NCBI GenBank assembly: GCA_964641545.1
Contig: CAZXLT010000001.1
Location: 84,218-148,217 of the forward strand
Reading direction: 5' to 3'
Source of the DNA: an uncultured Candidatus Saccharibacteria bacterium
GTDB lineage: Bacteria; Patescibacteriota; Saccharimonadia; Saccharimonadales; AWTP1-31
DNA: 64,000 nucleotides
Positions 1 to 64,000 of this stretch are shown here, piece after piece; within the stretch, counting starts at the first letter, position 1, and every line of letters begins with the position of its first letter. The notes below the pieces were generated by a model. The model worked only from the letters and a program-made list of their open reading frames with translations, was not told the origin of the DNA and did no database searches. Position numbers and translations under genes: made by a program.

Positions 1-126
1 TACGCTCAACAGTTGCGTCTTGCCAGTGCCCGGCCCGGCAATGACCAGCACTGGTCCGTCAATAGTGTCTACTGCCTCTCGCTGTGCGGCATTAAGCTGT
101 GCATAGGCTTCCTCAAACTTCCCCAT
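1..126 (-). CDS. UvrD/PcrA/Rep-family (SF1) DNA helicase, N-terminal fragment running off the window edge
   Basis: Reverse translation from ATG at 124-126 gives [42 protein letters not shown]. This is the LNxxQxxAV plus Walker A (GPGTGKT) pattern typical of UvrD-like helicases. It is truncated by the window, so it is absent from the ORF track. Confidence 0.7.
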
Positions 127-224
127 ATAGTTTATTGTACGCGAAGGTAGTTTATCTTGTCCTGTTAAAAAAGCTTGATTCAGAGTGAAGACAGGATTAT
201 GCTTGAGGTAGAAATAAGGAGGTA

Positions 225-737
225 GTGATGAGTGAGCAGCTCAGTGGGTTAGAAAATAAGATTGATAATGTGGTAAAGGATGCGCCGTTTCAGCTTCCTG
301 AGAAGTCACGAAAAAGCATTGTGAAATACATGCCAGTAATTTCTCTCGTAGTTGGTGTGTTGTCGTTGTGGGCGGCATATGCATTGTGGAATGCTGCACG
401 CGTTGTTGACCGGTTAGTAGACTTCAGTAACTCGCTAAGCCGTGCGTACGGTCTATCCGAACCCGCAGCAAGTCGTCTGAGTCTTATCGTTTGGGTTGGT
501 ATTGCCTTTCTCGCCGTTGAAGGAGTTCTGTATTTATTGGCATATCCAAAGCTTAAATCAGAAAGCAAGGCTGGCTGGAATCTATTGTTTTATGGTGCGC
601 TACTAAATCTCGTTCACGGCGTGGTGTTGTTATTTGATGGATACTATGGCGGCTTCGGGCGATTGTTTGGGACGCTGGTATCTAGTGCAATTGGCCTTTA
701 CTTTTTGTTCCAGATTCGTGCGTACTACAAAAACTAG
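225..737 (+). CDS. Small integral membrane protein, function unknown (about 4 predicted TM helices)
   Basis: AAGGAGG at 216-222 precedes GTG 225 / ATG 228. Hydrophobic segments include [39 protein letters not shown] and [12 protein letters not shown]. No recognised catalytic motif. Confidence 0.6.
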
Positions 738-842
738 TATTCGCTGTGAGAACTCACACCGGATGTGCTGCCTCTGTTATACTTATGCTTGAGGTACATA
801 ACAATTGATTTTAAAATGAAATCAATAGCGCAAAAGTAATAT

Positions 843-3437
843 ATGAAGAGGCATTCCTCTCACAAAATAAAAAAGCTCGTACACACACGGGTTACTAGGA
901 CCAAAACCAAGATATTTTCGCTTGGTTTTGACGACTGGTTTGGTTTTGCGTCCTTGTCATGGTTAGTGCTGAGTGTGGTTTACTGGGCTTATCTATCCGC
1001 AAGCCTGCACCAAAATAATGCAGACCAACTTGTAAACCCGTATTTGTTTGAGTCGTTCGACACATTTCGCTCGGCCTCATTGCCTGCAGCCCATACTTTT
1101 TTGCTCAAATGGCCACTGTTTTTGATTATAAAATTCTTCAACTTTAGTGATGGGGCGTTTGTCGCAGTCACGGTTGGAACTGTTTTGGCTACTATCCTTG
1201 GGTTTGTCTATTTACTCTATCGAATTGATCGACGTCCGTTTGTGTGGGGATCTATATGTTTGACGCTTGCTTCAATGCTACTATTCGTTCCAATCGAGCC
1301 GTATCCTGGCGCTGTGTTACCAGCAAATCTTGGCATGCTAACGACGCGGAATATTGAATATCTTATCTTTATTATTGCTGCGCTCGCGCTCATTACAGCG
1401 CGATCAGTGCGAACAAAGTACTACTGGATTGGTACTTTGGGGCTGGCTTTGTTGATTGCAAGCGACAAGTTATTTTTCGCACTCAGTATTGGTGCGGGGA
1501 TGATGCTTCTGGTAGGCTCATTGTTGTCGCGCAATAAGACAAGGGTTCGCGATGCCGGCCGTTCAGCACTGGCTGCAGTCATCGGCTATGTAGTATCGAC
1601 CGGCATACTTGTACTGGCTGCTGGGATCGGACTTACGCAGATTTCTTCGCCGGGCAGCAGTAACCCGTACGGTTTCGTTACGAGCATACACGAGTTACTA
1701 ACAGGATTATTCTTTGCAGTTTTCGGCGCCCTAACCAACGTAGGTGCAAATCCGCTTTTTGATATTGCCACACGCGAAACGGCACAAGCGGTTTTTTGGC
1801 AGCGGATCACCAACCCTAGTATTGGTGGATTTGTAATTAACCTTGTGTTGACATTACTCGGTGTCCTTTTGTCTGTGCGACTTATTATTGAGTGGCTACT
1901 GAGTCGAAAAACGCGCCCGAGCACAACCGGCTCCCTTGCCGTCTACCTGCTTGCGGCTTGTATAGTATCATTTATTATTTTTTCAGGAACCAAGCATTAC
2001 TTCCCGGTTGATGCACGATATCTGGCATTATTGCCATTTACGATCATTCTTGTGTTTGTAACCTATGTTCGCAAAGTTATGCTTCATCGATCCTCGGTAG
2101 TATTATTTGCGGGCATAATGTTTATGTGTTCGATACTTGGAGGTTTGGCATTTAAAACGAACTATCGGCAGAGTTTAGCGGCTCATGAACCGACAAATAA
2201 GCGTAATCGACTTGTCAGCCAGGTCGTGAAAAGCCATAAAGTCGATACCCTGCTCGGTGATTACTGGCGTGTGTTGCCGATTAAACACCTGTCAGAGAAA
2301 AGTGCACGCGTAACTCCTTTGGCAAACTGTACCGAACCACGACAAGCATTATCAAGCAAGGAATGGCAGCCAGATCTCAACAATAGTAGCTTTGCGTATT
2401 TGCTCTCATTTGACAAGAGCCTCACAGATTTTCCGAGCTGCAATCTTGAGCAAGTTACCAAAAGCTATGGTCGACCAAACGCCAGTGTTCTGGTTGCGGG
2501 CGAGCCTGAGAAGCCAAAGGAAATGGTCCTGTTCTATGACAAAGGCGCCAACAAAAGTGCGCCCGTATCCCTTGGGAATGTCGACGAATCCAGTCTTAGT
2601 ACGATAATCCCTACTCTAGCCCGTGATTTACGAAGGACGACGTGTAGCGCAAATCGTAAAACTATAATGAATGTTGTAGCCCACCAAGACGATGACATCC
2701 TGTTTCAAAACCCAGATCTTCAGCACGATATTAACGATTTGAATTGTATTCGAACTGTGTATGTAACGGCAGGTGATGCTGGTGGTGATCCGCAGTATTG
2801 GTTATCACGAGAAAAAGGCGCACAAGCTGCCTATAACCACATGCTTAAGCAGAATGCAATATGGGAAGAGCGCTCTATTAAACTTGAGACCGGGCAGTAC
2901 ATTACCGTTACTAATCCGCAGGGCAACCGATCGATATCGCTAATATTTTTACGATTACCAGATGGAAATATTCATGGAACAGGTTTTGCTGCAAGAAATT
3001 ACGAAAGTCTAGAGCGGTTGGTCGGGGGTTATACTACCGAGATCCACTCAGTCGATGGGCAGTCTACGTATGATAAATCATCATTAGCAAAAACGATTAC
3101 TGCAGTCATGGAAATATACCTGCCCGACGAGGTGCGTACCCAGGCGCAGCACTATTCAGGAGCAAGCTTTCCCGACCATAGCGACCACTCGATCGTTGGA
3201 GAGCTCACTAGCGAAGCCCACAGAGAGTTAAAAAATGCGAGTCAAGTTCCTCTAAAGTATTACGATGGCTATCCTGGTAGAGAACAGCCAGAAAACGTTT
3301 TTAACCAAGATCAGACAGAAAAATTCATGACATTTTTGGAGTATGCCAAACACGATGGTGGGGTGTGTAATACTATGGATACCTGTTTGGGTTCACCCAC
3401 TTATGGATCATATTTACGGCGTCAGTACCGTAGGTAG
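843..3437 (+). CDS. Fusion protein: N-terminal polytopic membrane domain (about 450 aa, GT-C-like topology) plus C-terminal PIG-L/LmbE-family deacetylase domain
   Basis: At least 10 hydrophobic helices lie in the first half. The C-terminal region has VVAHQDDDILFQNPD (AHPDDE-like zinc-binding motif of the LmbE/PIG-L family), VYVTAGDAGG and PDHSDHS. Confidence 0.7.
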   Translation: MKRHSSHKIKKLVHTRVTRTKTKIFSLGFDDWFGFASLSWLVLSVVYWAYLSASLHQNNADQLVNPYLFESFDTFRSASLPAAHTFLLKWPLFLIIKFFNFSDGAFVAVTVGTVLATILGFVYLLYRIDRRPFVWGSICLTLASMLLFVPIEPYPGAVLPANLGMLTTRNIEYLIFIIAALALITARSVRTKYYWIGTLGLALLIASDKLFFALSIGAGMMLLVGSLLSRNKTRVRDAGRSALAAVIGYVVSTGILVLAAGIGLTQISSPGSSNPYGFVTSIHELLTGLFFAVFGALTNVGANPLFDIATRETAQAVFWQRITNPSIGGFVINLVLTLLGVLLSVRLIIEWLLSRKTRPSTTGSLAVYLLAACIVSFIIFSGTKHYFPVDARYLALLPFTIILVFVTYVRKVMLHRSSVVLFAGIMFMCSILGGLAFKTNYRQSLAAHEPTNKRNRLVSQVVKSHKVDTLLGDYWRVLPIKHLSEKSARVTPLANCTEPRQALSSKEWQPDLNNSSFAYLLSFDKSLTDFPSCNLEQVTKSYGRPNASVLVAGEPEKPKEMVLFYDKGANKSAPVSLGNVDESSLSTIIPTLARDLRRTTCSANRKTIMNVVAHQDDDILFQNPDLQHDINDLNCIRTVYVTAGDAGGDPQYWLSREKGAQAAYNHMLKQNAIWEERSIKLETGQYITVTNPQGNRSISLIFLRLPDGNIHGTGFAARNYESLERLVGGYTTEIHSVDGQSTYDKSSLAKTITAVMEIYLPDEVRTQAQHYSGASFPDHSDHSIVGELTSEAHRELKNASQVPLKYYDGYPGREQPENVFNQDQTEKFMTFLEYAKHDGGVCNTMDTCLGSPTYGSYLRRQYRR

Positions 3438-3447
3438 TCAAGTGCGC

Positions 3448-3912
3448 TTAATTCCTGCCAAGTTGTAGTTTGCCGCCGTGAGCAATCGTGTTTGCAAGTG
3501 TTCTAAGGCTGAGCAACCCGTTATCATTACCGACATAAGAAAGCTTTTTCCCATCGGAAGTACTGAGCTTTTTATACTTGTTTAAGGTGATCTTGCTGCT
3601 TGATGGGATAAGCCATGTGTGCGTGGTGGCGGTTGGTCTGTGTAAGGGACGGCGGTCCTTTTTCGCCACTACAGGCCGTTTGCCGGTTTGGAGAATAACC
3701 GGCACATCAAGTATTTGCGCTGTATCTATGACGCGCTCAAGTGTGTGTGAAACAAATTTTATTTCGGGCTTGCGGATGATTGCATTATCTATTTGTTGTT
3801 CAGAAGCGAGACGCTGCCATTCTTTTAAAAAGTAGTTTACTTCATCAATTTCTTCGTGCAAATCAACAATTCTACGCATTCTTCCCTTTTTGCAAAATTG
3901 AGCAAGTATCAT
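3448..3912 (-). CDS. Hypothetical protein (154 aa)
   Basis: Long ORF convergent with the preceding gene (10-nt gap). No motif recognised. The alternative start at Met12 (MRRIVDL) cannot be excluded. Confidence 0.45.
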   Translation of the reverse strand: MILAQFCKKGRMRRIVDLHEEIDEVNYFLKEWQRLASEQQIDNAIIRKPEIKFVSHTLERVIDTAQILDVPVILQTGKRPVVAKKDRRPLHRPTATTHTWLIPSSSKITLNKYKKLSTSDGKKLSYVGNDNGLLSLRTLANTIAHGGKLQLGRN

Positions 3913-4099
3913 ATTTTGCAGTTAACTAATGTTTGTTTCGCCTCAACTAGCACAATGCTGTACTAGTCTCGTCTCAGGCAGAAAACAAGCATAACAATTA
4001 TCAACATAGCTCGCTAGGTTTTATATACAACGAAATTACTAATATTTTTTGTTCCCCTAACTCATTAATAAGGGGCGTGATTTATGCTTGAGCCACATG

Positions 4100-4122
4100 A
4101 AAAACCCAGTCTTTCGACTGGG
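4100..4122 (-). terminator. Rho-independent terminator downstream of tRNA-Gln
   Basis: On the - strand: CCCAGTC-GAAA-GACTGGG hairpin (7 bp) followed by TTTTT. Confidence 0.55.
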
Positions 4123-4130
4123 CCTTACAC

Positions 4131-4205
4131 TGGCTGGGATGGAGGGATTCGAACCCCCGAATGCCAGGACCAAAACCTGGTGCCTTACCACTTGGCCACA
4201 TCCCA
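4131..4205 (-). tRNA. tRNA-Gln (anticodon UUG), CCA encoded
   Basis: Manual cloverleaf: acceptor TGGGATG/CATCCCA (U1:A72, typical of bacterial Gln), anticodon stem CCAGG/CCTGG with loop TTTTGGT, T arm GGGGG-TTCGAAT-CCCTC, discriminator G, CCA. Confidence 0.9.
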
Positions 4206-4290
4206 TTATGGCGCACAGAACAGATAGATTTTACCGTAAACACGGCTTTTATTCAATCTGGTTACATTAGTAGTTTATACTTATTAGCAT

Positions 4291-5541
4291 ATGCGTATTA
4301 TAGAGCCGCGGCAACTGCCGCGTAAGAAGTCTCCGCAAACGCGGCAAGCATTTATGAAATGGTTTAGTATTTGCGGAACCGTGCTGATTGTATTGTACGC
4401 AGCAATGTTTGCATTTAGGTTTACCCGGCCACTTCCTCTACTTCATGCTGAGACAAAAAACATAACTGTTAAACCGAACCTACAGCCACTAACCCTGCCG
4501 ATCTACGGCCAGGTGGCGGCCGGTGCGGTTGGCTATGGTCAGCTTGCTAAAGCCGGTGAAAATAAACCCCAACCAATGGCCAGTATTGCAAAGGTAGTCA
4601 CAGCTTTAACGGTTCTTGATAAGAAGCCGCTTGCTAAAAATAGCCAAGGACCAACCTTGACACTTGATGCAACGGACGTAGAGCTATACAACGACTACTA
4701 CTCAAATGGTGGTTCAGTAGTTAAGGTAGTTGATGGCGAACAGATAACTCAGTACCAGGCTCTGCAAGCATTGCTGCTTCCCTCCTCTAATAATATGGCT
4801 GATTCACTAGCGCGCTGGAGTTTTGGCTCGGTCGAAGAATTTATAAAAGCGGCAAATGGTTACCTTGTTGAGAATGGCTTAAAACAAACAACGATGGCAG
4901 ACGCGAGTGGCTTTTCCGACGACACGGTAAGCACAGCTGAAGATCTTGTGGCACTTGGTGAACTGGCAGTTAAAAATCCAGTAGTTGCGGAGATTGCAGC
5001 GCAGTCATCTGCAGTGATACCTGTCGCTGGCGAAATAAGCAATGTTAACGTGTTGCTTGGCAGTGATGGCATTGATGGCATTAAAACTGGAAATACTGAT
5101 GAAGCAGGAGGTTGTTTTTTAACAACTGTGCTACACAAAGATGCATCCGGCGCTAAAGTGCGTCTGATTGTCGCAGTTATGGGTGCGGGGACATTAGAGC
5201 AAGCTATGCAAGATGCTCGTGATGTTCTGGCAGGAGTTGTCCAAGACTTTGCGACAGTAACGCTGAAAGCGGGTACTGAAGTTGGTTACTATGACGTACC
5301 TTGGGCAGGGCGTGTCACGGCGGTTACCAAAAGCGATATTACGCTTCTGCGTTGGCGAGGAACGATTGCTCGCGCATCAATTAATCTGCAGCAAATCCCT
5401 GCAAATACTAAAGCAGGAAGCGTAGTGGGGACGGCCAGGCTAACTGCTGGGCCTAACAGTGCTCAACAACCTGTCGTTTTGAAAAATGCGGTACAATCCG
5501 CATCAAACCGTTGGCGTTTTTGGAAGTCTGTTTCATTCTAA
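4291..5541 (+). CDS. Serine-type D-Ala-D-Ala carboxypeptidase (peptidase S11, PBP5/DacA-like) with N-terminal membrane anchor
   Basis: SxxK (ASIAK), SxN (SSNN) and KTG (KTGNT) penicillin-binding motifs in the correct order. N-terminal TM segment WFSICGTVLIVLYAAMFAF. Confidence 0.8.
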   Translation: MRIIEPRQLPRKKSPQTRQAFMKWFSICGTVLIVLYAAMFAFRFTRPLPLLHAETKNITVKPNLQPLTLPIYGQVAAGAVGYGQLAKAGENKPQPMASIAKVVTALTVLDKKPLAKNSQGPTLTLDATDVELYNDYYSNGGSVVKVVDGEQITQYQALQALLLPSSNNMADSLARWSFGSVEEFIKAANGYLVENGLKQTTMADASGFSDDTVSTAEDLVALGELAVKNPVVAEIAAQSSAVIPVAGEISNVNVLLGSDGIDGIKTGNTDEAGGCFLTTVLHKDASGAKVRLIVAVMGAGTLEQAMQDARDVLAGVVQDFATVTLKAGTEVGYYDVPWAGRVTAVTKSDITLLRWRGTIARASINLQQIPANTKAGSVVGTARLTAGPNSAQQPVVLKNAVQSASNRWRFWKSVSF

Positions 5542-5548
5542 CCGCGGG

Positions 5549-6268
5549 CTAAAGACCAAAAAAATCTTCCATTGTAAGGTTGGTGCCATGCAGCTCATTT
5601 GCAAGCTGCTGACCAACATAACGCAAATGCCATGGTTCGTATGAGTAGCCAGTTGATGCAGTTTTACCTTCTTGATAGCGAATAATAAACCCATAAGCAT
5701 GTGCATTCGCGGCAACCCATTTGCCTGCGTTGGTTGTGCCAAAGTATGATTCTAATTGACAGTTTTCCTTGTTGCACACATCGATAGCCATACCGGTTTG
5801 GTGCTCGCTTGTCCCTGGCTTGGCACTAGTGAGATCGGTTGCAGCTTGTCCATCCCTCGCAACGAAATTGTTGTAAACTTGTTTTTGATACGCTTCTGAC
5901 CGAAAGCCACTTGCGAGCAGTAGGTTATGTCCGGCACCTGCAGCATCTGCGAACAACCGTTCTATATCTGACTTCAGAACGGACCTCACCATCATTTCTT
6001 CGTTTGTGCTAGTCCCGCGTAGTGCAATATTTGGTGTTACAAGGTCATCGGGCCGATACCCAGAAGGTAAAGGTCGATTTTTATTTACAATCCACCAGAG
6101 ACTTCCAGGTTGGTCTGTAGAATATAATTTTTTATTAAACCCACCAGATTGTTGGGTGTTTTTTGGCTGGTTTGCTCCGCCAGATATATCACGGTCCTGG
6201 TAGCGACTTACGCGCCAGCCAATTCCTAGTATTAGACAAAGCACAACCAATGGAAGCCATCGTTTCAT
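5549..6268 (-). CDS. VanY-like D-alanyl-D-alanine carboxypeptidase (peptidase M15B), membrane anchored
   Basis: SEHQTGMAIDV and EPWHLRYVG, the zinc-ligand motifs of VanY/M15 carboxypeptidases. N-terminal TM segment WLPLVVLCLILGIGW. Confidence 0.8.
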   Translation of the reverse strand: MKRWLPLVVLCLILGIGWRVSRYQDRDISGGANQPKNTQQSGGFNKKLYSTDQPGSLWWIVNKNRPLPSGYRPDDLVTPNIALRGTSTNEEMMVRSVLKSDIERLFADAAGAGHNLLLASGFRSEAYQKQVYNNFVARDGQAATDLTSAKPGTSEHQTGMAIDVCNKENCQLESYFGTTNAGKWVAANAHAYGFIIRYQEGKTASTGYSYEPWHLRYVGQQLANELHGTNLTMEDFFGL

Positions 6269-6344
6269 TTCAATATATTATACGCTACTTTTGTCAATCT
6301 TCTTACGCTTGCACGTCCCGCAAAGTTTGCCGTAGAGTATAGCA

Positions 6345-7262
6345 ATGGCCTCGTCAAAGAATCCAGCTGATTACATAGTGCCGTTGTATATGAACGGACT
6401 GCAGGGTCGGATGCTTCGCCTACCTGCTCCGAAGAAAAAAAATCGCGAGATCTTATTTGTTTATGGACACCACGCAAGCATCGAGCGCCAGTTTGGTATA
6501 ACCGAGGTGCTGAATCGCTATGGTGCTGTCACTGTCCCAGACTTACCCGGCTTTGGTGGCATGCAAAGCTACTATCGCATTGGCGAAAAACCAACAATTG
6601 ATGCGTTAGCTGACTACCTAGCTTCATTTGTACAGCTAAGATACAAACGAAAACGGATTACTATTGTAGCGCTATCGCTTGGCTTTGCTATCACAACTCG
6701 AATGCTGCAAAAATATCCGGAGATTGCAAAAAAAGTTGACTTGCTTATTAGTGTCGTCGGTTTTGTTAATAATGAAGAGTTTCGATTCAAGCGACATAAC
6801 TATTGGTTGATGAGATGTAGCGCAAGTTTATTCTCAAACCGTATACCTGCCTGGATCGGGCATAATTTATTTCTTCGTCCGTCGTTTATTCGTGCAGTAT
6901 ACAAACTTCAGGCCAAATCTAACCCAAAGCTCAAAGATGCGAACATTGAAGAACGTGATAAGCGGATTGAATTCGAAGTAAAACTCTGGCAAATTAACGA
7001 ACTTCGGACCTATATGGAAACGGGTCTTTCAATGCTTAAACTCGATCTGTGCAATGCCCAGGTTGATCTACCGGTTTATCATGTTGCTGTGAGCAATGAT
7101 CGTTACTTTAATAACGATATTGTCGAGCAGCATCTCAACGTGATCTACAACAAAGTTACGATTATTCCGGCACGCTTGCCTGCTCATGCCCCAACGGTTG
7201 TAGCAACTGCCAAAGAGGCTATCGGTATCATCCCTATAAAAGTTCGCAAACTTCTTGCATAG
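6345..7262 (+). CDS. Alpha/beta-fold hydrolase
   Basis: HH-A-S oxyanion region (FVYGHHAS), PGFGGM, nucleophile-elbow-like VALSLGF (AxSxG variant), and a size typical of the fold. Confidence 0.6.
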   Translation: MASSKNPADYIVPLYMNGLQGRMLRLPAPKKKNREILFVYGHHASIERQFGITEVLNRYGAVTVPDLPGFGGMQSYYRIGEKPTIDALADYLASFVQLRYKRKRITIVALSLGFAITTRMLQKYPEIAKKVDLLISVVGFVNNEEFRFKRHNYWLMRCSASLFSNRIPAWIGHNLFLRPSFIRAVYKLQAKSNPKLKDANIEERDKRIEFEVKLWQINELRTYMETGLSMLKLDLCNAQVDLPVYHVAVSNDRYFNNDIVEQHLNVIYNKVTIIPARLPAHAPTVVATAKEAIGIIPIKVRKLLA

Positions 7263-7285
7263 CAGATCCTGGTATACTGGTAGTC

Positions 7286-8404
7286 ATGAGAATCGGTATA
7301 GTCTGTCCATATAACTATTTTCGGCCAGGCGGAGTCCAGACGTGTATTCGTGAGTTAAGCATTGAACTGCGTAGACGTGGACACTATGTACGTGTCATCG
7401 CACCAAAACCACGTGTCTTGCCAGATCAAATTGAAGATGGCGTTATATTGCTGGGTGGTTCAGCAGAGTTTAACACACCGTTTCATACTAAAGCTGACAT
7501 AGGAATCACGCGCGACACCGAACTTATTGATAATCTGTTTGAAAAAGAACAATTCGATATTTTGCATGTACACGAACCAGGGTTGCCCTTATTCGGGGTG
7601 CAGCTGATTGCACGGTCGACCGCAAAAAATATTGGCACCATGCACGCCTCCCTGCCCGACAGCATGATCAGCAAGTCATTTGAAAAACTAATGACTCCAG
7701 TAGCGCGCTACATCATGCCGCGACTTCATGCTGCAAGTGCAGTTTCGGAAGTAGCCAAGAATATTGCCCTTGGCTACGGCCCTAAAACCGACATACAGGT
7801 GATCCCGAACGGGATTCGATTAAGCAATTACAAGCCATCAAAAAGTCCCAAACGTAAGAACTCAAAAAAAACTATTTTATATGTTGGACGTCTCGAGACC
7901 AGAAAGGGCGTCGCGCATCTAATTCGTGCTTACGCAGACCTAGCCGAACGGCAAAAGGACGTGGAGTTAGTAATTGTCGGCGATGGTCGATTACGATCTC
8001 GCTTGGAGGCACAAGTTGCCAAATATCGCGTGCCGCACGTTTCATTCTTGGGCTTTGTTTCTGAAGAACGCAAGCAAGAACTTATGCAGGCCGCAGATAT
8101 TTTTTGTAGCCCCGCACTATTTGGTGAAAGTTTCGGGATTGTACTCTTAGAGGCAATGGCTTGCGGAGCTGTGGTTGTCTGCGGTAACAACCCTGGTTAT
8201 CAAACCGTAATGGTTGATCGTGGACGGTTGAGTTTAGTGGACCCCGAAGCGACAGAAGAATTTAGCCAGCGCTTAGAGCTGCTTTTGTACGACGAGGAGG
8301 TAAGGAGACTGTGGCTCAGCTGGGCGGAACAGCATGTTAAACAATTCGACTACCCGTTGGTTGTTGACCAGTATGAGAATCTGTATAAACGAGTTTTAGC
8401 GTAA
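7286..8404 (+). CDS. Glycosyltransferase family 4 (GT-B, retaining)
   Basis: C-terminal EX7E region SPALFGESFGIVLLEAMACG and VGRLETRKGV, typical of GT4. Confidence 0.8.
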   Translation: MRIGIVCPYNYFRPGGVQTCIRELSIELRRRGHYVRVIAPKPRVLPDQIEDGVILLGGSAEFNTPFHTKADIGITRDTELIDNLFEKEQFDILHVHEPGLPLFGVQLIARSTAKNIGTMHASLPDSMISKSFEKLMTPVARYIMPRLHAASAVSEVAKNIALGYGPKTDIQVIPNGIRLSNYKPSKSPKRKNSKKTILYVGRLETRKGVAHLIRAYADLAERQKDVELVIVGDGRLRSRLEAQVAKYRVPHVSFLGFVSEERKQELMQAADIFCSPALFGESFGIVLLEAMACGAVVVCGNNPGYQTVMVDRGRLSLVDPEATEEFSQRLELLLYDEEVRRLWLSWAEQHVKQFDYPLVVDQYENLYKRVLA

Positions 8405-8409
8405 TCCAT

Positions 8410-9531
8410 ATGAAGATTGGCTTTGTCCTCGACGATACGCTCGACGTTGCAGACGGCGTTCAGCAATATGTAAAAACACTAGGCGTTTGGCTAGAGTCCC
8501 AAGGACATACTGTTCACTACCTTGTTGCCTCATCTCGCGAAAATCCAAATGCTCGTGCGTTATCGAGAACTCTTGGTCTCAGGTTCAATAAAAATCGAGT
8601 ACGCTTGCCACTACCAGTGAGTAAACGTAAGCTCAAAAAAATATTACGCGAAGAAAGCTACGATGTTTTACACGTCCAAATGCCTTATGCTCCTTGGTTT
8701 TCGGGCAACATAATTTTGGCAGCACCATCATCAACTGCAATAGTTGGCACATTTCACGTTGTCGTAGACTCAGTGGCTGTGGCTAAGATTTCCACGGCGC
8801 TTCGTGTTGTCTACAGGAAGACTCGTCGGCGCTTCAATGAGGTATGTGCTGTTTCCCCTGCTGCTCAACAGTACCTTAAGAAAAGCATTGGGCTAGAAGC
8901 ACAGGTGATACCGAATGCGGTCAATCTTGCTAGATTTAGTGCTGCAAAAAAACGAACCGAGCTAGACAACAATAAAGTCACCATTCTTTTCTTGGGTCGA
9001 CTGGTTGAGCGTAAAGGTGTTGAGTATTTGTTAAAAGCTTTTGCATTGCTGCAGGACGGCGCGAACTACAGGCTTGTAATTGTTGGCGACGGACCGCTAC
9101 GTAAAAAACTGGAAGCGTTGGTTCGATCGCTCAACATTTCGTCGTCAGTACAGTTCGCAGGTTTTATTGATGAGGCAGACAAAGCGGGCTATCTTGCTGC
9201 GGCTGATATTGCTGTTTTTCCGGCAACGGGTGGTGAAAGTTTTGGGATCGTCCTGATAGAAGCGATGGCGGCGGGTGCAGGTGTTGTCGTTGGTGGTGAC
9301 AACCCTGGCTATAACTCGGTGCTCAGATCTTTGCCGCAAACGCTTTTTGCTCCCGCAGACAGCACAGAGTTGGCTCGGTGCCTAGAGCTATTCCTAAAGG
9401 ATAAAAAATTGAGCTCAACAATACATGCTGCACAGGCAAAACTTGTAAAACAGTACGATGTTGAAAATGTTGGCAAGCAGATCCTTCAGATGTACCACCA
9501 GGCTATACAGCAAATTGCAAAGGTGACATAA
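8410..9531 (+). CDS. Glycosyltransferase family 4 (paralogue of preceding gene)
   Basis: LGRLVERKGVEYLL and GGESFGIVLIEAMAAG. Lies 5 nt downstream of the previous GT4 gene. Confidence 0.8.
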   Translation: MKIGFVLDDTLDVADGVQQYVKTLGVWLESQGHTVHYLVASSRENPNARALSRTLGLRFNKNRVRLPLPVSKRKLKKILREESYDVLHVQMPYAPWFSGNIILAAPSSTAIVGTFHVVVDSVAVAKISTALRVVYRKTRRRFNEVCAVSPAAQQYLKKSIGLEAQVIPNAVNLARFSAAKKRTELDNNKVTILFLGRLVERKGVEYLLKAFALLQDGANYRLVIVGDGPLRKKLEALVRSLNISSSVQFAGFIDEADKAGYLAAADIAVFPATGGESFGIVLIEAMAAGAGVVVGGDNPGYNSVLRSLPQTLFAPADSTELARCLELFLKDKKLSSTIHAAQAKLVKQYDVENVGKQILQMYHQAIQQIAKVT

Positions 9532-9538
9532 TACGGTT

Positions 9539-10630
9539 ATGAGTATTTTAAAACCTAAAGTAGAAATAACGATTGCCAACAGAACAATATTAAAAATTAT
9601 TGCCATTATTCTTGTTGCAATGCTCGGATTGCGAGCGGTAATTGCCCTAGCCCATCCAATCACTCTTATTTTGATTGCTTTTTTCCTTGCGCTTGCCCTC
9701 AATCCGGCGGTTACTTGGGTTTCAAAACGACTAAAGCATAAAAATCGAGCGTTAGCCACGGGGATTGCATTTAGCGGCGTACTTATTACCTTGGCTACCT
9801 TCTTTTCGCTCGTCATTCCTCCACTCGTAAGTCAGGTGACCGAGTTTATTAAAGACGTGCCAGCTACGGTTGAGAACGTCAAAACACAAGATTCAGCAAT
9901 TGGTAGAGCTATTCGGCGCTACGAGCTTGACAAACAAGTTGATCAATTTTCGCGTGACTTCAGTAAACGGATTGGTCCCAAGCCTGTTATTGACACTGCT
10001 AGCCGCGTAGGTGGAGTGTTTGTTTCGATTCTAGCAGTTCTTGCAATGACATTTATGATGCTGAACGAGGGACCTCGCTGGCTTGATCGATTACTTATGC
10101 TTATCCCGGCTTCTAAGCGTGAATATAAACGAAAACTTATTGGCAAAATGTATTCCATGGTTACTGGCTACGTGACAGGACAGGTGATTATGTCGGCAAT
10201 TGCTGCTTCGTTCTTGTTGATTGCTCTGGTTGTGATTTCGTCGCTCATGAACGTGTCGATTAATGCTGTTGCCTTGGCAGGTATAGCTGCGTTCTTTGGA
10301 CTGATTCCTATGATTGGTAATCCGATCACAGCGTTTATTGTGGTTAGCGCATGTCTGCTGACGTCACCAAACATGGCACTTGTAGTGCTAATTTACTTTA
10401 TTGTTTATGGACAGTTAGAAAACATAACGTTACAACCCTACATTCAGTCGCGACAAAACGAGCTAACTCCACTCACAGTTTTTGTGGCCGCGCTACTTGG
10501 CATAAGTTACGCAGGTATAATCGGTGCTTTGTTTGCCATACCGGTTGCAGGCTGTCTTAAGATTTTGTTCGTCGATTGGGGAAGTGAACGCGGATACTTG
10601 GCTAACCAGAAATCCGAGACCAAAGAGTAA
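9539..10630 (+). CDS. AI-2E family transporter (PerM/UPF0118-like permease)
   Basis: About 8 TM helices, and length and C-terminal region (FFGLIPMIGNPI ... LGISYAGIIGALFAIPVAG) characteristic of the family. Confidence 0.75.
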   Translation: MSILKPKVEITIANRTILKIIAIILVAMLGLRAVIALAHPITLILIAFFLALALNPAVTWVSKRLKHKNRALATGIAFSGVLITLATFFSLVIPPLVSQVTEFIKDVPATVENVKTQDSAIGRAIRRYELDKQVDQFSRDFSKRIGPKPVIDTASRVGGVFVSILAVLAMTFMMLNEGPRWLDRLLMLIPASKREYKRKLIGKMYSMVTGYVTGQVIMSAIAASFLLIALVVISSLMNVSINAVALAGIAAFFGLIPMIGNPITAFIVVSACLLTSPNMALVVLIYFIVYGQLENITLQPYIQSRQNELTPLTVFVAALLGISYAGIIGALFAIPVAGCLKILFVDWGSERGYLANQKSETKE

Positions 10631-12020
10631 TATCCCCAGCGTCTTTGAGTTCTATTCCTTGTTTCAGTAAGTCTTCACGGAGACTATCCGCAAGAGTAAA
10701 ATCGTTATCACACCTAGCCTGTGAACGGCGATTAATAATTTCTCGTTGAGATTTAGTTATATCTTTTGAATCTAGTAAGCGCATTCCGAATAACCCGTCT
10801 AAGAGCTCTAGAAACTGCATAAAATCATCTATGTTCGAAATATGAATACCGCCGTGAGCGAACGTTGCGACATGGTCTATCGCTTGGCTAATTATGCTTA
10901 GTGCTTCTGGCGTGTTAAGGTCATCACGCAGTGCTTGCCTGATCTGAGTAGACAATTTTTCAAAATAATCCGTTCCTAATGAGCCAAAATCTCCCTCGCT
11001 TTGAAAACGTAAATCGGCAAATGCTTGCAGCACGATTCGTCTATTGCGTGCAGCTTCTAAGTTTTTCCAACTGAAATTACTTTCTGTTCGGTAATGACTT
11101 TGTAACATAAGCATACGGAAGTCCAAAGCCGTGAAACCCTTTTCTGCGAGATCGTCTAATGTGTAAAAATTTTTTAAACTTTTACTCATTTTGTTGCCAT
11201 CTACCTTAATAAAGTTTCGATGCAACCAATAGTTTACGAAAGGTTTACCGGTTAATGCTTCTGTCTGCGCAATTTCGTTAGTGTGATGAACTGGAATGTG
11301 ATCTATCCCCCCGGTGTGAATGTCGATCTGATCTCCAAGCAGTTCACGGCTCATCACAGAACACTCTAGGTGCCAACCAGGAAATCCGTTTCCCCAGGGG
11401 CTTTTCCACTCCATGTCTCGCTTTTCATTTGCATGGGTCAGTTTCCATAACGCAAAGTCTGTTGGATTTTTTTTGCCCGACTCGTCAACTCGTTTCCCTG
11501 CTTGCAGGCCTGCTATATCGAGACGCGCAAGCTTTCCGTAATCTTTTAATTTTGATGTATCAAAATAAATTCCTTCATTTTGAATAGCGTACGTAAAGCC
11601 CTTTTCTTCCAGCGTGCGCACAAAGTCTATTTGCTGAGGTATATAATCGGTCGCTCGAGGTTGATGCGTGGGTTTGATTATATTGAGGTCTTCCGTGCCA
11701 AGTTCTGCCCGTTTTATATAATGGAGTGCGATATCCCAGGCGGTTTTCCGTTGTTCTTTGGCAGCTTTCGCAAGTTTGTCTTCGCCCTCGTCTTCGTCAC
11801 TTACCAAATGTCCAACATCTGTATAATTTTGCACGTGGTTGACAGTATACCCGGCATCACGCAGTACGCGCACCAAAATATCCCAAGCTATGTAGCTACT
11901 CCAGTTGCCAATGTGCGGCTCATCATATACGGTCAGACCACATGCGTAAAGCGAGACAGTCCCCGGCTTACGAGGCTTGAACTCACGCACTGATCGAGTC
12001 ATTGTGTCATACAGCTTCAT
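10602..12020 (-). CDS. cysS: Cysteine--tRNA ligase
   Basis: Class I signatures HIGN and KMSKS. N-terminus MKLYDTMTRSVREFKP ... LYACGLTVYDEPHIGN is typical of CysRS. Confidence 0.95.
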   Translation of the reverse strand: MKLYDTMTRSVREFKPRKPGTVSLYACGLTVYDEPHIGNWSSYIAWDILVRVLRDAGYTVNHVQNYTDVGHLVSDEDEGEDKLAKAAKEQRKTAWDIALHYIKRAELGTEDLNIIKPTHQPRATDYIPQQIDFVRTLEEKGFTYAIQNEGIYFDTSKLKDYGKLARLDIAGLQAGKRVDESGKKNPTDFALWKLTHANEKRDMEWKSPWGNGFPGWHLECSVMSRELLGDQIDIHTGGIDHIPVHHTNEIAQTEALTGKPFVNYWLHRNFIKVDGNKMSKSLKNFYTLDDLAEKGFTALDFRMLMLQSHYRTESNFSWKNLEAARNRRIVLQAFADLRFQSEGDFGSLGTDYFEKLSTQIRQALRDDLNTPEALSIISQAIDHVATFAHGGIHISNIDDFMQFLELLDGLFGMRLLDSKDITKSQREIINRRSQARCDNDFTLADSLREDLLKQGIELKDAGDITLWSRISG

Positions 12021-13027
12021 TGTTTTGATTCTGCTTCCAACAGCTTTGCTGCTTCTGCAATTAGTTCTTTTTGTAGCTCATCAAGCTTCCATCCGAAAAC
12101 TTTGAATCCAGCCGCGCCTGGATGACCACCTCCACCAAATTTTGCGGCTAAATCACCCGCAATGGTAGAGCCAAAATTACAGCGAAGTTTGCCTGTTATC
12201 TTTCCGTCCGGATAACTTTTAATTGCAACACTAATTTTTACTCCTTCAGCAAACCGTAACTCTTCGAGCGCTAGTACGCCAGGATTATAGAGCGGACTGT
12301 AGGTTTCAATTTCTTTCCATGGGATTGAAACAATTGCTAACTGATTGTCGATAAAATACTCTATTCGCTCCAGAAGCTTTGCTTTATATGCAATAATTTC
12401 AAGCGGCTTGCTCATAGCAGCTCGACGTCGATCGTCAAGCTCTGCAAGGTTAACGCCGCTCTCAACAAGCTTGGCCAATGTAAACACACTTTTTGCTGTA
12501 ACATTTTCGGTGGTTAATCCTAAAGAATCCGCCAAAATTGAGCATGCTAACAAATCGCATGCAGAGCGAGTAAGCTTCCATTTGTTTTCGGTTGCAACTT
12601 CAAAAAGTAGCTCTCCTGTTGAGACGGCGTTTTGATCTATGGCTGGCTCGTACTCAAAAGGTAAATCAACTGTGCTACTGTGGTGATCGAATACAATGCA
12701 GGGGCGTGATTTTAATGCACCTAGTTGGTTATTTTGCACTAGTTTCTCAAGAAGCGTGATGGTAGAGCAGTCTACAATAATAGACACATCGAAGTTGTTG
12801 GGTAGTTCGTTGGAAACACGATCATATCCAGGTATATAAGCGAGGTACTTTGGTATGTCGACACCGCAGTATAGGCTCGTTGTCTTTCCTAGCTCACCGA
12901 GTATTTCCTCTAGCGCCAAGGCGCTGGCCAAGCTGTCCGCATCCGGGTTATCTGCTTGGATGATCAAGACATGTTTAGCGGTGTTTAATGCCTCTGCGGC
13001 AGTTTTGGTAAGCAATGTTTTCGTCAT
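12017..13027 (-). CDS. DHH-family phosphoesterase (NrnA-like oligoribonuclease/pAp phosphatase)
   Basis: DNPDADS, DHH (FDHHSS) and DHHA1 GGGHPGAAGF motifs. Its stop overlaps the cysS start by 4 nt. Confidence 0.8.
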   Translation of the reverse strand: MTKTLLTKTAAEALNTAKHVLIIQADNPDADSLASALALEEILGELGKTTSLYCGVDIPKYLAYIPGYDRVSNELPNNFDVSIIVDCSTITLLEKLVQNNQLGALKSRPCIVFDHHSSTVDLPFEYEPAIDQNAVSTGELLFEVATENKWKLTRSACDLLACSILADSLGLTTENVTAKSVFTLAKLVESGVNLAELDDRRRAAMSKPLEIIAYKAKLLERIEYFIDNQLAIVSIPWKEIETYSPLYNPGVLALEELRFAEGVKISVAIKSYPDGKITGKLRCNFGSTIAGDLAAKFGGGGHPGAAGFKVFGWKLDELQKELIAEAAKLLEAESKQ

Positions 13028-13062
13028 ATATTCCCTAGTATACGGGCTATGTACGCTTACGG

Positions 13063-13671
13063 CTAGTTGACGGCCTGTCGACCTTCTAGCGCGCGCGTCA
13101 ATGTGATTTGATCTGCATACTCAAGATCAACACCTATTGGTAGTCCTTGTGCTAGTCGGGTTACCTTAATATCGTGTCCAGCAAGTTGTTGGTTAATGTA
13201 AAGTGCTGTTGACTCACCTTCAACGCTCGCGTTGGTTGCCATTATTATTTCAACGACCTTGTCGTCTTCAACCCGCTGGAGTAGTTCTTTAACATGTAGT
13301 TGGTCTGGTGTTATTCCGTCGATCGGCGAAATAAGTCCCCCCAAAACGTGGTAGGTTCCTGTATATTGACCGGTTTTTTCTAGTGCAACCACATCATAGG
13401 GTTCCGCTACAATTGCCACAATTGTTCTGTCTCGTGATGGATCGCTGTATAAATGGGATACCTTTTCGCCCTTTTGTATGAGTGCAAATGTTTTGGGACA
13501 GTAGTCTACATTTTTATGAACAGTGCTTATGGCACTCGCTAATTTTCCGGCCACAGCTGCGTCATTGCGCAGTAGATAGTATGCAAAACGCTCTGCGGTA
13601 CGTGGTCCAACCCCCGGTAGCGAACCAAGCGCACTAATCAAGTCCTCAAGTGCAGCTGGCAGAATATGCAT
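13063..13671 (-). CDS. recR: Recombination protein RecR (zinc-finger cysteines mostly missing)
   Basis: LPGVGPRTAERFAYYLL helix-hairpin-helix and a Toprim region (IVAIVAEPYDVVALE, ATNASVEGESTALY). Only one Cys remains where the C4 finger normally lies. Confidence 0.9.
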   Translation of the reverse strand: MHILPAALEDLISALGSLPGVGPRTAERFAYYLLRNDAAVAGKLASAISTVHKNVDYCPKTFALIQKGEKVSHLYSDPSRDRTIVAIVAEPYDVVALEKTGQYTGTYHVLGGLISPIDGITPDQLHVKELLQRVEDDKVVEIIMATNASVEGESTALYINQQLAGHDIKVTRLAQGLPIGVDLEYADQITLTRALEGRQAVN

Positions 13672-13681
13672 TACGTGTAGC

Positions 13682-13975
13682 CTATAAACCGAGATCGCCT
13701 AGTGCGCCCATCATTGGTTGCATCTTTTCAGCTGCCAACTTCTGGCTCTGCGCGATTGCGTCCTTTACGGCATCTTCAACCCATCGCTCAAGCTCCCGAA
13801 TGTCATCTAGATCTACGCTTTCTGGATCAATATGAATTTTCTTAATCTTTTGTTCGCCTGTAATTTCAACGCGCACAGCACCATCACCCTGTTCTACAGT
13901 GATAACTTGTTTTTGCAGTTCTTTTTGTAACTTTTTAACTTTTAATAGCATCTTAGCCTGATCAAAACGACTCAT
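13682..13975 (-). CDS. ybaB: YbaB/EbfC nucleoid-associated protein
   Basis: 97 aa, with MLKVKKLQKELQK ... GDGAVRVEITGEQKIKKIHIDPE. Conserved dnaX-ybaB-recR neighbourhood. Confidence 0.85.
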   Translation of the reverse strand: MSRFDQAKMLLKVKKLQKELQKQVITVEQGDGAVRVEITGEQKIKKIHIDPESVDLDDIRELERWVEDAVKDAIAQSQKLAAEKMQPMMGALGDLGL

Positions 13976-14008
13976 ACATCCTCCTTTGGATAGACTTAGT
14001 ATAGCATT

Positions 14009-15190
14009 TTACAGTGGTTGGTTGTAGACACTGCGCGTAGCGGGTGTTTGAGGCCACGCTATGAAATAGTGCTGTAAATTGTACCAGCTAACGGTTATAA
14101 AGCTGACACCTAGCAGAACATATAAAAGTCCACGAGCAAACGGATTAATTGGAAACACGCTAAACCACTGGCTTAGCATAAATGCCAGACCAGAAGCGAC
14201 CAGTATGTAACAAATTGGTAGCAGCACTGGCAGTAGCAATACTTTCATACCAACTAATACCCATAGCAGTAAGCCGACTGCCATCACAGATTTACTTCGA
14301 TCGAGTCGCCAGTTAATCGCAAAATGGTACACACCTAAAATAGCGAAAATGCTACTGAAGAAGTCAAGCAGCGGCAATCGTCCAAGCCAAAGTGCTGGGT
14401 TAAATGGAGCCCTCCAAAAAAGGTATCCTAGACTTTGCAGCATCGTAAGTGGAGTGCGAACAATATCGCTCAACACAGACGATCTTGAGATGCCCATCCA
14501 TTCAAAGAATATCGTCTGATTCTGAAAAACATTGAAGGCTAATGGTGCAATTAGCACTATGAATATCGCAAAACCTCCAAACGCAAATAAACGAGATGTT
14601 CTAAAGAATTGACCCAACGTCTTGTAGCGGAATGCTGCACTAGCTAGTATTAACCAGACAAAACCCGGAATGTATAAGAGCAAGCCAGCGGCAAGTCCAC
14701 TTAACAGAGGAGCGAAACGGTTGTGAGGATGATTTTTGAGCCAAATACCGAAGGCTAAAAAGCCGACAATCGAGGTTTGTAACACAAAAGTGTCGCCGAG
14801 CCGAGCGATATGTAGCATCCAGGCTGATGATACGAACAGCCAACTCGTTATTATGGCGACTCTTTGACTAAACCAGTGTTTGATAACATAAAAAAACAGC
14901 CAGATTGCTATAAATGAACAAGCTGCGCTCGTTAACCGAGCAGCCAAAACAGGTTGCTCCACCAACTTATTTGTAGCCAGTTGAAATAATCTGTAGGGAG
15001 CAAACAGCATGTTGGTTCTAATAATTTCTAAAGAGTTCAGCCGAAATGTTGCTTCCTCGACCGAAGCGCCAGGCAGCAAGATGCGCAAACGAAACAGCAA
15101 TAGCCCTGCAATAACAACGCACGCAGAAAAGTAACCCAGTAGTGGCTGCCACATATCAAACAGGCGAAGTCGAAGATCTTTGGTCCTCAT
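14009..15190 (-). CDS. Polytopic membrane protein (possible GT-C-type glycosyltransferase), function unknown
   Basis: About 11 hydrophobic helices across 393 aa. No diagnostic motif recognised. Confidence 0.55.
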   Translation of the reverse strand: MRTKDLRLRLFDMWQPLLGYFSACVVIAGLLLFRLRILLPGASVEEATFRLNSLEIIRTNMLFAPYRLFQLATNKLVEQPVLAARLTSAACSFIAIWLFFYVIKHWFSQRVAIITSWLFVSSAWMLHIARLGDTFVLQTSIVGFLAFGIWLKNHPHNRFAPLLSGLAAGLLLYIPGFVWLILASAAFRYKTLGQFFRTSRLFAFGGFAIFIVLIAPLAFNVFQNQTIFFEWMGISRSSVLSDIVRTPLTMLQSLGYLFWRAPFNPALWLGRLPLLDFFSSIFAILGVYHFAINWRLDRSKSVMAVGLLLWVLVGMKVLLLPVLLPICYILVASGLAFMLSQWFSVFPINPFARGLLYVLLGVSFITVSWYNLQHYFIAWPQTPATRSVYNQPL

Positions 15191-15226
15191 AATGCTTATG
15201 GATACCAGTATATCACTGTCGCTGGT

Positions 15227-16579
15227 TTAGCTAAATGGGGTGCTATGCTTTGTGTCCACGCTGCGGAACCGTTGTTTCTCGCGATCAAAGTATAGCTCTA
15301 CTGCACCGGTTGGTCCGTTACGGTGCTTCTTTATAAAGATATCGGTCATATTTTTTCGCTCTGACTCGGGGTTGTAGTAGTCTTCTCGGTAAATGAATGC
15401 AACAACGTCAGCATCTTGCTCGATCGAACCGGACTCTCGAAGGTCTTGCAACTGTGGAATCTGTGGACTTCGGCTTTCGACTGAGCGGCTCAACTGACTA
15501 AGTGCGATCAATGGAACATTGAGCTCACGAGCAATTCCCTTAAGCCCACGTGAAATCTCGGATATTTCTTGTACACGATTTCCGTCACCTCCAAATCGAC
15601 TTCCTCCGCTCATGAGTTGCAAGTAATCAACAATAATCAGTCCGAGTGGACGAAGGTGGGCTTCGCGGCGAGCTTTGGTTCGGAGATCGCTGACAGTTAT
15701 ACCGGGGGTATCATCAATAAAAATAGGAGCTTCACTTAATGAGCCCATGGCTTGCCCTATTTTTTCAAAATCGGCATCGGTCAAGTTGCCTGTTCTCAGA
15801 GCCCAGGCATCGACGCCAGACTCCATTGCGAGCATGCGGTCTACCAGCTGCTCCTTGCTCATTTCCAAGCTAAATACAAGAACTGGCTCTTGGGCTTGCA
15901 AAGCAATATTATGAGCTAGATTTAGTGCCAGTGCAGTTTTACCCATCGAAGGACGAGCAGCCAGAATCACCAGGTCAGACTTTTGAAAGCCGGCCAGTAT
16001 GTTGTCCAGATCTTTAAAGCCAGTTGGAACACCTCGTATTTTTCCTTTGTCTTTGTGGAGCTCATCTAGTCGATCAAAACTTTCACCTAAAATCGTTTCA
16101 AGACTGGTAATGTCTTGTTTAACGTGACGCTGGCTAACTTCAAATAATGTCGACTCCGCCTGCTCGATCAGTTCTTGCAGTGCTTTATCTTCTTTATAGC
16201 CTAGTTCTACAATTTCTTGAGACGCCTTGATGAGCCGTCTTCGTAAAGCCTTTTGGGCCACTATTTCTGCATATTGCTCCACGTGGGCTGCTGTTGGGAC
16301 AAAGTTGGTTAACTGTGTCAGATATGCAGCACCTCCAATAAATTCGATAAAACCAGAGCTCTTTAGCTGATCCGATAGCGTGAGCACGTCAATTGGCTGG
16401 TGCTTCTCATACAATTGGCTGATTGCCTCGAAAATGCGAGCATGTTTTGGGTCGTAGAAATCAATCGCCGCTACAATATCGGCAACTTTAACGATTGCGT
16501 CACTGTCTATGAGCAATGAGCCCAGTAAACTGGCTTCGGCGTCTGTATTTTGTGGTGGTATAACCGCGTTTTGGTCCAC
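15227..16579 (-). CDS. dnaB: Replicative DNA helicase DnaB
   Basis: PPQNTDAEASLLGSLL N-terminus, Walker A ARPSMGKTA, IVDYLQLM, SQLSR, and SGSIEQDADVV. Confidence 0.95.
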   Translation of the reverse strand: MDQNAVIPPQNTDAEASLLGSLLIDSDAIVKVADIVAAIDFYDPKHARIFEAISQLYEKHQPIDVLTLSDQLKSSGFIEFIGGAAYLTQLTNFVPTAAHVEQYAEIVAQKALRRRLIKASQEIVELGYKEDKALQELIEQAESTLFEVSQRHVKQDITSLETILGESFDRLDELHKDKGKIRGVPTGFKDLDNILAGFQKSDLVILAARPSMGKTALALNLAHNIALQAQEPVLVFSLEMSKEQLVDRMLAMESGVDAWALRTGNLTDADFEKIGQAMGSLSEAPIFIDDTPGITVSDLRTKARREAHLRPLGLIIVDYLQLMSGGSRFGGDGNRVQEISEISRGLKGIARELNVPLIALSQLSRSVESRSPQIPQLQDLRESGSIEQDADVVAFIYREDYYNPESERKNMTDIFIKKHRNGPTGAVELYFDREKQRFRSVDTKHSTPFS

Positions 16580-16596
16580 TATTCCCTCTTTCTATC

Positions 16597-18060
16597 TCAG
16601 GATTCTAACACTTCTGCTCCACCAAAAATATTGCTTACGGTATCTAATAATTCATTCTTTGGTTTTGGCTCCTGGGGCTTTTTTTGTACAGTTTTTTTTG
16701 AAAGAGCGCAGTCCACTTCAACTGTCTCGCCAAACAGATCCTGGATTATTCCAGTAATAATTGTTCGTTTGCTGGCGTCACTGAGTTGCTTTTGGTGAAA
16801 CGCAAATCTGAAGGTTAGTGTGAGGCGTGGACTTTCAAAACTTGGCTCCGCCATCCTTAGAATTCCATACAAGGTATTGTGTTTTTTCTTAATGGTGGCT
16901 AGCACGGCTGGCCAATCACTAATGTTAAAACCTTCTCCTGTTTTTGTGCTCTTTTTCTCTGCAGTTGGGTCGTTGGGTATTTTCGAAGGTTCGTTTTGCT
17001 GCTGCTTAATCGGCGGTTGCTGCACCTCTTCCGGTGTAGCGTTTGTGAGGTCTACAGATTCTTTAACTTGTGCTGTGCGCTGTTTGGGTGCTGCCGGTTG
17101 CAGGCTGGGAGTGCTTTTGCTGCTGAGCAGCTCTTCTAGCAGCACTACTTCTAGCAGTGATGCTGCATACGGAGATGCCTGGACTTCGAGCAGTTTTTTG
17201 AGGAGGTCAACATTGCTATGTGTTCCTTCAATGATCTGGTGTCGCAAACGTTGAGCAAGCTGCTCTGCAATTTGTGCTGGAGCCACACCGCTCGTGCGCA
17301 GTTCTTGTAAATGATGAATGAGCGACGCTGCTGTACCGGTGTTTATTTCTGCAAGCATTTCATCAATCTGACTTGATGGTACTAAACCGAGCACCTCACG
17401 AACTGTGTCTGCCTGAACGCTCGTGGCACTATTGCGAATCTGATCTAGCAGGCCAATGCTATCGCGAAAACTTCCTTTTCCTCGTGCTGCTAGTAGCTCA
17501 AGTGCTTCGTCATCAACATCTATGTTTTCTTTTTTGGCAATTTCGGCGAGATGGTCTTTTAAGACAGGTTCTTCAATGGGCTTAAACACAAAATGTTGCG
17601 TTCGGCTGACAATTGTCTCGGGTAGCTTATGCGCCTCGGTAGTGGCAAGCACAAAAACCACATGTGCTGGCGGTTCTTCCAAAGTTTTTAAGAGCGCATT
17701 AAATGCTTCGCGTGTTAGCATGTGCACTTCGTCGATAATGTAAACTTTGTATTTGGTTTTGGTTGGTAAAATGTTAACTTTGTCTCGTAAGTCACGTACT
17801 TCGTCTATTCGTCGGTTGCTAGCTGCGTCAATTTCGATAATATCGAGCTGGGGATCTTCACTGTAAGGAATATCGTTAATTGCAAAGGCTAAAATTCGGG
17901 CAACACTGGTTTTGCCGACCCCACGAGGCCCAGTCAGTAAGTAAGCGTGGCTGATTTTCCCCGATTTCAGGGCGTTCTTAAGCGTCTTGGTGATATGCTG
18001 TTGCCCAACAATTTCATCCAAAGACTTTGAACGATACTTTCTATATAACGCCTGCCCCAT
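16597..18060 (-). CDS. dnaX: DNA polymerase III subunit gamma/tau
   Basis: YRKYRSKSLDEIVGQ, GPRGVGKTS Walker A, IIDEVHML, and SRTQHF sensor motif. Confidence 0.9.
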   Translation of the reverse strand: MGQALYRKYRSKSLDEIVGQQHITKTLKNALKSGKISHAYLLTGPRGVGKTSVARILAFAINDIPYSEDPQLDIIEIDAASNRRIDEVRDLRDKVNILPTKTKYKVYIIDEVHMLTREAFNALLKTLEEPPAHVVFVLATTEAHKLPETIVSRTQHFVFKPIEEPVLKDHLAEIAKKENIDVDDEALELLAARGKGSFRDSIGLLDQIRNSATSVQADTVREVLGLVPSSQIDEMLAEINTGTAASLIHHLQELRTSGVAPAQIAEQLAQRLRHQIIEGTHSNVDLLKKLLEVQASPYAASLLEVVLLEELLSSKSTPSLQPAAPKQRTAQVKESVDLTNATPEEVQQPPIKQQQNEPSKIPNDPTAEKKSTKTGEGFNISDWPAVLATIKKKHNTLYGILRMAEPSFESPRLTLTFRFAFHQKQLSDASKRTIITGIIQDLFGETVEVDCALSKKTVQKKPQEPKPKNELLDTVSNIFGGAEVLES

Positions 18061-18105
18061 GGACTATGTATTATATGCCAAAGTTGCAAGATGCGCTGTT
18101 GTTGA

Positions 18106-18816
18106 TTATGCAGAAGGATTACCAGTGGTTGCATGATCCCAACTGGGCCCGGCCAACTGGAAGCCTTGCTGAACATATGCAGCTGTTGCTGGCGCTTTGT
18201 AGGCAGACCCACCAATTGTTCCAAGCCAACCAATTGCTTCAAGCCGTGCACCGACTGTCTCCGGTACCCTGTCGCCAAGTGCTGATTCTAGTACGAACGC
18301 AGTAATGCCGGTCCACTGCGCAAACGTGCCCACTTTTCCTTCGCCCTCAGGGTTAATGACAACGTTATTCATCTTTCCGGATACGGCAGCTGCTGTTTCT
18401 ACCATCTTTTGTCCGACCATCAACGCAGCTGTTGCGGGTGGTAGTACATCTGCTTTTGCGAGAATCAAACTGGAAAGTACAATCTGAACACCATCGAGTG
18501 TTGGATCAAGGTCTCGTCCAAACCTGCCTTTGACTTCATGTTTAGCGGCGTAATTGCCGTCGGCAAGGTCGCAAAGTCTGCCGCCAACAATTTCAAAGAA
18601 GCCCTTTAACTTGTGACCTTGCGTAACATCATGAACGCCTTTTACCACAAGATAGGTGCCGAATAAGCTGATCGCATTAGCAACGGTGGCGATACCTTTG
18701 GTTCGCTTGGCGATTCGTTGTTCCGTGCTTAAATCCTGATCAGGAACATCGTCCCAATCGTTCTTATTGTCTTGAATTCGATGGAGCTGTTCTTCGCTTC
18801 GTCTAAAGATAGGCAT
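18106..18816 (-). CDS. CDP-alcohol phosphatidyltransferase-family membrane protein (variant motif)
   Basis: DLADGNYAAKHEVKGRFGRDLDPTLD fits D-x2-D-G-x2-A-[R>A]-x8-G-x3-D-x3-D exactly, apart from Ala replacing the conserved Arg. Several TM segments. Confidence 0.6.
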   Translation of the reverse strand: MPIFRRSEEQLHRIQDNKNDWDDVPDQDLSTEQRIAKRTKGIATVANAISLFGTYLVVKGVHDVTQGHKLKGFFEIVGGRLCDLADGNYAAKHEVKGRFGRDLDPTLDGVQIVLSSLILAKADVLPPATAALMVGQKMVETAAAVSGKMNNVVINPEGEGKVGTFAQWTGITAFVLESALGDRVPETVGARLEAIGWLGTIGGSAYKAPATAAYVQQGFQLAGPSWDHATTGNPSA

Positions 18817-18831
18817 GAGCTCGCCGGATAG

Positions 18832-19359
18832 CTATAAAGCTGCTTCCAATGCTGCCCACTCTGTATTAGCGTCATCTTCTGGAATATTCACACTCACCTG
18901 GTCGCCTGGTTTTGCCTTAAAATAGGTTACGCTGGCGAGTAATACTCGGTATGATTTTGGTCCTGCAATAACAAAATAATGCCCGTCGCGTAGCTCTAGC
19001 ATGCCGACAACTTGTTTGCGAGCAATTGGACCGATTTGCTTGTACATAAAGGTGCCGTCATCGGCAATCGTTAGCTTTAGGATATCGCCCTGTACGAGCT
19101 TAGATTTGCTGGCGTAGTTTGCAGGAACGGGATAGGTCTTTCCATCACTTCCAACCATGTTCTGACCATCAAAAACCCCCTCAATAACTTTACCGAGGTT
19201 TTCATCTTTATCGTGCGCAGTTACTACCGGGTCGTCGCCAACCAGGCTCATAAGCAGTTCTTTAGCTGCCGCTAAACTAGTCTCAGCTTCCTGAATTAAG
19301 CTTCGCAGTCTCTTTATTTGTTTCTCTGGTACATCCGCCATTGATCGGCTCTCCATCAT
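18832..19359 (-). CDS. Hypothetical protein; likely true start at ATG 19341 (MADVPEKQ)
   Basis: GGAGAG lies 7 nt upstream of the ATG at 19341. No motif recognised. Confidence 0.5.
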   Translation of the reverse strand: MMESRSMADVPEKQIKRLRSLIQEAETSLAAAKELLMSLVGDDPVVTAHDKDENLGKVIEGVFDGQNMVGSDGKTYPVPANYASKSKLVQGDILKLTIADDGTFMYKQIGPIARKQVVGMLELRDGHYFVIAGPKSYRVLLASVTYFKAKPGDQVSVNIPEDDANTEWAALEAAL

Positions 19360-19502
19360 CTCTCAGTGTTTGTTTAGATACACTTCAGGGTTAAACGTAC
19401 CATGTTTGTTAGGTCAAGTCAAAGCGCAAATACAAAATCTGTGGATAAATGACGAGTGTGTAGTCAGAGCAAGTAAGAACTTAAGGAGAAAAAAAGGCCA
19501 CA

Positions 19503-19530
19503 TATAAAAGAGGCCCGTTAAACGAGCCCC
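19503..19530 (-). terminator. Rho-independent terminator after rplL
   Basis: On the - strand: GGGGCTCG-TTTAA-CGGGCCTC (8 bp including 2 G:U pairs) followed by TTTTAT. Confidence 0.55.
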
Positions 19531-19548
19531 TTGTACACTTGCAAAAAA

Positions 19549-19929
19549 CTAGGCAAGTTCGACGGTTGCGCCAGCTTCTTCCAAAGCTTTCTTGGCGTTC
19601 TCAGCGTCTTCTTTCTTTGCTTTTTCAAGCACAGTTTTTGGAGCGCCGTCTACAACAGCTTTTGCTTCACCAAGACCAAGACCAGTGATGTCTTTTACAG
19701 CCTTGATAACTGCAACTTTTTGAGCGCCAGCGTCTTTTAGTACAACGTCGTATTCGCTCTTCTCTTCCTCGGCTGGAGCAGCATCGCCACCACCAGCAGG
19801 TCCAGCAACAGCAACTGCGGCAGCAGCTGGCTCGATGCCATACTCTTCTTTTAGGATTGTTTGTAATTCGTTAACTTCAAGAACGGTTAGTCCAACCAAC
19901 TGTTCTGCAAATTTCTTTAGATCTGCCAT
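19549..19929 (-). CDS. rplL: 50S ribosomal protein L7/L12
   Basis: [34 protein letters not shown] ... [23 protein letters not shown]. The ORF-track start at 19965 is rejected in favour of the ATG at 19929. Confidence 0.95.
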
Positions 19930-19942
19930 GTAATTTCCTTTC

Positions 19943-20467
19943 TTAGTTTCCAGCCTTAGCCGCAACTGCGTCTAGAAGGCCATGTAGGTTGCCTGCCAAT
20001 CCGCCTGTAACGCCATTAACTGGCCCTTTAAGCGTATTGATAATGCCTGCGATAAGTTGCGTCTTGCTTGGAAGTGTCGCCAAAGCTTTTACTTCATCTG
20101 CTGCCATGAATGTACCGTCTGGGCTGATAGCGCCAACGAACTGTAGGCTTGGATTAGTTTTTGCAAAATTAGCAAGCACCTTAGCAGGAGCAACTTCGTC
20201 CTCGTTGTTAAAGGCGTATAAAAGCTGTCCTTTAAGGGCGCTCGTATCAACGTCCTTCAAGGCTTCAGTGTTCTCGATAGCTTTAATAACAAGTCGGTTT
20301 TTTACAACTTTAAGCTTGGTAGAATCGTTGCGGGCATCGCGGCGCAATTGCTGCAATGACTTCACGTTTGTACCTTGGTATGCAGCTACCACCGTTAGTT
20401 TGGAGTCGCTCAAAAGAGACGAGACTTCATCAACTACTTGCTGCTTTTTTTCTTTCGTTAATGCCAT
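19943..20467 (-). CDS. rplJ: 50S ribosomal protein L10
   Basis: [19 protein letters not shown] ... [17 protein letters not shown]. Lies immediately upstream of rplL. Confidence 0.95.
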
Positions 20468-20488
20468 AAAGTTTCCTTTTGTGATTTC

Positions 20489-20521
20489 GCTGCTTCGACC
20501 CAGGGGTTATTCCCTAGCAAC
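20489..20521 (-). promoter_or_regulatory. Structured rplJ 5' leader hairpin (candidate L10-leader-like autoregulatory element)
   Basis: mRNA-sense GUUGC-UAGGG-AAUAAC-CCCUG-GGUCGAA-GCAGC. It has an inner 6-bp stem and an outer 4-5-bp stem separated by an asymmetric GA-containing internal loop. It lies between the upstream terminator and the rplJ SD. Confidence 0.3.
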
Positions 20522-20533
20522 TGTCGTTACCAA

Positions 20534-20561
20534 CAAAAAAGTCTTTGGTTGCACCAAAGAC
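20534..20561 (-). terminator. Rho-independent terminator upstream of the rplJ leader
   Basis: On the - strand: GTCTTTGGT-GCA-ACCAAAGAC (9-bp perfect stem) followed by TTTTTTG. Confidence 0.65.
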
Positions 20562-20640
20562 AAAGAGTTTTACCTCGGTAGCAGATTAAGGCTTTGAATA
20601 TTCAAGACCAGCTACTGTCTTTAGTAACGATATAGCAATT

Positions 20641-21168
20641 TTACACGGTCTCGAGTGTTCTGTCAACAGGGGCGGGACGAACACTTGAACGCAGTGCAGA
20701 CCAAGCGTGAAGATCAGGATTAGGAAGGCCCCAGCGGTCGAGTTTCTCGAACGGAGTTGAGCCGTCTTTCATTAGCGCCCGATTTCGCCCAACTCGTATC
20801 ATCATAGAGGCTTCAGCTCCCAGCATGTCCTCGTCGCAGTCACGGTACACAGTTTCGAATGCACGCAAGACACCTTGAGCAAGTACATCAACATCTTCGA
20901 ATTCAAATGTCACTACACCTCCCCGGCGGACGGCAATATGTGAGTATAGGTTTTCAATCTTCTGGGCTGCCTCAAACAACGGAGCGCATACCGGCTCTTC
21001 GGAAGCTGCGGCGAGACCTACTAAGAAATCAGTAATCCCGTGTGCAAACTTTTGTCGTTCTTCCCCGTCCATTTTAACTACTGTACTGACAATAGCTATG
21101 TCAAACTCGTTTACGACACTATTGGGGCTCCAGACTGCTGCTCGTACTGGTTGTGAACATTCTGCCAT
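20641..21168 (-). CDS. Hypothetical protein (175 aa), orphan, visibly GC-richer than neighbours
   Basis: AAGGAG lies 5 nt upstream of the ATG at 21168. No recognised motif. Confidence 0.5.
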   Translation of the reverse strand: MAECSQPVRAAVWSPNSVVNEFDIAIVSTVVKMDGEERQKFAHGITDFLVGLAAASEEPVCAPLFEAAQKIENLYSHIAVRRGGVVTFEFEDVDVLAQGVLRAFETVYRDCDEDMLGAEASMMIRVGRNRALMKDGSTPFEKLDRWGLPNPDLHAWSALRSSVRPAPVDRTLETV

Positions 21169-21182
21169 ATATCTCCTTTTAC

Positions 21183-21214
21183 ATTAAAACGACCTCTCGG
21201 CGGTGAGAGGTCGT
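21183..21214 (-). terminator. Intrinsic-terminator-like hairpin just upstream of the SD of the 175-aa ORF
   Basis: On the - strand: ACGACCTCTC-ACCGCC-GAGAGGTCGT (10-bp perfect stem) followed by TTTTAAT, then AAGGAG-ATG. Confidence 0.5.
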
Positions 21215-21293
21215 AATTTTAAGCAAATATCGACATCAGCCGCTGGTGCGGGTGGTAATGATGTTGATACTGATGCTTTTGAACATGTTGTTT

Positions 21294-21321
21294 ATGGTAC
21301 TCTTTATTTTTCGTAAGTCAA
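21294..21321 (-). promoter_or_regulatory. Candidate sigma70-type promoter (TTGACT-16 nt-TACCAT)
   Basis: On the - strand: -35 TTGACT (21321-21316) and -10 TACCAT (21299-21294). Located directly after the stop of the 102-aa ORF. Confidence 0.35.
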
Positions 21322-21328
21322 CAAGCTC

Positions 21329-21637
21329 CTACACACCGTTAGCAACCGGGTCAAAGGCTTGGTAGTCGACGACGGGCTTTGCCCTGTCGGCTTCGCCTTC
21401 TGTGCCAGAATAGGCAACGATTATGCTGGTCTGTATTGCCACTGCTCCGCGTTCGGCGTCACTAAATGCTCCCGTGTTGCTCATGTCTGCTGCTGTACCT
21501 ACTGCAGTTTCATTTACTGGATGGCGACCCAGGGCATCGACGAACCATTCGAACTGGGGATCGCCTGGGCCTCCTTTGGGTCCATCTTCTGGACGTATTC
21601 CATATCTTTGTCCACTGCTCATTCTTCCTTTTCCCAT
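21329..21637 (-). CDS. Hypothetical small protein (102 aa; MGKGRMSSGQ...)
   Basis: GGAAGGA lies about 10 nt upstream of the ATG at 21637. The longer track ORF (to 21799) would read through an intrinsic terminator, so the shorter start is preferred. Confidence 0.4.
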   Translation of the reverse strand: MGKGRMSSGQRYGIRPEDGPKGGPGDPQFEWFVDALGRHPVNETAVGTAADMSNTGAFSDAERGAVAIQTSIIVAYSGTEGEADRAKPVVDYQAFDPVANGV

Positions 21638-21659
21638 TGTGCTATATTCCTTCCAAATT

Positions 21660-21685
21660 AAAAAAATCAGGCGGTGAAGCCTGAT
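21660..21685 (-). terminator. Rho-independent terminator ending the rplK-rplA-nucleotide-module transcription unit
   Basis: On the - strand: ATCAGGC-TTCACC-GCCTGAT followed by TTTTTTT. Confidence 0.65.
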
Positions 21686-21845
21686 TGGTTCTGGCTGTGC
21701 GGGTGGCGCCTTTGTTGGTGAGGGGCGCTCAGGCTTCAACCAAACTGAAGCACAGCCTTTGTAGTCTGAGGCTGAGCAGGAGCTGTTGGTTGAATACAAT
21801 ACTCATAAAAGCTAATCGTACCACCGCAAAAAAATGTTGTAAAGA

Positions 21846-24203
21846 TTATTTTTGCTGACTTGCTTGTTCGTCAAGTTGTGCCAGTTTGTACTGTGTGTAT
21901 TTTTCGGCTGCCAAACGGGTTAGCTCTTCGTCTTCACCTTGGTTTACGAACTTCATAGCTTCCGCAGTCAACGGATGAACTTCGGCTACTTTTTCGTGCA
22001 TTTGCTGAACAAGTTTTCGATAACCCGGGTGACCTTGAGGGCTGGTACGTAGCTCATGAAAGTGGAATGCTTCACGTGCATTATATGTAAGTTTCCAGCG
22101 CATCTTATGACCAAGCAGTGTAGCGTACTGCGCTTCGAGTTCGTACCCCTTACTTTGTAAGTAGCTGTACAGTTCGGCGCTAATATCAAAACATTTTTCA
22201 AATAATTCACTAAGTCCAGCTTCTTCGACCAAGGCAGGAATTTCGTATCCAAACCGTGGTGTTAGTTGTTGCCACTCTAGGTCGTCCACCATGCGGTGAC
22301 GCTGTAAATCACGAAAGATGCCATAGTCGCACACTAAATCCCAACTGTAGTGAATTTTTTCCAGCGCTCTACCGGGTTTGTGACGGCGATTTAACCGTTC
22401 GCCCATATAGGCCAGGAATGCTTTTTGTTTTTGACTATATGACCAGCCACTAACTGCTGATTGCATTTCTTGTAAAGATAAATTGGAATGTTCATACAAC
22501 ATGTCCGGAACAATATCCAGCTCGTTACGTGGCCAGAAGCTATTGAGGCTAACGGCTTCGTGGTCGCTACTATGCACGGCAGGCAACATTTCTTTAGCAA
22601 CTTCGCGAACGGCTTTTGCGGTCTGCGCCCGATACGCAATTATTGCTCCGCCCCGATCGGGTTTGTCGGCGCGTTCTAGAAACGTTGGGATAATTTTGCG
22701 CGCCTGCTCGAGGAGCTGCTGACCGATCGAACGGGCCTCGACCAGCTCGTCGCTTAATAGATGCATGATGAGGCTTTCGAGTGCCTGACCAGATGCGTAA
22801 ATACCAACCGTTGCTGTGGTGGCAACTGGTAATACTGAACGAATCGCGTCGCAAGCCTGCGCGCGGGTTGCTCCCTTCCATGCGGTGTCTTGTTCTTCCT
22901 TAGGGACGGAAGAGTTGCTGCGTACGTAATCGGTCAAACGATGTACCATTTCGGAGTACAGGTCAAAAATAGTATTGAGTGCATGCTCGTAGCGTTGTGC
23001 CGTTTCGTCGTCTAGGTTTTTGGGCGTGTGGTATTTGTAGCGTCCGTCATCTTTGGTGTCGAAATAAATATAACGTGTTGACTGCTCAAGGTATGCGGCC
23101 AGTCGTCCCCACTCCAGCTTCTTGGTCATGATGTTGCTGCCCTTTTCGACAACCAGGTGCAACCCAACAAGCTGCTGTACAGAGTCGTCCCCATAGGCGG
23201 TTATCACGCGCTGCAGTAATTTCTCGTCCTTGCCTGCAGCGGCAGCAAATTCGTCCAAAATGGTTATGCGCATATCATCACCGCGTCGGCTCAGACGTGC
23301 CATGGCTGCTGCGATTGTTGTAGAACTAAGTGCGTCAGTAAATGCATAAACATTCCCCTGGCTTGTGGTTACTGATTTTGCAAGGAAGTCTTCACCAAGT
23401 GGCGTAACAACATAATTTCCGTTTTCATCTTTTGACACAAACGATTCATTCGCGGTTGGTTTGGCTATAGAACTCGCAGCTGAAGCAGGCTTCTGTACAG
23501 CAGAGGGCGCAGGCAACATTGGTTGTATGCTGGCCCACAACATATCACCTACTACTTCTTTGCTCAACAGCGCCCCGCCCCGCACGCAATCGATGCGGTG
23601 GAAGTCTTTTGGAAAGAGTGAACACAGGTCGTCGTAAACTTCGACGCTGCGGCGTAAGTGGTTTATGTCGTCTTCGTGCAGGTCCCGCTTTTTGTCTGTG
23701 TAGCTGCGCGTTTCTTTTTTATCAACCATTTGCTGGGCGATTTCTGCGGGCACTCGTAACACAAAACTTTTAGTTGGTCGTGGGATTTGAAGCATTACGA
23801 ACTCAAGATTGTCTAACCAAATGAAGTACCCGCGTCGCTCCTCGGCATTTGCAAATTTTGTGCCTTGGTGAGCCATATTGCTACCAGTAAAGCGATTTGC
23901 AAGCACAATTTTGCCGTCTGCAAGTGCTTCGCGAATTTTATGAGCTGCTTGGTATCTATCGAGTGCATAAAACAACGACCCAGTGTATGGACCAACAGCT
24001 TCTGCTGACCCGTACGCACCATTTAAATATTCTTTTACAAAAAAACTAGAAGGTTCGTCGTACTGCGGAAAGTCGAAGGTTACAACATCATGCCCAGCAT
24101 CCGATAAGCGCTTGCGGAGTAAGTCAAACTGTGTGCCCTTACCCGAACCGTCGGTCCCTTCAATGACTAAAAATAATCCATTGTTTTCATTGTTTAATGC
24201 CAT
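21846..24203 (-). CDS. tmk/thyX: Fusion of thymidylate kinase (N-terminal about 210 aa) with a tandem (two-half) flavin-dependent thymidylate synthase ThyX-like region
   Basis: N-terminus LFLVIEGTDGSGKGTQ (Tmk P-loop) plus ANRFTGSNMAHQ. First ThyX-like half: EWGRLAAYLEQSTRY. Second half: GIFRDLQRHRM ... LTPRF ... FHFHELRTSPQGHPGYR. Compare the Thermotoga ThyX motifs [21 protein letters not shown] and LRADSHAQWEI. Confidence 0.85.
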   Translation of the reverse strand: MALNNENNGLFLVIEGTDGSGKGTQFDLLRKRLSDAGHDVVTFDFPQYDEPSSFFVKEYLNGAYGSAEAVGPYTGSLFYALDRYQAAHKIREALADGKIVLANRFTGSNMAHQGTKFANAEERRGYFIWLDNLEFVMLQIPRPTKSFVLRVPAEIAQQMVDKKETRSYTDKKRDLHEDDINHLRRSVEVYDDLCSLFPKDFHRIDCVRGGALLSKEVVGDMLWASIQPMLPAPSAVQKPASAASSIAKPTANESFVSKDENGNYVVTPLGEDFLAKSVTTSQGNVYAFTDALSSTTIAAAMARLSRRGDDMRITILDEFAAAAGKDEKLLQRVITAYGDDSVQQLVGLHLVVEKGSNIMTKKLEWGRLAAYLEQSTRYIYFDTKDDGRYKYHTPKNLDDETAQRYEHALNTIFDLYSEMVHRLTDYVRSNSSVPKEEQDTAWKGATRAQACDAIRSVLPVATTATVGIYASGQALESLIMHLLSDELVEARSIGQQLLEQARKIIPTFLERADKPDRGGAIIAYRAQTAKAVREVAKEMLPAVHSSDHEAVSLNSFWPRNELDIVPDMLYEHSNLSLQEMQSAVSGWSYSQKQKAFLAYMGERLNRRHKPGRALEKIHYSWDLVCDYGIFRDLQRHRMVDDLEWQQLTPRFGYEIPALVEEAGLSELFEKCFDISAELYSYLQSKGYELEAQYATLLGHKMRWKLTYNAREAFHFHELRTSPQGHPGYRKLVQQMHEKVAEVHPLTAEAMKFVNQGEDEELTRLAAEKYTQYKLAQLDEQASQQK

Positions 24204-24904
24204 CGAGCTTTTAAACCTTCAATCTCCACCGGTTTACGTCGTTTATCTTTATAGGCCCGCGGCAGCATTTGGTCTGGTGACCAATTTTCTATAATTGCGC
24301 GCAAGTCCTGGCTGGCGGCGGGCTGATATTTGCCGCTTAAATTGGCGTACTCTTCCTCAACCGGTCCAGTTTCATAAAACACTAATTGAGCAATGCGCTC
24401 CCCGACAGGCAACACGACACTTTCGTGTTGGTTCATGTTATAGATCTCCATGGTCCAGCGGTTGATGTATCCGGGGTCGCCCCAGCCAGCATCTAGGCAA
24501 ACGGCAACACCGTTTCGACCCCAAGTACTACGGGCCTGCATGGTACTGGTACCAGGTGCCTTTATTCCTATAAATTCATGCGTGTGAGCCAGAATTCGCT
24601 CGCCGGGCCTGAGAACAATAATCGGCTGATCGGCTGGGATATTCTCGAACAGTTGCCGCCCGTGTTTGTTTGCCCAGTCTTGGTGAATCTCTGCCTTTAG
24701 GGCGCCGCTGAAATATTGGTTTACTGCAAACTCATCGAACGGGTTATAAAAGCCTCCCTCGCTTGGGCGCTCGGTGCGGTAATACCAGTTGCCTAACGTC
24801 ACATCGATGCTACTGCCGGCAATATGGCGTTCGATAAATGGATGAAAAACAATATGACCTTCGTCAATCGCCTTTTTTATTTGGACGTTGCTGTATACCC
24901 CCAC
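24194..24904 (-). CDS. dcd: dCTP deaminase family protein (Dcd or bifunctional Dcd-dUTPase type), GTG start
   Basis: Colinear with E. coli Dcd: IKKAIDEGHIVFHP, GSSIDVTLGN, LRPGERILAHT, ARSTWGRNGV, GWGDPGYINRWTMEIYN, LPVGERIAQLVF. GAGGAG SD lies before the GTG. Its stop overlaps the tmk/thyX start by 10 nt. Confidence 0.85.
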   Translation of the reverse strand: MGVYSNVQIKKAIDEGHIVFHPFIERHIAGSSIDVTLGNWYYRTERPSEGGFYNPFDEFAVNQYFSGALKAEIHQDWANKHGRQLFENIPADQPIIVLRPGERILAHTHEFIGIKAPGTSTMQARSTWGRNGVAVCLDAGWGDPGYINRWTMEIYNMNQHESVVLPVGERIAQLVFYETGPVEEEYANLSGKYQPAASQDLRAIIENWSPDQMLPRAYKDKRRKPVEIEGLKARWH

Positions 24905-25008
24905 AAAATCTCCTCGTGGATATAGTTTACGAGATTTTTTGCCTTTCTGACAAGCTTATGCGTATATATTACAACTTAGTTTTTGCTACAGATTACAGGT
25001 GTTACGTT

Positions 25009-25767
25009 CTATGCTTTTGCAGCCTGGTACGCAGCTTGTAGCCGGTTGGCTACAAGGTCGGCGTGCAGTTGGACTGATATCGTCATAAGGTCTTGTAGAC
25101 TTCCGTTATTGCTAATTTTTGTATCCACTGCAATACGCGTACGTTCGCGCTCAGTTGGATCGGACTTGTCCATGATCGTTGCACCGGCTCTGGTTATTTT
25201 GAGTACCCTGCCACCTGCGGCGTGCAAAATATCTCCGTCACTGGGAAAGCGCACCCCACCGATAATAAACAATTGGCATCCCTGACTTTCAGCAACACGG
25301 GCGCGGCGAATCAGCTCGTTATACCAAATACCACGATCAACATGGGTTACGCAGTAGCCGCCAATCCACTGCAACAAGCTGCGGTAGGCCGCTTTGTTCT
25401 TTGCGCCAATACGCTCTGTCAGTAATTTTGGCTCATGACGTGCAATGTATATGTACTCTAACAATTTCTCGTAATCGGTCGGCTGCAGACGCATATCGTG
25501 ATCGTTCAACACGAGCTTTGCGTGGTCAATCCGGCTGTTAGTGACCGATTCTAGTATCCCCGGTAAATGACTGAGCCACCTATTAACACTTTCTAGATCA
25601 GCCTCGTTCGGGGACTCCCACAAGAAAAACTTGTTGAGTCGATCTGCCACTTCGGCAACCACTTGGCTTGTCTCGGCCTGCTGGGCAGTAGAATCTTGTT
25701 GTGCAAGATAATTGGCAAGCGTTGTTTTGCCGTGTCCAATTGGACCAGTTATCCCAACTAAAACCAT
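25009..25767 (-). CDS. P-loop kinase resembling phage T4 gp1 deoxynucleoside-monophosphate (dNMP) kinase
   Basis: Walker A ITGPIGHGKTT. The C-terminal two thirds align by eye with T4 gp1: RSLLQWIGGYCVTHVDRGIWYNEL vs RRLMQALGTDLIVNNFDRMYWVKL; FIIGGVRFPSDGDILHAAGGRVLKITRAG vs YIVPDTRQDHEMDAARAMGATVIHVVRPG; ISNNGSLQDL vs ITNDGSLEEL. Confidence 0.6.
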   Translation of the reverse strand: MVLVGITGPIGHGKTTLANYLAQQDSTAQQAETSQVVAEVADRLNKFFLWESPNEADLESVNRWLSHLPGILESVTNSRIDHAKLVLNDHDMRLQPTDYEKLLEYIYIARHEPKLLTERIGAKNKAAYRSLLQWIGGYCVTHVDRGIWYNELIRRARVAESQGCQLFIIGGVRFPSDGDILHAAGGRVLKITRAGATIMDKSDPTERERTRIAVDTKISNNGSLQDLMTISVQLHADLVANRLQAAYQAAKA

Positions 25768-25800
25768 GGTCTTATTATAGCTCTACCCTGCAAACCGCTC

Positions 25801-26754
25801 TTATAGGACTTGTTGGTCAAGTCGAATACTTGGACCCATTGTGGTTGTCAGGAACGCGGATTTTAGGTATACGCCCTTAATGCTACTTGGCTTGGCTGCT
25901 TTAATGCTGGCTAAGATTGCTTGCGCGTTTGCTAACAAGTCCTTTTGCTCGAAACTGACTTTACCAATTGCTAGGTGGATAATTCCTGTGCTATCAACAC
26001 GATATTCGACGCGACCGGCCTGTGCTTCTTTAACGGCCTTTACTACATCAGGAGTGACAGTACCGCTCTTTGGGTTTGGCATCAGCCCACGCGGCCCAAG
26101 CACACGTGCATATTTACCAAGCTTCGCCATCATGGCTGGGCTCGAAATAAGCACGTCGAACTCGATGACGCCCTTGTCGAGCTGTTTGGTGATTTCGTCG
26201 GTTCCGGCAATATTTGCACCGGCCTTCTTGGCCTTGGCTGCATCATCTGCCTCTGCAAAAACAGCAATTTTAACTGTCTTTCCCGTCCCTGCCGGAAGTA
26301 CCAAACTATCGCGAAGGTTTTGGTCGGCCTGACGTGGGTCAACATTTAGGCGAATGTGTAATTCGATAGCTGCATCAAACTTAGTGGTGCTTGTTTTGGC
26401 TGCAAGCTCCAAAGCCTCTTCGAGCTTGTAGGTTTTATCGGCCTCGATAAGCTTTGCGGCCTCGCGGAACTTTTTGCTCTTGCGCTCTAATCGACTGCGG
26501 GTTTTCGGTGCAGGCTTAGCGATTTTCGGCTTCTCAGCTTCCTCAGTCTTTGCTGCGGCTTTTCGTTCTTCCTTAGCCTCTTTTTCTTCAGCTTCCTTAA
26601 GCGCCTTTGCACTGTGCTTACCAGCTTTAGCAGTAACTTTCACTGTTGCTTCCTTAGCCGGAGCTTCTGCTTCAGTAGTGACCTCAACAACCGCTGTCTC
26701 TTCGACTTCTGCTGCCTTCTTTTTGGTTGATTCTTTCTTTGCCTTTTCTGCCAT
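25801..26754 (-). CDS. rplA: 50S ribosomal protein L1 with an N-terminal K/A/E-rich extension of about 90 aa
   Basis: The core region FDAAIELHIRLNVDPRQADQNLR ... GPRGLMPNPKSGTVT is typical of L1. The first 90 or so residues are low complexity. Confidence 0.95.
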   Translation of the reverse strand: MAEKAKKESTKKKAAEVEETAVVEVTTEAEAPAKEATVKVTAKAGKHSAKALKEAEEKEAKEERKAAAKTEEAEKPKIAKPAPKTRSRLERKSKKFREAAKLIEADKTYKLEEALELAAKTSTTKFDAAIELHIRLNVDPRQADQNLRDSLVLPAGTGKTVKIAVFAEADDAAKAKKAGANIAGTDEITKQLDKGVIEFDVLISSPAMMAKLGKYARVLGPRGLMPNPKSGTVTPDVVKAVKEAQAGRVEYRVDSTGIIHLAIGKVSFEQKDLLANAQAILASIKAAKPSSIKGVYLKSAFLTTTMGPSIRLDQQVL

Positions 26755-26810
26755 GATCTCTCCTTTGTGGTCCTAACGGCTCTTTAGGCCTCCCACGTTA
26801 ATTATGTAAT

Positions 26811-27125
26811 TTACAAACCTACTGTTGGTGCTGGGCTAGTCCCGGCATCAGGTATCGTTTCGACTGCTCGCTCTGTGACCCTGTCTGCCACAGTTGTGGC
26901 TGCGGCGCTTAAATTGCCTATGCTTAGCGCTAAATCTCTGCGCAGTTCATCGGCTTGCTCGTTTCCATTGTCGCCAAGCCTTTCAAGAATACCAAGCATG
27001 TCAGGGACCGGACCATTTAAAAGTGCGGCTGCTTTCTTGAAGATAGTTGTCGCATCGTCTACGTCCAAGCGTAGTCGGGTAGTGACTTCGCTCGCAGCAG
27101 CAGTAGCCGGTCCGTAATGACCCAT
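26811..27125 (-). CDS. Hypothetical ORF (104 aa) occupying the rplK-rplA spacer
   Basis: The ATG lies 3 nt after the rplK stop, with GAAGG upstream. The region is GC-rich and also has an 80-aa antisense ORF, so its coding status is uncertain. Confidence 0.35.
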   Translation of the reverse strand: MGHYGPATAAASEVTTRLRLDVDDATTIFKKAAALLNGPVPDMLGILERLGDNGNEQADELRRDLALSIGNLSAAATTVADRVTERAVETIPDAGTSPAPTVGL

Positions 27126-27128
27126 TTG

Positions 27129-27563
27129 CTAGCCTTCGATCTCTACGCCCATGCTGCGCGCGGTACCAGCAACCATTTTCTTAACAGCTGGAATATCGTC
27201 AGTATTCATATCATGAGCTTTCGCTTCGGCGATTTCGGTTAATGCCTGGTCACTCAGTTTTTTTGGAATCTTTTCGCTGTTAGGCTTGCCCGAACCTTTT
27301 TTAATACCAAGTTTGGCACGGATCAAATCGTCGGTTGGTGCGCCGACTACACGGAACTCCATAGATCGGTCGTCGTAGATCACGATATGAGCTGTGACCG
27401 TTGCGCCCTGCATATCCTTAGTAGCCTCGTTAAACGGATTAATAAAGTCCATCATGTTGACTCCATACTGACCAAGTGTGCTACCAACCGGTGGTGCGGC
27501 ACTCGCACGACCAGCAGGAATTTTCATCTTCAGGTTAGCTTTAACCTGTTTTTTGTCTGCCAT
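27129..27563 (-). CDS. rplK: 50S ribosomal protein L11
   Basis: KMKIPAGRASAAPPVGSTLGQYGVNMMDFINPFN, typical of L11. Confidence 0.95.
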   Translation of the reverse strand: MADKKQVKANLKMKIPAGRASAAPPVGSTLGQYGVNMMDFINPFNEATKDMQGATVTAHIVIYDDRSMEFRVVGAPTDDLIRAKLGIKKGSGKPNSEKIPKKLSDQALTEIAEAKAHDMNTDDIPAVKKMVAGTARSMGVEIEG

Positions 27564-27634
27564 AGCTACTGTTCTCCATTAGTTGATTAGATTGCATTTG
27601 TCGGTGAAGCATCCGACATGTGCGTAACACAACG

Positions 27635-27663
27635 ATTATACTACAGCTTACCTCTGTTGTCCA
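27635..27663 (-). promoter_or_regulatory. Candidate promoter of the rplK-rplA unit (TGGACA-17 nt-TATAAT)
   Basis: On the - strand: -35 TGGACA (27663-27658) and a perfect -10 TATAAT (27640-27635), about 70 nt upstream of the rplK ATG and just downstream of a strong terminator. Confidence 0.5.
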
Positions 27664-27676
27664 CTAGTTTCACCTT

Positions 27677-27703
27677 AAAAAAAGAGCACCAACATGGTGC
27701 TCT
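27677..27703 (-). terminator. Rho-independent terminator after the 117-aa ORF
   Basis: On the - strand: AGAGCACC-ATGTT-GGTGCTCT (8-bp perfect stem) followed by TTTTTTT. Confidence 0.7.
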
Positions 27704-27725
27704 TTGAAAAAACTCAATGATTTTG

Positions 27726-28079
27726 TTAACCGCGGCGTCGTGCACCAAACACAATCAACGCGTCAGCTGCTAGAGTACCAGCTGCTAACGGAATTTCTGG
27801 AAGTGCTGGAGCGCTTGAAAGCTCACCTTGCTCGCCATCTGCGGTAACGACGCTAGTTGTTTCCCAAAAATAGTTGTTTACAACAGTTTCAGTGCCCCCG
27901 CCGGCTGTAGGTGTAGTGGTCACGCCATCATGCAAGCCGCGAATTCCTAATACAACGCCAGCTGTTAGCGCAAGAACACCTGCGCCTACCATTAGCCAGT
28001 TTGGTCCGTGGTTAGGGTTATGTTGTCGTGGTGCTTGGTTCGGTTGGGCTGGGCCCTGTGGGGGGAAAGGTTGTGTCAT
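27726..28079 (-). CDS. Small membrane/surface protein (117 aa) with an N-terminal anchor and a C-terminal tripartite sorting-signal-like tail
   Basis: P/Q/N-rich N-terminus, then TM segment WLMVGAGVLALTAGVVLGI. The C-terminus is LPEIP-LAAGTLAADALIVFGA-RRRG: a motif, a hydrophobic stretch and a basic tail. Confidence 0.5.
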   Translation of the reverse strand: MTQPFPPQGPAQPNQAPRQHNPNHGPNWLMVGAGVLALTAGVVLGIRGLHDGVTTTPTAGGGTETVVNNYFWETTSVVTADGEQGELSSAPALPEIPLAAGTLAADALIVFGARRRG

Positions 28080-28114
28080 ATCTTATAAACTCCTTACAAA
28101 ACTTTAAGAGCTAT

Positions 28115-28143
28115 ATATTAACAAAAATAAGCATTATTGTCAA
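28115..28143 (-). promoter_or_regulatory. Near-consensus sigma70 promoter (TTGACA-17 nt-TAATAT) with a palindrome over the -35
   Basis: On the - strand: -35 TTGACA (28143-28138) and -10 TAATAT (28120-28115). The inverted repeat CATTATTG-T-CAATAATG (28132-28148) is centred on the -35 hexamer. Confidence 0.55.
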
Positions 28144-28174
28144 TAATGTTTCTAAAGAAGTTTTTACGCTTACG

Positions 28175-28717
28175 CTACACTCGTTTTACTTGCAAACCAT
28201 CTAGTTCTACCGGTGTTTCGCGACCAAACATGTTGACCAAGACCTTTAGCTTGCCTTTAGCTGCGTCAATCTCGTTAATAGAACCATCGAAACCTTTGAA
28301 TGGTCCATCAATGATATTGACCACTTCACCTTCTTTGAAGTCGATATTGTGCTTCGGTTGGCTTAGCCCCATGCGCTTGTTGATCTTGTCCATTTCGTCC
28401 TGGCTAACGGGTGTAGGATCCGTGCCGCTACCGACAAATCCGGTTACTGATGGAGTGTTACGCACAATGTACCAGGCATCTTCGCTCAGTTTCATTTCCA
28501 CCAGCACATAGCCCTGGAAGATACGCTTTTCAACGACTTTTCGTTTGCCGTTCTTGATCTCGATCATTTTTTCTTTTGGTACCAATACCTGAAAGATTTT
28601 ATCTTTCATATCTAGCGAGTCAGCGCGCTGGCGAATACTCTCTGCCACTTTTTCTTCATAACCACTGTAGGTGTGGATGGCGTACCATTGTTTGCTGGTG
28701 TCATATCGTTTTGTCAT
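28175..28717 (-). CDS. nusG: Transcription termination/antitermination factor NusG
   Basis: WYAIHTYSGYEEKV (NGN domain) and KOW motif GEVVNIIDGPFKGFDGSINEID. Confidence 0.95.
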   Translation of the reverse strand: MTKRYDTSKQWYAIHTYSGYEEKVAESIRQRADSLDMKDKIFQVLVPKEKMIEIKNGKRKVVEKRIFQGYVLVEMKLSEDAWYIVRNTPSVTGFVGSGTDPTPVSQDEMDKINKRMGLSQPKHNIDFKEGEVVNIIDGPFKGFDGSINEIDAAKGKLKVLVNMFGRETPVELDGLQVKRV

Positions 28718-28735
28718 TGTTACTCCTGATTGATC

Positions 28736-29149
28736 CTAGTTTAGTAATAGCTGTTTAAATACTTTGTCGAGTCCGTAGTCTACCACTGTAATCAGTGTGC
28801 TAAAAACTATGGCAAACACAAATACGGCTGTTGTAAGTTGGCGGGTTTCTCGACGCGTTGGCCAGGTTACCTGGCGAACCTCTCGCCAAGAGTTCCGAAC
28901 GTACGAGAGTAACAAAATGCTTGCCAGAACTCGGCCAATAAAGCGAACGGGACGGGTTTTAAACGGCCAAAGCAAGAAACGCAGGGGTCGAAACAGTCTT
29001 GCGACTGCGAGTACTGCGGTTTTTGCAGGAGTTGCCGCTTTTGTTGCGGCAGCTCGTAATCGACGCGGTTTGGCAGCTTTTTTGCTGGCAGTTTGCGTTT
29101 TTGTTCGCACTGTTTCGGCTGGTTTTCGCATTCGTGGTGCTTTTGGCAC
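28736..29149 (-). CDS. secE: Preprotein translocase subunit SecE with a long basic N-terminal extension (GTG start)
   Basis: C-terminal WREVRQVTWPTRRETRQLTTAVFVFAIVFSTLITVVDYGL is the canonical SecE TM region. AGGAG lies 6 nt before the GTG. Confidence 0.85.
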   Translation of the reverse strand: MPKAPRMRKPAETVRTKTQTASKKAAKPRRLRAAATKAATPAKTAVLAVARLFRPLRFLLWPFKTRPVRFIGRVLASILLLSYVRNSWREVRQVTWPTRRETRQLTTAVFVFAIVFSTLITVVDYGLDKVFKQLLLN

Positions 29150-29177
29150 AAATTGCTCCTGAAACTTACACTAAATT

Positions 29178-29203
29178 AAAAAACCCTAGCATGATGCTTG
29201 GGG
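29178..29203 (-). terminator. Rho-independent terminator between the histidine kinase gene and secE
   Basis: On the - strand: CCCCAAGCAT-C-ATGCTAGGG (one mismatch) followed by TTTTTT. Confidence 0.55.
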
Positions 29204-29246
29204 TCAATATGTCAAGCATACTACAGCAACTACAGAGGTGTCAACG

Positions 29247-30428
29247 TTATGATTTGCTGGGCTTTTCTTCTGTCGTTGCATCTCCGGTCGCCTTTTTAGC
29301 TAGGTTAGGTACATAAATTCTGAATGTTGAACCCTTGTTTAGTTCACTTTCCAGATCAATTCTAGCTTTAATCAGCTTAGTCAGCTTAGCTGTTACGTAC
29401 AAGCCGAGACCAGTTCCGCCGCTTTCTCGTGTTCTAAAATCTTCCGATCGAAAGAACTTATCGAACACTTTTTCTTGGTCGCCGCGGCTAATGCCAATAC
29501 CTGTGTCTCGTACCTCGAACAGAACACCTTTGTCTTGGGGTTTTGCCGACAAAGTCACACTCCCTTTTTGCGTGTATTTTATTGCGTTGGTAATAAAGTT
29601 CTGTAGAATTTCATGCACGTACAGTTTGCTGCTGTAGAGCAGTTCAAGTGTTTTATCTATTTCGGTGTGCATTTGTAGCCCTTTGGTTTCGGCCTGAGTT
29701 TTATAGCCGTCGCCAAGTTCGGTGACCAGATCATGCACGTTGATATCTTCAGCCTCTATGGCCAAACTGCCTCGCTCGGCGCGCGACAACATTGAAAGAT
29801 CGTTAATCATGCCAGACAAAAAGGCTACCTGATCGTATGCTTGTTTAACCGTCTGGGCTATTTCTGGAATATTTTTGTGTTTTTCGATAATGAACTTGGC
29901 GTTACTCAAGTTCCCTTCGGCAATGGCAATTGGCGTGCGTAGCTCATGGCTAACCACACTAATAAACTCATCTCGCTCTTCTTCCAAAGACTTTTCGTGC
30001 GTGATATCGCGAAGCACCACCACATAACCTTGGTCGGCATTTTTTCCATAGCCCAAATGCACCGGCGCAATGCTGATATACAGGTTAATAAGGCTGTCGT
30101 CGTCGTACTCGAGCCGATAATCGCGTGAAACAAACGATGTTTTGGTTTTTTTCAGAAGATCATGCAGGTCGACTTTCTTCTTGTTTTTATCGGTGAGCTT
30201 GAACACCTTGGCAAGATCCATACCCTGTTGCAAGGTGTTAATGTCAAGAATATTAAGGGCCGCGCCGTTGTACACGACTACCTTCAGGTCGTTATCAACC
30301 GCAATGACTCCGTCCGCCATACTGTTGATAAGGCTTGTTAGGCGTTCGCGCTCCAGGTTTGCAGCTATTGGCGCCGATGCAGGCGTCTCGGTTTTTTTGG
30401 CGGGTTTTTTCACACTTTTTGTAGGCAT
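29247..30428 (-). CDS. Cytoplasmic PAS-domain sensor histidine kinase (no adjacent response regulator)
   Basis: PAS-like region LINSMADGVIAVDNDLKVVVYNGAA, H-box SHELRTPIA, N-box ILQNFITNAIKY, G-boxes DTGIGI and GGTGLGLYV. No TM segment. ATG 30428 is preferred over the track TTG at 30446. Confidence 0.85.
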   Translation of the reverse strand: MPTKSVKKPAKKTETPASAPIAANLERERLTSLINSMADGVIAVDNDLKVVVYNGAALNILDINTLQQGMDLAKVFKLTDKNKKKVDLHDLLKKTKTSFVSRDYRLEYDDDSLINLYISIAPVHLGYGKNADQGYVVVLRDITHEKSLEEERDEFISVVSHELRTPIAIAEGNLSNAKFIIEKHKNIPEIAQTVKQAYDQVAFLSGMINDLSMLSRAERGSLAIEAEDINVHDLVTELGDGYKTQAETKGLQMHTEIDKTLELLYSSKLYVHEILQNFITNAIKYTQKGSVTLSAKPQDKGVLFEVRDTGIGISRGDQEKVFDKFFRSEDFRTRESGGTGLGLYVTAKLTKLIKARIDLESELNKGSTFRIYVPNLAKKATGDATTEEKPSKS

Positions 30429-30463
30429 AACCGTATTATGCCACAAACATACTTCAAAGCCTG

Positions 30464-31159
30464 TTAAAAAGACGGTTTATAGGCTCGCATTTGCGTGCGT
30501 CGCTTACGCGCATCAGGCATAGCAGCCTCGAACTCTGCCCAAAAATCGGCACCGTGATGCAGATGTTTGGTGTGACACAGTTCGTGAACCAACACATAGT
30601 CAATAAGTGACCACGGCAACTGCATGAGGAAAAGATTCAGAGTAATATCTGCCTTGCTCGAGCAGCTTCCCCACCGTGCTTTGAGTTGCCGGATAGATAT
30701 GGAGTTGCACTCAAAACCGTGTTCCGCGGCAAGGTCTCGAATACGAGGCGGCAACAGCTCCTCGGCCTCGGTTCTGAGCGCGCGCATGGCACCGCGCTGA
30801 GCGGTTTTTTGAGTAATTGGATCTGAATAGTCACGTTGCACAGGGTGTGTAACAGTAATTTCTTGATTGCGAATCTGAACATTTGGCGTGTCGGTACCTG
30901 GTTTAGCAACAAAGTATAGGCTGTGATTCTTGCCGATCGTTTGACCGGGTTCGAGCATTCCCGGGCTGTGACGGTGTTCATGTATCCAGTCCTTCCTAGA
31001 CAGTGCGAACTGAATTGCTACCTGATAGGGCGCCCACGTTGGCAAGCTTACTCGAATTGCACCACTTGGTTGCAGGCTGATTTTAACTGAACGAGACCGG
31101 CGATTCTTGACCAGTTCAACCGGTCCAATGTCGGGCAGCTCCACCGTTTTTGTAGGCAT
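30464..31159 (-). CDS. DUF45/YgjP-like (M48-related) zinc metallohydrolase
   Basis: C-terminal HELCHTKHLHH (HExxH) preceded by RWGSCS, characteristic of the YgjP/DUF45 family. Confidence 0.75.
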   Translation of the reverse strand: MPTKTVELPDIGPVELVKNRRSRSVKISLQPSGAIRVSLPTWAPYQVAIQFALSRKDWIHEHRHSPGMLEPGQTIGKNHSLYFVAKPGTDTPNVQIRNQEITVTHPVQRDYSDPITQKTAQRGAMRALRTEAEELLPPRIRDLAAEHGFECNSISIRQLKARWGSCSSKADITLNLFLMQLPWSLIDYVLVHELCHTKHLHHGADFWAEFEAAMPDARKRRTQMRAYKPSF

Positions 31160-31164
31160 AATAA

Positions 31165-31824
31165 TTAGCGAATTAAAATATTGCGGCGCGAAGTGTCAAC
31201 GCGACCAGCAATAGGTGTTGGCACCAAGTTTACAAGTTCGGGCTTTACAACATTGGCGGTGGTTGTGGTAGTTGTAATAACGCCCGCTTCATAAAGTTTT
31301 TTAATGATCGCGCTGCGCTGAGTGTTGAAGGTATGCTTGCCGCTGATGACAATGTGTTCTTCTTCCTTAGGGTTTTGCATACTGTTTAGCACGGCATCAA
31401 ATGCTTTTCGGTCGTAGTCGCGTGCATGTTTATCGTCTTGTGTTCGGCGATCGCGCCGACCGAGTCGTGCAAAGGCACTTTCGGCATCGATTTGTAGCCA
31501 GATTAATAGCGGATGGGCCTTGGCCTTTCGTACAATATTGCGAAGCTCTCGTCGATCTGCCAGCTTATTGACATTGTTGTCAAACACTACGCTTACGCCT
31601 GCTTTCAGAAACTCCTCGGTCATGTAGAGCATAAGATGTTCTACGAGTTGGTCTTCTTCGCTATCGAACCGTGGCTGAGTAAATAGCTCGCCACGTATAC
31701 GGTCTGCATGCAAGTGGGCTGCATGCAAAGTCTCGCTGAGTTGACGTGCCACATGTGTTTTACCGGCTCCTGGATACCCATAGAGCATAATAAACAAGGG
31801 TTTCAGCGTGGTCACTTTAGTCAT
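31165..31824 (-). CDS. P-loop kinase/ATPase (AAA_33 / zeta-toxin-like fold) with a poly-Thr linker and a C-terminal tail
   Basis: Walker A GYPGAGKTH with a downstream DNN (VVFDNNV) motif. TTTTTT run near residue 190. Confidence 0.6.
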   Translation of the reverse strand: MTKVTTLKPLFIMLYGYPGAGKTHVARQLSETLHAAHLHADRIRGELFTQPRFDSEEDQLVEHLMLYMTEEFLKAGVSVVFDNNVNKLADRRELRNIVRKAKAHPLLIWLQIDAESAFARLGRRDRRTQDDKHARDYDRKAFDAVLNSMQNPKEEEHIVISGKHTFNTQRSAIIKKLYEAGVITTTTTTANVVKPELVNLVPTPIAGRVDTSRRNILIR

Positions 31825-31832
31825 GTAATACT

Positions 31833-31854
31833 ATTGTATATCAGAATATACAAT
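31833..31854. promoter_or_regulatory. Perfect 9-bp inverted repeat (ATTGTATAT-CAGA-ATATACAAT) in the divergent kinase / tRNA-Trp control region
   Basis: Read directly from the sequence. It begins 9 nt upstream of the ATG at 31824. Confidence 0.3.
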
Positions 31855-31872
31855 TTCTGAAAAGGGCTGGTC

Positions 31873-31901
31873 GTGACATTAACACTTTAATACATTATTA
31901 T
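31873..31901 (+). promoter_or_regulatory. Candidate tRNA-Trp promoter (GTGACA-17 nt-TATTAT)
   Basis: Hexamers at 31873-31878 and 31896-31901, about 27 nt upstream of the mature tRNA 5' end. Confidence 0.4.
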
Positions 31902-31928
31902 ATGATCTGTTACGGTCTCGGCTAACGA

Positions 31929-32003
31929 AGGGGCATAGTACAACGGCTAGTATAAAGGTCTCCAAAACCTTAGATCGTGGTTCGATTCCACGTGCCCCTG
32001 CCA
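31929..32003 (+). tRNA. tRNA-Trp (anticodon CCA), CCA encoded
   Basis: Acceptor AGGGGCA/TGCCCCT, anticodon stem AAGGT/ACCTT with loop CTCCAAA, T arm CGTGG-TTCGATT-CCACG, discriminator G, CCA. Confidence 0.9.
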
Positions 32004-32012
32004 TACAGGACA

Positions 32013-32037
32013 AGCGAGCATTTTAGGCTCGTTTTTG
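32013..32037 (+). terminator. Terminator after tRNA-Trp
   Basis: CGAGC-ATTTTAG-GCTCG hairpin followed by TTTTTG. Confidence 0.45.
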
Positions 32038-32123
32038 TTGTTTTTCGCCCCTGTAATTCAAATAAGATTATGCGGTTCGATTAATGCATTTATGAAAACG
32101 GCTGATTCTATCTAAAATTGAAC

Positions 32124-33362
32124 TTATTCGTTGACCAATCGCTTTTTATTTTTGCTTTGTTTTTCTAAGAATGACTTAAGATCGCCCTCAATGAACTGGC
32201 TTGGTTTCCATCCTAGCTTTAACTTATCTAACAAGAAGGTATCACCGGCACTTAGAATTGCGGTCAGCCCGGTTGCAATACCTGGATTAGGAATAAACAT
32301 ATTAGAGCTAATGTCAAAACCTATTGCAAGCGCCCACCTAACTGACTTTGCAGGTAGCCTCTCAACCCATGTTTTTTCCATTGACATTCGGTAGTAATCT
32401 CTCAACAAGGTCGTATCATTTCCGTCTATTCCTTTTAAATATGACTTATATTTTCGAGACTTTACAAGCACTGGTATGAAGTCATTAAATAATCTAGGAT
32501 CTTTATTTATTGCTTCCCTGATTGCATTTGCCTCTAGTAGAGTCATTTCTTGAAATAATCGTAGATCTTGTCCACTCTTTATGCTTTTCTTTAAGATGTT
32601 ATTTAGTTTTAGTTGAATAATCTCTGAATCTATTATGTCAGGTGCAAGCTCACTACCTTCTACTCCGGCAATATTCAACATAGACCTGACTCGTGCAATA
32701 TCGACCAAAATACCTGCTGGTGTTACTTTTACGTCATCCAATCTTTGTTTTTGGGGAAATAGCTTCGAAGCAAGCTCAAAATCAATGTTGCTTTTTACTG
32801 TATATGAATGATTGTTTCCAGGTATGCTCGTTAATGAAAATGTTATTGGTTCATTCTGTGGATAATCAGGAATGCAGTTCTTTAGATATGATCTAGCTGC
32901 AATATTTATATAAGTTTCATCATTAAAATCATCATATACCCCTGAAAGTGGTTTGACTTTCTCCCAATCGAACAGTTCAATGCTACGAATTGCTCTCTGC
33001 GCATTCCTCCTTCCCTTACCGCTCTTGCCGGTTATTTCAACAAAAGTTTTGGGAGCAATAACCTCTATGGATAAGGCGGGTGCAGTGAACTGGACGGGAC
33101 TCATTACTTGCAGGCCATTTGCGTCTTCATTTGTCTTTATTGCTACTTGCCCATCTTGATACACAAGCCTTAGGAAGCCTTCTTCCATTAGTCTGATGAG
33201 AATATCAGTTCCGATCAACCTTGTAAGTTCCTTGAACGCACTAGCATCAGCTACAATCGTGACCTTTTGATAAAATATCATCGCTTCTGCAATTAGACCG
33301 AGATTGATATGTGCTTTTTGTCCAAAGCGCGTATTCGATAATATAGTTATAGATTCTAACAT
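32124..33362 (-). CDS. Hypothetical protein (412 aa), orphan, visibly AT-rich gene
   Basis: Uninterrupted 1.2-kb ORF. By eye its composition is clearly more AT-rich than the flanking genes. No SD-like sequence within 15 nt of the ATG. No recognised motif. Confidence 0.6.
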   Translation of the reverse strand: MLESITILSNTRFGQKAHINLGLIAEAMIFYQKVTIVADASAFKELTRLIGTDILIRLMEEGFLRLVYQDGQVAIKTNEDANGLQVMSPVQFTAPALSIEVIAPKTFVEITGKSGKGRRNAQRAIRSIELFDWEKVKPLSGVYDDFNDETYINIAARSYLKNCIPDYPQNEPITFSLTSIPGNNHSYTVKSNIDFELASKLFPQKQRLDDVKVTPAGILVDIARVRSMLNIAGVEGSELAPDIIDSEIIQLKLNNILKKSIKSGQDLRLFQEMTLLEANAIREAINKDPRLFNDFIPVLVKSRKYKSYLKGIDGNDTTLLRDYYRMSMEKTWVERLPAKSVRWALAIGFDISSNMFIPNPGIATGLTAILSAGDTFLLDKLKLGWKPSQFIEGDLKSFLEKQSKNKKRLVNE

Positions 33363-33420
33363 CTAATACATGATACTACTCCGAGTGGACAGTAAGTTAT
33401 CTCAAAGTACAAAGCATCTT

Positions 33421-33455
33421 AGGGAAAATGCGTTCGATTCCCATGTTTCCTGCCA
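33421..33455 (+). other. tRNA 3'-half-like minihelix (acceptor-like stem + T arm + GCCA), possible tRNA remnant / att-like repeat
   Basis: AGGGAAA-ATGCG-TTCGATT-CCCAT-GTTTCCT-G-CCA. It has the canonical T loop GTTCGATTCC, a T stem with 4/5 pairs, a flanking 7-nt stem with 6/7 pairs, and a terminal GCCA. It has no D or anticodon arms, and it is in the same orientation as tRNA-Trp. Confidence 0.35.
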
Positions 33456-33470
33456 AAAAACTTATAGATT

Positions 33471-33731
33471 TTACGATAAATACTTTGCAGTAACGTGCTG
33501 CATATTTATGCCATTAGTTAGGTTGGTAAAACCAAGCTGTCTGAGCATTTGGATCGCAACGGTTGAGCGACTACCCGAAAGGCAGTACACGACTAGTTCG
33601 GTGTCTTTTGCAATGCCGTCAAGCTGGTGTGCACCATCTAAAAGCTTTGCCGGCGGAATGTTGAGTGCGCCACTTACATGTCCTGTTGCAAACTCAGAAG
33701 GTTCACGTACATCAATGAATAATTGCTTCAT
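33471..33731 (-). CDS. Single-domain rhodanese-like sulfurtransferase
   Basis: IDVREPSEFATGHV and active-site loop YCLSGSRS. Confidence 0.8.
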   Translation of the reverse strand: MKQLFIDVREPSEFATGHVSGALNIPPAKLLDGAHQLDGIAKDTELVVYCLSGSRSTVAIQMLRQLGFTNLTNGINMQHVTAKYLS

Positions 33732-34909
33732 AAAAGTTGTTGTGCCTGCTGTGCCATTTCACTCATCTCGTCGGTACTAATAGCATACACCGAAACTGGG
33801 TTACCGCTGTGGCTTATTCGATGCATAGAGTCATACTGGACTTTTTTTGAGTTACGATCCGGGTCTAGGTCTACCCCCAGGAATGATAATTTAGTAATGA
33901 TGCGCTTACGCACAATTGATGATCGTTCGCCGATTGTGCCAGTAAAGATGAGCGCGTCAACTCCACCAAGTGCAGCACTCATTTGACCGATTGCCTGCTG
34001 AACGTGATATACATACATTGCGAGCGCTAAACGCGCATTGTCGTTCCCGCTCTTTTCGTGCAGCAATAATTCGCGAATATCTGAAGATACACCGCTTATT
34101 CCTAATAATCCACTTTTGTGGTTCAGATAATCTTCTACCTTTGTTGTGGTGAGTTTGAGTCCACTCTGTAATATGTGTGCTGCCATAGGGTCGATGCTAC
34201 CACTGCGAGTTGCCATGATGAGCCCTTCGAGTGGCGAAAAACCCATGGTTGTATCTATGCTTTTTCCGTGCTGCACGGCCGTAACACTGCTGCCGCTACC
34301 AAGGTGGCACACTATCGCACGTTCTGGCAGCGAATGGTAGGCTTTTAGCTTACTAATAACTGATTTTACCGATAAGCCGTGGTAACCGTACCGTTGCAGA
34401 CCGAGTTTTTGCGCATCTGGCACAGGGATGCCGTAGAGGTTGGCGTGATCGGGCATAGAAACATGAAAAGCGCTGTCTGATATTCCTGCCAAACGAGTGT
34501 GTGGTATGTACTTCTCGAGTAGGTCAATTTCCTGCAGCGTTGCACTGATGTGTAGCGGCGCAATACTTTCTAGTGATCTGAGGTGTTTTAGGGCTACTGC
34601 ATCAAGGACGCGGTGTTGCTGAAAATATGGCGAGGGCGCAACAATCCTTACGCAAATTCCCTGAATATCATCTACGGAAGTCAATAGCTGATTATTTAGT
34701 AAAATTTCACCAACCTTGCTCAAAGCGAATGTAACGTGACTAATACCAGCTGGTTGCGGCGGTGAACCATTAAGCCCATACACCACTTGCCCGTTTTCTA
34801 CTTCGAAATGAAGATCAGCGGTTTTTTGACCATCCTTAAATAGTCCATACTTTCGGCTGGCGCTGCCTGGGTTTGCGACGAGTAGTAATGACTTGCTCAT
34901 ACTCGCCAT
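33728..34909 (-). CDS. ackA: Acetate kinase
   Basis: [18 protein letters not shown]-terminus, YGYHGLS, and HLGSGSS, typical of AckA. Confidence 0.9.
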
Positions 34910-37245
34910 GTCCAGTTACGAACTTCTGGCATATCGATACCGTGTTCGTAAATATAGTTTTTATGCTCAATCAGCTTTTCTTGCATTAGTTCTTTGAGTT
35001 TTAAGGCTTCTGGCGATGTGAGAGGCGTTCGCTCAATGACATCTATGACCAGGTTGAAGCGATCCATATTGTTCACGACTGTCATGTCAAAGGCTGTTGT
35101 TATGGTGCCCTCTTCTTTGTAGCCTCGCACATGTAAATTTCTGTTATGGCGACGATACGTGAGGCGGTGTATAAGCCATGGGTAGCCATGAAACGCAAAA
35201 ATTATTTCTTTATCTTGCGTAAATAGCTCGTCATAGTCGGCATCGCTCAAGCCGTGTGGGTGTTCGCCATTCGGTTGCAAACGCATTAAGTCAACAACAT
35301 TAATAACTCTAATTTTTAATGAGGGTAAATGCTCCCGGAGTATAGACACTGCTGCCATGGTTTCTAGGGTTGGGGCATCTCCGGCACAAGCCATGACCAC
35401 ATCGGGGTCGCCATTGTCGTTGCTTGCCCAGTCCCATATACCGATACCACGAGTGCAGTGTTCGATCGCTTGATCCATAGTAAGCCACTGCGGTGCATCG
35501 TGTTTACCGCAAATGGTTAGGTTAATGTAGTTTCTGCTGCGTAAACAATGGCTCATGACTGACAATAGGCAGTTTGCGTCGGGGGGTAAATATATGCGTG
35601 TTGTTACTGCCTTTTTGTTTACTAAATGGTCGATAAAACCCGGATCTTGATGGGTAAAACCGTTATGATCTTGTCTCCAGACATGGGACGTGAGTAAGTA
35701 GTTGAGCGAAGGTATGTCTTTGCGCCAATCTAGTTCGGATGACATCTTAATCCATTTAGCGTGTTGGCTCACCATGGAATCTACAATTCGAATGAATGCC
35801 TCGTAGCTATGAAAAATGCCATGGCGTCCTGTCAGCAGGTAGCCCTCGAGCCAGCCTTGCGCCTGGTGCTCGCTTAACATTGAGTCCAGAACTGCGCCAT
35901 GCGGCGCCAGAAACTCGTCGTGTTGGCGTGTTGTGGCAACCCATTGGCGGTTTGTAGCTTCGAAAACTGATTCGAGGCGATTGGACAATGTCTCGTCTGG
36001 ACTAAATAGGCGGAAGTTATGATTTGGCTCGTTCATGGTAATAACATCTCGCAGAAATGGACCAAGGGCGTGCACATTACCCACGCCACCCATACTTGGG
36101 TGCGTAACCTCAACCCCATATTTTCTAAACTCTGGAAGCTCAAGGTCAAGCATCAACTTGCCGCCGTTTGCATGAGGATTGGCCCCCATTCGTCGGTTGC
36201 CAACGGGAGCAAGCGCAGCTAGCTCGGGAATCAGCTGACCATTTTGATCAAACAACTCTTCGGGTTTGTAGCTTTTCATCCATTTTTCCAGAAGTGTCAG
36301 ATGCTCGGGTTGGTCCTTGTTGATGAGTACTGGGACCTGATGTGACTTAAAATTATCTTCGACATATTGACCATCAACAACTTTTGGGCCGGTCCACCCT
36401 TTTGGAGAACGCAAAATGATCATTGGCCACAAGGGTCGATCGTGGCTTTTTTGGGTATGAGCATGGGCCTTAATTGCCTTGATTTTACGAGTCACTGTAT
36501 CGAGCGTTTCGGACATGAGCCGGTGCATTTTTTTGGGATCATCGCCTTCTACAAAGTATGGATGCCAGCCATAACCTTGGAACAAACGCTCAAGTTCGCT
36601 ATGACTGATACGGGCAAGTACTGTAGGATTACTTATTTTGTAGCCGTTGAGGTGTAGAATCGGCAGTACCACTCCGTCGGTTTGAGGATTCAGGAATTTG
36701 TTAGAGTGCCACGCAGTCGCTAGCGGACCTGTTTCTGCCTCGCCGTCACCGACGACGCATGCCGCAATAAGATCAGGGTTGTCGAACACTGCACCAAACG
36801 CGTGACTGAGCGAATAGCCAAGCTCTCCACCTTCGTGAATCGAGCCGGGTACTTGTGGTGATACATGGCTTGATAGTCCGCCAGGAAAGGAAAAACGGTG
36901 AAACAATTCTTTCATGCCTTTGGCATCTGGTGTCACGTCTGGGTAGTACTCACTAAATGTACCTTCTAGATAGACATTTGCTACCAGCGCTGGGCCGCCG
37001 TGTCCTGGTCCTGACAGATAGATCATGTTGAGGTCGTGCTCTTTAATAATGCGATTTAAGTGTGCATAAATAAAATTTTGCCCAGGAGTAGTTCCCCAGT
37101 GGCCAAGAAGAATATTTTTTACGTGTTTATTCTGCAAAGGTTCTCGCAGGAGTGGATTGTCGCGAAGATAGATTTGCCCGACGGATAAATAATTGGCAGC
37201 TCGCCAATATGCATCAATTTTTTCAATCTGTTTTGTGTCTAACAT
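34897..37245 (-). CDS. xfp: Phosphoketolase (xylulose-5-P/fructose-6-P)
   Basis: [32 protein letters not shown], and a length of 782 aa. These are canonical XFP signatures. Confidence 0.95.
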
Positions 37246-37341
37246 AGCGTCCTACTAAGTATAGTATACCGCTTACGCTCTATTTGTTATATGGGAATAG
37301 GTATTACCCAAGGCGAAAATTACGATGTATAATTGGGGTGT

Positions 37342-37605
37342 ATGAAAAAACAATGTCAGAGCTGCGGAATGCCGCTCCAAACCAAAAAGGCTGGCGATTG
37401 TCGTGGGACCGAAAAAGACGGCAGCAAAAGCGAAAAATGGTGCAAACTATGCTATCAGGATGGCAAATTTATAGGACCCGATTGCTCTCTTGAGGATATG
37501 AGGGCTATTGTCGATAACGCGCTTAAAGAAAACGGCAGCGGACGCATGATGCGCTGGATGGCACAAAAACAGCTTCCCCGACTTGAACGCTGGCGCAAAA
37601 CATAG
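37342..37605 (+). CDS. Small zinc-ribbon protein
   Basis: MKKQCQSCGMPL ... WCKLCYQDGKF carries two CxxC pairs. ATG 37342 is preferred over the track TTG at 37333. Confidence 0.6.
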   Translation: MKKQCQSCGMPLQTKKAGDCRGTEKDGSKSEKWCKLCYQDGKFIGPDCSLEDMRAIVDNALKENGSGRMMRWMAQKQLPRLERWRKT

Positions 37606-37623
37606 ATTGCGCCAAGCGCACCT

Positions 37624-39042
37624 TTATTCTGTAACTGCTGCAAGTTCAAGCAGATTGATGTTCGTTAGATCAAGACCTGCCTTTTTTACTTGGCGTCGAG
37701 CTACACGCTGTTGGTTTCGTCCGCGCCTGCGGAGCATTGGGAAGACGCCACCGTAGATAAAGCCAATAAATGTCCAGAGCCCGCCGATAACTTCGCCATT
37801 GATCATGCTGTCTGGATATTCTTCGTCTTCGTAGCGTGTCACTTCTTTTTCTACTGTTTTGGTAAGTGTTCCAGTGACTTCCATTACTGCGCCACGATTT
37901 GCGCCAATATTTTTGTCCATAAAGTCTCGTAACGGCTGCGAGAGCGGCAGCCCTCCATCGTAACGAGCTAGCGCCTGTTCAGTCGTCAGCTTCTCGTTGG
38001 TTACCAATTGAGTAAACTCGGTAAGTAATCCTGAGGCACCATCTAGGACGGTTTCCTGGCCAACCGCTTCTATTTCCGTAGGCAAGGCAATTCCTTTTTG
38101 AATTGCTTCATCGCGCAAAGCCTGGGCAGCAACAAGTGCTCGCGCATTTGCGAGCTTTAGTTGTTCTGGATTCGACTGCCCAACCTGTCCGTTAAAATCA
38201 TCACTCACGGTTCCGGTCACCTTAACGTGATCCGGGGTAAATGTTCCCTCTACACCGGTAACTTGAGTTAGCAAATCACTCGCGGCTGCTCGGTCCAAAG
38301 TATATTCCGAACCGGTTAGTTCGAGATCGGGCGCTAGAGGGTTTAATGCTGTGCTGAGGTCAACTTTTTGCTCGATTGTCACTTTGGGAACGGTTTCAGT
38401 AACGGGTGTTTGGAAGACATACGTTCTTCGTTCGCGACCGTCGTCGATGTATCCAGGTATATTTCGCAAAATCGGACCGATAACTGGTATGTTGGCTCCT
38501 GTGTCGCCAGGCATAATTGATGAGTCCCAAACCGAAGTATTGCCTTCAATAACCTGGTGCTCCGCATCTTCTGGAACAAGTTGAACTCCGTCGGCGTCGC
38601 CCGGGCTCATGGCGCCAGTTGCGAGCATTATCCCGTTGCCAGCTATATAACCAGCTGCAAAGGCACTTGCAAGAGTTCTTCGACGAGCCCATTTATTAAG
38701 CTTCCATCCCATATTCTCAATAGCAACATGGTCTTTGTCGGCCTTGTTTATGGCTTCTAGTTCCTCTGGTGTGGGTACCGACGGTGCTTCGTAACCATCG
38801 TTCTCTAGTCTGTGTGGATACTGAGCATCGAGTTCTGCTAGAAATACTTGATGGCCTGCATCTAAGCGGTTGCCGAAGTCACGGCGACCAATAGTAAACA
38901 CAGTTTTTGGCTTCACCGCAGCAATGACAACTACTGCTGGATCAAGATTCATTGCAGAAATTCCTTGATCTGCCATAACACCAGACGCTGCCTCTAAAAG
39001 CTGTGTTGACGTTGGCATTGTTAATAGCTCACCTGTTTTCAT
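37624..39042 (-). CDS. Hypothetical protein (472 aa) with a single TM helix near the C-terminus followed by an Arg-rich segment
   Basis: GGLWTFIGFIYGGVFPML-RRRGRNQQRVARR near the C-terminus. No recognised catalytic motif. Confidence 0.55.
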   Translation of the reverse strand: MKTGELLTMPTSTQLLEAASGVMADQGISAMNLDPAVVVIAAVKPKTVFTIGRRDFGNRLDAGHQVFLAELDAQYPHRLENDGYEAPSVPTPEELEAINKADKDHVAIENMGWKLNKWARRRTLASAFAAGYIAGNGIMLATGAMSPGDADGVQLVPEDAEHQVIEGNTSVWDSSIMPGDTGANIPVIGPILRNIPGYIDDGRERRTYVFQTPVTETVPKVTIEQKVDLSTALNPLAPDLELTGSEYTLDRAAASDLLTQVTGVEGTFTPDHVKVTGTVSDDFNGQVGQSNPEQLKLANARALVAAQALRDEAIQKGIALPTEIEAVGQETVLDGASGLLTEFTQLVTNEKLTTEQALARYDGGLPLSQPLRDFMDKNIGANRGAVMEVTGTLTKTVEKEVTRYEDEEYPDSMINGEVIGGLWTFIGFIYGGVFPMLRRRGRNQQRVARRQVKKAGLDLTNINLLELAAVTE

Positions 39043-39115
39043 AACAATGTATAATACAACATTTTATGTAAAAATGCAATACTTTTTATTTGTGTAACTT
39101 GAAGAAGCTAGTAAA

Positions 39116-40156
39116 TTAAAGATTATTCAAATAGTTTGGTGCTGCGGGTGACCAATAGCCCAGATTCATCTGGATATTCTTATTACTATCCTTATAGTTA
39201 CTAACGGCGCAATTTGTTGTGGCATAACCGTTGTTCGGATCAACCGACGGTTGCAAAGAATTTGTAAACTCGCTGAAATTATTCGGCTTTACGGAACCGT
39301 CGTTAGCTGTCACATCAATTGTTGCCATGCCTGAATTTTCAAAATCAGAACATATGTATTTTATAGTACCGCTCAACGAACGCCACCAGTGTAAATCTTC
39401 GCCAAAGGCGCCTGTTCTTGGGTTGAGCTGTATTGAATTTAGTCCATTTATGGTTGTCTGAACACGCTCCTCGCCAATAAAAGTAGTGCTATTTGAGTCG
39501 AGATTGGTTACCCACAGACCCCACCATTTACCTTGTGCGTCCACTCCACTCGGTCCTTGTTTTATCTGAAATTTATAGCGTACCCCTGTTGACCAACTGT
39601 ATGGGTACATTATCTGGAATCCGCCACTCTCCTGGTTGCCGCTATTCATGATGCCCGGGCTGCTTGTTTTTCCTCCGTTGCTTCTCCAGAAAGAAAAATT
39701 AACGACCTTGCGCTTCTGCTGTATGCCATTTATGTATCCGTTGGTCTGAAATCCTGCGTATCCATAACCCACCTCGTTTGTGTGATTGAGCACACCAAAT
39801 GTATATGCATAATAATGCAATAATCCATCATTTGTTAGGCTAATTGCAGGGTCAGCAATTGGCACTTCTGTCCATTCAATGCTTTCAAGACCTACCCCAG
39901 GAAAATACCAGTCCGCATACGTGCCTCCAGGGCTTGCCGATCCTCGTACCTGAGCCTTCTCGAATCGTACAAATGCGTCCCCGGAAGCAGTACCTGAGGT
40001 CTCTGTTCTCACAGGACCAAGTTTGCTGGTAGCGTTCTCTGGTTCAAGCGAGATACGAGCCGTGATCGCTGCACCAAGCACAACAAGTATTACCCCAGCA
40101 GAAATGATCACAAGAATAAGTAGTCCTGTCCGAAACGTACTTAGTTTTCGAGCCAT
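39116..40156 (-). CDS. Membrane-anchored/secreted hypothetical protein (346 aa from MARKLSTF)
   Basis: AGGAAG lies 6 nt before the ATG at 40156. N-terminal anchor LLILVIISAGVILVVLGAAI, then the SLEPENA...ASGDAFVRF motif shared with the 918-aa protein. Confidence 0.55.
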   Translation of the reverse strand: MARKLSTFRTGLLILVIISAGVILVVLGAAITARISLEPENATSKLGPVRTETSGTASGDAFVRFEKAQVRGSASPGGTYADWYFPGVGLESIEWTEVPIADPAISLTNDGLLHYYAYTFGVLNHTNEVGYGYAGFQTNGYINGIQQKRKVVNFSFWRSNGGKTSSPGIMNSGNQESGGFQIMYPYSWSTGVRYKFQIKQGPSGVDAQGKWWGLWVTNLDSNSTTFIGEERVQTTINGLNSIQLNPRTGAFGEDLHWWRSLSGTIKYICSDFENSGMATIDVTANDGSVKPNNFSEFTNSLQPSVDPNNGYATTNCAVSNYKDSNKNIQMNLGYWSPAAPNYLNNL

Positions 40157-40227
40157 TTTTGTCTTCCTGGTCACACCAAAAAGTATACGCTGTTTACTCA
40201 AAACTTCTGAAAGACTACCATACAAGT

Positions 40228-40806
40228 ATGAAGAAACTTATTCTGGCTTCTCAATCTCCTGCACGGGCACGTCTGTTAAAACAGATTGGTTATGAGTTTG
40301 ATGTGATACCTAGCGATTATTCTGAGGATATGAAATTGGATCTGCTACCCCAGGAGCTGAGTAAGGAATTGGCTGAAGGTAAAGCCAAAGCTGTTGCTGC
40401 AAAGCTAGAAGACGGTGTTGTGGTAGCTGCTGATAGTTTTATCGTGTTTGAGGGCGAGTGCATTGGAAAACCGCACACCAAAGAAAACGCCACTAAGTTA
40501 TTACAGCGTCTCAGTGGTAAAACAAATGAGGCATTAACAGGCATGTGTGTCATTGACGTACTGTCAGGAAGAAAGGTCATTATCGTTTCTTCAGCAAAAG
40601 TAAAGTTCAGACACCTCAGCGAGCAAGAAATACATGCCTATGTTGCCACGGGTGAGCCGCTAAAAAAAGGTGGTGGATATGCGGCAACAATGAAGGGTGG
40701 TGCGTTTGTAGAGCATGTCGAGGGAGATTTATACGCGATTGTCGGGTTACCGTTATCACGCCTGAGCGTAATCTTAGAAGACTTTGGTATTCCCTTGCCT
40801 TGGTAA
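40228..40806 (+). CDS. maf: Maf-like nucleoside-triphosphate pyrophosphatase
   Basis: MKKLILASQSPARARLLKQIGYEFDVIPSDYSED ... VVAADS ... GKP ... GAFVEHVEGDLYAIVGLP. The internal ATG at 40228 is preferred. Confidence 0.9.
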   Translation: MKKLILASQSPARARLLKQIGYEFDVIPSDYSEDMKLDLLPQELSKELAEGKAKAVAAKLEDGVVVAADSFIVFEGECIGKPHTKENATKLLQRLSGKTNEALTGMCVIDVLSGRKVIIVSSAKVKFRHLSEQEIHAYVATGEPLKKGGGYAATMKGGAFVEHVEGDLYAIVGLPLSRLSVILEDFGIPLPW

Positions 40807-40891
40807 CGTATGCGACCGGCTGCATCTTGGTTTACGCTTCTGCTAAAAATTGTTTTATGATAATACTTAGTAAGCAACGCAAAGGAAAATT

Positions 40892-42484
40892 ATGGATGAA
40901 GTTACAAAAATACTAAACGGTCATGTTGACGACACCAAAGCTACACTTAAACAGTACAGCCACGATGCCAGTATTTTTGAAGTTTCCCCGAAAGCGGTGA
41001 TCTATCCAAAAAACTCCACTGATATACAGAAGCTTATTCATTATGCAACCAAAGAGCGCCAACTTGGTAATGATGTGTCGCTCACGGTGCGAAACGGTGG
41101 GACATGTATGTCCGGGGGTCCTTTGTCGGAAAATTATGTGGTAGACGTTTCACAACACCTCAATCGTGTTGGCAAGGTTGATGTTGAGGGGCGAAGCATT
41201 GTGGTCGAAGGGGGTGCGATGCATATCGATGTTGAAAAGGCTACCCACGCTAAAGGCTTACTCTTTGCCCCGTACACCTCGTCCAGAGACATTTGTGGTA
41301 TAGGCGGTATGTTGGGCAATAATGCTTCGGGCGAAAAATCAGTAAAATACGGACCGGTTAGTTCCAATGTGCATACAATTAAGGTTGCGTTATCGGATGG
41401 CGGAATCTATGAGTTTGGACCTTTATCGTTGAGAGAAGTTAATGCAAAAAAACGTTTAGAAAACTTTGAGGGACATGTTTACCGGGAGATGACCAAACTG
41501 CTCGAAGAAAACGAACATCTTATAGAGCAAGCGAATCCCGGCACTGTAAAAAATGCGGCTGGGTATCCGCTATGGGAGCTTTGGGATCCACAACATTCTC
41601 GGTTGAATCTAGCACGATTATTTATTGGTGCTCAAGGCACGTTAGGTATTATTACGGAGGCTGAGTTAAAGCTAGTGCCACTTGCCAAGTATCAACGCAT
41701 GATTGTTGTTCCGATAGAAAACCTATCAATGCTAGCAGAAACTGTTCAGACCGCTATGCGTCACCATCCGGTTACGTGCGAGACATTCGATCATCACACC
41801 TATGAGTTGGCAGAGCGGTACCACCCCGAGGATGCCAAGCGCGCCAATGCGGCTAAGGGTATGCACATGGTGGTGATTGTTATGTTTGAGGGAGATAATA
41901 AAGAGCATGTCGACCGCATTACAAGGGCTGCCCAAACGGACATAGAAAAACTGGGACGCACAGTTGTTTGGATTGACGAACAAGCTGTAGCCGAAAGCTT
42001 CTTGCTCATACGTCGAAAGAGCTTCCGCATGTTGCTTGAACATCCACATAAAAATATGCGAGCTATGGCGTTTCTAGAAGATACCATTGTTCCGCTTAAT
42101 TTATATGGCGAATTTCTGGCGGCGTTGGAGGCTATCCTGAACCAGTACGACATGGTGTATACCTACGCAGGACACATTGGCGATGGCAGCATCCGTTTGG
42201 TGCCGCTTGTAGATATGGAAGCTCCCGGTGCTGCCGAAAAAGTTATGGAGCTCGAAACAAGGGTCAATGACCTTGTAATTGCCATGGATGGCTCCATTAG
42301 TGCCGACCACAACGATGGGATTATCCGCACACCGTACCTAGAACAGTTTTTTGGTGAAGACGTTTACACACTCTTCGCTAAGGTTAAAGAACTTTTCGAC
42401 CCACTGGGTATTTTTAACCCTGGGAAGAAGGTTGGCGGCAGCATGGAATATGCTACGCAGCATATCGTTAGAAGCAATAGCTGA
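40892..42484 (+). CDS. FAD-binding oxidoreductase (FAD_binding_4 / GlcD-D-lactate dehydrogenase-like)
   Basis: VRNGGTCMSGG, GIGGMLGNNASGEKSVKYG, and GAQGTLGIITEAELKL are typical of the vanillyl-alcohol-oxidase/GlcD FAD fold. Confidence 0.8.
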   Translation: MDEVTKILNGHVDDTKATLKQYSHDASIFEVSPKAVIYPKNSTDIQKLIHYATKERQLGNDVSLTVRNGGTCMSGGPLSENYVVDVSQHLNRVGKVDVEGRSIVVEGGAMHIDVEKATHAKGLLFAPYTSSRDICGIGGMLGNNASGEKSVKYGPVSSNVHTIKVALSDGGIYEFGPLSLREVNAKKRLENFEGHVYREMTKLLEENEHLIEQANPGTVKNAAGYPLWELWDPQHSRLNLARLFIGAQGTLGIITEAELKLVPLAKYQRMIVVPIENLSMLAETVQTAMRHHPVTCETFDHHTYELAERYHPEDAKRANAAKGMHMVVIVMFEGDNKEHVDRITRAAQTDIEKLGRTVVWIDEQAVAESFLLIRRKSFRMLLEHPHKNMRAMAFLEDTIVPLNLYGEFLAALEAILNQYDMVYTYAGHIGDGSIRLVPLVDMEAPGAAEKVMELETRVNDLVIAMDGSISADHNDGIIRTPYLEQFFGEDVYTLFAKVKELFDPLGIFNPGKKVGGSMEYATQHIVRSNS

Positions 42485-42514
42485 TTACATCAAACGAGGC
42501 GTTTGTTCGTAGGA

Positions 42515-45271
42515 TTACTTCTTGCACCCATAATAACCGCCATGTTCGCGCGTGATTGCATAGAAGCAGCCTACCCGCACCTTATCTCCATCGATACCCG
42601 TTATAGCTCCTGCCTGGGCTGTCGGATTTTTCCATAAACTGTCATTATCAACGCGTGTCCACGTAGCCCCGCCAGTGCTCGGGTTGAAATCTGTTGCGGT
42701 CCATATACCATAGACATCGTTGTAGCAGCCGCTGATATAGACTTGAGGGAATGCTCCTGCGGTTGCCGGTAGTCCAAAGCCAAAATCCAATACTTCACTA
42801 ACGTTGAGGATAGGTTTAAAAGTACTGGTGCCGGGGGCGCGTACGTACGCGGCAGGTCCGCATACTGCCGAGACTCCGGATGTGTCTCCATTGGTAACGA
42901 AAATAGTTCCTGCAGCTACAGCAGAACTTCCGGGAGCGTTGACGGCTTTAATCTTTCCGCCGAATATTGCGTCGTTCATAGGGCCGGCCAAGCCAATAGT
43001 CTGCCAGCTTGTAAGATCGCTTGAACTATAGATATTAAAAGCATTCAAGTCTGCATTATACCCACTTCCAGTTCCCCAGTGTGTTGCCATGTAGAATATA
43101 TTATTATCATCAACCGAAGCGAGTATCTTTGTGGCTGCGTATGAAGCAGGCACACCATCGTAGCGGTATTGTATGTTGCCTGGCAGGTTCCGTAATGTCA
43201 TAACTGGTTTGTTTGCATTGCAATCAACAACACCATATTGGCCATTCAGACCTCCTGGTGCTTGGTTGTATGGAACGAAAAGCGCCAACCCACTGTTATT
43301 AATTGCCCAGGATCCAATAACTTTCCATGGCGAGTCTAGCTCATCAGATACTCGAACTGTGTCTCCTCCGTCAGAAGAACAAGTGATTCTGTCGTGTGTA
43401 TAATACGAGGTTACTACGTACTTGCCATTCGGACTTGTGCCTGGTCCTTGCCCGTGGCGTAAGACACTAAAAAGATTTTGTGGGGGCGAGTATGTACGCG
43501 TTGCTGGACTGGCAACCTCACTGATATCGTTTGCCCATTTTTGAATCATGCCTCCGCGATCTTGCTCTGTCCAAATGACCCTACCCTTACCCGCTAAGTC
43601 CTTAAACGCACGAATATTTTGATTGATCATATTTTCGATGCCACGAGAGAGTCCAATCCAGTCTTTGTCTGGTGTGCCAGGATCTCTATAGTACGCTCCT
43701 ATACCATCAGCCAGCCAAATTCGATCACCAACGTAAGCTATGGTGGACAAGGTGCTCGTGTCTGTTTCGTTCCCTCCCCAATCCATGACAACACGGTTCG
43801 GAGATAGCATCCAAGGCACGTCACTACTACGGATGCTCGCTCCTGACACATCACAACAGACTTTCTTAGACCAGGTAGAACCTTGATTATTGGAAATTGC
43901 ATAGGTGTGCGCACTGCCTCCAGCGACCGCTATAGTCTGACCATCTTTTTTTGCTGTAATCCCTACTATCAAACGTGGTCCTTGGCTGTCGGAGCCAAAA
44001 AGACCGTCTGCTGTTGTTAGTAAAGTAATTGTTCCGCTGTTATTCATCTTGTACAGATCCCCGAGTTCATTAGTGAAGTAGATAGTGCCTACGCTGTCGT
44101 ATACTACATTTGCAACACTATGCGCTATGGTTTGGCCGGTATGGTTAAGGTTGCCTCCACTCACATTCCCGCTCAACACCTTTAGACCATCGCTCATGAG
44201 CGCATAACCAGGTACGCCCTTCTTGATGAACGCATAAATTTTCCCTGTAGACTCATTGATGATTAAAGAAGCACAACCATTGTAAAGCTGCTTACAAACA
44301 TTTGCATCCCAGCTGTAGACTTTTGTCCAGTTACTCCCAGCATCTCCTGTCCGCCAAATCCCATCAAATGCCGTAGCGTATATAATGTTTGGATTTGTCT
44401 TGCTAATTACCATGTATTTGCTACGGAATCGCACATTGTTTATGCCAGCTAGATCATATACGCCTGCACCTGGCGCTTCACCACTATCAACTCCAGGTTG
44501 TTCGTTCGGATCCATGTACAGGTTTGTTTCAAGGGTCGGGTTTGAGCTTGTTATTCTGCTTAACTTCCAGCTCCCTGAAGATTTATCTGCCTTCCAAATC
44601 AATCCTTCTTTTTTTTCAACACCGTTTTCGTCTTTATACACATGGTAGCTTCTATAGTAAATAAGGTTCTTATTGTATACGGCTATCTCACTAGCAGCTG
44701 ATTGAGCTTGTTTTGGGGCCCAATTTGGATCACTGGTTATTGAGGATGGGAGAGAACTCTTTGTAAGTAGCGGCAACCAGATGTCTTTTCCTGCACTATC
44801 CTTCTCTAGAACGACAGGCACCGATGCATCGGTGCGCATTGCTATGGTATCGTCCACGCCAACGTCAATGCCAGACATCCAGCCTCCAGCACCAAGACCC
44901 ATACGTTGTATGCAGTACTGACCGATTGGGATTATCGAACAGTCGGATTTTGGGTAGAAATCAGAGCCAACTCCACTTATGCATTGATTCTGGGCAAACC
45001 GCACAAACGATCCGCCCGATGCTTGTGCGTTCGATTGAATCATCGAGGCGCAAGCGGCAGATTCTGGCTCGAGCGAAACAGTAGATGTCGCAGCCTTGCT
45101 ATAGAGAAGCGTTGCCAAACCAATACCGACAACCGCAACGAGCATTACCCCGCGTGAGTCTTTGAGCGCTTCGGCAGCGCGTTTTGCATATGCACTCAGA
45201 CCCTTGTAATTACTAAAGAGGGGTCTTTTCGCAGCTAATCGTCGTTTTCTTTGTCCCACAATTATATTCAA
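42515..45271 (-). CDS. Large membrane-anchored/secreted protein (918 aa) with Asp-box (BNR)-like repeats, probable beta-propeller
   Basis: N-terminal anchor VMLVAVVGIGLATLLY. Asp-box-like TGDAGSNWTKV, SNNQGSTWSKK and SSDGGDTVRV. G/S/T/N-rich beta-strand composition. Confidence 0.65.
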   Translation of the reverse strand: MNIIVGQRKRRLAAKRPLFSNYKGLSAYAKRAAEALKDSRGVMLVAVVGIGLATLLYSKAATSTVSLEPESAACASMIQSNAQASGGSFVRFAQNQCISGVGSDFYPKSDCSIIPIGQYCIQRMGLGAGGWMSGIDVGVDDTIAMRTDASVPVVLEKDSAGKDIWLPLLTKSSLPSSITSDPNWAPKQAQSAASEIAVYNKNLIYYRSYHVYKDENGVEKKEGLIWKADKSSGSWKLSRITSSNPTLETNLYMDPNEQPGVDSGEAPGAGVYDLAGINNVRFRSKYMVISKTNPNIIYATAFDGIWRTGDAGSNWTKVYSWDANVCKQLYNGCASLIINESTGKIYAFIKKGVPGYALMSDGLKVLSGNVSGGNLNHTGQTIAHSVANVVYDSVGTIYFTNELGDLYKMNNSGTITLLTTADGLFGSDSQGPRLIVGITAKKDGQTIAVAGGSAHTYAISNNQGSTWSKKVCCDVSGASIRSSDVPWMLSPNRVVMDWGGNETDTSTLSTIAYVGDRIWLADGIGAYYRDPGTPDKDWIGLSRGIENMINQNIRAFKDLAGKGRVIWTEQDRGGMIQKWANDISEVASPATRTYSPPQNLFSVLRHGQGPGTSPNGKYVVTSYYTHDRITCSSDGGDTVRVSDELDSPWKVIGSWAINNSGLALFVPYNQAPGGLNGQYGVVDCNANKPVMTLRNLPGNIQYRYDGVPASYAATKILASVDDNNIFYMATHWGTGSGYNADLNAFNIYSSSDLTSWQTIGLAGPMNDAIFGGKIKAVNAPGSSAVAAGTIFVTNGDTSGVSAVCGPAAYVRAPGTSTFKPILNVSEVLDFGFGLPATAGAFPQVYISGCYNDVYGIWTATDFNPSTGGATWTRVDNDSLWKNPTAQAGAITGIDGDKVRVGCFYAITREHGGYYGCKK

Positions 45272-45318
45272 TATAGCAGTTATGTTTAACTACTGGCAAG
45301 CCGCCTACAACTGTTGAA

Positions 45319-45516
45319 CTATTTCTTTACTTCGTTTCGACCAAGCGATTTCTTGGTTTCTGAGTACCAGACGTGTTTACGTGCAATTGGGTCGTACTTC
45401 TTCAGACGCAATTTGTCTGGAGTATTCATAGTATTTTTCTTGGTGTAATAATGTCGATGCCCTGTTTCTTCCGAAACTAGTCCAACAATCTTCCGTTTAT
45501 CAGTTTTCTTAGCCAT
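45319..45516 (-). CDS. rpmG: 50S ribosomal protein L33
   Basis: 65 aa with [33 protein letters not shown], typical of L33. Confidence 0.9.
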
Positions 45517-45571
45517 AGGGTGCTATTTTAACAGATTAAACTTGGATTGACAACACAATATCATCCTTGCG

Positions 45572-45850
45572 CTATTGCGCAGGATTGGTCGCAGCGTTTT
45601 TGACTTGCTGCGAAAAATCGCCTCGCAAGTCCATAATTTCGGCATGTCCCGCGATGTGGCTGCCAACTGATAATGCAAGACCAACTGCGCCAACAACTGT
45701 CGTAGGTAAATTATCAAGTATCACACCAGCGGCGCCAACTAGTAGACCTGCTGCCTCGCCTATTTTGGACCACCGTATAACACGTTCTTGTGCCGCTATT
45801 GCTAGTTGATTATGCGCGCTGGCCTCTGCAAAATTTTCTGACGTTACCAT
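45572..45850 (-). CDS. Hypothetical small membrane protein (92 aa)
   Basis: Two G/A/V-rich hydrophobic segments. An 80-aa antisense ORF also exists, so its coding status is uncertain. Confidence 0.35.
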   Translation of the reverse strand: MVTSENFAEASAHNQLAIAAQERVIRWSKIGEAAGLLVGAAGVILDNLPTTVVGAVGLALSVGSHIAGHAEIMDLRGDFSQQVKNAATNPAQ

Positions 45851-45876
45851 GTATCTACCTTTTTGATTAATACTAC

Positions 45877-45951
<75 letters not shown>

Positions 45952-46013
45952 GTAACAGATATAAATTCTAACAGATTGTAGCAATATTAAAAAGATCAAC
46001 CCAAAGGTGCGGT

Positions 46014-47057
46014 CTAGGCGAGCTCGATAAGTTCTTTGGACTCAACTGAGGGTACTTCGTCTTCCAGAACAGCTGCGCTACGACTTAGACCGAGCTGTGT
46101 GATGGTTAGGATCATAGTTTGGTAGTCTATACCGGCATTGAGCACGCAGGCCTTCGGGAATGATCCGTATCCTGAGATTAGGCTTGGGATAAGATTGGCT
46201 TCTAAAAAGTGAGGCACGCCGCGTTCATCGAGACGGATATCGATGCGCCCATAATCTTGTGCTCCAAGCGCGGTAAATACATCTAGAGCTAGTTTGGCAA
46301 CTTGTGCTTTAAGTATAGGATCGGCAACAGCGATGGCGGTTTCGGCATTTGCGGACTTCACCTGCTCGCTTAAGACACAGATACCTTTGCTGTCGGGTTG
46401 GGCGATAAGCTCAATAGGCATGGCGGTATAGGTGTCACTGATTTTATCTTTAAGAATCGCAACACTAAATTCTCTACCAGGTAGGTATTCTTCTATCAAC
46501 GAATCCGAACCATGTTCGGCTGCAATGCTTGAGACTTTGGCCTGCATTTGTGCTACTGAATGTGCAACAGAGTTGCTATCTATGCCCAGACCTCCTCCGC
46601 GATTAGTTGGCTTGATAAATACCGGAAAGCTCAAGCTTGAACTGAACAGCTTCTGCTCTCCCTGAGCAATAACACAGAACTTTGAAGTACTAAGTCCTGC
46701 CATCTGCGCTCGTTGTTTAGCAAGGGGCTTGTTCAGCTCTAATTCGTGAGCTATCGACCCGGAGCCGGTATGGGCAATTCCGTGCAGATCAAGAAAGTCC
46801 GCAATCCATATTTTGGGTGAGCCGTGGTTTGTGCTAGGTACTCGGGTTGGAATATATTTCATTCCTAGGAAGACCAAATCGGGCTTCAAGGCTAGTAAGT
46901 CGTCAAGATCTTCGGATGTGTTAACCGTCGAAACGCCGACAGAAGCATAGTGTTGTGACAACAAGGTGACGATGGCATCGCAAGACTCGAGGCTAAGCGA
47001 GCTCAACCACACAACAGATGAGCGAACAATTTCAATATGTTTTTGAATTTTTTTCAT
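46014..47057 (-). CDS. ATP-grasp ligase of the D-alanine--D-alanine ligase family (divergent N-domain)
   Basis: Colinear with DdlB: GIAHTGSGSIAHELELNK, PVFIKPTNRGGGLGI, IEEYLPGREFSVAIL, GRIDIRLDERGVPHFLEANLIPSL. The HGxxGEDG motif of canonical Ddl is absent. Confidence 0.7.
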   Translation of the reverse strand: MKKIQKHIEIVRSSVVWLSSLSLESCDAIVTLLSQHYASVGVSTVNTSEDLDDLLALKPDLVFLGMKYIPTRVPSTNHGSPKIWIADFLDLHGIAHTGSGSIAHELELNKPLAKQRAQMAGLSTSKFCVIAQGEQKLFSSSLSFPVFIKPTNRGGGLGIDSNSVAHSVAQMQAKVSSIAAEHGSDSLIEEYLPGREFSVAILKDKISDTYTAMPIELIAQPDSKGICVLSEQVKSANAETAIAVADPILKAQVAKLALDVFTALGAQDYGRIDIRLDERGVPHFLEANLIPSLISGYGSFPKACVLNAGIDYQTMILTITQLGLSRSAAVLEDEVPSVESKELIELA

Positions 47058-47309
47058 GCAATCCAGTCCAGGATGTTCGTAAGTACGGACAGCCCCGATT
47101 ACTTAATATCGCTTGCGCTAGTATCAACGGACCGGAATGATAGTTTGCCCTGTGTGAGCTACATAAGACTACGGAAAGTCAAGAGAACCACTTGCTTACG
47201 CCAAGTATACCATGGTTTATGAATTTTTGCTACCATGACCGGAATAGCAGAAAAGCCTGCTGAGGCGTGGAAAATATAAAACACCCACTATAATGGGCAT
47301 TTTATTATA

Positions 47310-47395
47310 TGGTGCAGGGGGAGGGATTCGAACCCCCGAAGGCGAATGCCAGCAGATTTACAGTCTGCCGTGTTTGACCGCTTCACTACCCCTGC
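47310..47395 (-). tRNA. tRNA-Tyr (anticodon GUA), long variable arm, CCA encoded
   Basis: GCAGGGG/CCCCTGC acceptor, GCAGA-CTGTAAA-TCTGC anticodon arm, 14-nt variable arm, GGGGG-TTCGAAT-CCCTC T arm. Confidence 0.9.
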
Positions 47396-47402
47396 GAATT
47401 AC

Positions 47403-47479
47403 TGGAGCCACCTGTCGGATTCGAACCGACGACCCCCTGTTTACAAAACAGGTGCTCTAACCAGCTGAGCTAAGGTGGC
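47403..47479 (-). tRNA. tRNA-Thr (anticodon UGU), CCA encoded
   Basis: GCCACCT/AGGTGGC acceptor, CCTGT-TTTGTAA-ACAGG anticodon arm, GTCGG-TTCGAAT-CCGAC T arm. Confidence 0.9.
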
Positions 47480-47514
47480 ACAAATTTAACCTGAATAGTG
47501 TACCAAAACAGGGG

Positions 47515-48168
47515 TTAAACTACAACCCGTCGAGGGCGAACTACTTTTTTGGGACGTCCTGCTGGTACTATGAGTTTCTTTAGGCGTTCTTCAACCTGAT
47601 CCGCTTCGGCAGCCATGTCGTTCTCGGCGTAAGCTTTTTGTAGCAAGTGGTATGTTTCTTTGTTTGGTTCGAGCTCAGCCGCGCGCTCTAGTTCTTGAAT
47701 GACGAGCTTGTTATTGCCGAGCTTTTCTTGAACTTTGGCGTATGCAATGTGGCGAGCAGCTAATTCGTCTTCGAGTTTGAGCGCCTGTTCAAACGCTATT
47801 GCTGCTTTTTCATAGTTTTCTGTTTCATAATAAATGAGCCCCAAGTTATGGAGACTCGAAGGTGTTGATTCGATACTGCTGGCGATCTCGAAACAATCGA
47901 TCGCATCTTTGTATTCTTTTTGTTTTGCATACAATATTCCGAGACGGTTGTAGGCGGCTGCATTTTTTTGATCGATTTTGAGGATTGTCAGTAGTGCTTT
48001 TTCAGCTCGAAGGAAACGGTTTTCGCGCATGCCTTGGTGCGCTATATCCCAAAGTCGCCCTACTTTGTCGCTGATTTTACGCGGGAATTCGCCTAACTCG
48101 TCGTCGCGAATGTGGCTACCGCGAATCGCTAAAACACCGAACCCAAGAACTAAAACAAGTTCAAACAT
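47515..48168 (-). CDS. TPR-repeat protein with N-terminal membrane anchor
   Basis: Repeated AxxxLGxxYxxxxxYxxAIxxFxxAL-type 34-mers (e.g. AAAYNRLGILYAKQKEYKDAIDCFEIA). N-terminal segment MFELVLVLGFGVLAI. Confidence 0.75.
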   Translation of the reverse strand: MFELVLVLGFGVLAIRGSHIRDDELGEFPRKISDKVGRLWDIAHQGMRENRFLRAEKALLTILKIDQKNAAAYNRLGILYAKQKEYKDAIDCFEIASSIESTPSSLHNLGLIYYETENYEKAAIAFEQALKLEDELAARHIAYAKVQEKLGNNKLVIQELERAAELEPNKETYHLLQKAYAENDMAAEADQVEERLKKLIVPAGRPKKVVRPRRVVV

Positions 48169-48196
48169 TGTTCACTAAGTATAACACGGTTGTATC

Positions 48197-49072
48197 TTAG
48201 ATGTGCAGCGCAAGGTTGGTTACTACAAGCTTAGGTGAAGCGTTTTGGTCGATTTGTTTTTGTGCTTCGACAATGTATTTTGAAACAGAATGCCACTGTT
48301 TCACCTTTTTCGTGTCATTCATTGCTGATGGGTTATGAAGTGCTGCCTGGGCAACTTTTTGAAGCCCAGTTAGGAAAACGGTAACTGTTTCGCGTTGCTT
48401 GCCAATTACTTCAATACTGGCAAGGCGTTCGAACTTTGAGGCTGATAAAAATGACTTGGCCGTAGCTATTGCTTCAGTTAAAGGGTGAACTTCCTTGCCA
48501 CCTAACAGATCTGTCATTAACCCAGGCAAGCCGTTGCTTAAAAGAAAGGCTTTTGTAATTTCAGTCTGGGAATGCCCTAACCTTGCGAAGTGACCGGCCA
48601 AAACATCTTGCTCAATCGGATGCAACACCAGTTTTCGTGTCCGAGACTGAACAGTTTGTAATAAGCCATGCTCACTCTTCGCTGTGAGTATAAAAACCGT
48701 GTCGGCGGGTGGTTCCTCTAGGGACTTCAGTAGCGCGTTTTGTGCTTCTGTTGTCATGGCGTCGGCATCAGAAATGATCACGACTCGCGTAATTGTTTTT
48801 TTTGGTGCGCTTTTTGTGGGCACCTTAAGTTGTAAGAATGTTCTAATTTCCCTAACACTGGCAACAGAAATGCTTCCTTCGGTCGGAGCAATGCTCAATA
48901 TGTATGGGTGATTATGCGGGGTTAGGTCGGTTTGCAGTAACTGCGTTGCAACATACTGTGCAACAGTACGCTTCCCAGCTCCTTCTTCACCCACAATGAG
49001 CAGCGCGTGAATAGGCTGATTTAGAAATTGAGCAATTTGTTTTTCTGTTTGCGGGTTCAGTAGTGGTTTCAT
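48197..49072 (-). CDS. holB: DNA polymerase III delta-prime subunit
   Basis: HALLIVGEEGAGKRTVA, ALLKSLEEPP, and SRTRKL, giving a clamp-loader AAA+ pattern. Confidence 0.8.
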   Translation of the reverse strand: MKPLLNPQTEKQIAQFLNQPIHALLIVGEEGAGKRTVAQYVATQLLQTDLTPHNHPYILSIAPTEGSISVASVREIRTFLQLKVPTKSAPKKTITRVVIISDADAMTTEAQNALLKSLEEPPADTVFILTAKSEHGLLQTVQSRTRKLVLHPIEQDVLAGHFARLGHSQTEITKAFLLSNGLPGLMTDLLGGKEVHPLTEAIATAKSFLSASKFERLASIEVIGKQRETVTVFLTGLQKVAQAALHNPSAMNDTKKVKQWHSVSKYIVEAQKQIDQNASPKLVVTNLALHI

Positions 49073-49926
49073 ATCGTATGTACCATTTCGTTGAAAGATT
49101 TTGGTAGATCGCTTGTAAAAACTTTTCGTTCTTTGCTTGGTAATGTAATTTCCAGTGAACGTGCGTGTAAGTAAACGCGTTTGCCGGGTTTTGCACCGTA
49201 CAAAACGTCACCAAGAATCGGATGCTTGAGATACGACATGTGGACTCTTAGTTGGTGTGTTCTGCCGGTTTTTGGCTGCAGCTCTACAAGACTATGCGTG
49301 TTGTTTGATTCTAGGATTCGGTAGGATGTTTGAGCTGGTTTTCCATTTGCCCCTACTCTGAACGTTTGGGGTTTCTTTGGGTTACGCTCAATTGGCATGT
49401 CTATTATTGCCTCAGTAGGATCGGGCCTGCCTTCAACTATCGCTAGGTAGGTTTTTGTGGTCTTTCGCTCTGAAAATTGTTTTTGCAGCCAACTCATTGC
49501 CTCAGGAGTTTTAGCACAAATCATTACGCCAGAGGTAATTCGGTCTAAACGATGAACAATGCCTCCGCGCGCGCCATCAAGATCATGTAGTTTTGAAGCG
49601 ACGAATGTTGCTACGGTAGCTTCTGGGTTAAAAGCTCCTTTGCTGTGTGTCAGTAAACCGGCTGGTTTTTCGACCACAATACAGTCGGCATCTTCGTATA
49701 GTATGGGCAGGGCTATATCAGGAATTGCTGTCTGCTTTGCCAGTTCAAAATCTATAGTCACTACATCATCGGGTTTAAGTTTAGTAGATGTCTTGGTGAC
49801 TACTGTATCATTGACAGAAACTTTTCCCTGCTCGACTAGCGAATTGCTAAGTGATCGACTAATACCGGCATTTTTGGCTACAAATAGATCGATTCTGGTT
49901 TCGGCTTCTGCAATAAGGTGCATCAT
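49069..49926 (-). CDS. rluD: RluA-family pseudouridine synthase (RluD-like) with S4 domain
   Basis: S4-like N-terminus, catalytic HRLDRITSGVMICAKT, and GRTHQLRVH. Confidence 0.85.
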   Translation of the reverse strand: MMHLIAEAETRIDLFVAKNAGISRSLSNSLVEQGKVSVNDTVVTKTSTKLKPDDVVTIDFELAKQTAIPDIALPILYEDADCIVVEKPAGLLTHSKGAFNPEATVATFVASKLHDLDGARGGIVHRLDRITSGVMICAKTPEAMSWLQKQFSERKTTKTYLAIVEGRPDPTEAIIDMPIERNPKKPQTFRVGANGKPAQTSYRILESNNTHSLVELQPKTGRTHQLRVHMSYLKHPILGDVLYGAKPGKRVYLHARSLEITLPSKERKVFTSDLPKSFNEMVHTI

Positions 49927-51065
49927 TATTGTCTTAGGCCGACCGCTTTTTGTACCCGCAGCAATGTTTCGTTAGCCGTTTTGTTCATGGCTTCTTCTGA
50001 GCTTGTAAGTTTAGCCAGTAACGCAGATTCGTCCACACCTGCTAATTTTGCTTGAAAGTTTGTTAAAAAGGTCGAAACAGCGTCTGCAACGGCTTTTTTA
50101 AGGGGTCCGTACTGTGTTTGTCCCTTATATTCTGCGATGACCTCTTGCAGGTCGCAGTCCGTCAGGATTGCAAGTAGGTCGAGTAGATTACTAATGCCCG
50201 GTTGATTGTCGTAGTCGTATTGAATGTTTTCAAGGCTGTCTGTGGTGGCACTCATCACCTTTTTAGCGGCTACTTCTGGTGTGTCTCCTAGGAAGATAAT
50301 GCCTTTGCCCGATTCGTCGCTTTTGCTCATCTTCTTTTCAGGCTTTTGCAGGTCACGAATACGGAGACGCTCGGTTTGGTTAGTAAAGGCAATCTGCTCT
50401 TTTTCGGCTTCCGGTAGTGTAAATAGGTCACCGAACTTATTGTTCATGCGAATGGCAATGTCGCGTGCAAGTTCGACGTGCTGTGTTTGGTCGGCACCAA
50501 CCGGTACGTATGTAGCGTTATATAACAAAATATCCGAAGTCATAAGGACTGGATAATCGAAAAGCCCTACGCTTATTTGCCTATTTTGACTTCGAAAAAT
50601 TGCTAAATTTGTTTTTGCTTTCTCAATTCTTCCAGGAGTAAAGCCATACTTCTGAGTGACTTCTTCGTCTACTGCTAGCAATTCTTCAACTGTGTCTTCA
50701 ATTAGCGCCTTTTCTTTAAATTGTGTCATGCGACTCAATTCGCCCATATAGGTGAAGCAGTTAAGAATGACGGTCAGCTCGCTGTGTGCAGGCACAAAAC
50801 TTTGGCGATAAATAAATGTATCTGGGTTAGCGATGTCGAGTCCGGCGGCCATAAATAGACGAATGTTATGCAGGCTCTGTTCATATAGTTTGCTGTGATC
50901 AATAGGGGTTGTAAAACTATGGAGGTCCGGTACGAATAGGTTTATTTGATACTCGCCGGCATACTTTTGCTGCATTTTGACCATAGGAAGCAAGGCCCCC
51001 AGGTAATTTCCGAGGTGCAGATCGTTGTTGGCACGAATGCCGGTCAGTATTACTTGTTTTCCCAT
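49926..51065 (-). CDS. trpS: Tryptophan--tRNA ligase (about 45 aa longer than typical bacterial TrpRS)
   Basis: TGIRANNDLHLGNYLGA (HIGH-type), KMSKS, and GADQTQHVELARDIA. Confidence 0.95.
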   Translation of the reverse strand: MGKQVILTGIRANNDLHLGNYLGALLPMVKMQQKYAGEYQINLFVPDLHSFTTPIDHSKLYEQSLHNIRLFMAAGLDIANPDTFIYRQSFVPAHSELTVILNCFTYMGELSRMTQFKEKALIEDTVEELLAVDEEVTQKYGFTPGRIEKAKTNLAIFRSQNRQISVGLFDYPVLMTSDILLYNATYVPVGADQTQHVELARDIAIRMNNKFGDLFTLPEAEKEQIAFTNQTERLRIRDLQKPEKKMSKSDESGKGIIFLGDTPEVAAKKVMSATTDSLENIQYDYDNQPGISNLLDLLAILTDCDLQEVIAEYKGQTQYGPLKKAVADAVSTFLTNFQAKLAGVDESALLAKLTSSEEAMNKTANETLLRVQKAVGLRQ

Positions 51066-51195
51066 TCTTATACTCTATTATAGCTTATTTTCTACTCATA
51101 GGGTTTATTGTGTGGGATGGTCTGGTGGTTCGTATGCTTCGCCCCTGAGTCGCGAAACAGCGACTCGATCCGGGTCTTATCCATGGCAAATGTGC

Positions 51196-51444
51196 TTAGT
51201 ATGCGCCGATGTTCTTTGCTGGGGTTGTCGGCAAGGTAGCGGGTCGGCTATTTGCAGTACGCAGTTCGTAGAGTGCCGCCTGAGCTATTGGGTCGGACAA
51301 GTCAAGCTCGGTTGCCAGAACTGCAAGTTCAACGCAAAAGTCGACTGCCGAACGACGGTCGTCTGGACCCATTTCAATTCCGTGTGCAGCCATAAATCTC
51401 TGCGCAGTTTGTTGCTCGGTTGGGTTTGGTTGCAGCTGGTTCAT
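51196..51444 (-). CDS. Hypothetical small protein (82 aa) between rpsI and trpS
   Basis: GC-rich ORF in the same orientation as its neighbours. No motif. Coding status uncertain. Confidence 0.35.
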   Translation of the reverse strand: MNQLQPNPTEQQTAQRFMAAHGIEMGPDDRRSAVDFCVELAVLATELDLSDPIAQAALYELRTANSRPATLPTTPAKNIGAY

Positions 51445-51455
51445 GATTGCAATAC

Positions 51456-51854
51456 CTAACGTTTGGTGAACTGGCGTTGTTTGCGTGCGCCCTTAAGACC
51501 AAATTTCTTACGCTCTTTTTCGCGTGGATCACGACCGAGCTGGTCAGCACGTTTAAGGGTGCTCTTAAGGTCTTCGTTCATGACAGTTAGGGCCTTGGCA
51601 ATAGCTAGTCGAATTGCATCGGCTTGACCGGTGTGCCCGCCGCCTTGTACGACAACACTCACGTCAAACTTGTTGTTTTGCTCAACAACTGTAAACGGCT
51701 GATCCAGGACTTTAAGAATGTGTTTACTGCCCGCAAAGTATTCTTCGGCAGGTTTGTCATTAATGACAATTTTTCCGGTCCCATTAGTCAATCGAACACG
51801 GGCTGTAGAGCTTTTGCGTCGACCAAGTGCATAATTGTAGTGTTTGGTGGCCAC
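51456..51854 (-). CDS. rpsI: 30S ribosomal protein S9
   Basis: GRRKSSTARVRL ... GGGHTGQADAIRLAIAKAL ... C-terminal KRQFTKR. Confidence 0.95.
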   Translation of the reverse strand: MATKHYNYALGRRKSSTARVRLTNGTGKIVINDKPAEEYFAGSKHILKVLDQPFTVVEQNNKFDVSVVVQGGGHTGQADAIRLAIAKALTVMNEDLKSTLKRADQLGRDPREKERKKFGLKGARKQRQFTKR

Positions 51855-52294
51855 TATTTCGTACCTTTCAGGTTTAGGGTTTCTGGTTGCTGTGCAGTGT
51901 GGTTGTGCTCACTGCTGGGGTAAATCTTTAATCGATCTAAGCGACCTGGGCGCAGTTTGTTAACTGGAAGCATGCCACGAACAGCTTGAAAAACCACATC
52001 GGTTGAATCTTTATTCATTTTTTCACTTAATGTAGCGGTTTTTAAACCACCAGGATATGGGGTGTGGTGCTGGTATAGTTTATCGGTAGTCTTTTTTCCA
52101 GTAACCTGGAGTGAATCAGAATTAATAACTACCACATAGTCGCCACCATCAACGTGTGAGGTAACGCTGGGCTTGCCCTTACCGATAAGCAGGCTTGCGA
52201 TTACGGTAGCAAGGCGGCCGAGCGGAGCTTCTGAGGCGTCAATAACATACCACTTCCGGGTAACTTCGCTTGGTTTTTGACTATAGGTCTTCAC
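51854..52294 (-). CDS. rplM: 50S ribosomal protein L13
   Basis: RKWYVIDASEAPLGRLAT ... YQHHTPYPGGLK. Confidence 0.95.
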   Translation of the reverse strand: MKTYSQKPSEVTRKWYVIDASEAPLGRLATVIASLLIGKGKPSVTSHVDGGDYVVVINSDSLQVTGKKTTDKLYQHHTPYPGGLKTATLSEKMNKDSTDVVFQAVRGMLPVNKLRPGRLDRLKIYPSSEHNHTAQQPETLNLKGTK

Positions 52295-52782
52295 TATTTT
52301 GCCTCTTTCTTAGCAACTACTTTTTTGGGAGTCGCTTTCTTAGTTGTGGATGTACTGGTTGATTTGTTGACCTTTTCGGCTTTAGTTTCTGCTTTGGCGC
52401 TCTTTGCAACTGGCGCTGCTTTAAGGTCGTCTACAAAACTTACTTGAGCGAGCTCGGCGTTATCGCCCCTGCGAACACCTTGACGTGCGATACGTACGTG
52501 ACCGCTTGTGCGTCCAGATAATTTAGGTGCAATTTCATCTACTAACTTGTGCGCGTTGGCTACAGTTTGCATACCAGCAATCACTTGTCGGCGGCTATGC
52601 AAGCTACCGGCTTTAGCCTTGGTAATAAGCTTTTCAATATAGGGAACAAGCTCTTTCGCTTTTGGTAGGGTTGTGACGATTTTTTCGTCACGCACCAACG
52701 ATTCAGCAAGGCTTTTCAGCAAAGCTGCCCGTTGATCTCGTTCACGGCCGAATTTGCGACCTTTATACCCGTGACGGTGCAT
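52294..52782 (-). CDS. rplQ: 50S ribosomal protein L17 with K/A/T-rich C-terminal extension
   Basis: MHRHGYKGRKFGRERDQRAALLKSLA. Follows rpoA. Confidence 0.95.
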   Translation of the reverse strand: MHRHGYKGRKFGRERDQRAALLKSLAESLVRDEKIVTTLPKAKELVPYIEKLITKAKAGSLHSRRQVIAGMQTVANAHKLVDEIAPKLSGRTSGHVRIARQGVRRGDNAELAQVSFVDDLKAAPVAKSAKAETKAEKVNKSTSTSTTKKATPKKVVAKKEAK

Positions 52783-53724
52783 TTACAGCTCCAACTCCGC
52801 TAACTTCTCTTTAACTTCATCAAGTGCCTTGCTTCCAAAGCCCTTCAAATCACGAAGCTCTCCATCGCTCAGGCTAAATAGATCTTTGAGCGTGTGAATT
52901 TCATTATTAATAAGCGCATTAGTAGTTCGGGCAGACAGATTCATATCTTCAATAGATGTCATGAGTTCGGTTGGCTCGTCGCCTTCGCCTGCACCCGCAG
53001 CTTCGCTGCTTGCGCTAACTGGAGCAGGAGCTTCAACGCGAGTTTGTCCAGCCAGTGCTGTGTATTGGTTCACTAGAATAGCTGCAGCCTCTTCAAACGC
53101 GTCACGAGGCGTGATTGAGCCATCGGTGTCAATGGTGATGAGCAGTTTATCAAGGTCGGTCATTTGGCCGACGCGAGTGTTCTCTACCTTGTAACGAACG
53201 CGTAATACTGGGGTGAATACTGCATCAAGGGCAATCATGTCACTATGCTTTTTCTTAGCACCTTCTTCGATGGTGTGATAGCCTCGACCAGTCTCAACTA
53301 CTAAGTCAAGCACGAGCTTGCCTTTTGCATCGTCGATAGTTGCAATTACTTGTTCTGGGTTAACGACTTCAACGTTGGCATTGGTGGTAATGTCTTTTCC
53401 GGTTACAACGCCAGAACCACTCTTGGTCAGACGTAATGTTTGTGGCTCGTCGCTAAAGACACGGAAGCGAAGGCCTTTTAGGTTCAGCATGATGTCGACA
53501 ACGTCTTCTTTAATACCTTTTAGCGTGGTGAATTCGTGTGTTGCACCTTCTACCTTAAACGAAGTTACGGCAGCACCAGCAATGCTGGAAAGGAGCACGC
53601 GGCGCAAGCTGTTCCCGAGTGTCATACCGTAGCCAGTGTGAAGTGGCTCAACGGTAAACGTTGCCGATTTTTTACTGTGGTCCTCGATGTTGACGAGGGC
53701 TGGTGTGTGAATATGCTTTGACAT
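52783..53724 (-). CDS. rpoA: DNA-directed RNA polymerase subunit alpha
   Basis: GMTLGNSLRRVLLSSIAGAAVT and C-terminal domain LSARTTNALINNEIHTLKDL. Confidence 0.95.
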   Translation of the reverse strand: MSKHIHTPALVNIEDHSKKSATFTVEPLHTGYGMTLGNSLRRVLLSSIAGAAVTSFKVEGATHEFTTLKGIKEDVVDIMLNLKGLRFRVFSDEPQTLRLTKSGSGVVTGKDITTNANVEVVNPEQVIATIDDAKGKLVLDLVVETGRGYHTIEEGAKKKHSDMIALDAVFTPVLRVRYKVENTRVGQMTDLDKLLITIDTDGSITPRDAFEEAAAILVNQYTALAGQTRVEAPAPVSASSEAAGAGEGDEPTELMTSIEDMNLSARTTNALINNEIHTLKDLFSLSDGELRDLKGFGSKALDEVKEKLAELEL

Positions 53725-53738
53725 GCTTGAATCCTTCC

Positions 53739-54359
53739 TTAGCGTGAATAATATTCAACAATTAGTTGCTCTTTAATTTCAGGTTCAGCATCGTCACGCA
53801 TTGGCGCGCCGGTTACTGATACTTCAAATTTCTTGCGATTTACCTTAAGCCAAGCAGGTATCTGGTCGTTGCCGGCTGGACTGACGTCATCGATGCGCTT
53901 GAAATACTCGTTTTTTTGGCTCGCAGGTCGGAGCTCAATCTTGTCACCGTTTGAAACGCGAATTGAAGGAATGTCAACTCGGCGTCCATTAAGTACAAAG
54001 TGTCCATGTGTTACTAATTGTCGAGCTGCTCGACGACTTACTGCAAAACCGGCACGATAGACAACATTATCAAGTCGTTGCTCGAGGAACCGTAGTAAAA
54101 TCTCGCCAGATTGACCTTCTTTGCGACTTGCCTCTTTCATGAGGTTAGAAAACTGTTTTTCCAAAAGTCCATACAATCTTTTAACTTTTTGCTTTTCACG
54201 TAGTTGCAGGTTGTATTGACTTGGTTTGTTGCGCGGGTTAAAGCCTGCTGCCTTGCCAGGCATAGATGTTCGCTTCATTAATGCTTTGTGAGCTTTAGGG
54301 TGGAGAGCATAGCCGTCGCGGCGACTCATTTTTACAATCGATTGTCGATCTCTAGCCAT
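53739..54359 (-). CDS. rpsD: 30S ribosomal protein S4
   Basis: YNLQLREKQKVKRLYG ... RLDNVVYRAGFAVSRRAARQLVTHGH. Confidence 0.95.
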   Translation of the reverse strand: MARDRQSIVKMSRRDGYALHPKAHKALMKRTSMPGKAAGFNPRNKPSQYNLQLREKQKVKRLYGLLEKQFSNLMKEASRKEGQSGEILLRFLEQRLDNVVYRAGFAVSRRAARQLVTHGHFVLNGRRVDIPSIRVSNGDKIELRPASQKNEYFKRIDDVSPAGNDQIPAWLKVNRKKFEVSVTGAPMRDDAEPEIKEQLIVEYYSR

Positions 54360-54361
54360 GG

Positions 54362-54790
54362 TTAGATCCTCCGCGCTTTCTTAGGTCGTACGCCGCCGTG
54401 TGCCACGCCAGTGACATCACGAATGCTTTCAGCTTGCATGCCAAGTGTTGACAGTGTACGAATTGCTGCATCGCGGCCCAGGCCAATACCCTTTACAAAA
54501 ACCTCAACCTTGCTTAAACCGTAATTCTGACGTGCAATCTGACCAGCTTTTTCAGCAGCGATCTGGGCTGCGTAGGCAGTCCCCTTCTTGGATCCACGAA
54601 AGCCGCACGCACCTGCGCTCGAAGCAGCCAGTGCGCCACCCTTGCTGTCAGTGAAGGTGATAATAGTATTGTTAAAACTTGCATAAATGTGAACTTGGCC
54701 AGTTGGTACGGAGCGCTTCACCTTTTTCTTTTTAGGTGCTGCTACAGCCGTTGGTTCTGTTGTTGCTGGTTTAGTTGATTCTTCTGCCAT
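54362..54790 (-). CDS. rpsK: 30S ribosomal protein S11
   Basis: GQVHIYASFNNTIITFTD ... FRGSKKGTAYAAQ ... VTGVAHGGVRPKK. Confidence 0.95.
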   Translation of the reverse strand: MAEESTKPATTEPTAVAAPKKKKVKRSVPTGQVHIYASFNNTIITFTDSKGGALAASSAGACGFRGSKKGTAYAAQIAAEKAGQIARQNYGLSKVEVFVKGIGLGRDAAIRTLSTLGMQAESIRDVTGVAHGGVRPKKARRI

Positions 54791-54813
54791 AATTAACCTC
54801 TTGTCGCAGTTTC

Positions 54814-55200
54814 CTACGTCTTAGCCGCTACTTTCTTAGCGGTACCGCCCACAGTTACTTTCTTGCCTCGTCGGGTTCGTGCGTTAGTTTTGGTTCGCTG
54901 TCCACGGCTCGGTAGATTGGCTTGGTGTCGTAATCCACGGTATGCTTTGATGTCTTTCAGTCGTTTAATGTTTGTGGTGACAACTCTCTGCAGTTCGCCC
55001 TCAACAACGTGTTTTTCATTGATAATATCTTGTATCCGGCTAACTTCTGCATCGGTGAGATTTTTAACTCGAACGGTCACATCAACTTTTGCAGCAGTCA
55101 AAATATCACCGCTAGTTTTTGGTCCAATGCCATAGACATACGTCAAGGCAGTCCCAATTTGTTTTTCAGAAGGAATAGTTACACCAGAAATACGTGCCAT
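54814..55200 (-). CDS. rpsM: 30S ribosomal protein S13
   Basis: MARISGVTIPSEKQIGTALTYVYGIG ... YRGLRH. Confidence 0.95.
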   Translation of the reverse strand: MARISGVTIPSEKQIGTALTYVYGIGPKTSGDILTAAKVDVTVRVKNLTDAEVSRIQDIINEKHVVEGELQRVVTTNIKRLKDIKAYRGLRHQANLPSRGQRTKTNARTRRGKKVTVGGTAKKVAAKT

Positions 55201-55203
55201 AAA

Positions 55204-55320
55204 TTACCCTTGCCTCTGCTTATGCTTTGGTTTAAGTTTGTTAATAACATAGACGCGTCCTTTGCGGCGGACGATTTTGTCATCTGGACTGATCTTTTTG
55301 ACACTTGCACGCACTTTCAT
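55204..55320 (-). CDS. rpmJ: 50S ribosomal protein L36 (38 aa; below the ORF-track cutoff)
   Basis: Manual translation gives [38 protein letters not shown], ending in a stop codon. Lies in the canonical infA-rpmJ-rpsM position. This is the non-zinc (Cys-less) form. Confidence 0.9.
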
Positions 55321-55365
55321 GCGGATTATGTTCCTTTCTGGAATGCATAACACACTGCTTAAGGT

Positions 55366-55587
55366 TTATGACTTGCGATAGGTGATTCTTCCCTTAGTAA
55401 GGTCGTAAGGGGTCAACTCGACCGTAACGCTGTCGCCTGGGACGATTCGGATATAATGTTTCCGCATCTTACCGGCAACGTGAGCTATAATTTGATGACC
55501 ATTCTCGAGTTCGACACGAAATTGAGTCCCCGGGAGGGTCTCAACGATTGTTCCCGTGAGTTCGATTACTTCCTTGTTTCCGGCCAT
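55366..55587 (-). CDS. infA: Translation initiation factor IF-1
   Basis: 73 aa with [45 protein letters not shown]. Confidence 0.95.
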
Positions 55588-55651
55588 AAATAATAACTAG
55601 AATAATAGTGTACCAGATATCCGTATCTGTTGTAAAGCGTTTTATTAACTT

Positions 55652-57169
55652 TTATTTCTTTTTTTGAGTACGCTTCAAAATATTCGGTAAAAGTCGGTGT
55701 AAATTCTTAGATCTACCCCTGTTATCAACGGTGTTTGTCGGATTTTCCTCGTCACGGAAGAAATCCGGTTGTTCGTACTGGTCATACGTCACCATGAGCG
55801 CGCGCGACTCAATTTGGCGCAGGGTCTCTAGCGCAACCGACACAAGTATCAATATACTGGTTCCACCAAGGGAAATATTTGTTTTCAGGAATGCTTGTCC
55901 AACGATTGGCAGTAACGCCAAAAAACCAAGTGCAAATGCGCCAAATAAGGTTAAGCGATTAACGACTTTAGATAAATATTGCTCTGTCTGTTTTCCGGCT
56001 CGAACATCAGCAATAAAACCGCCCTGTTTCTGTAGGTTCTCGGCAATCTCCTTGGCGTTAAAAGCAATCGAAGTATAGAAGAACGTAAACAGTACAACCA
56101 GCAGAAAATATACAACCGGATATAAATACGGCTGCCAGCCACCTTGTTGAAAAGTCTGGACGGTAGGGTTCTGGAAAAGCTGCACAAGCTTGGCGCCTAT
56201 TTCCTGCATACGTTGACTCTGCATACCGGTCATGAGCTGCCCGGCAAAACTCGGAACGCTTAAGAACGCTACGGCAAAAATAATCGGTACCACACCGGCA
56301 GTAATAAGTTTAACGGGCAGAATGGTTGTGACTCCTCCATAGGCACGATTGCCCTGGACGCGTTTTGCATAGTTAACAGTTATTTTTCGTGAAGCTTCGT
56401 TGAGTTTCACTATAAGTATAGTGACCACAACAACTATAGCGGCGATAATAAGACTCCACAGGAGCGCCTTGTTATCTATTGGAAGCTCCTTACCAAACAC
56501 CACCCATTTACTTTCTTTGTTGACGACATCACTTAGCACCGTTGCCAGCGTCTGCGGAAGGCTGCTGACAATGCCGACGGTAATCAACAAAGAAATACCA
56601 TTACCAACATTTTGTTCGGTAATAAGTTCACCGAGCCACATAAGAATCATTGCTCCACCAGTTAGCGCTGCTACCATTAACGCCCACCTCATAGGTGTTG
56701 CATTTGCAGTAATGTCTCCCAGCCCACCAATGCTTGCAGCAGATTGCTTGACGAGATAGATAGCACCAATAGACTGAATAATAGCCAGTGGTAGGGTGAG
56801 TATACGGGTGTATTGGTTTATTTTTCTGCGTCCAAATTCACCTTCTTTATTCAGCGACTCAAGTTTTGGTATGGCACGCGTCAATAACTGCATGATAATG
56901 GATGCGTTAATGTAGGGTCCGAGACCCACGAGCATAATAGAAAAGTTGGCCAGTGCCCCGCCAGACAGTACGTTTATAAAGCTTAGCAGCTGTGGTGAGT
57001 TATTTGATGCAAAGAGGTTCTGTAGTACTTGCTGCAAGCTTTTTGGGTCGCTCAATGGAACAGGAATGTGTGCCAAAATTCGAAAAACAAGCAGCATGCC
57101 TAATACCGCCAAAATGCGATTGCGCATATCGGCAGTTTTTAGTGACTTCCAGATTGTCTTCCAGCTCAT
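55652..57169 (-). CDS. secY: Preprotein translocase subunit SecY (with a basic C-terminal extension of about 50 aa)
   Basis: 10-TM pattern, with GLGPYINASIIMQLL and GGTSILILVSVALET. Confidence 0.95.
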   Translation of the reverse strand: MSWKTIWKSLKTADMRNRILAVLGMLLVFRILAHIPVPLSDPKSLQQVLQNLFASNNSPQLLSFINVLSGGALANFSIMLVGLGPYINASIIMQLLTRAIPKLESLNKEGEFGRRKINQYTRILTLPLAIIQSIGAIYLVKQSAASIGGLGDITANATPMRWALMVAALTGGAMILMWLGELITEQNVGNGISLLITVGIVSSLPQTLATVLSDVVNKESKWVVFGKELPIDNKALLWSLIIAAIVVVVTILIVKLNEASRKITVNYAKRVQGNRAYGGVTTILPVKLITAGVVPIIFAVAFLSVPSFAGQLMTGMQSQRMQEIGAKLVQLFQNPTVQTFQQGGWQPYLYPVVYFLLVVLFTFFYTSIAFNAKEIAENLQKQGGFIADVRAGKQTEQYLSKVVNRLTLFGAFALGFLALLPIVGQAFLKTNISLGGTSILILVSVALETLRQIESRALMVTYDQYEQPDFFRDEENPTNTVDNRGRSKNLHRLLPNILKRTQKKK

Positions 57170-57247
57170 GTGCTACCTTCACCCTCGTTTCTGACTTCGG
57201 TTAGTATAGCAGTCTCACCTCTCAATGAGAATGCATTGGTGTGTTTT

Positions 57248-57730
57248 CTACTTCTTGTCTTTTTTGCTTACGGCAGTTTTAGGGCGCGCAACACGTTCGG
57301 TTGCTTTAAATGTGCCACCAGCTTGTTCGATAGCTTTTATCGCTGAAGCGCTGGCTGCTTGCAGTGTGACGGTGTGTTTTTTTGTCATCTCACCCTTGAC
57401 TACAACTTTCACTGAAACGTAGGCACTAGACACGAGCCCAGCGTCTGCTAATTTGGCATTGTCGATTGAAGTGCCGAGCATGTCGATTTGCCCAGTGTAA
57501 ACAGTTTCCGGAGCAACGCGGTGCGAACGAAATCCTCGAAGCTTTGGAAAGCGTTGTGACAAGGGATTCTGACCACCTTCAAACCCCGGCTTTCGGCTGT
57601 ACCCAGCACGCGCTTTTTGACCTTTGGTGCCACGACCAGCAGTTTTACCTTGTCCAGCTGCAATACCTCGCCCGACACGCTTACGTGACTTTGGCGCCTT
57701 GGTAGTAGTAGTTAATTCGTGATATTTCAT
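57248..57730 (-). CDS. rplO: 50S ribosomal protein L15
   Basis: RKRVGRGIAAGQGKTAGRGTKGQKAR. Confidence 0.95.
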   Translation of the reverse strand: MKYHELTTTTKAPKSRKRVGRGIAAGQGKTAGRGTKGQKARAGYSRKPGFEGGQNPLSQRFPKLRGFRSHRVAPETVYTGQIDMLGTSIDNAKLADAGLVSSAYVSVKVVVKGEMTKKHTVTLQAASASAIKAIEQAGGTFKATERVARPKTAVSKKDKK

Positions 57731-58293
57731 TTGGCTGCCTTTGAAACTTTCTTAACAACTTTCTCTGCCTTCTTGGCTGGAGCTTTTATGGCCTTAGCGC
57801 GGTTGGTAACCCAGTTCTTAGCTGGTTTAATTGCTTGCAATGCTGCAAGTGTTGCATAGGCTGTATTCGTTTTGTTGGTTGAGCCAAGTGACTTGCTTAG
57901 TGCGTTACTTACACCTGCTACTTCAAGAACTGTACGTACGACACCCCCAGCAATTAATCCCGTACCAGGGCTGGCTGGTTTAATCAAAATATTTGCACCA
58001 CCAACTTTTCCGGTTGTTTCGTGAGGCAAAGTACCTTTGTATAAATGAACCTTTACCATGTTTTTCTTAGCAACTTCCATAGCTTTAGCTACAGCTGTAG
58101 TTACGTCAGCTCCTTTAGCAGACCCAATGCCGACCTTGCCTCTTTTATCGCCTACCACAGCGAGTGCGCGGAATCTAAATCGACGACCGCCTTTAACAAC
58201 ACGCGCGACGCGGTCGATATTTACAACACGTTCGTCAAACAGCTTTTCAGCTGGGTCCATGTCTCGATTTGGTCGTGTTCTACGTGGTTCCAT
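57727..58293 (-). CDS. rpsE: 30S ribosomal protein S5 (K/A-rich C-terminal extension)
   Basis: [27 protein letters not shown] ... [15 protein letters not shown]. Its stop overlaps the rplO start by 4 nt. Confidence 0.95.
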
Positions 58294-58646
58294 TAAAACT
58301 CCAATCCTGCTTTTCGGGCCGCATCAGCGAGAGCTTTGACTCTTCCGTGATACAAGCGTCCGTTTCGATCAAAAACGACTTTACTAACCTTGGCTGTTTT
58401 TGCCTTCTTGGCAATTGTCTCGCCGATTGCGGCTGCGCGCTCGGTCATGTTGCCATTGTACGTACCACCGACAGTGCTGACATATACAAGTGTCTTATGC
58501 GTCTCGTCGTTGATGATCTGTGCTGAAACATGACGATTACTGACGCTCACGCTCAAACGTGGCCGCTCTGATGTGCCTATGACTTTCGCACGAACTCGCG
58601 ACTTCCGTTGATTAAATTTCTGCAGTGTATGTGCTAAACGATTCAT
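58293..58646 (-). CDS. rplR: 50S ribosomal protein L18
   Basis: [20 protein letters not shown] ... [26 protein letters not shown]. Confidence 0.95.
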
Positions 58647-59185
58647 TATTTTTCCTTACCTGACTTTCCGGACTTGCGGATAATTCGTTCGCCAACATAC
58701 TTGATCCCTTTGCCTTTATACGGTTCTGGCTTTTTCAGCGCCCGTATTTCTGCAGCTGCCTGACCAACTTGTTGACGATCAATACCGCTAACAGTGATTA
58801 TATTTTGTTCTACGGTAGCAGTGACACCCTTAGGTACTTCATAGGTTACATCATGTGATAGTCCAATGTTGAACTTTAGGTTAGCTCCCGCGAGTGCAAC
58901 CCGATAACCGACACCGTTAATTTCAAGCTTTTTGGTAAAGCCGCTGCTTACACCTGTAACCATGTTGTTCAGTAACGCTCGCATAAGACCGTGTTTTGCG
59001 CGAACCTTTGGTTCGTCGTTGGCGCGAGTTACGATGAGCTGTTCACCTTCCTGCGATACGGTAATCTCAGGCATGGTGAATTGAGTAAGTGTTCCTTTGC
59101 TGCCGGCAATACTAATGACATCGTCAGCAATAGTGACAGAAACGCCTGATGGGATTGTAATTGGTGATCTTCCTACGCGACTCAT
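58646..59185 (-). CDS. rplF: 50S ribosomal protein L6
   Basis: MSRVGRSPITIPSGVSV ... EPYKGKGIKY. Confidence 0.95.
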   Translation of the reverse strand: MSRVGRSPITIPSGVSVTIADDVISIAGSKGTLTQFTMPEITVSQEGEQLIVTRANDEPKVRAKHGLMRALLNNMVTGVSSGFTKKLEINGVGYRVALAGANLKFNIGLSHDVTYEVPKGVTATVEQNIITVSGIDRQQVGQAAAEIRALKKPEPYKGKGIKYVGERIIRKSGKSGKEK

Positions 59186-59587
59186 TTAATACACCTTACA
59201 GATCAACTCTCCGCCAACACCTTGGCTTTTAGCAGTTGCTCCAGTCATTAACCCCTTACTGGTTGAAACAATAACAACGCCACGACCGTTCTTAACGGTT
59301 GGAATTTCACCAGCAGAGCTGTAGTGTCGGCGTCCTGGGGTGCTAATTCGTTTAATTTCAGTAATGCGTGCATTTTGGTCTGGAGCATTGATGGTTACAT
59401 GAAGGTTTTTGCCAATGCTGGCATCTGTTACCGAAACAGTGTCTAGATAGCCATTTTCCTTAAGCAGGGTTGCTACGGCTTCTTTAACCTTTGAATGCGG
59501 CATTACCACCTCGCTTTTACGAACGTTAATAGCGTTACGTATTCGGGTTAACATATCTGCAATTGGGTCTGTACTTGCGTGTGACAT
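59186..59587 (-). CDS. rpsH: 30S ribosomal protein S8
   Basis: DPIADMLTRIRNA ... GGELICKVY. Confidence 0.95.
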   Translation of the reverse strand: MSHASTDPIADMLTRIRNAINVRKSEVVMPHSKVKEAVATLLKENGYLDTVSVTDASIGKNLHVTINAPDQNARITEIKRISTPGRRHYSSAGEIPTVKNGRGVVIVSTSKGLMTGATAKSQGVGGELICKVY

Positions 59588-59595
59588 AAGTTCTC

Positions 59596-59865
59596 CTACC
59601 AGCTCGCTTTCGTTACACCAGGAATTTCTCCCTTGCTGGCGTGCTCTCTAAATGCAATACGGCTTAGTCCAAAAGTTCGCATGTAGGCGTGTGGTCGTCC
59701 AGTTTCTTGGCAACGATTTTTTAGCCTTGTTGGTGATGAGTTGCGTGGCAAGCGATGCAAGCCTTCAAAATCGCCCATAGCCTTCAGCTCGGCGCGCTTA
59801 GCGGCGAAGCGTTCGATCATTTTCTTACGCTTTAGATCGCGGGCGACGATAGATTTTTTAGCCAT
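59596..59865 (-). CDS. rpsN: 30S ribosomal protein S14 (long, Cys-less form)
   Basis: 89 aa with [26 protein letters not shown] ... KASW. Confidence 0.95.
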
Positions 59866-60467
59866 TACTTGGCCTCCTTATTATGACTGTCTTTTTCAAA
59901 CGGCATTCCGAGCTTTGTAAGTAACGCTCGCGAGTGTTCTTTACTGAGTGCGTTCACTACAAATACTGCCTGTAAACCATGCACGGTTGTAGTTTCCTCG
60001 AATGTTAGTTCTGGGAAAACTGATTGATCTGTTAACCCAATGCTATAATTACCACTTTTGTCGAATGCACCGGCTTTTACGCCGTGAAAGTCGCGTAATC
60101 GGGGTAGTACGATGTTTATAAGGCGGTCGGCAAACTCGTACATACGATCACCACGTAAGGTCACCTTCAAACCAATCTTATTGCCTTCGCGAAGTTTGAA
60201 TGAGGCGATAGATTGTTTGGCGATTGTTTCGATCGGTTGTTGTCCAGTAATCTTACGTAATGTGTTGCTGGCCACCTCAATGAGTTTCTTGTCGTCTTTA
60301 GCACGACCAAGCCCAACATTAACAACAATCTTCTCTAGGCGTGGAACCTGGTGAACGTTTTTTAAGTCTAGTTCCTTTTGTAGCTCGGCTACAAAAGTCT
60401 TAACGTAGAGATCTTTCAATCGAGCAGTGGTTGCAGTAGATTTTACAGGTGCGGTTTTAGTAGCCAT
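59865..60467 (-). CDS. rplE: 50S ribosomal protein L5
   Basis: RLKDLY ... [13 protein letters not shown] ... RDFHG. Confidence 0.95.
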
Positions 60468-60799
60468 TACTTGATCTCCTTTCCAGACTTTTTATAGACA
60501 CGTTTCTTTGTGCCATCTTTTCCGACAACATAGCCAATTTTGCTTGCTTTTTTAGTTGCCGGGTCGACAATTCCCACCTTGCTAACAGCAATTGGTTTCG
60601 TAATTTCAATGATGCCGCCCTGAGGGTATTGTTTGTTGGGCTTCATGTGCTTTTTGACAATGTTGATTCCTTCTACTGTAACCTTATTGGTTGCAGCGTG
60701 CGTTCGGACGACTTTACCTGTCTGACCCTTGTACTTGCCAGAACGAACAATAACAGTGTCGCCTTTTTGCAATCGAATTTTGTACGTAGTGTTATCCAT
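60467..60799 (-). CDS. rplX: 50S ribosomal protein L24
   Basis: KGDTVIVRSGKYKGQTGKV (KOW motif). Confidence 0.95.
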   Translation of the reverse strand: MDNTTYKIRLQKGDTVIVRSGKYKGQTGKVVRTHAATNKVTVEGINIVKKHMKPNKQYPQGGIIEITKPIAVSKVGIVDPATKKASKIGYVVGKDGTKKRVYKKSGKEIK

Positions 60800-61167
60800 T
60801 ATAGGACCTCCGGCGCAAGGCTAATAATCTTACTATATCCTTGTTCGCGTAGTTCCCGTGGAACCGGACCAAAAATACGGGTAGCCTTTGGTAGTTTGTC
60901 TTCGCCAATAATAACGGCTGCATTGTCGTCGAATTTAATGGTTGAACCGTCGGCACGCTTAATTGAGTCCTTAGTCCGAACAACAACAGCACGAACAACA
61001 GATTTTTTCTTGACGTTGCCTTGTGGATTTGCCTGCTTAACAGTTGCAACAATAGTGTCGCCAACTCGGGCATATCGACGACGGGTGCCACCAAGAACAC
61101 GAATGCACAAGATTTCCTTGGCTCCGCTGTTGTCACAGACATTTAATCGTGATTCTTGTTGGATCAT
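60799..61167 (-). CDS. rplN: 50S ribosomal protein L14
   Basis: [27 protein letters not shown]. Confidence 0.95.
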
Positions 61168-61490
61168 TCTTCTTCCTCTTTCGCCTTCTTTTTCTTGGTG
61201 CTTTCATCGGGGTTACCGGTGACGGCATCAACAGTTTTGTCGGCGCTGATGATTGCTTTCTCTACAATATTTACAAGTTTGTACCGCTTACGGGCACTGA
61301 TTGGACGTGTTTCCGCAATGATGACTTTGTCGCCAACATTAGCCTCGTTCTTTTCGTCATGAGCCATAAACTTCTTGGTTAAGCTGTAAGCCTTCTTGTA
61401 TAACGGGTGCGTTTTATGCGTGTGTACGCTTACAACTATTGTCTTATCTGTCTTATTAGAGGAGACAGTTCCTGTAATTGTTCGAGCCAT
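61164..61490 (-). CDS. rpsQ: 30S ribosomal protein S17 (acidic/basic C-terminal extension)
   Basis: [17 protein letters not shown] ... [25 protein letters not shown]. Confidence 0.95.
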
Positions 61491-61690
61491 TATTTTGTCT
61501 CCTTAGTTAATTGTTCGCTGAGAACAGTAAGCATTCGCGCCAAGTCTTTTCGCTTAGCCCGAATAAGTCGTACATTGGTTTGTTCCCCCATGTGAACTCG
61601 ACGTCGAAGCTCTGCGATTTCGTCGCGGAGCTTAGTGCTTTCGGATGTAAGCTCTGAGGTGCTAAATTTTCGGATTTCTAGGATTTTCAT
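61490..61690 (-). CDS. rpmC: 50S ribosomal protein L29
   Basis: 66 aa with IRKFSTSELTSESTKLRDEIAELRRR. Confidence 0.9.
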   Translation of the reverse strand: MKILEIRKFSTSELTSESTKLRDEIAELRRRVHMGEQTNVRLIRAKRKDLARMLTVLSEQLTKETK

Positions 61691-61693
61691 AAT

Positions 61694-62107
61694 CTACGCC
61701 TCTTCCCTCATAAGGAATTTCGTCTTAACAGGCAACTTGTGTCCGGCTAAACGCATTGCTTCACGCGCAATTTCTTCTGGTACTCCTTGCATTTCAAACA
61801 AAATTGTCCCAGGGCGAACCTTGGCTGCAAAGAATTCTGGATTACCCTTACCACTACCCATTTTTACATCTTGCGGTTTACGAGTAACTGGTGTGTGTGG
61901 GAAAATTCGAATCCAGATTTTACCACCACGCTTGATGTAGCGCGTCATCGCCTGTCGACTGGCTTCGATTTGGCGGGATGTTATGCGCTCAGATCCCTGA
62001 CTCTGCAATGCAAAGTCACCGAATGCAATGTAGTTACCGCTGGTAGCTTTGCCGGTAATTCGGCCCTTTCGCACCTTGCGGTGCTTAGTTCGTTTTGGCA
62101 TTAACAT
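61694..62107 (-). CDS. rplP: 50S ribosomal protein L16
   Basis: [16 protein letters not shown] ... [10 protein letters not shown]. Confidence 0.95.
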
Positions 62108-62108
62108 G

Positions 62109-62738
62109 TTAGGCTACCTCACCTTTATAGATCCACACCTTAACACCAATAATTCCAGCAACAGTTTTAGCATGCACCTGGCCATAATCGATATCTGCAC
62201 GCAATGTATGGAGTGGAACAGAACCTTGTACTTCTTTTTCGCGTCGGCTCATTTCCGCGCCGTTAAGTCGACCAGCAACTTCAATACGAATACCTTTTGC
62301 GCCAGCACGCATTGTTGCGGCTGCTGTTGACTTGATTGCTCGGCGAAACGAGATGCGTCGCTCTAGTTGGTGGGCAATGTTCTCTGCAACCAATTTAGCT
62401 TGTAATTCACTCTTTTTAACTTCCTCGATGTTCACGCGTACTTGTGCTTTGTAGATGTTTTCAATTGCTTTTTTAAGCTCTTGCGCACCAGCACCGCCGC
62501 GACCAATGACAACACCGGCTTTGGCGGTGTAAATAGTAACCGTAACGAGGTTTGGTGATCGTTCAATGTCCACTTTGTTAATGGCGGCTCGGCTACCCAG
62601 CTTATCGCTGATCATCTTCCGTACCGCTAAGTCCTGACTCAGGTAGTTGGCATATTCTCGCTTGTTTGCGAACCACTTGCTGCGCCAGTCTTTGTTTACC
62701 TGAAGACGCATGCTAATAGGATTAACTTTTTGACCCAT
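62109..62738 (-). CDS. rpsC: 30S ribosomal protein S3
   Basis: [12 protein letters not shown] (KH domain) ... [10 protein letters not shown]. Confidence 0.95.
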
Positions 62739-63148
62739 TACTTTGTCTCCTTTTTGCTTGATTCAGCTGTTTTCTTAGGTTTTGGTGCACGTACTTCACC
62801 GTCTACAACAACTCGAATGTGGCTGCTACGTCGTTGGAATGGTAGCGCGCGACCATGAGCAGCAGGACGAAATCGTTTAATTCGTACGCCTGGGCTGACA
62901 CTAATTTCACTTATAACCAATGTTTCCGGCTTGTAGTTATGGTTTTGCTCGGCGTTTGCACGGGCACTTTCGATAACTTTCTTGACAGGTACAGCAGAGC
63001 GTCGTGGTACGTGACTAAGGATAGTCAAAGCGTCTTCAACAGATCGACCGCGTACTAAAGCAGCCACAACCCCAACTTTTCGCGGGCTCATGCTGACGCC
63101 CTTAGCGACAGCGGTGACCTTTTTTGACCCTATTGCTTGTACGCTCAT
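62738..63148 (-). CDS. rplV: 50S ribosomal protein L22
   Basis: SPRKVGVVAALVRGRSVEDALTILS ... Lies in the operon between rpsS and rpsC. Confidence 0.9.
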   Translation of the reverse strand: MSVQAIGSKKVTAVAKGVSMSPRKVGVVAALVRGRSVEDALTILSHVPRRSAVPVKKVIESARANAEQNHNYKPETLVISEISVSPGVRIKRFRPAAHGRALPFQRRSSHIRVVVDGEVRAPKPKKTAESSKKETK

Positions 63149-63154
63149 AATTAC

Positions 63155-63430
63155 CTACTTCCCGGCCTTTGCTAATTTACCGCCGTGGCTTCGGAACTTA
63201 CGGGTTGGAGCAAATTCACCCAGCTTATGGCCAACCATGTTTTCGGTAACAAATACCGGAACATGTACGCGACCGTTATGGACAGCGATAGTTCGACCAA
63301 CGAAATCAGGACTAATGGTAGAAGCGCGAGCCCATGTTTTAATTATGGTTCGGTCTTCAGCACCCAGTGCGCTTACTTTCTTAGCAAGCTTTGGGTCTAC
63401 AAATGGTCCTTTTTTAAGACTTCTACTCAT
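63155..63430 (-). CDS. rpsS: 30S ribosomal protein S19
   Basis: [12 protein letters not shown] ... [11 protein letters not shown]. Confidence 0.95.
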
Positions 63431-63432
63431 GG

Positions 63433-64000
63433 TTATTTCCTCTTCGCCGCATGTCGGCTCTTAACAATAAATTTAGTGGTGCTCTTGCGAGTTCTTGTCT
63501 TATAACCAAGAGTCTTTTGACCCCATGGTGTGCGTGGAGCAGCACCGTGGTTTTTACCACCACCGATACCGTGTCGTCCACCGTCACCACCACCGTGTGG
63601 GTGATCGGCTGCGTTCATAACAACACCACGGACTGAAGGACGAAAACCTTTGTGACGAGTTCGTCCAGCTTTTCCAACCTTAATATTCTGATGTTGTTCG
63701 TTGCCAACGCGACCAATTTGCGCACTACAGTCAACAAGTACCATTCGAACTTCACCACTTGGGAGACGAACCTGGGCATACGCACCTTCTTTAGCCATCA
63801 GCTGGGCGCCTGTTCCGGCACTGCGTACCATTTGGCCGCCCTTACCTGGCTGCAATTCGATTGCGTAAATAGTGCTACCAAGGGGGATATTCTTTATCGG
63901 CAAGCGATTACCAGTCTCAATTGGTGCTTCTTCGTCACTCGTTATTTTTTGGCCAACTTTCATGTCTTTGGCTGCAAGGAGGTAGTGGTATGCGCCTTTG
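63433..64000 (-). CDS. rplB: 50S ribosomal protein L2, C-terminal part (5' end beyond the window)
   Basis: [18 protein letters not shown] ... [12 protein letters not shown]. The reading frame stays open to the window edge upstream of the track Met. Confidence 0.9.

Follow-up and report, generated by a model that had tools for sequence, protein, structure and literature searches.

Here, we show that the interval between nusG and rplK in the window (the whole 64-kb stretch of DNA analysed) is occupied by a self-contained unit around a 117-aa open reading frame, hereafter ORF117. With a probability of roughly 60%, ORF117 is a genuine Saccharibacteria gene whose product would be a small integral membrane hairpin, and it would be this genome's form of a fast-evolving gene, kept by one sub-clade as the last unit before the rplK promoter. 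A sequence-only reading of this DNA had proposed a protein with a sorting-signal-like C-terminus. A surface protein processed through a sorting signal is unlikely, and the product is most likely an ordinary fast-evolving two-helix membrane protein of one Saccharimonadales sub-clade.

Judged by its sequence, the source genome of the window is Saccharibacteria (TM7), and the best 80 relatives of its nusG in species-representative genomes (86-96% identical) are overwhelmingly from Candidatus Saccharibacteria / Saccharimonadales MAGs. On the minus strand, the gene order is secE, nusG, the 117-aa ORF, rplK, a 104-aa ORF and rplA, with ORF117 flanked by the following genes:

28736-29149, minus strand: secE
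28175-28717, minus strand: nusG
27129-27563, minus strand: rplK
26811-27125, minus strand: 104-aa ORF between rplK and rplA
25801-26754, minus strand: rplA

In E. coli and Bacillus, a terminator follows the nusG transcript, and the rplK promoter and leader come directly after it. The locus studied here resembles this secE-nusG / rplKA boundary in that its terminator is directly followed by the rplK promoter, and sequences related to the rplK promoter region are seen upstream of rplK in relatives, including in a three-way alignment. In contrast to E. coli and Bacillus, the clade of ORF117 has an extra gene with an internal promoter between nusG and the terminator, and the nusG-rplK spacer of the phylum ranges from 6 bp to 3.3 kb. 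The description of this junction as normally tight in the sequence-only reading is thus untrue for this phylum, since the gap in the 135 related loci that hold both genes spans 6-3343 bp with a median of 418 and stays below 150 bp in only 30 of them.

Across the phylum, the nusG-rplK junction is a hypervariable slot. The ORFs found in the slot are almost all mutually unrelated (105 ORFs fall into 102 clusters), and none of those in related loci resembles ORF117. A recurring two-helix theme was considered for the slot and rejected, as a crude criterion picked out 24.7% of the slot ORFs versus 20.3% of random ORFs (p = 0.29). Both the nusG-rplK and the rplK-rplA slots fill with unrelated small ORFs while the surrounding genes stay 86-97% identical. 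We also noticed that the content of the rplK-rplA junction varies among the few close relatives examined. A search for an insertion signature at ORF117 found neither flanking direct repeats nor a compositional break of the kind that a recent insertion would leave.

ORF117 lies between nusG and rplK as first described, on the minus strand, and its characterization as a self-contained gene is upheld: it has its own strong-looking promoter, ribosome-binding site and terminator, and the whole unit is conserved in sister lineages. The elements of the unit are, from upstream to downstream:

28132-28148, no strand assigned: perfect 8+1+8 palindrome CATTATTG-N-CAATAATG, overlapping the -35
28115-28143, minus strand: promoter TTGACA-17-TAATAT with a TGn extended -10 (10/12 in the consensus scan, TG present)
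28090-28095, minus strand: Shine-Dalgarno sequence AAGGAG, 10 nt from the ATG; the units of loci L027 and L163 also have AAGGAGTT
27726-28079, minus strand: ORF117, coding sequence of a putative 117-aa small membrane protein (ATG at 28079-28077, stop at 27726-27728; supported by codon usage)
27677-27705, minus strand: intrinsic terminator with an 11-bp stem, a 3-nt loop and U7 (evaluated by folding energy against shuffles)
27635-27663, minus strand: rplK promoter TGGACA-17-TATAAT (score 11/12), directly after the terminator and forming the downstream border of the unit

The near-consensus promoter was confirmed, with TTGACA at 28143-28138 and TAATAT at 28120-28115 on the minus strand separated by a spacer of 17 nt, and the pattern TTGACW-N17-TAATATAT occurs a single time in the 64-kb window even when one mismatch is allowed (0.06 expected). 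The same holds for the AAGGAG, which reads at 28095-28090, 10 nt before the ATG. The terminator, described as strong with an 8-bp stem, proved to have a stem of 11 bp (arms at 27681-27691 and 27695-27705) with a G+C core of 8 bp (GAGCACCA/TGGTGCTC), followed by seven U at 27677-27683; its centroid energy is -15.7 kcal/mol (z = -3.1), and 0 of 200 shuffles fold as well. This terminator also ends the read-through from secE-nusG and, with it, that operon. As no terminator separates nusG from the promoter of ORF117, the secE-nusG transcript has ORF117 as its final cistron, and ORF117 would be transcribed from its own promoter and probably also via that read-through.

Codon usage marks ORF117 as a genuine native gene. 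A codon-usage log-likelihood trained on 38 long ORFs of the window scores ORF117 at 0.28 bits per codon, compared with 0.25 +/- 0.10 for long genes, and the other five frames are negative. Its GC content at codon positions 1, 2 and 3 (0.69, 0.55 and 0.37, respectively) follows a coding pattern. An RNA gene in this region was also considered and was rejected, as Rfam yielded 0 matching families over it.

The 17-bp perfect palindrome that had been noticed at the -35 is present, and the proposal that it acts as an operator is unsupported, though it might still do so in this strain alone. Taken alone, the palindrome is not remarkable: the window contains 10 perfect palindromes (arms >= 8 bp, spacer <= 3) versus 3.8 in shuffles, and the self-complementary TTGACAA by itself supplies three of the eight arm pairs. 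There is no second copy in the 64-kb window or in the 165 related loci, which led us to reject the palindrome as a regulon site. The suggested search for its conservation in related genomes found it in none of these 165 loci, and in the orthologous promoters of the L027 and L163 lineages its right arm, which lies in the spacer region, differs.

No homologue of ORF117 is detectable among approximately 15 billion proteins. A word-indexed search of 5.8 billion proteins, an exhaustive phmmer search of 1.84 billion cluster representatives, a scan of metagenome contigs and a tblastn search of the 165 related loci all recovered ORF117 itself only, the copies found being one in NCBI (on a 154-kb contig) and one in a Logan assembly (100% identical, locus L001). 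Pfam, NCBIfam and PHROGs likewise gave nothing significant for ORF117.

Ranked by rplK identity (96-97%), two lineages come out as the nearest. In the first of the two nearest lineages (L027/L128/L162), the slot holds a 184-aa ORF (ORF184); in the second (L143/L163-165), it holds a 107/108-aa ORF preceded by a 68-aa ORF. Both lineages and the window have the same layout, namely TTGAC(A/T)-17-TAATATAT, AAGGAGTT, the gene, its own terminator and the rplK promoter, and the terminators that follow the counterpart genes in L027 and L163 are equivalent to that of ORF117. TTGACW-N17-TAATATAT occurs once in each of eight loci (L001, which is the window copy; L027/L128/L162; L143/L163-165), always before the slot gene, and is absent from the other 157 related loci. 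As a clade-specific last gene before rplK, the unit agrees in position, promoter, AAGGAGTT and terminator, and not in demonstrable protein homology.

The synteny of L163 equals that of the window on both sides of the slot, running through an AAA kinase, YgjP, a histidine kinase, SecE and NusG to the slot and, past it, through L11, L1, a DNMK-like kinase, dCTP deaminase and Tmk-ThyX. Between the window and L163, identity is 43% for the DNMK-like kinase, 50% for SecE, 50% for YgjP, 67% for the AAA kinase, 68% for the histidine kinase, 74% for L1, 88% for NusG, 91% for dCTP deaminase and 97% for L11. With neighbours ranging from 43 to 97%, a weakly constrained small protein is expected to lack detectable similarity at this distance.

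A common architecture unites the three proteins: a first hydrophobic helix is followed by an acidic loop (50-70 residues) in which Thr, Gly and Asp abound, then by another hydrophobic helix that contains an Asp, and the chain closes with a basic end. The context of the Asp and the end read AADALIVFG ... RRRG in ORF117, AIDLGLAAG ... RRRK in ORF184, and ASDVLLAAG ... REED in the L143/L163 protein (RKED in its 107-aa form), with counterpart C-termini of RRRKNNASNDQV and GRKED/GREED. Close to the C-terminus, all three proteins fit the pattern A-x-D-x-[LG]-[LI]-x-x-G, which was defined post hoc and is found in 0 of 4902 control ORFs.

At the sequence level, BLASTP between ORF117 and the counterparts is not significant, hhalign gives a probability of 1.6%, and the score of a counterpart HMM on ORF117 is reached by 150 of 1000 architecture-preserving shuffles. 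The only hint of homology comes from low-complexity sequence: a Smith-Waterman alignment of ORF117 with ORF184, confined to the Pro/Gln-rich N-termini (QPFPPQGP versus QPLPPQGP), has z = 3.7, and its score was equalled in 3 of 300 shuffles. Neither counterpart served as a bridge to further relatives, ORF184 being a singleton as well and the L143 protein finding close relatives only (86-94% identity). The orthology that we propose for ORF117 and its counterparts is based on position, conserved regulatory DNA and architecture. Conservation of the ORF in related genomes, which had been suggested as a check, holds for the unit, its position and its architecture, and homology of the protein sequences is not demonstrable.

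Their substitution patterns mark the counterparts as real proteins on which purifying selection acts (dN/dS of 0.1-0.2). The 108-aa gene has a dN/dS of 0.20 between L143 and L163 (dS 0.43), and ORF184 differs between two strains by 6 synonymous and 2 non-synonymous changes, giving a dN/dS of about 0.11; rplK in that comparison gives 0.016. The amino-acid rate of the counterparts is about 20 times that of L11, and the two proteins turned up in different samples, on 14 and 11-18 contigs. Taken as one sub-clade, these lineages have kept the promoter, the ribosome-binding site and the terminator, and the slot protein may have drifted beyond recognition with its architecture retained.

The sequence-only reading had assigned ORF117 one transmembrane helix and a tripartite tail. 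The layout of the tail is indeed there, and the C-terminal hydrophobic stretch is here read as a second membrane helix. The segments of the protein are encoded as follows:

27930-28004, minus strand: codons of helix 1, residues 26-50 with the core at W28-I46 (hydropathy; AlphaFold2 helix 24-52)
27798-27929, minus strand: codons of the acidic Thr/Gly-rich middle, residues 51-94 (sequence; low-confidence beta hairpin at 64-77)
27789-27803, minus strand: LPEIP codons, residues 93-97 (translation; not conserved in the counterparts)
27741-27797, minus strand: codons of helix 2, residues 95-113 with embedded Asp106 (hydropathy; low-confidence AlphaFold2 helix 97-113)
27729-27740, minus strand: codons of the basic C-terminal RRRG (translation)

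Hydropathy analysis shows two hydrophobic segments in ORF117, at residues 26-50 and 95-113. A single-sequence AlphaFold2 model, whose mean pLDDT of 57 is too weak for a fold search, contains a weak beta hairpin at 64-77 between helices at 24-52 (10-residue block-mean pLDDT of 66-79) and 97-113. Charges counted from the sequence are +1 for the N-terminus, -6 for the loop and +3 for the C-end, the loop from R47 to E95 carrying seven acidic residues and one basic residue. ORF117 thus has two hydrophobic helices and charges that obey the positive-inside rule for an N-in/C-in hairpin, in which both ends would be cytoplasmic and the loop would face outward. The shortness of helix 2 and the Asp within it make its autonomous insertion doubtful, and the confidence of the structure is low.

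On the strength of these predictions, the ORF117 product is most likely a hairpin in the membrane whose loop is exposed. The Pro/Gln-rich N-terminus would lie in the cytoplasm, helix 1 (residues 28-46) would span the membrane, the acidic Thr/Gly-rich loop of ~48 residues would be outside the cell, helix 2 (~97-113, with Asp106) would return into the membrane, and the RRRG end would, by the positive-inside rule, be inside. Under this topology, the hydrophobic stretch and RRRG form a second membrane helix and not a cleaved signal. Asp106 might then serve helix-helix contact or oligomerisation, and the most likely role would be that of an envelope component whose exposed loop changes quickly. As a precedent, C-terminal membrane helices that hold envelope proteins without sortase are reported in another Saccharibacterium (bioRxiv 10.64898/2026.03.03.709456). 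PamC, PamD and PamR of Ca. Mycosynbacter amalyticus, described there, are Sec-secreted and held by a C-terminal helix; in contrast to the tiny ORF117 with no recognisable domain, they are large, folded, chaperone- or FnIII-like proteins of a pilus operon. We also considered a resemblance of ORF117 to the F-ATPase subunit c, which is likewise a hairpin rich in Gly and Ala whose helix 2 bears a carboxylate, and rejected it given the lack of a Pfam match and the loop of ~48 residues.

The alternative drawn from the tail of ORF117 is a sorting signal made up of LPEIP, the hydrophobic stretch and RRRG, which a sortase, an exosortase-type enzyme or an as yet undescribed transpeptidase of candidate phyla radiation (CPR) bacteria would recognise and cleave, the Thr/Gly-rich segment then being attached to the wall or to a lipid. 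We consider it very unlikely. The tripartite arrangement of motif, hydrophobic stretch and basic tail is real, with the 16 residues before RRRG having a mean hydropathy of 1.79. Like sortase substrates (PF00746, TIGR01167), ORF117 has an N-terminal hydrophobic segment, a short exported part and a C-terminal hydrophobic stretch with a basic end; with PEP-CTERM / exosortase domains, it shares a P-E motif, ~16 hydrophobic residues and a terminal Arg cluster. The envelope of Saccharibacteria is of the Gram-positive type, which also speaks for a sorting signal. The motif itself argues against it. Accepted sortase motifs (LPXTG, LAXTG, LPXTA, NPQTN) have Thr at position 4, and the sortase classes cut at the Thr / Gly-Ala-Asn positions; LPEIP, as already noted in the sequence-only reading, matches no classical motif exactly, having no Thr at position 4 and no Gly, Ala or Asn at position 5. 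Pfam and NCBIfam hold models of LPXTG, PEP-CTERM and other C-terminal sorting signals, and we obtained 0 families from Pfam (E <= 1) for ORF117 and 0 from NCBIfam (E <= 10) for the whole protein and its 30-aa tail.

Conservation and gene content point the same way. Before the last helix, the counterparts have DNEISDFAKVIG and GPTERGWALIRTG, which are unrelated to LPEIP, and what they keep are residues within helix 2 (the Asp, by which the hydrophobic stretch differs from that of sortase substrates, and Gly) and the basic end. The residues of the helix are thus kept while the motif position varies, the reverse of the pattern that a cleaved and discarded helix should show. The exported part would, moreover, comprise only about 45 residues. 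PEP-CTERM and related C-terminal sorting systems, such as the VPEID-CTERM type, have many substrates per genome, lie next to an exosortase and polysaccharide genes, and occur mostly in diderm bacteria, whereas ORF117 is a single protein in a window where no exosortase was found. The proposed search for sortase or exosortase homologues, run in the 64-kb window, found none: the sortase catalytic motif gave a single chance match, in a PIG-L deacetylase, among 82 non-overlapping ORFs, and Pfam detected no sortase or exosortase domain in 26 ORFs. Nor did any other of the 82 ORFs carry the same tail, the second search that had been proposed. In favour of such processing, sortases are common in the group to which the organism belongs, being present in over half of the genomes of CPR bacteria (PMC6744442). 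The likeness of the ORF117 tail to a sorting signal is no closer than that of any C-terminal membrane helix with a basic end, and detection of the peptides MTQPFPPQGPAQPNQAPR and C-terminal ...VFGAR would point to unprocessed ORF117.

A type I tail-anchored surface peptide, in which helix 1 is cleaved and a product of ~70 residues is held by helix 2 and RRRG without any transpeptidase, is unlikely, though it would give an outside/inside layout identical to that of the hairpin. The L143/L163 counterpart begins with MSRGRG, 18 hydrophobic residues and VSA-W, which resembles a standard signal peptide, and ORF117 carries VLG-IRG after helix 1. Against cleavage, the first hydrophobic segment of ORF117 and ORF184, which is 19 residues long, comes only after a polar stretch of 27-70 residues. 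For Sec signals, a long polar N-terminus with a 19-residue segment fits a signal anchor over a cleaved signal peptide, and with 27 polar residues before its 19-residue segment ORF117 resembles such an anchor.

Another reading makes ORF117 a small protein that forms pores in the membrane or perturbs it, like a holin, toxin or viroporin, and that is repressed via the palindrome over the -35. It would explain the two membrane helices, the probably internal location of both ends, the charged C-terminus, the intramembrane Asp and the position of the palindrome. ORF117 is indeed similar to actinobacterial CrgA and class II holins in having ~100 aa, two helices, probably cytoplasmic ends and a basic C-end; it differs from them in lacking sequence similarity and in its long (~48) acidic Thr/Gly-rich loop, its Pro/Gln-rich N-terminus and its genomic location. 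The loops of class II holins are much shorter than ~48 residues, the PHROGs phage library has no match below E = 0.17, and the palindrome is unique and confined to this lineage. ORF117 lies in a housekeeping operon and has no genes for phage functions, antitoxins or regulators beside it, and the counterparts are under ordinary purifying selection, so that we regard a pore-former as improbable. It is hardly credible that ORF117 is an accidental ORF whose promoter and terminator bracket a non-coding RNA or merely end the secE-nusG transcript. Such a reading would account for the lack of homologues in the protein and metagenome searches and for a hypervariable junction in which most of the relatives' ORFs are mutually unrelated. 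It is at odds with codon usage that is positive solely in ORF117's own frame, with a consensus ribosome-binding site at the right distance, with the dN/dS of the counterparts and with the absence of an Rfam match.

We see a slim chance that ORF117 is an allele of a very fast-evolving surface-loop protein in the slot, predicted to be strongly expressed, or that the slot breeds small membrane protein genes, which it would do because it is always transcribed; a new CPR sorting signal takes a smaller share of this chance. If the surface-loop reading is true, the acidic Thr/Gly-rich loop may take part in host contact or in escape from host or phage recognition. If the membrane hairpin, our best explanation, is true, ORF117 would be a further example of a small, lineage-restricted membrane protein in an uncultivated episymbiont and of modest interest; as a small envelope protein that is predicted to be strongly promoted, exposed and fast-changing, it would be a reasonable candidate for tests of host specificity.

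Several relatives carry another small ORF (68-93 aa) that begins within a few nucleotides of the nusG stop codon and is absent from the window. It contains two segments that are weakly hydrophobic and rich in Gly and Ala, and its 68-aa form has a dN/dS of 0.13 between L143 and L163, loci of one sister lineage with a positional counterpart of ORF117 (the 117-aa ORF between nusG and rplK).

Small ORFs directly after nusG in related loci
L163, 3703-3909
L143, 49-255
L084, 1777-2040
L082, 1937-2218
L064, 4552-4770

ORF117 itself holds an imperfect 16-nt direct repeat (27778-27793 and 27958-27973; 13/16 identical), whose first copy codes for part of helix 2 (L-A-A-G) and whose second codes for part of helix 1 (L-T-A-G); it is possibly the trace of an internal duplication, or a chance resemblance. 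We also noticed N-terminal extensions on two neighboring products, one of ~80 residues, basic, on SecE (28736-29149, minus strand; Pfam domain from residue 82) and one of ~100 residues, Lys/Glu/Ala-rich, on ribosomal protein L1 (25801-26754, minus strand; Pfam domain from residue 120).

The rplK and rplA genes directly adjoin in most bacteria. In the window they are separated by another orphan ORF, 104 aa long (26811-27125, minus strand), which starts 3 nt past the rplK stop codon and has gene-like codon usage (0.29 bits/codon). It had no match in Pfam or NCBIfam, and an exact-sequence lookup, with the final residue removed from the query, did not find it in the protein collection. At the same site, a weak homologue occurs in L047 (34% identity, E = 7e-6), unrelated small ORFs occur in L082 (3435-3677) and L084 (2551-2829), and L163 has nothing there.

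Beyond rplA, ~5 kb is inserted before the L10 leader (region 20526-25767, minus strand), and the distant relative L163 shows the identical order of kinase, deaminase and fusion gene after rplA.

Features from rplA to the L10 leader, all minus strand
25009-25767, deoxynucleotide monophosphate kinase-like protein
24194-24904, dCTP deaminase
21846-24203, thymidylate kinase-ThyX fusion, 785 aa
21329-21799 and 20641-21168, two family-less ORFs
20526-20642, L10 leader

The promoter and leader of rplK are kept among the relatives examined, in the conserved order GACAACAG(A/G)GGTA, GTAGTATAAT, GTTACGCAC and a hairpin.

rplK promoter and leader
Window, 27564-27663, minus strand
L027 (a further sister-lineage locus), 5194-5305
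L163, 4391-4490

Many of the ORFs that occupy the nusG-rplK gap in relatives run into this promoter and therefore have RQQG or DNRG as their last residues. The hairpin loop reads A(U/A)GCUUCA, and its stem covaries (GUCGG/CCGAC, GCCGG/CCGGC, GCUGC/GCAGC, GCCAG/CUGGC). The promoter and leader returned no Rfam match, and the leader may serve L1 or L11 autoregulation.
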